Positions 1-13,357 are shown, numbered from the stretch's first letter. The stretch is 13,357 bases of DNA from Candidatus Eiseniibacteriota bacterium (GCA_043810925.1 JBDRNT010000144.1:1-13357), one strand, 5' to 3'. Notes: a model not told the origin generated them from the letters alone. Program-made: numbers and translations.

Positions 1-135
1 AAGGCAGATCTGTTCGATTACATCGAGATGTTCTATAATCCGAGACGTCGTCATAGCCACATCGGCGGCGTCAGTCCCGAGGTCTTTGAGCGGGCCTCAA
101 GCAAGGACCTGGTGGTGTCTACGAAACTGGGGTAA
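1..135 (+). CDS. IS3-family transposase OrfB, C-terminal end (partial; not in the ORF track)
   Basis: Frame 1 reads KADLFDYIEMFYNPRRRHSHIGGVSPEVFERASSKDLVVSTKLG*. This matches the typical IS3 OrfB C-terminal motif YIExFYNxxRxHSx(L/I)GxxSP. TAA at 133-135. Confidence 0.9.
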   Translation, partial: KADLFDYIEMFYNPRRRHSHIGGVSPEVFERASSKDLVVSTKLG

Positions 136-140
136 GTCCA
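1..140 (+). mobile_element. IS3-family insertion sequence, right end; right inverted repeat approx. 115-140
   Basis: The transposase stop lies inside GTGTCTACGAAACTGGGGTAAGTCCA, which ends in the 3'-CA typical of IS3 ends. The left IR and target duplication are outside the window. Confidence 0.8.
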
Positions 141-466
141 AGACGATCTGTCAGGTTACCGGCAAAGCGCCTCGCACGGTAGCGGAGTACCTGGTGATCG
201 TTGAGCATTATCAATCGGAGTTGGTGGGCAAGGATCATCGAGACTGGCTTATGAACCGCCGTAAGAAGGTCGGGACCGTGAGATTCTTGCCGGCGGAAAC
301 GATGGCTCCGATGGTTACTGCCCTCGAAAAAGGAGGGTCTACGGTATCGCGTAAGGAAGAGATTGTTGCTCCTGGAGACTCTGGTGAGGTCGATTCCAAA
401 GGCGACGCCACATCTAGAGGCCGAACGAGGGCAAAGAGGGCTCCGAAGCCAAGGAGAAAGAAGTGA
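141..466 (+). pseudogene. 3' remnant of a gene interrupted by the IS3 element; HTH-like segment resembling DUF1670-type C-termini
   Basis: An open frame continues from the IS end: TICQVTGKAPRTVAEYLVIVEHY..., then a low-complexity basic tail. The ORF-track start at 86 lies inside the IS. The family resemblance is by eye only. Confidence 0.45.
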
Positions 467-541
467 TCAAGAATCACTCACCGGACATATGGCCTAATAG
501 TAGATAGTACCTGGGTTGACCGAGCAACCTATCTGAACAGC

Positions 542-1012
542 TCAACCCTCTTCTTCTGTGGGAGCTGTGCTGGCATCGCCTGTGTCTCCTACCTTGTTTT
601 TCAGCCTGCCACTGCTGTCAACGTCTCTCCACTCAAAGATTACCCTGGGCCGTTCATCCGGGTCCTCTTGGCGTAAGAACTCCTCGAGCCTGATTAGCCT
701 GTCCAGGTCTGTGATGGTTGGTTTCACCTTACCCTCGGCAATAGCCTGTGCGACTTTGATGAGCCCCATCTCCACTATCTTACGGTTTCTGGCAGCCCTT
801 TCAACTCCGTCGCTGAGGCTCTGATCTGCCATGCTCCGTGCGACCTCCCCGTCTCTTTCTCCTACTCGCCGCTTCCAGCCGAATGACCTGCCCCAGAGCT
901 TCACGGCGGCGATCGACATACCGAACTCTTTGGCAACCTTGCTGTAGCTCCTGCCCTCGCCAATGCCGTAGTAGAATTCGAATGCCTTCTTGTGATGCTC
1001 CAGCTCATTCAA
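542..1012 (-). CDS. HTH DNA-binding protein, terminase small subunit-like (copy A)
   Basis: N-terminal AFEFYY...RSYSKVAKEFGMSIAAVKLWGRSFGWKRRV HTH followed by a helical region and DLDRLIRLEEFL. TTG start overlaps the upstream stop (TTGA) with a GAGGTG RBS. Paralog of 2480-2914. Confidence 0.65.
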   Translation of the reverse strand: MNELEHHKKAFEFYYGIGEGRSYSKVAKEFGMSIAAVKLWGRSFGWKRRVGERDGEVARSMADQSLSDGVERAARNRKIVEMGLIKVAQAIAEGKVKPTITDLDRLIRLEEFLRQEDPDERPRVIFEWRDVDSSGRLKNKVGDTGDASTAPTEEEG

Positions 1013-1341
1013 CGGGTAGTCACCTCACTTACGTAAACCCGGGCGATCTCCACGAGCGCCTTGCCCCTTGTGATGCCACCGTTGCGCTGTGACGCCTCTT
1101 CCATGGCCCTCTCGACCGTTTCCACGTCCTCTACCACGAATGAGAGAATGTGGGGCCGTTCACGCTCAGCCCTCTCAACCTCCTCATTTAGGTAAGCCTC
1201 CAGGCCATCCGGGATCTTCATGAGATCGAGCGCATCCTTAAGCTCTGCTTCAGAGTAGGGGAGCTGCGATTCGAGGTCTGCCAGCGTCAGCTCTTGGCTC
1301 AGGTCGTGGATCAGCTCGGACAAAAGAACCGAAACGGAAGT
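1009..1341 (-). pseudogene. Truncated ParB-like gene: C-terminal domain only (copy A)
   Basis: About 85% amino-acid identity (16 differences in 104 aa by manual alignment) to the C-terminal half of 2911-3540. Homology starts at SVSVLLSELIHDL, with an in-frame stop a few codons upstream and no ParB N-domain. It could still be translated from TTG 1323. Confidence 0.75.
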
Positions 1342-1382
1342 GTCCTGGTATCAGCAGAAGCAGACCTGACCACACCAAGCCG

Positions 1383-2045
1383 CTACTTGATGATTACGGC
1401 CTTCATGCCCCTGCTTGCCCCTCCGGTGTGCACCAGCTGATAGAAGTACACCCCGGGCGGCAGCTGATTGCCCTCGTTGTCGAGCCCATCCCACGTGACG
1501 CTCATACGAATTGGTCCCAAGTCTCCGATCATGACAGTTCTAACCACCCGACCTTGTGCATCAACGATCGAGATGCGAGCATCGGTGATGGATTCATTAG
1601 TGATGATAGGAATTGCGGTCGATGGGTAGAACGGATTGGGGCAATTCTGACGTAGTGGGGCAACCAAGACCCCAGAGGGTTCCTCAGGCATTCCGGCAAT
1701 CCACGGAGGTTGCGACTCCCGCCACTCCTCACCTCCCGGCGCAACGTACCAGAACGACCCGTTTCTTGTTATCAAGTACTTGCTATAGATCCATTCGAGG
1801 CTGTCTACCGGGACAACAGTGAAGGACCCACCATCCTCCCATTGCTCGGCCTGTCGCAAGAAGCGCCACAGATGACCGTCGGTGGTCAAGATCACAAATG
1901 CTTCCAGATCGTCACGCTGCCAGGTCGCGATCACGCCAGACTCCGCGTCTTGATGCACATAGCCAGCCTGGACAATCTCACAGAGTGCTCCTGCAATCAC
2001 CATAGTAACGGCCACAACCAAGCAAGCGATCTTAACGATTCTCAT
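1383..2045 (-). CDS. Secreted protein with C-terminal FlgD-Ig / T9SS type A-like sorting domain
   Basis: ATG 2045 follows AAAGGAGG. Signal-peptide-like N-terminus MRIVKIACLVVAVTMVIAGALCEIVQA. C-terminal QNCPNPF...GRVVRTV...TWDGLDNEGNQLPPGVYFYQL...KAVIIK. Confidence 0.8.
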   Translation of the reverse strand: MRIVKIACLVVAVTMVIAGALCEIVQAGYVHQDAESGVIATWQRDDLEAFVILTTDGHLWRFLRQAEQWEDGGSFTVVPVDSLEWIYSKYLITRNGSFWYVAPGGEEWRESQPPWIAGMPEEPSGVLVAPLRQNCPNPFYPSTAIPIITNESITDARISIVDAQGRVVRTVMIGDLGPIRMSVTWDGLDNEGNQLPPGVYFYQLVHTGGASRGMKAVIIK

Positions 2046-2210
2046 GGCATCCCCTCCTTTGCGAAACCAGCTCCGGTTTGATTGCCACATTAATCCGCAG
2101 CCCCATTGGCGCGGTGCGAAGCATACACCCCAGCCATGGCTTATGTGGTCTCACCATAACTGGAGTTAACTGGCATTTGAGCCGGATAATACCCGTGAGT
2201 CTACTCTGTA

Positions 2211-2239
2211 CAACTACCACACTTCCGAGCACTTGTCAA
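2211..2239 (-). promoter_or_regulatory. Possible sigma70 promoter for the secreted cargo gene
   Basis: Minus strand TTGACA-17 nt-TAGTTG with a TG extended -10 dinucleotide. The -10 box is imperfect. Confidence 0.35.
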
Positions 2240-2479
2240 TCCATCTCGCACATATCCAGAGCATTACCCGGCCCCCATGATCACCCGCCCCAAGCTTCTA
2301 TTGGCCTTCGCCGGCCGAAACATCTGATGCGTGAGAAGTCAATCCTTGGTGCAGAACCGGCCGCCCAGTAAGCAAGCATCTGGCTCCAGGCTTTGTCCGC
2401 GTGATGCCTCTCATTCCTGGCCGCGTCGTACCTCGTTCAGTCGGCCTACCTGAACCAACCGGATCGAATGCACATCTCG

Positions 2480-2914
2480 TTACGTGTAACCTTGGCCCTT
2501 TTGGCGAGCAGCATACCGCCGCTTAATCTGCTCCAGCAGTGACCCTTCTCCCTCTGGGGCAGTCGCACCTCTTCTCAGGAACTCCTCAAGCCTCACGAGC
2601 CTATCGAGATCGGAAATGGTCGGCTTGACCTTGCCTTCCGCGATTGCCTTGGCAACCTGGATGAGGCCCATCTCAACGATCTTGCGGTTCCGAGCTGTCT
2701 TCTCACTGGAGCTCTTGAGGTTATCGTCAGCCATCGCCCTTGCCGCATCGGCGTCTCTTTCCCGGACCCGATCCCTCCAGCCGAAGCTCTTGCCCCACAC
2801 CTTGACAGTGGCCAGTGACACCCCGAATTCTTGAGCCACCAACTTGTAGCTCCGGCCTTCGCCAAGTCCGTAGTAGAACTCAAATGCCTTCCTGTGGTGT
2901 TCTTGCTCTATCAA
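2480..2914 (-). CDS. HTH DNA-binding protein, terminase small subunit-like (copy B)
   Basis: AFEFYYGLGEGRSYKLVAQEFGVSLATVKVWGKSFGWRDRV HTH. It sits after the MTase and ParB genes, as TerS often does in phages. TTG start is coupled to the ParB stop. Confidence 0.65.
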   Translation of the reverse strand: MIEQEHHRKAFEFYYGLGEGRSYKLVAQEFGVSLATVKVWGKSFGWRDRVRERDADAARAMADDNLKSSSEKTARNRKIVEMGLIQVAKAIAEGKVKPTISDLDRLVRLEEFLRRGATAPEGEGSLLEQIKRRYAARQKGQGYT

Positions 2915-3540
2915 CTGGCGCTCACCTCGCTCACGTAGGCCCGGGCGATCTCCACCAGAGATTTGCCCCTTGTGAGGCCACCGTTGGCCTGTGAGGCCTT
3001 TTCTATGGCCTTCTCGACCGTTTCCACGTCCTCAACCACAAACGAGAGAATATGGGGCCTTTCCCGCTCCGCCTTCGCTACTTCCTCGTCCAGGTAGGCT
3101 TCCAGTCCATCGGGGATCTTCATGAGCTCGAGGGCGTCTTTGAGCTCGGCCTCGCTGTATGGAAGCTGCGATTCCAGGTCGTCGAGCGTCAACTCTTGGC
3201 TCAGGTCGTGCACGAGTTCGGAGAGCAATGACGACACGCTCTGCCCCTTCATTTCGTTCAAGTTGACTGAGAGTATTTTAGCCCTCCGATCATCGAGGTC
3301 GACCACGGCACAGGGGACCGTTTCATAGCCCAAGTCCCTGGCAATCTTCCACCGGTGATAGCCGCCGAGAATCTGATAACCGTCACCAAGGCATCTAACG
3401 ACAATCGGCTCAACCAGCCCCTCGCGCTTCACGTACTGCTTGAGTTTGTAGTACATCTCCTCCGACATGCGGTTGGGATTCCACGCGTTCGGTTGGAGCT
3501 TCCCAACCTCGATCTCTTCAAGTTCAAATGCCTTTCCCAT
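2911..3540 (-). CDS. ParB/Sulfiredoxin N-terminal domain protein
   Basis: LQPNAWNPNRM...GLVEPIVVR...YQILGGYHRWKIARDLGYETVP is a ParB/Srx fold signature with a GxHR motif. ATG 3540 is preferred because GGAGG lies 8 nt upstream; alternative starts are 3546 and 3549. Confidence 0.88.
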   Translation of the reverse strand: MGKAFELEEIEVGKLQPNAWNPNRMSEEMYYKLKQYVKREGLVEPIVVRCLGDGYQILGGYHRWKIARDLGYETVPCAVVDLDDRRAKILSVNLNEMKGQSVSSLLSELVHDLSQELTLDDLESQLPYSEAELKDALELMKIPDGLEAYLDEEVAKAERERPHILSFVVEDVETVEKAIEKASQANGGLTRGKSLVEIARAYVSEVSAS

Positions 3541-3545
3541 CCTCA

Positions 3546-4562
3546 TCACCTCCCAACTATTAGAAACTCCCGGTTACTACCCCGCTTCTCCTCACTGCTT
3601 AAGCCCGTCAGGTGCGCATAGGCGATCTCCTCGGCGTGCACGACCTCTTTGAACCTGCCAACTAGCTCCACCAGCGTCTCAAGCCCGATCGCTGCGTTGC
3701 CGTATGACACGATCCACAGGGGGAACTTCTGGCTGGCATCGAATAACCTCTCCAGAACCTCTATGGCCCCCGCCTTGCTGAAGGCACTCGCATCATCCCT
3801 GACCATCTTGCCCGATAGAATACAGTCCAGTGCCCTCAGGGATGTCTCGTAGGCCGAGGTGCCGGCATACGGTGGATCGAGATACAGAATGTCGCCGTCC
3901 ATCTGGTCGAGGAACTTAAAGACGTCTAGCTGGTGCACTTCGTTTTGCCGGCCGTTGGAGAAAATACCGGCGTTGATCTGCTTCCGCAAAGTCTCCGCCA
4001 CAGCCCTGGGGTGACCGGCGACGTTGCGTGAGAGCATGTCCTTGAGGTAATTGGGATTCATCTCCTCCCACTTCTCATCCTCTGCTTGCTTGATAATTGT
4101 CTTAGCTCCGAAGTTGCCCATGGGTCTCATCCGCAGGACGTACTTGGTAAGAAGCAGCAACAGGAGCCAGTGCTTGACTCCTTCAACCCTACGAGCCACA
4201 GCGAACGCATTATCAAGGAACCGGGCATGCTTCGTGGTTACGACCGACCTTGCGAAGTTCTGCTCAATGAAGCCGGTGTTGCCTGCATCCTCAACGAACA
4301 GCCGGGTCAGATCCTCGGGGTCCAGGGTCACATGGTCGTTCTCGATAAGGGCCCGACCCACAAGGCAGCTCCGGAAGGCAATGTCGTTGGCTACAACTCT
4401 GTAACCCCGTGCCTTACCAAACAGCGACACTGAGCCTCCACCCAGGAAGGCATCCACCAGCACCGGCGCCTCGCTGGGTCTAGGCATCTGCTTGAAGATC
4501 CTTCCCAACAGCTTCCGCTTGCCCCCGAAGTAAGGAGGCAAGGCTCTCAGTCTACCCCACAT
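3546..4562 (-). CDS. DNA N6-adenine methyltransferase, D12/Dam-like class
   Basis: PYFGGK (motif X), DAFLGGGSV (SAM-binding motif I), VVAND, and catalytic YLDPPY (motif IV) in alpha-group order. GGAGGT RBS. Confidence 0.92.
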   Translation of the reverse strand: MWGRLRALPPYFGGKRKLLGRIFKQMPRPSEAPVLVDAFLGGGSVSLFGKARGYRVVANDIAFRSCLVGRALIENDHVTLDPEDLTRLFVEDAGNTGFIEQNFARSVVTTKHARFLDNAFAVARRVEGVKHWLLLLLLTKYVLRMRPMGNFGAKTIIKQAEDEKWEEMNPNYLKDMLSRNVAGHPRAVAETLRKQINAGIFSNGRQNEVHQLDVFKFLDQMDGDILYLDPPYAGTSAYETSLRALDCILSGKMVRDDASAFSKAGAIEVLERLFDASQKFPLWIVSYGNAAIGLETLVELVGRFKEVVHAEEIAYAHLTGLSSEEKRGSNREFLIVGR

Positions 4563-6571
4563 TTAGGATCACCTCCATTTCCGTTACCGTTCTTCTTGCC
4601 GAATATGTGGTCGACCACGTGCTGCGCAAAGATCTCTGCACACGCCCGGCCCCGCTCACCATCAAACTCGCTGATCGCTGCTCTTTCTTCAAAGAGCTCT
4701 CGATATTCATCTGGCCAGTCTTCCACATTGGCTGGCAGCATGCGTCGCCTCAATGCCCTGACGATTCGATCGTCTACCCGCGACGGTATTGGACCGGTAG
4801 AGACGATATTGTCTGAAATACCGTCTCGGTCCTTGCCGTTGCAACCACTTGAATCAGAGGCAGTTAACTGAGGGGAGACGGTATAGACGGTTTTGACGGT
4901 ATTCTCGGTATTCCTTCCGGGTCTTATATACTCCTTTTCTTTTTTCCTGCCTTCAACAGTAGGAGAAATACCGTCAATATCGTCTCCGATACTGAAACTC
5001 CTTGTATCACCAGCAGTTACGCGAGACGATATTGCTGACGATACCGTCTCAATACCGTCGTTACCGTCTCCATCTGAGCGGGGTGAATCCTGAGCAGTGA
5101 CTCTCGATAGCCGTACGCACCTCCGCTGGCCACCGGGCTCTCTCTGGAATCTGATCCCAACTGCCTCCAGATCCGGGACAAGCTCCTTCAAGCGACGAGT
5201 CAGTGCATTCGCAGCCTTCGGCCACCGCTTCACATCCGTGCTGATACCTCGTGCCGCCGCAACCGATTCTAGTTCCGTCAGCAGTTCAGTGGGCTCTCCC
5301 TCCCATACTGGTTGATCTTCCATGAATGCTATAACCAACATTGCCACCGGACTGTTGTCCAGTGCCTCCATGTGCCTGAGGGCGGTATTGTCCTCGTAGG
5401 CAGACAGGAACGCGTCCTGCGTCCACCCAAGCGCAACCGCAATCGCGCAACCCCACGCCGCGAAGTCAGCCATTCGTGGGTTGCGCGACAATCTTATCGA
5501 GCTGCGAATCGCCATGGCCTGTGCCAGGACCGTGAACATCCCTGAGGCAAGTCCGGGCAAGGCGTTCTCGAACTCAGGCCACAACTCTTCTTCTGGCCTG
5601 CACTGCTTCTCACTTATGCGCTCTAATCCGACCACGAGACACCGGTCCAGCAGATCGGGTTGATAGGCCGCAACATTGACACCGCCGAGTCCCACGCAGC
5701 GTCGGAAGCTGTAGATCACATCGTCATCGTCCGTGTACAATCGTCTCTTCGAGAAGCCGTCGCCCGTCACAGCCCGACAGATAGCATCACTGACCCACTG
5801 CGGCAACGTGTGCACGTTGTCAAAAAACGGTGCCCAATGATGGGAGAACTGCTGGACGAGTTCGCTCCCGTCTCGAGTCATCGTGAGCACCTCAGTAGTT
5901 GAGGGATCAATGAGTCGTCGAGCCATCCGGAGTGCCGTGGTCTTCGCCGATCCCTGCGGGCCATGCAGCACAAGAACCGGGTGCGGTATATCCGGAACGA
6001 GGCAGCTCACGAGCCAGACCAGAAGGAACATGCCCTGGGTTTCATCTCTGATATTGATGTAATGCAGAAGACCTTTGAGGTCACCGCTGTAGCGTAACGG
6101 TTCCACCTGCGGCCTTTGGTGGGAGAAGCGCCGGAAGAGGATCGGGGGGGGCTCTATTACGTCCCAGGTGCCGGGGATTATCTTTACAGCTCGCCACTCG
6201 GAATCCCCGAGGTCATACCAGATCGCTCCATCGGCCCTTGCAACCCTGTTGTCCAGTCTGTAGGCCTTACCATCAAACCTTGCCTTGGCCCTGAGCACAC
6301 CGAGCGCGGAGTTAAGAGCCTCCGAGCCTACCGGATTTGTGTCCTTGGTCCATGCCAATCGGGCCAGCCAGTCTTTGAACTGCTCGCTCCGGCACGACCA
6401 GATCTCGTAGCGTCCATCGATAGGAATTCTGACATAGGCCTCCCTCTTCTCGTCGTGGAAGAGGGTTACATCTTCCTTCGAGATCAGGGTGAGTATTCGC
6501 TTCGCAGGTGATTTCTGCCGTCTCTGTGTCTTGCCCTTTGCGTTACCGCCATCCTTGTCTGATGTCTTCAT
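4547..6571 (-). CDS. Mobile-element replication protein: P-loop ATPase/helicase of the phage/satellite primase-associated type, without a recognisable primase domain
   Basis: Walker A VLHGPQGSAKTT, Walker B-like PFFDNV, AVTGDGFSKRRLYTDDD and DLLDR. A winged-helix-like WEGEPTELL...WPKAANALTRRLKE segment and a C-terminal FEERAAISEFDG motif follow. ATG 6571 follows GGGAGGTG. Confidence 0.75.
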   Translation of the reverse strand: MKTSDKDGGNAKGKTQRRQKSPAKRILTLISKEDVTLFHDEKREAYVRIPIDGRYEIWSCRSEQFKDWLARLAWTKDTNPVGSEALNSALGVLRAKARFDGKAYRLDNRVARADGAIWYDLGDSEWRAVKIIPGTWDVIEPPPILFRRFSHQRPQVEPLRYSGDLKGLLHYINIRDETQGMFLLVWLVSCLVPDIPHPVLVLHGPQGSAKTTALRMARRLIDPSTTEVLTMTRDGSELVQQFSHHWAPFFDNVHTLPQWVSDAICRAVTGDGFSKRRLYTDDDDVIYSFRRCVGLGGVNVAAYQPDLLDRCLVVGLERISEKQCRPEEELWPEFENALPGLASGMFTVLAQAMAIRSSIRLSRNPRMADFAAWGCAIAVALGWTQDAFLSAYEDNTALRHMEALDNSPVAMLVIAFMEDQPVWEGEPTELLTELESVAAARGISTDVKRWPKAANALTRRLKELVPDLEAVGIRFQREPGGQRRCVRLSRVTAQDSPRSDGDGNDGIETVSSAISSRVTAGDTRSFSIGDDIDGISPTVEGRKKEKEYIRPGRNTENTVKTVYTVSPQLTASDSSGCNGKDRDGISDNIVSTGPIPSRVDDRIVRALRRRMLPANVEDWPDEYRELFEERAAISEFDGERGRACAEIFAQHVVDHIFGKKNGNGNGGDPKCGVD
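4782..5068. repeat. Iteron array (GACGRTAT and reverse complement), putative replication origin inside the rep gene
   Basis: Forward copies or variants at 4782, 4802, 4877, 4886, 4895, 4904, 5025 and 5037. Reverse copies at 4818, 4968, 4977, 5041, 5052 and 5061. AT/pyrimidine-rich tract at 4924-4946. Confidence 0.8.
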
Positions 6572-6713
6572 ATTCCACCACACCTCCCAACCCGTTCGCC
6601 GTGGCTTCCCCTGAAGTCACAGTCTGCCTGTCATTGCTCATACCCATTCTCATACCCTCTCGCCGAAATGAAAGAGAAAGGATATCTCATGTAGTGGCCT
6701 GTCCCGTAAGGCT

Positions 6714-6824
6714 TTACACGCCTGCAGGAACCAGCGCACTACCCTGGCGTTCGAACTGGATGTCGATGACATCTATGGGTGGGAAATGAGTCTTTTGGTG
6801 TTCATATCGGGCCCCCGCTACCAT
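6714..6824 (-). other. 36-codon frame crossing the att site (MVAGARYEHQKTHFPPIDVIDIQFERQGSALVPAGV*): small ORF or attP-form C-terminal tail
   Basis: Translated by hand from the reverse complement. GGGAGG lies 9 nt upstream of the ATG, and TAA is at 6714-6716. Confidence 0.35.
6800..6823 (+). other. Attachment site: duplicated 3' fragment of an initiator tRNA-Met-like gene
   Basis: GTTCATATCGGGCCCCCGCTACCA resembles the tRNA-fMet 3' end GTTCAAATCCGGCCCCCGC(A/T)ACCA. The 5' half of the tRNA is absent. It lies at the switch from mobile-element genes to host genes. Confidence 0.75.
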
Positions 6825-6831
6825 ACCAAGA

Positions 6832-6874
6832 GACCTCCCGGTGCTACTCGCAGGCATCGGAATCCTGAGGTGTC
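6832..6874 (+). terminator. Stem-loop just downstream of the tRNA fragment (possibly the original tRNA gene terminator)
   Basis: ACCTC/GAGGT outer stem and CCGGTGC/GCATCGG inner stem. No clear U-tract. Confidence 0.3.
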
Positions 6875-6911
6875 AGAAACGTGGTGCCGGGCACCCACCT
6901 CACATTGCCTG

Positions 6912-6939
6912 TTGACTCAGATACCACGTGCGGTATAAT
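6912..6939 (+). promoter_or_regulatory. sigma70-type promoter for the 937-aa secreted protein
   Basis: TTGACT (6912-6917), 16 nt spacer, TATAAT (6934-6939), then GAGGTG RBS and ATG 6961. Confidence 0.7.
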
Positions 6940-6960
6940 GTTACGTGAGGTGCAGGGATC

Positions 6961-9774
6961 ATGCGGGCTGGATTCATCTTTGTATTCCTTGGGATCCTTT
7001 CCATAGCTGTGGCAGCATTTGCGGGTGCTAATCAGTACGCCAAGGTCGCCGTTCACGTCCTGCCACACATACCGAGAACCTGTGCGGATGGTGTTCCTGC
7101 GGTCAGTCAATGCACGGACATAATCTACACGGAGCCAAGCTCCGATGTGAACTTTTTCCCCCTATTCTTCGACCTCGTTGAATACCAGGGATTCGACTAC
7201 GGGATAACCTGGCCAGGCTCTGGGAGTTGCGTTTTCACAAGCTGTAGCGATCTTACCATAGGGAGCATTGTGGCACCCGGTGACTGGGTGGCTCACGCCT
7301 GGGCCACTTGCCAGCCAGGGCCTATTGCGATCCCGGGCTGGGGATGGATAAGCGACCAGGGGCAGGTGTGCATAATCCCTCGTCCCGGAGCGATCACAGT
7401 CAACATTGGCGACTGCTCCTCAGGGAACGATGCCCCGATTCAAGCCTTCTGCTGCGGCATTGGCGGGAGCGAAGGTGAAAATCCGTGCCAGGAACCACCG
7501 CCGGCCTGTGAGGTACGGCCAGCGACCCTGGATTTCGGCATTGTCGGCGTAGGATATGCCGCGGAACAAACGTTCACGGTCAGAAACACCGGGGGCGGCC
7601 TCTTGCGAGGTGAAATCGGCGAGGATTGTGCGGGATTCACTATCACTTCGGGTAGCGGGTTGTATGCCTTGGTGGGTGATGATTCAGTGGTGGTGACGAT
7701 TCGATTTGAGCCGGAGCTCTCAGGTCCCCATGAGTGCGTCATAGACACCGACGTCAGCTGTGCCGATGTAGTATGCGTGGGCATCGGCGCTCCCCCGCCT
7801 GTATGCATGCTCGCGCCGACCAGTCTGGACTTCGGTACAGTGTTCATCGGTGAGTTCTCGGACCATACATTCGCAATTCGGAACCTCGGGGGCAGCGCTC
7901 TCGCCGGCGAGGTCACGGAGGCATGCGCGCCCTACAGTATTGAATCAGGGGCAGGGCCGTATAATCTAGAACCTGATGATTCGGTGGTCGTGACGGTCCG
8001 GTTTGCCCCCACGGTACCGGGTGAGTATCCTTGCTCAGTGGCCGCGGGAGTAGACTGCCCAGCAGTCTTGTGCACAGGGATCGGGGAGCCCCTGCCGCTG
8101 TGTCTGGTTACGCCTGCAATGCTGGATTTTGGGACAGTCACACTGGGTGAGCCGCCAGTTGATACGTCATTTGTGATCTTGAATGCCGGAGGGGGCACTC
8201 TCACCGGCCATGTGGCGGAGACTTGTGGTCATTACAGCATCCTGGCAGGGGCGGGACCATACAACCTTGGCGCGGGTGAAACGGTAACCGTCACAGTCCG
8301 CTTTGAGCCACAATCGGCAGGGACTCACACATGCGAGATATCAACGGGACAAGGCTGCGACCAGCTGACATGCACCGGCATAAGTGTGAAGCCACCCGCT
8401 TGTAAGGTATGTCCCGCCAACCTGGACTTCGAGACTATACTGACAGGGGAGCATCGTGATCTTGGGGTGACCCTGAAGAGCGTCGGCTTGGATACACTCA
8501 CGGGCTTCATCAGCGCGACTTGCGACGAGTACAGCATTCAGGCAGGTGGTGGAAGCTACTGGCTGCCACCGGGTGATTCTGTGGCATTGACAGTCCGGTT
8601 TCAGCCTGACTCTTGTGGTTTGAGCACGTGCACCATCGCAACAGGGAGCAGCTGTGACGACATCGAGTGCGTGGGAGTAGCCGATGGTGTCTGTAGACCG
8701 CTTGTACTGGACAAGCAGGATGACGTGGGTATATGCACCGACCCGGGCAGTACAGTTGCATTCACCCTGTCGTACAGGAACACCAATCCTCTGCCGGCAA
8801 CCGGCGTCACCCTCGCAGACCGCTTGCCCGCTGAGATGCAGTTCTTGGCCGCAACCGGCGGGGGGGCATACGATCCCGTTGCTCATGATATCACCTGGGA
8901 TATCGGAACACTCGACGCCGATGCCTCGGGATCCGTCGGGCTGCTGGTTGAGATAGATCTATCAGCACCGGCAGAGATCACACTTACAGACACGTGCACC
9001 GTCTTCTGCAACGAGATGGGGCCAACGGATGCTCGGGAGGATACCGACGTATGCGGAGTTGAGATCCCCGTCTACGTAGACATCAGGCCCAGAATGTGCC
9101 CCAATCGGTTGGTACTGGATAGTCCGCTCATGCTCCTTGTGACCATACTGGGTGAGGCCGATCGTAGCGTCCGGGATATTGATGTCCCCACGCTTCGTCT
9201 CTCCCGCGAAGGCTTGACAGCCAGCCTTGCCCCCTCCGGATGGATCTACGAAGACGCGGCCACACCATTCACAGACAATCTGTGCGGCTGTCACAAACTC
9301 GGTGCGGATGGTTTTGAGGATCTGAAGATCAGGCTCCCGATACCGGATGTGGCATCGGTTCTCGAATTGGCAGGCCTGGAACATCAGGCGGTAACTCTCG
9401 TCATTAATGGGAATCTCGCCGGCGGAGAGCCGGTATCAGGCCGGGATTGTATTGTTGTGGAGGGGGAGAGCTTTGATGTAAGCGGCGACGGCATCGGGTT
9501 CGGCCCAAGCAGCCGAAGGCACACGGGCGGGGGCCAGATCGTTCTGACTTTCCATACATCCTCGCAGGACCTTGTGGTACTTGAGATCTTTGACGTGCGC
9601 GGTCGAGCTGTGAGGACTCTCGTTAACGAAACGAGGATGCCGGGGTCTCATGTGGTTACCTGGGACCTGAATGACGACAGGGGTTCTGCCGTCCCCACGG
9701 GCATCTATTTTGCCTGCCTGCGTGACAGCCAGCAGAGTCGCACTCAGAAAATTATACTCCTGGGCTCCCGCTAG
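6961..9774 (+). CDS. Large Cys-rich secreted protein: four choice-of-anchor-D/ASH-like Ig repeats, a DUF11-like domain and a C-terminal FlgD/T9SS-like domain
   Basis: Signal peptide MRAGFIFVFLGILSIAVAAFA. Repeats PxxLDFG...F.(I/V).N.GG..L.G...V.VRF.P. DUF11-like FTLSYRN...ATGVTLADRLP...ITWDIGTL. C-terminal LEIFDVRGRAVRTL...TWD...G..VPTGIYF...QKIILL. Confidence 0.85.
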   Translation: MRAGFIFVFLGILSIAVAAFAGANQYAKVAVHVLPHIPRTCADGVPAVSQCTDIIYTEPSSDVNFFPLFFDLVEYQGFDYGITWPGSGSCVFTSCSDLTIGSIVAPGDWVAHAWATCQPGPIAIPGWGWISDQGQVCIIPRPGAITVNIGDCSSGNDAPIQAFCCGIGGSEGENPCQEPPPACEVRPATLDFGIVGVGYAAEQTFTVRNTGGGLLRGEIGEDCAGFTITSGSGLYALVGDDSVVVTIRFEPELSGPHECVIDTDVSCADVVCVGIGAPPPVCMLAPTSLDFGTVFIGEFSDHTFAIRNLGGSALAGEVTEACAPYSIESGAGPYNLEPDDSVVVTVRFAPTVPGEYPCSVAAGVDCPAVLCTGIGEPLPLCLVTPAMLDFGTVTLGEPPVDTSFVILNAGGGTLTGHVAETCGHYSILAGAGPYNLGAGETVTVTVRFEPQSAGTHTCEISTGQGCDQLTCTGISVKPPACKVCPANLDFETILTGEHRDLGVTLKSVGLDTLTGFISATCDEYSIQAGGGSYWLPPGDSVALTVRFQPDSCGLSTCTIATGSSCDDIECVGVADGVCRPLVLDKQDDVGICTDPGSTVAFTLSYRNTNPLPATGVTLADRLPAEMQFLAATGGGAYDPVAHDITWDIGTLDADASGSVGLLVEIDLSAPAEITLTDTCTVFCNEMGPTDAREDTDVCGVEIPVYVDIRPRMCPNRLVLDSPLMLLVTILGEADRSVRDIDVPTLRLSREGLTASLAPSGWIYEDAATPFTDNLCGCHKLGADGFEDLKIRLPIPDVASVLELAGLEHQAVTLVINGNLAGGEPVSGRDCIVVEGESFDVSGDGIGFGPSSRRHTGGGQIVLTFHTSSQDLVVLEIFDVRGRAVRTLVNETRMPGSHVVTWDLNDDRGSAVPTGIYFACLRDSQQSRTQKIILLGSR
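7495..8685 (+). repeat. Four tandem ~99-aa Ig-like domain repeats
   Basis: Units start at 7495, 7792, 8089 and 8389 (periods 297, 297 and 300 nt), with conserved Cys spacing. Confidence 0.85.
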
Positions 9775-9904
9775 AGGTCGAGAGATCAGCCGGTGCGCCT
9801 TGGATCTAACAGGACGTGCTCCGCTCGGAAGCGCTTGAATCACGCGGCCCTATCCCTTAGTCTTTTGTAAGTGAATTGTAACCCAACAACGTGAGGTGAA
9901 CTTG

Positions 9905-11005
9905 ATGGACGAACGGATTCAGAGACTGGCCAGAACGCTGATTCACTATTCGATCAAACTCAAGAAGGGACAGCTGATCCAGATCCAGGGCGAGCCGGCA
10001 GCCTTGCCTCTGATAACAGCCGTCTTCGAGGAGGCCGTCAAAGTCGGCGCGCACCCTTACACCAAGATCAAGATCCCGGATACGGATGAGATCCTGCTCA
10101 AGCGCGGGAGTGATGCCCAGCTTAAGTACCTGAATCCTTTGACCAGGATTGCAGCCGGCAAGATCGATGCGCTCGTTGCCATATGGGGTACTGAGAACAC
10201 CAAGTACTTGTCGGGAGTGAATCCCAAGCGGCAGGCTCTGGCACGTAAGAGCACGGGCCCCATTGTGAAGAAGATGTTCAAACGGATAGCCGACAAGTCA
10301 CTTTCCTGGGTAGGAACGCAGTTCCCGACCCTGGCCGACGCCCAGGAGGCCGAAATGTCGCTCTCTGAATACGAAGACTTCGTCTACAAGGCCGGGCATG
10401 TCCACGCGGGCGATCCCGTGAAACACTGGAAGAAGGTGGCCCGGGATCAGGCCCGTCTGGTGCGTATCCTCAACCGTTTCGACCGGCTTCATATCCAGGC
10501 TGACGGGACCGATCTTAGGATGCGTGTCAAGGGCCGCAGGTGGGTCAACTGCGCCGGCACGGAGAATTTCCCGGACGGGGAGATATTCACAAGTCCGCTT
10601 GAAAGCACCGTCGAGGGACATATCCACTTCAGTTTCCCCGCGTGTTACATGGGACGCGAGGTCGAGGATGTTCGTCTTGAGTTTAAGAACGGCAAGGTGG
10701 TCAAGCATAGTGCCGCTAAGAACGAGGCCTTTCTCAGAGCAATGCTCGATCTCGACAAGGGCTCCAGGTTTGTCGGTGAGATCGCCGTTGGGACCAACTA
10801 CGACATCAAGCGTTTCTCAAGAAACATTCTCTTCGATGAGAAGATCGGCGGAACGTGTCATATGGCAGTCGGGGCCTCCATCCTCGAAGCCGGTGGTAAG
10901 AATCACAGCGCGCTTCACTGGGACATGATCTGCGATCTCAAGAAGGGCGGCGAAATCAAGGCTGACGGCAAGGTGATATACAGAAACGGCAAGTTCACGA
11001 TATAG
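9905..11005 (+). CDS. Aminopeptidase, peptidase M29 family (AmpS/PepS/AmpT-like)
   Basis: NFPDGEIFTSP, GEIAVGTN, NILFDEKIGGTCHMAVG and NHSALHWDMI metal-binding motifs. ATG 9905 follows GAGGTG. Confidence 0.93.
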   Translation: MDERIQRLARTLIHYSIKLKKGQLIQIQGEPAALPLITAVFEEAVKVGAHPYTKIKIPDTDEILLKRGSDAQLKYLNPLTRIAAGKIDALVAIWGTENTKYLSGVNPKRQALARKSTGPIVKKMFKRIADKSLSWVGTQFPTLADAQEAEMSLSEYEDFVYKAGHVHAGDPVKHWKKVARDQARLVRILNRFDRLHIQADGTDLRMRVKGRRWVNCAGTENFPDGEIFTSPLESTVEGHIHFSFPACYMGREVEDVRLEFKNGKVVKHSAAKNEAFLRAMLDLDKGSRFVGEIAVGTNYDIKRFSRNILFDEKIGGTCHMAVGASILEAGGKNHSALHWDMICDLKKGGEIKADGKVIYRNGKFTI

Positions 11006-11022
11006 ACAGTGTGTGAGGCCAA

Positions 11023-11049
11023 GGGTCGTGCCGTCGGGCACGGAGACCC
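11023..11049 (+). terminator. GC-rich hairpin after the aminopeptidase gene
   Basis: CGTGCC-GTCG-GGCACG stem extended by GGGT/ACCC. No strong U-tract. Confidence 0.4.
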
Positions 11050-11072
11050 GACGCTACATTAGTTAGTAGTAG

Positions 11073-11101
11073 TTGACATAGGACGTGGGGGCTGTTATAT
11101 T
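11073..11101 (+). promoter_or_regulatory. sigma70 promoter of rpsT
   Basis: TTGACA, 17 nt spacer, TATATT with an extended -10 TGn. AAGGAGG RBS follows. Confidence 0.8.
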
Positions 11102-11130
11102 GACCGAAAAGCCCTAAGGAGGGAACGCAT

Positions 11131-11388
11131 TTGCCACATCATAAGTCCGCAAAGAAGAGACTGAGACAGGATAAGAAACGAAGAGAGGCGAACAAGGCAG
11201 TCAAGTCGGCTGTGAAGACCGCTGTCAAGAAGGTCCGGGCAGCGGAGACCGGTGAGGAGGCTGCCAAACACCTCTCGAGTGCGGAATCTGCACTGGACCG
11301 GGCGGCGAGGAAGAATGTCATTCACTGGCGGAACGCTGCACGGAAGAAATCGAGACTGGCGAAGAGGGTAAATTCTCTTTCGAGTTAG
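11131..11388 (+). CDS. rpsT: 30S ribosomal protein S20
   Basis: MPHHKSAKKRLRQ...N.AVKS.VKTAVKK...ALDRAARKNVIH.RNAARKKSRL. TTG start, as is common for rpsT. Confidence 0.97.
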   Translation: MPHHKSAKKRLRQDKKRREANKAVKSAVKTAVKKVRAAETGEEAAKHLSSAESALDRAARKNVIHWRNAARKKSRLAKRVNSLSS

Positions 11389-13106
11389 GGAACGAGCTTT
11401 TTCCTCTCCTCTGCTACGACCTCACTTATAACCTTTACGGCATCGTCCTTGGGTATCTTGGTCGTTTCGCCCGTCTTTCGTATCCGTAACTCGACGTTGC
11501 CTTCCTTGGCGGCCCTCTCCCCCACCGTCACCCTCAAGGGAAACCCGACAAGATCGGCGTCTTTAAACTTGTTACCCGGACGCTCGTCTCTATCATCGAG
11601 CAGCACCTCTATCCCCTTCTCCGTAAGACCGTCATGGATGGCCTCGGCCGTGGTCTTAAGATCGGGCTCGGTCACGTTCGTAGGAAGTACGTGAACCTCG
11701 AAGGGAGCTATACTGATCGGCCATGCGATTCCATCCTTATCATTATGCTGCTCGATAGCGGCTGCGACGGTACGCGTTATGCCGATGCCGTAGCAACCCA
11801 TGACAAACGGTTTCTCAGCCCCCTTCTCGTCCAGGAACGTGGCCTTCATTATCTCCGAGTACTTGGTACCGAGTTTGAATATCTGACCAACCTCTATACC
11901 TCTCCAGGTGGAAAGAGGCTTCCCGCATCTTCTGCACTTGTCCCCGGCCACCACCTCCAGCAGATCGTAAAACTCGTCCACCTCGAAGTCGCGTCCCCGG
12001 TTCACATTGACGAGATGGGTATCCGCCTCGTTGGCACCGGTAATCATGTTGGTCATACCTGAAACCGTGGTGTCTGCAATCACCCTGGCACCCTTAAGCC
12101 CCACGGGACCCGAGAAGCCGAGCGGGCCACCCGTCAACTTCTCGATCTCGGCCGGAGAGGCCATGTCGAGGTTCACCGCTCCGAGCACCTTTACGAGCTT
12201 GATCTCGTTTATCTCCCTGTCTCCCCGTATCAGCACCGCGACATAGTCGCCGTCAGTATTGTATATGATTGTCTTCAGGAGATCGGACGGCTTCCTCCTT
12301 AAGAACTCAGTCACCTCTTCTACCGTCTTCATCCCCGGAGTGCTCACCTTCTCAACCGTCTTCGCCTCGCCCCCGTTCTCGGGGCACACTGCTTCACCCT
12401 CGGCGCTGTCACTGGTCGCCGCATAGCCGCACTCGCAGGCGAAAACCTGTGATTCGCCCGTCTCGGCAAATACCATGAACTCATGGGTCACGTCGCCGCC
12501 GATCGCGCCCGAATCGGCTTGCACCGCTCCGAACGTGAGACCGCACCGCTTGAAAATGCGCGTGTAGGCTTCATGCATTTTCTCATAGGTCTTGGCAAGA
12601 CACGCTTCATCACGATGAAAACTGTAAGCATCCTTCATCATGAATTCCCGTGCCCTCACCACCCCGAAGCGGGGCCTGACCTCGTCCCTGAACTTGGTCT
12701 GGATCTGGTAGAGCGTAAGCGGGATCTGGCGGTAGGAACGAACCTCACCCCTGACTATATCGGTTACCACCTCTTCGTGAGTCGGACCCAGGGCGAAGGA
12801 CCTGTCGTGCCTGTCCTTGACCCTCATCAGCTCTTTCCCGTAAACATCCCACCTGCCGCTTTCCGTCCAGAGCTCGGCCGGGCTCAGGATGGGCATCAGG
12901 ATTTCAAGACCCCCGATCCGGTTCATCTCTTCCCTGACGATGTTTTCAACCTTCATCGCCGCCCGTTTGCCCAGCGGCAGAAGGCTGTAGATCCCCGATG
13001 AGAGCTTTCTAATCAGCCCTGCCCGGAGCATAAGTCTGTGACTCTGGGTATCCGCCTCTGAAGGCGTTTCCTTGAGTGTCGGTATGAAGAACTCAGTCCA
13101 CCGCAT
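11385..13106 (-). CDS. proS: Proline--tRNA ligase (bacterial type with INS editing domain)
   Basis: SHRLMLRAG, LGPTHEE, QTKFRDEVRPRFG..RAREF.MKDAYSF, GFSGP (editing domain), RGIEVGQIFKLGTKYS and MGCYGIG. ATG 13106 is preferred on RBS spacing. Confidence 0.98.
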   Translation of the reverse strand: MRWTEFFIPTLKETPSEADTQSHRLMLRAGLIRKLSSGIYSLLPLGKRAAMKVENIVREEMNRIGGLEILMPILSPAELWTESGRWDVYGKELMRVKDRHDRSFALGPTHEEVVTDIVRGEVRSYRQIPLTLYQIQTKFRDEVRPRFGVVRAREFMMKDAYSFHRDEACLAKTYEKMHEAYTRIFKRCGLTFGAVQADSGAIGGDVTHEFMVFAETGESQVFACECGYAATSDSAEGEAVCPENGGEAKTVEKVSTPGMKTVEEVTEFLRRKPSDLLKTIIYNTDGDYVAVLIRGDREINEIKLVKVLGAVNLDMASPAEIEKLTGGPLGFSGPVGLKGARVIADTTVSGMTNMITGANEADTHLVNVNRGRDFEVDEFYDLLEVVAGDKCRRCGKPLSTWRGIEVGQIFKLGTKYSEIMKATFLDEKGAEKPFVMGCYGIGITRTVAAAIEQHNDKDGIAWPISIAPFEVHVLPTNVTEPDLKTTAEAIHDGLTEKGIEVLLDDRDERPGNKFKDADLVGFPLRVTVGERAAKEGNVELRIRKTGETTKIPKDDAVKVISEVVAEERKKLVP

Positions 13107-13356
13107 TTCCACCTTCCCTTAAGATCTTGACCACTTCCTCGACTATTATCTTCACAAGTTCGGTCCGGTCGGCGTCCTGCGGAACTCCACAGATGCCGGA
13201 CTCCTCACAACCGGGGTAAACACCCCCGGCCCCGGCTGCCGCCCTTACCTCGACGAGTTTCCTGACATCATCGTGCGCGAGTGAGCCCACGCTTCCCAGA
13301 TGTCTCGCTATGAACGTTATCTCCGCAAAATGCTCTACGGTCTCAAGTTTATGATA
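13093..13356 (-). CDS. Class II aldolase/adducin family protein, C-terminal part (partial, runs off the window)
   Basis: The frame is open to the window edge: YHKLETVEHFAEITFIARHLGSVGSLAHDDVRKLVEVR..., which is typical of the C-terminal helices of FucA-like aldolases. It overlaps the proS start. Confidence 0.7.
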   Translation of the reverse strand, partial: YHKLETVEHFAEITFIARHLGSVGSLAHDDVRKLVEVRAAAGAGGVYPGCEESGICGVPQDADRTELVKIIVEEVVKILREGGNAVD

Positions 13357-13357
13357 A

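Follow-up and report, generated by a model that had tools for sequence, protein, structure and literature searches.

The window, a 13,357-nt stretch of DNA that corresponds to one whole contig of a Candidatus Eisenbacteria MAG (3.85-Mb assembly, 91.7% complete), may carry at positions 2480-6823 the central part of a small mobile element that integrates, replicates itself and lacks a capsid, a phage satellite of PICI-like type, a reading to which we give a probability of roughly one half. Such an element probably travels in the capsids of another phage. Four minus-strand ORFs of 678, 338, 212 and 144 aa, with successive stop/start overlaps of 16, 4 and 4 nt, make up this core, and both the ORF calls and the Pfam and PHROG identities bore out the co-oriented, overlapping genes described in an earlier sequence-only reading. 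Downstream of the replication gene (rep), a D12-class N6-adenine DNA methyltransferase (3546-4562, minus strand; PF02086, 8e-20; phrog_27806, 2e-28) with a DPPY motif is followed by a protein with a ParB/Srx-type N-terminal domain (2911-3549, minus strand; PF02195, ParB_N, 1e-14; phrog_723, 3e-29) and a family-specific C-terminal domain. The last gene, terS1 (2480-2914, minus strand), encodes a homologue of the small terminase subunit (phrog_6299, 1e-19), which tblastn matched to genes annotated as TerS in Geobacillus phage TP-84, in Bacillus phages and in psiM2. Purifying selection on the core genes is shown by dN/dS values against relatives of 0.05-0.09 for the methylase and 0.06-0.09 for ParB, and of 0.05-0.2 across methylase, ParB, TerS, rep, TerL (large terminase) and recombinase, values that are rough because dS is near saturation. 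The 98 GATC sites of the window show neither clustering nor depletion within the element, and no cluster of methylation sites was found near terS.

The first gene of the operon, rep (4547-6583, minus strand), gave no match at all in Pfam or PHROG, and it was its homologues and its AF2 fold that indicated a D5-like SF3 helicase with the Walker A motif GPQGSAKT and without a primase domain. Its homologues number more than 1635, many of which also carry a fused primase domain (zf-CHC2/Toprim or Prim-Pol), and the AF2 model (pLDDT 69.8) resembles ASFV PrimPol and the SaPI5 primase-helicase 7ola, as well as poxvirus D5/E5 and SCCmec Cch. A sequence search of the PDB with the rep alignment matched the primase part alone, which is missing from the window protein, and was set aside. 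Inside the 3′ part of rep, a putative iteron-type origin (4782-5059) comprises 11 GACGGTATT-like words on both strands. Allowing one mismatch at most, GACGGTATT occurs 15 times against 1.83 expected, with 11 of the 15 occurrences gathered in these 278 bp, where they flank an AT-rich stretch at about 4925-4955 and where rep encodes a segment predicted to be disordered. This cluster supports the internal origin advanced from the sequence alone. SaPI origins likewise lie at the 3′ side of rep, and related iteron clusters, GTGACGNT, were seen at or just past the 3′ end of the rep homologue in the three loci examined (L010, L029 and L038). Elsewhere in the family, rep is swapped for RepO-like, D5-primase, AAA_25 or IstB-like genes.

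At the rep side, a conserved att-like end block of 110 bp (6714-6823, plus strand) shows 92% identity at two sibling loci (C74, 342-451; C168, 1-64) and 78% identity to a metagenome locus (L102, 155-212). Its final 23 nt (6801-6823) lie upstream of rep, at a distance of 218 bp, and look like a tRNA-Met 3′ end. A distant genome (G020) has this 23-mer, with two mismatches, as the 3′ end of a real tRNA-Met(CAT), and again with two mismatches it recurs in a contig of the same genome as the window (C172), where it closes a gene for a large serine recombinase beside housekeeping genes, at a host junction. This recombinase and a tyrosine recombinase encoded on another contig of that genome (C24) are candidates for the integrase of the element. 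Of the tRNA att site previously placed about 230 bp from the operon, it is this tRNA-like 23-mer that stands, as ARAGORN and Rfam gave no tRNA gene either in the window or on related contigs of the genome. The assembly contains just two CAT-anticodon tRNAs, whose 3′ ends differ from the 23-mer, and none of the Eisenbacteria copies was found beside an intact tRNA, the opposite end of the element lying outside the assembled sequence. In a search for empty sites and orthologous flanks, the flanking genes of the window were not found beside the 23-mer copies in relatives.

Downstream of terS1 there is a conserved 77-nt motif (2360-2436, minus strand), with copies on contig C31 at 5984-6060 (84% identity) and 777-853 (77%) that are direct and flank a 5-kb cargo block; its frame is kept in the three copies, which lack a start codon and have open frames of just 51-74 codons. 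A cargo gene follows (1383-2090, minus strand), whose secreted product has a C-terminal domain for type IX secretion (FlgD_ig, 4e-10; CHU_C; Por_Secre_tail), and then a second, partial ParB gene reduced to the C-terminal domain (1009-1323, minus strand; 83-87% protein identity to ParB residues 101-211; dN/dS 0.10) and terS2 (542-1012, minus strand), a second small terminase homologue (phrog_6299, 8e-15) 72% identical to terS1. The stretch formed by these two genes keeps 76% nucleotide identity to 2579-3222, and a similar ParB-C plus terS unit was found in another genome (G014:C60). Closest to the left end, and on the plus strand, lie the C-terminal 124 residues of a DUF1670 gene (92-466; 71% identity to residues 220-343 of the DUF1670 of C40), a type of gene for which tblastn gave nothing in the compared loci, viral or metagenomic, and the 3′ end of an IS3-family transposase orfB (1-135), 100% identical to 140-1 of contig C13, which encodes an HTH_Tnp_1 orfA and an rve orfB. 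With a secreted-protein gene, a second partial ParB-TerS set and IS3 after the core, the window copy is rearranged and incomplete. Neither Pfam nor PHROG detected a recombinase domain in any window ORF, and no ORF for an AlpA/Stl-type regulator was found in the window, where 218 bp separate rep from the rep-side end. Since the contig carries no integrase, repressor or excisionase and a partial duplication and IS3 follow the core, this copy may be immobile. The contig breaks at its left end because IS3 sits there. The genome as a whole holds at least three copies of the element, diverged and fragmented, one of which is in the window, and the overlaps between its contig ends form a tangled assembly graph where whole elements are not separable; among public sequencing data, one DNA run matched 6% of the sampled words, with contigs of 151-262 nt and no joints, no RNA run was listed, and neither excision nor a circular form nor encapsidation was seen.

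The comparison set comprised 44 related loci, 35 with enough upstream sequence and 18 where the sequence runs on for 2 kb or more past terS. A ParB gene or a ParB-methylase fusion ends at most 150 bp before terS in 30/35 loci; methylase and ParB are separate genes in the window, and L029, L121 and L123 share a layout of ParB-methylase fusion, TerS and serine recombinase. The conserved unit is methylase-ParB-TerS, with an interchangeable rep gene, and the conservation of all four genes anticipated by the sequence-only reading did not hold. This capsid-less layout is repeated in dozens of independent metagenome loci with 45-70% protein identity, and the terS family was recovered from 41 metagenome loci, whereas IMG/VR was almost empty (4 weak loci). 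Within the phylum, the module was found in 5 of 18 Eisenbacteria genomes, with a patchy and multi-copy distribution, and the flanking sequence differs at every locus. Where both ends can be guessed, the elements measure about 8-12 kb; L105 has 60-nt repeats at 5722 and 13414, and the recombinase-to-TerL span of L113 is about 10.8 kb. Relatives carry sigma-like, XRE or ImmA-like genes, and the cargo of some loci includes TIR, PIN and helicase-nuclease genes.

A detailed view of the 18 loci downstream of terS shows a tyrosine recombinase in nine, TerL in six and a portal gene in none, with neither recombinase nor TerL in nine. In the nearest relatives, the tyrosine recombinase lies between terS and a genuine TerL (phrog_38, 4e-97); an apparent 400-aa gene at this place was discarded as an antisense ORF, the real gene being that of the recombinase (~290 aa) on the opposite strand. 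The TerLs of the elements are 70-83% identical among themselves and at most 51% identical to those of IMG/VR. Because close relatives own a genuine TerL, carrying TerS only is not a family trait, and the earlier observation that no TerL follows either terS copy, which holds for the window and the genome, is partly an assembly limit, as the window is a whole contig ending in IS3. Virion genes were found neither here nor in the related loci. No TerL, portal or capsid gene was found in the window, nor any match to phrog_38, PF03354, PF03237, PF05065 or PF04860 in the assembly, and the portal result (0/18) comes from one tblastn query over all 18 loci, while the family scans covered the longer loci, with no head or tail PHROG match in 61 flanking ORFs and no head or tail Pfam family among 110 ORFs of six long loci. 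As a control, the portal was the next ORF after the related TerL in 30/30 phage contigs tested (30 of 61 candidate ORFs). Cassettes always followed by TerL, portal and capsid genes are not the pattern of these 18 loci, where TerL appears in a third and the portal in none. A distant phage contig (L090) does show the order ParB-TerS-TerL-portal-minor capsid, and this operon gives the origin of the packaging module, which is phage-derived.

Under the satellite reading, induction would lead the helicase to fire the iteron origin; the element DNA would be marked by ParB and TerS, perhaps with the help of methylation, and a large terminase would then fill the procapsids of a helper phage with this DNA. 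The terminase would be that of the helper for the window element, and their own for the sister elements. The minimal satellite with TerS-directed packaging that was initially proposed is supported in part: it has in its favour the compact replicon and the phage-derived module, and against it the contig without integrase or regulator and the rearranged copy. The nine loci that show no recombinase and no TerL beyond terS also speak against the satellite reading.

In relatives, the cargo genes were seen in arrays, separated by 3′ fragments of terS. There are four such repeats of 300 nt in G008:C44 (72-82% identity), at least seven fragments in G008:C30 and three in G002:C65, and in L105 each of three cargo genes is followed by a copy of the TerL 3′ end. 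A tyrosine recombinase is found at the far end of the arrays, and IS91 Y2 transposases adjoin them in C40, from the genome of the window, and in G008:C44, where methylase-ParB-terS is kept and a recognisable rep gene is absent. A possible, if rather doubtful, explanation is that these elements act as gene-capture platforms, in which the tyrosine recombinase would insert single-gene cassettes, most of them secreted type-IX-secretion cargo, in the 3′ part of terS or TerL, leaving 3′ fragments and producing integron-like arrays on a capsid-less, terminase-encoding satellite. The resemblance to integrons that was seen is an outward one (a recombinase, and single-gene units with a repeated 3′ site), the recombinase being XerC/D-like according to Pfam. 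The cargo, with secreted surface proteins here and TIR or PIN proteins in relatives, suggests that ecologically relevant genes are moved in uncultured bacteria.

The modules embedded in the cargo arrays of G008 and G002, one of them without rep, give the look of a fixed chromosomal platform, rather than of a moving satellite, and it is conceivable, yet unlikely, that no packaging into capsids takes place and that the element as a whole is an integrative replicon or a platform for cassettes. The TerS-like protein, ParB and the methylase would then serve in DNA binding, partition and anti-restriction, and the element, or its cargo cassettes alone, would move by recombination at specific sites, by rolling-circle capture of the IS91 type, in vesicles or through conjugative mobilisation. 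Such a platform would account for the terS fragments between cargo genes and the threefold TerL end of L105, for the recombinase and IS91 transposases at the arrays and for the module of G008:C44 devoid of a recognisable rep gene, as well as for the presence of 2-4 terS genes in 11 loci, a number unusual for a factor that gives packaging its specificity. However, it has to face the clear homology of TerS to real phage TerS, a strongly conserved full-length TerL in six loci and the fact that the nearest complete context of the module is a phage packaging operon (L090). Moreover, we know of no role for a terminase motor beyond capsid filling, which we count against a platform that is never packaged.

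Another view would see in the locus what remains of a temperate phage that has lost its structural genes, namely its left arm with replication, methylase, ParB and TerS. The gene order of L090, the contig without integrase and a locus interrupted by IS3, by part of a gene and by an incomplete duplication are what a decayed prophage could leave, but the origin, the phage-derived module, the lack of virion genes in relatives and the purifying selection on every core gene argue together against decay. In addition, the recurrence of the capsid-less layout in so many independent and diverged loci, the contrast between 0/18 loci and 30/30 phage contigs in the portal search, a 3.85-Mb assembly free of structural-gene remnants and elements of just about 8-12 kb make this origin quite improbable. 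Very improbable as well is a domesticated host module, with methylase-ParB-TerS(-TerL) retained for a gene-transfer-agent-like or defence role and rep as a leftover, since the purifying selection, the presence in 5/18 Eisenbacteria genomes, well-assembled chromosomal contexts among them, and the TIR, PIN and helicase-nuclease cargo of some loci are outweighed by a patchy, multi-copy distribution, flanks that differ at each locus, recombinases and self-replication genes that travel along and a genome without capsid genes to build a transfer agent.

To our knowledge, good descriptions of phage satellites exist only for a small number of groups in culture. With PICIs and SaPIs, the element proposed here shares the small island, the SaPI5 Rep-like helicase fold and the origin at the 3′ side of rep. 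The PICI model of SatelliteFinder comprises an integrase at one end, an AlpA/Stl-type regulator placed between it and the replication module, a primase-replicase next to an origin and TerS, with no tail, holin, portal or head-tail genes (PMC10085698). The SF3 helicase with its iteron cluster (although the primase domain is missing), TerS as the last core gene, cargo after terS and the absence of tail, holin and portal genes agree with this scheme, while the window contig differs by having no integrase, AlpA/Stl-type regulator or capsid-morphogenesis gene. The family also departs from it in the methylase-ParB pair fixed before terS, in the full TerL of sister elements and in its integrases, which are large serine or XerC/D-like tyrosine recombinases. 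According to the same source, more than 99.9% of reported PICIs belong to Proteobacteria or Firmicutes, phyla outside which the Eisenbacteria host falls (PMC10085698). The TerL-bearing sister elements resemble cf-PICIs in owning TerS and TerL (PMC10085698; 10.1101/2022.09.08.507074), but what defines cf-PICIs are genes for capsid, portal and head-tail adaptor/connector (PMC10085698), and not one of these was found in the window, the genome or the related loci. A likeness is also found in VEIMEs, a broad class of marine virion-encapsidated integrative mobile elements of uncultured bacteria without capsid remodelling genes, which, in their main description, have tyrosine and/or serine recombinases, primase/helicases, TerS homologues and, in one of their modules, methyltransferases (PMC9618062). 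That main description, supplementary gene tables aside, includes neither a methylase-ParB-TerS triad nor TerL, and VEIMEs are defined by their presence inside particles (PMC9618062). No description of a methylase-ParB-TerS satellite was found in the parts of the literature covered, where the supplementary tables of PMC9618062 and PMC10085698 could hold such elements.

The methylase also recalls phage P1, in which adenine methylation of the pac site gates cleavage by the terminase, a likeness in idea; in the window, no cluster of GATC sites was found near terS. What the present proposal adds is a widespread satellite family, spread over environmental metagenomes and several phyla, with a fixed methylase-ParB-TerS core. 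Some of its members encode a complete terminase yet no capsid and, if the reading is true, would supply the packaging motor in full and take nothing but the shell from another phage. Finally, the same gene linkage is known in phages, and the family would allow a connection of ParB-type proteins and DNA methylation with the start of packaging to be tested.

The metagenome-assembled genome that holds the window comprises 185 contigs and 3.85 Mb at 91.7% completeness, and the window is the entire 13,357-bp contig C144. Four head-to-tail ORFs lie on its minus strand with successive overlaps of 16, 4 and 4 nt: rep (4547-6583), encoding 678 aa with the Walker A motif GPQGSAKT, a D12 N6-adenine methyltransferase (3546-4562), a ParB_N protein (2911-3549) and the TerS homologue terS1 (2480-2914; phrog_6299, 1e-19). 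The co-oriented, overlapping genes originally pointed out from the sequence are thus real, with methylase, ParB_N and TerS matched by Pfam and PHROG family searches, which returned no match for the rep product. The first gene downstream of the block (1383-2090) encodes a secreted protein bearing a type IX secretion tail, followed by a ParB C-terminal fragment (1009-1323) and, next to it, a second terS, terS2 (542-1012), this pair sharing 76% nucleotide identity with window 2579-3222. Beyond terS2 we find a DUF1670 gene fragment (92-466) and, at the left end, the final 135 nt of an IS3 orfB, the element that terminates the contig. To the right of 6823 come a 937-aa multi-Ig secreted protein, an M29 aminopeptidase and prolyl-tRNA synthetase.

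The 937-aa protein (6961-9774), immediately outside the element end, carries several HYDIN/ASH-type Ig domains, a DUF11 and a type IX secretion tail, and N-terminal regions paralogous to it occur on contigs C127, C161 and C91 of the same genome. On C40, also from this genome, a DUF1670 gene pair (2287-4130) adjoins terS remnants, and a fragment of one of these genes corresponds to window 92-466; no tblastn match to DUF1670 genes was obtained among the viral and metagenome loci compared. The 4.5-kb contig C32 of the same genome contains four consecutive tyrosine recombinase genes (2-3986). In another genome, G014, an ORF of 141 aa that has a start codon of its own codes for a ParB C-terminal domain alone and is followed by a terS (contig 60, 10171-11017), a unit resembling the partial ParB-terS2 unit of the window with breakpoints ~30 nt apart.

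The rep family is very large, with at least 1635 matches among the candidates scored, most homologues having an N-terminal primase domain (zf-CHC2/Toprim, Prim-Pol or DUF3854) and the window protein being without one. The nearest homologues that carry an organism name are consistent with Candidatus Eisenbacteria as the host. An AlphaFold model built on the homologue alignment (pLDDT 69.8) matched in structure comparison the ASFV PrimPol, the SaPI5 primase-helicase (7ola), poxvirus D5/E5, the NrS-1 helicase and SCCmec Cch, and for this reason the product is assigned, at the level of a predicted fold, as a D5-like SF3 replicative helicase. The origin that the sequence-only reading had placed within rep was borne out by an excess of iterons. 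Within 4782-5059, eleven GACGGTATT-like words on both strands surround an AT-rich stretch, in rep codons that correspond to a segment predicted to be disordered; in the whole window 15 such words were observed against 1.83 expected, a number reached in none of 200 shuffles. Related iterons (GTGACGNT) were clustered at or just past the rep 3′ end in the three homologous loci examined (L010, L029 and L038).

A search with the rep alignment revealed relatives encoded at 592 genome loci of bacteria and archaea. Among the 80 of these loci that were kept, terS was also present only in L010, L029 and L038, and methylase or ParB in five more, so that rep is best regarded, on its gene neighbourhoods, as a promiscuous module. 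The search with the TerS alignment gave four weak loci in IMG/VR and 41 in JGI metagenomes. In the 44 terS-bearing loci used for the synteny count, 11 of which carry two to four terS genes, the upstream test was restricted to the 35 having at least 300 bp upstream, and in 30 of them no more than 150 bp separate the first terS from the end of a ParB gene or of a ParB-methylase fusion. The four-gene synteny initially proposed is therefore conserved in its ParB-terS part, but not in rep, which is replaced from locus to locus by other upstream replication genes (Phage_rep_O, D5_N/Prim-Pol, AAA_25 or IstB-like). The fused layout is seen in L029, L121 and L123. On the far upstream side there are large serine recombinases with DUF2924, together with an XRE/ImmA-like pair in L029; in L118 a large serine recombinase is placed after terS. 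L090, the single phage-like contig carrying a distant TerS (36% identity), has the order ParB-TerS-TerL-portal-minor capsid, an operon that shows the origin of the module. Cargo adjoining related elements (L113, 13349-20350; L123, 1967-2545; L128, 17345-18529) resembles defence genes, and includes a 1195-aa helicase-PLD protein, TIR-domain proteins, a Metallophos and AAA_27 pair and a PIN_12 protein.

Regarding the tRNA att site of the sequence-only reading, no tRNA gene was found in the window, but a conserved end block stands in its place. Positions 6714-6823 are 92% identical to sequences at the sibling loci C74 and C168 of the same genome and 78% identical to the corresponding place in the metagenome locus L102. 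The block finishes in TTCATATCGGGCCCCCGCTACCA (6801-6823), a 23-mer that with two mismatches is a genuine tRNA-Met(CAT) 3′ end in a distant genome; variants with up to two mismatches were found in 7 of the 40 further genomes searched, and in Eisenbacteria never inside an intact tRNA. We infer that 6714-6823 is an att-type end. Contig C172 of the same genome has the 23-mer with two mismatches, there overlapping the 3′ terminus of a gene that encodes a large serine recombinase of 607 aa and is directly followed by the housekeeping genes GT2, MurJ and UvrC; the orientations fit C172 as the opposite end of an element of this kind, a candidate linkage. In place of rep, the end block is directly followed on C74, on C168 and on contig 65 of the sister genome G002 by a gene (1-288, 118-693 and 671-1132, respectively) whose 191-aa product belongs to no known family. 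Since this gene precedes a methylase fragment in G002, it may represent another module for replication or control.

Fragments of the terS 3′ end occur repeatedly in sister genomes, arranged in arrays with a spacing of 1-3 kb: four 300-nt repeats of 72-82% identity on contig 44 of G008 (7861-15233), at least seven fragments on its contig 30 and three on contig 65 of G002. Single cargo genes, encoding FGE-sulfatase/PKD proteins, a serpin and T9SS-tailed proteins, lie between the repeats, a tyrosine recombinase is found at the far end, and IS91-family Y2 transposase genes adjoin the arrays in two genomes (C40, 5882-7003; G008 contig 44, 18682-19485). The order terS1-cargo-partial ParB-terS2 of the window may be the same phenomenon, for which integron-like cassette capture, tandem integration followed by deletion, and IS91-type capture are candidate origins. 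Other repeats were also observed. In the locus L105 a 150-nt unit, made of the final 29 TerL codons and a sigma70-promoter-like 60-mer, recurs after each of two cargo genes (copies at 13324-13473, 15099-15247 and 16534-16683), and the 60-mer alone is present at 5722-5781, before a rubrerythrin gene on the other side of the element. Downstream of terS, a 77-nt motif (window 2360-2436; C31, 777-853 and 5984-6060) keeps in its three copies one reading frame (TRYD.ARNERH.ADK.WSQM..YWAA), with the start codon absent; the two direct copies on C31, from the same genome, bracket a 5-kb cargo block with an S8 protease.

Eighteen loci have 2 kb or more of sequence downstream of terS. A TerL follows in six of them, and it is genuine (phrog_38, 4e-97); a tyrosine recombinase is found in nine and a portal in none. 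(The interval from terS to TerL contains a tyrosine recombinase gene on the opposite strand, and an apparent 400-aa gene there was rejected as an artefact.) Pfam detected no head or tail families in the 110 ORFs taken from six long loci, nor did PHROGs in 61 further flanking ORFs. As a control, IMG/VR contigs encoding the related TerL were examined (75 loci, identity not above 51%), and the portal was the ORF directly after TerL in all 30 tested, the first 30 of 61 candidates. The genome of the window itself gave five terS matches on three contigs and none to phrog_38, TerL_ATPase, Terminase_6N, HK97 capsid or Phage_portal. Methylase, ParB, TerS, rep, TerL and recombinase showed dN/dS values of 0.05-0.2, also where the genes of the window were compared with copies from metagenomes and sister genomes; the values are approximate because dS is large. 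The layout common to the relatives joins a recombinase and cargo with modules for replication and for the initiation of phage packaging; recurrent, under selection, 8-12 kb long and free of virion genes, it agrees much better with a PICI-type phage satellite than with a prophage in decay. The window copy may be inactive, since it is rearranged and lacks integrase and regulator.

Compared with the SatelliteFinder families, as these are described in part of their source (PMC10085698), the nearest relatives of the present family carry a full TerL but neither portal nor capsid, and the methylase-ParB pair is fixed before terS. The same two features, the full TerL unaccompanied by portal or capsid in the nearest relatives and the fixed position of the methylase-ParB pair ahead of terS, set the family apart from the VEIMEs, to judge by the portion of their description considered here (PMC9618062).
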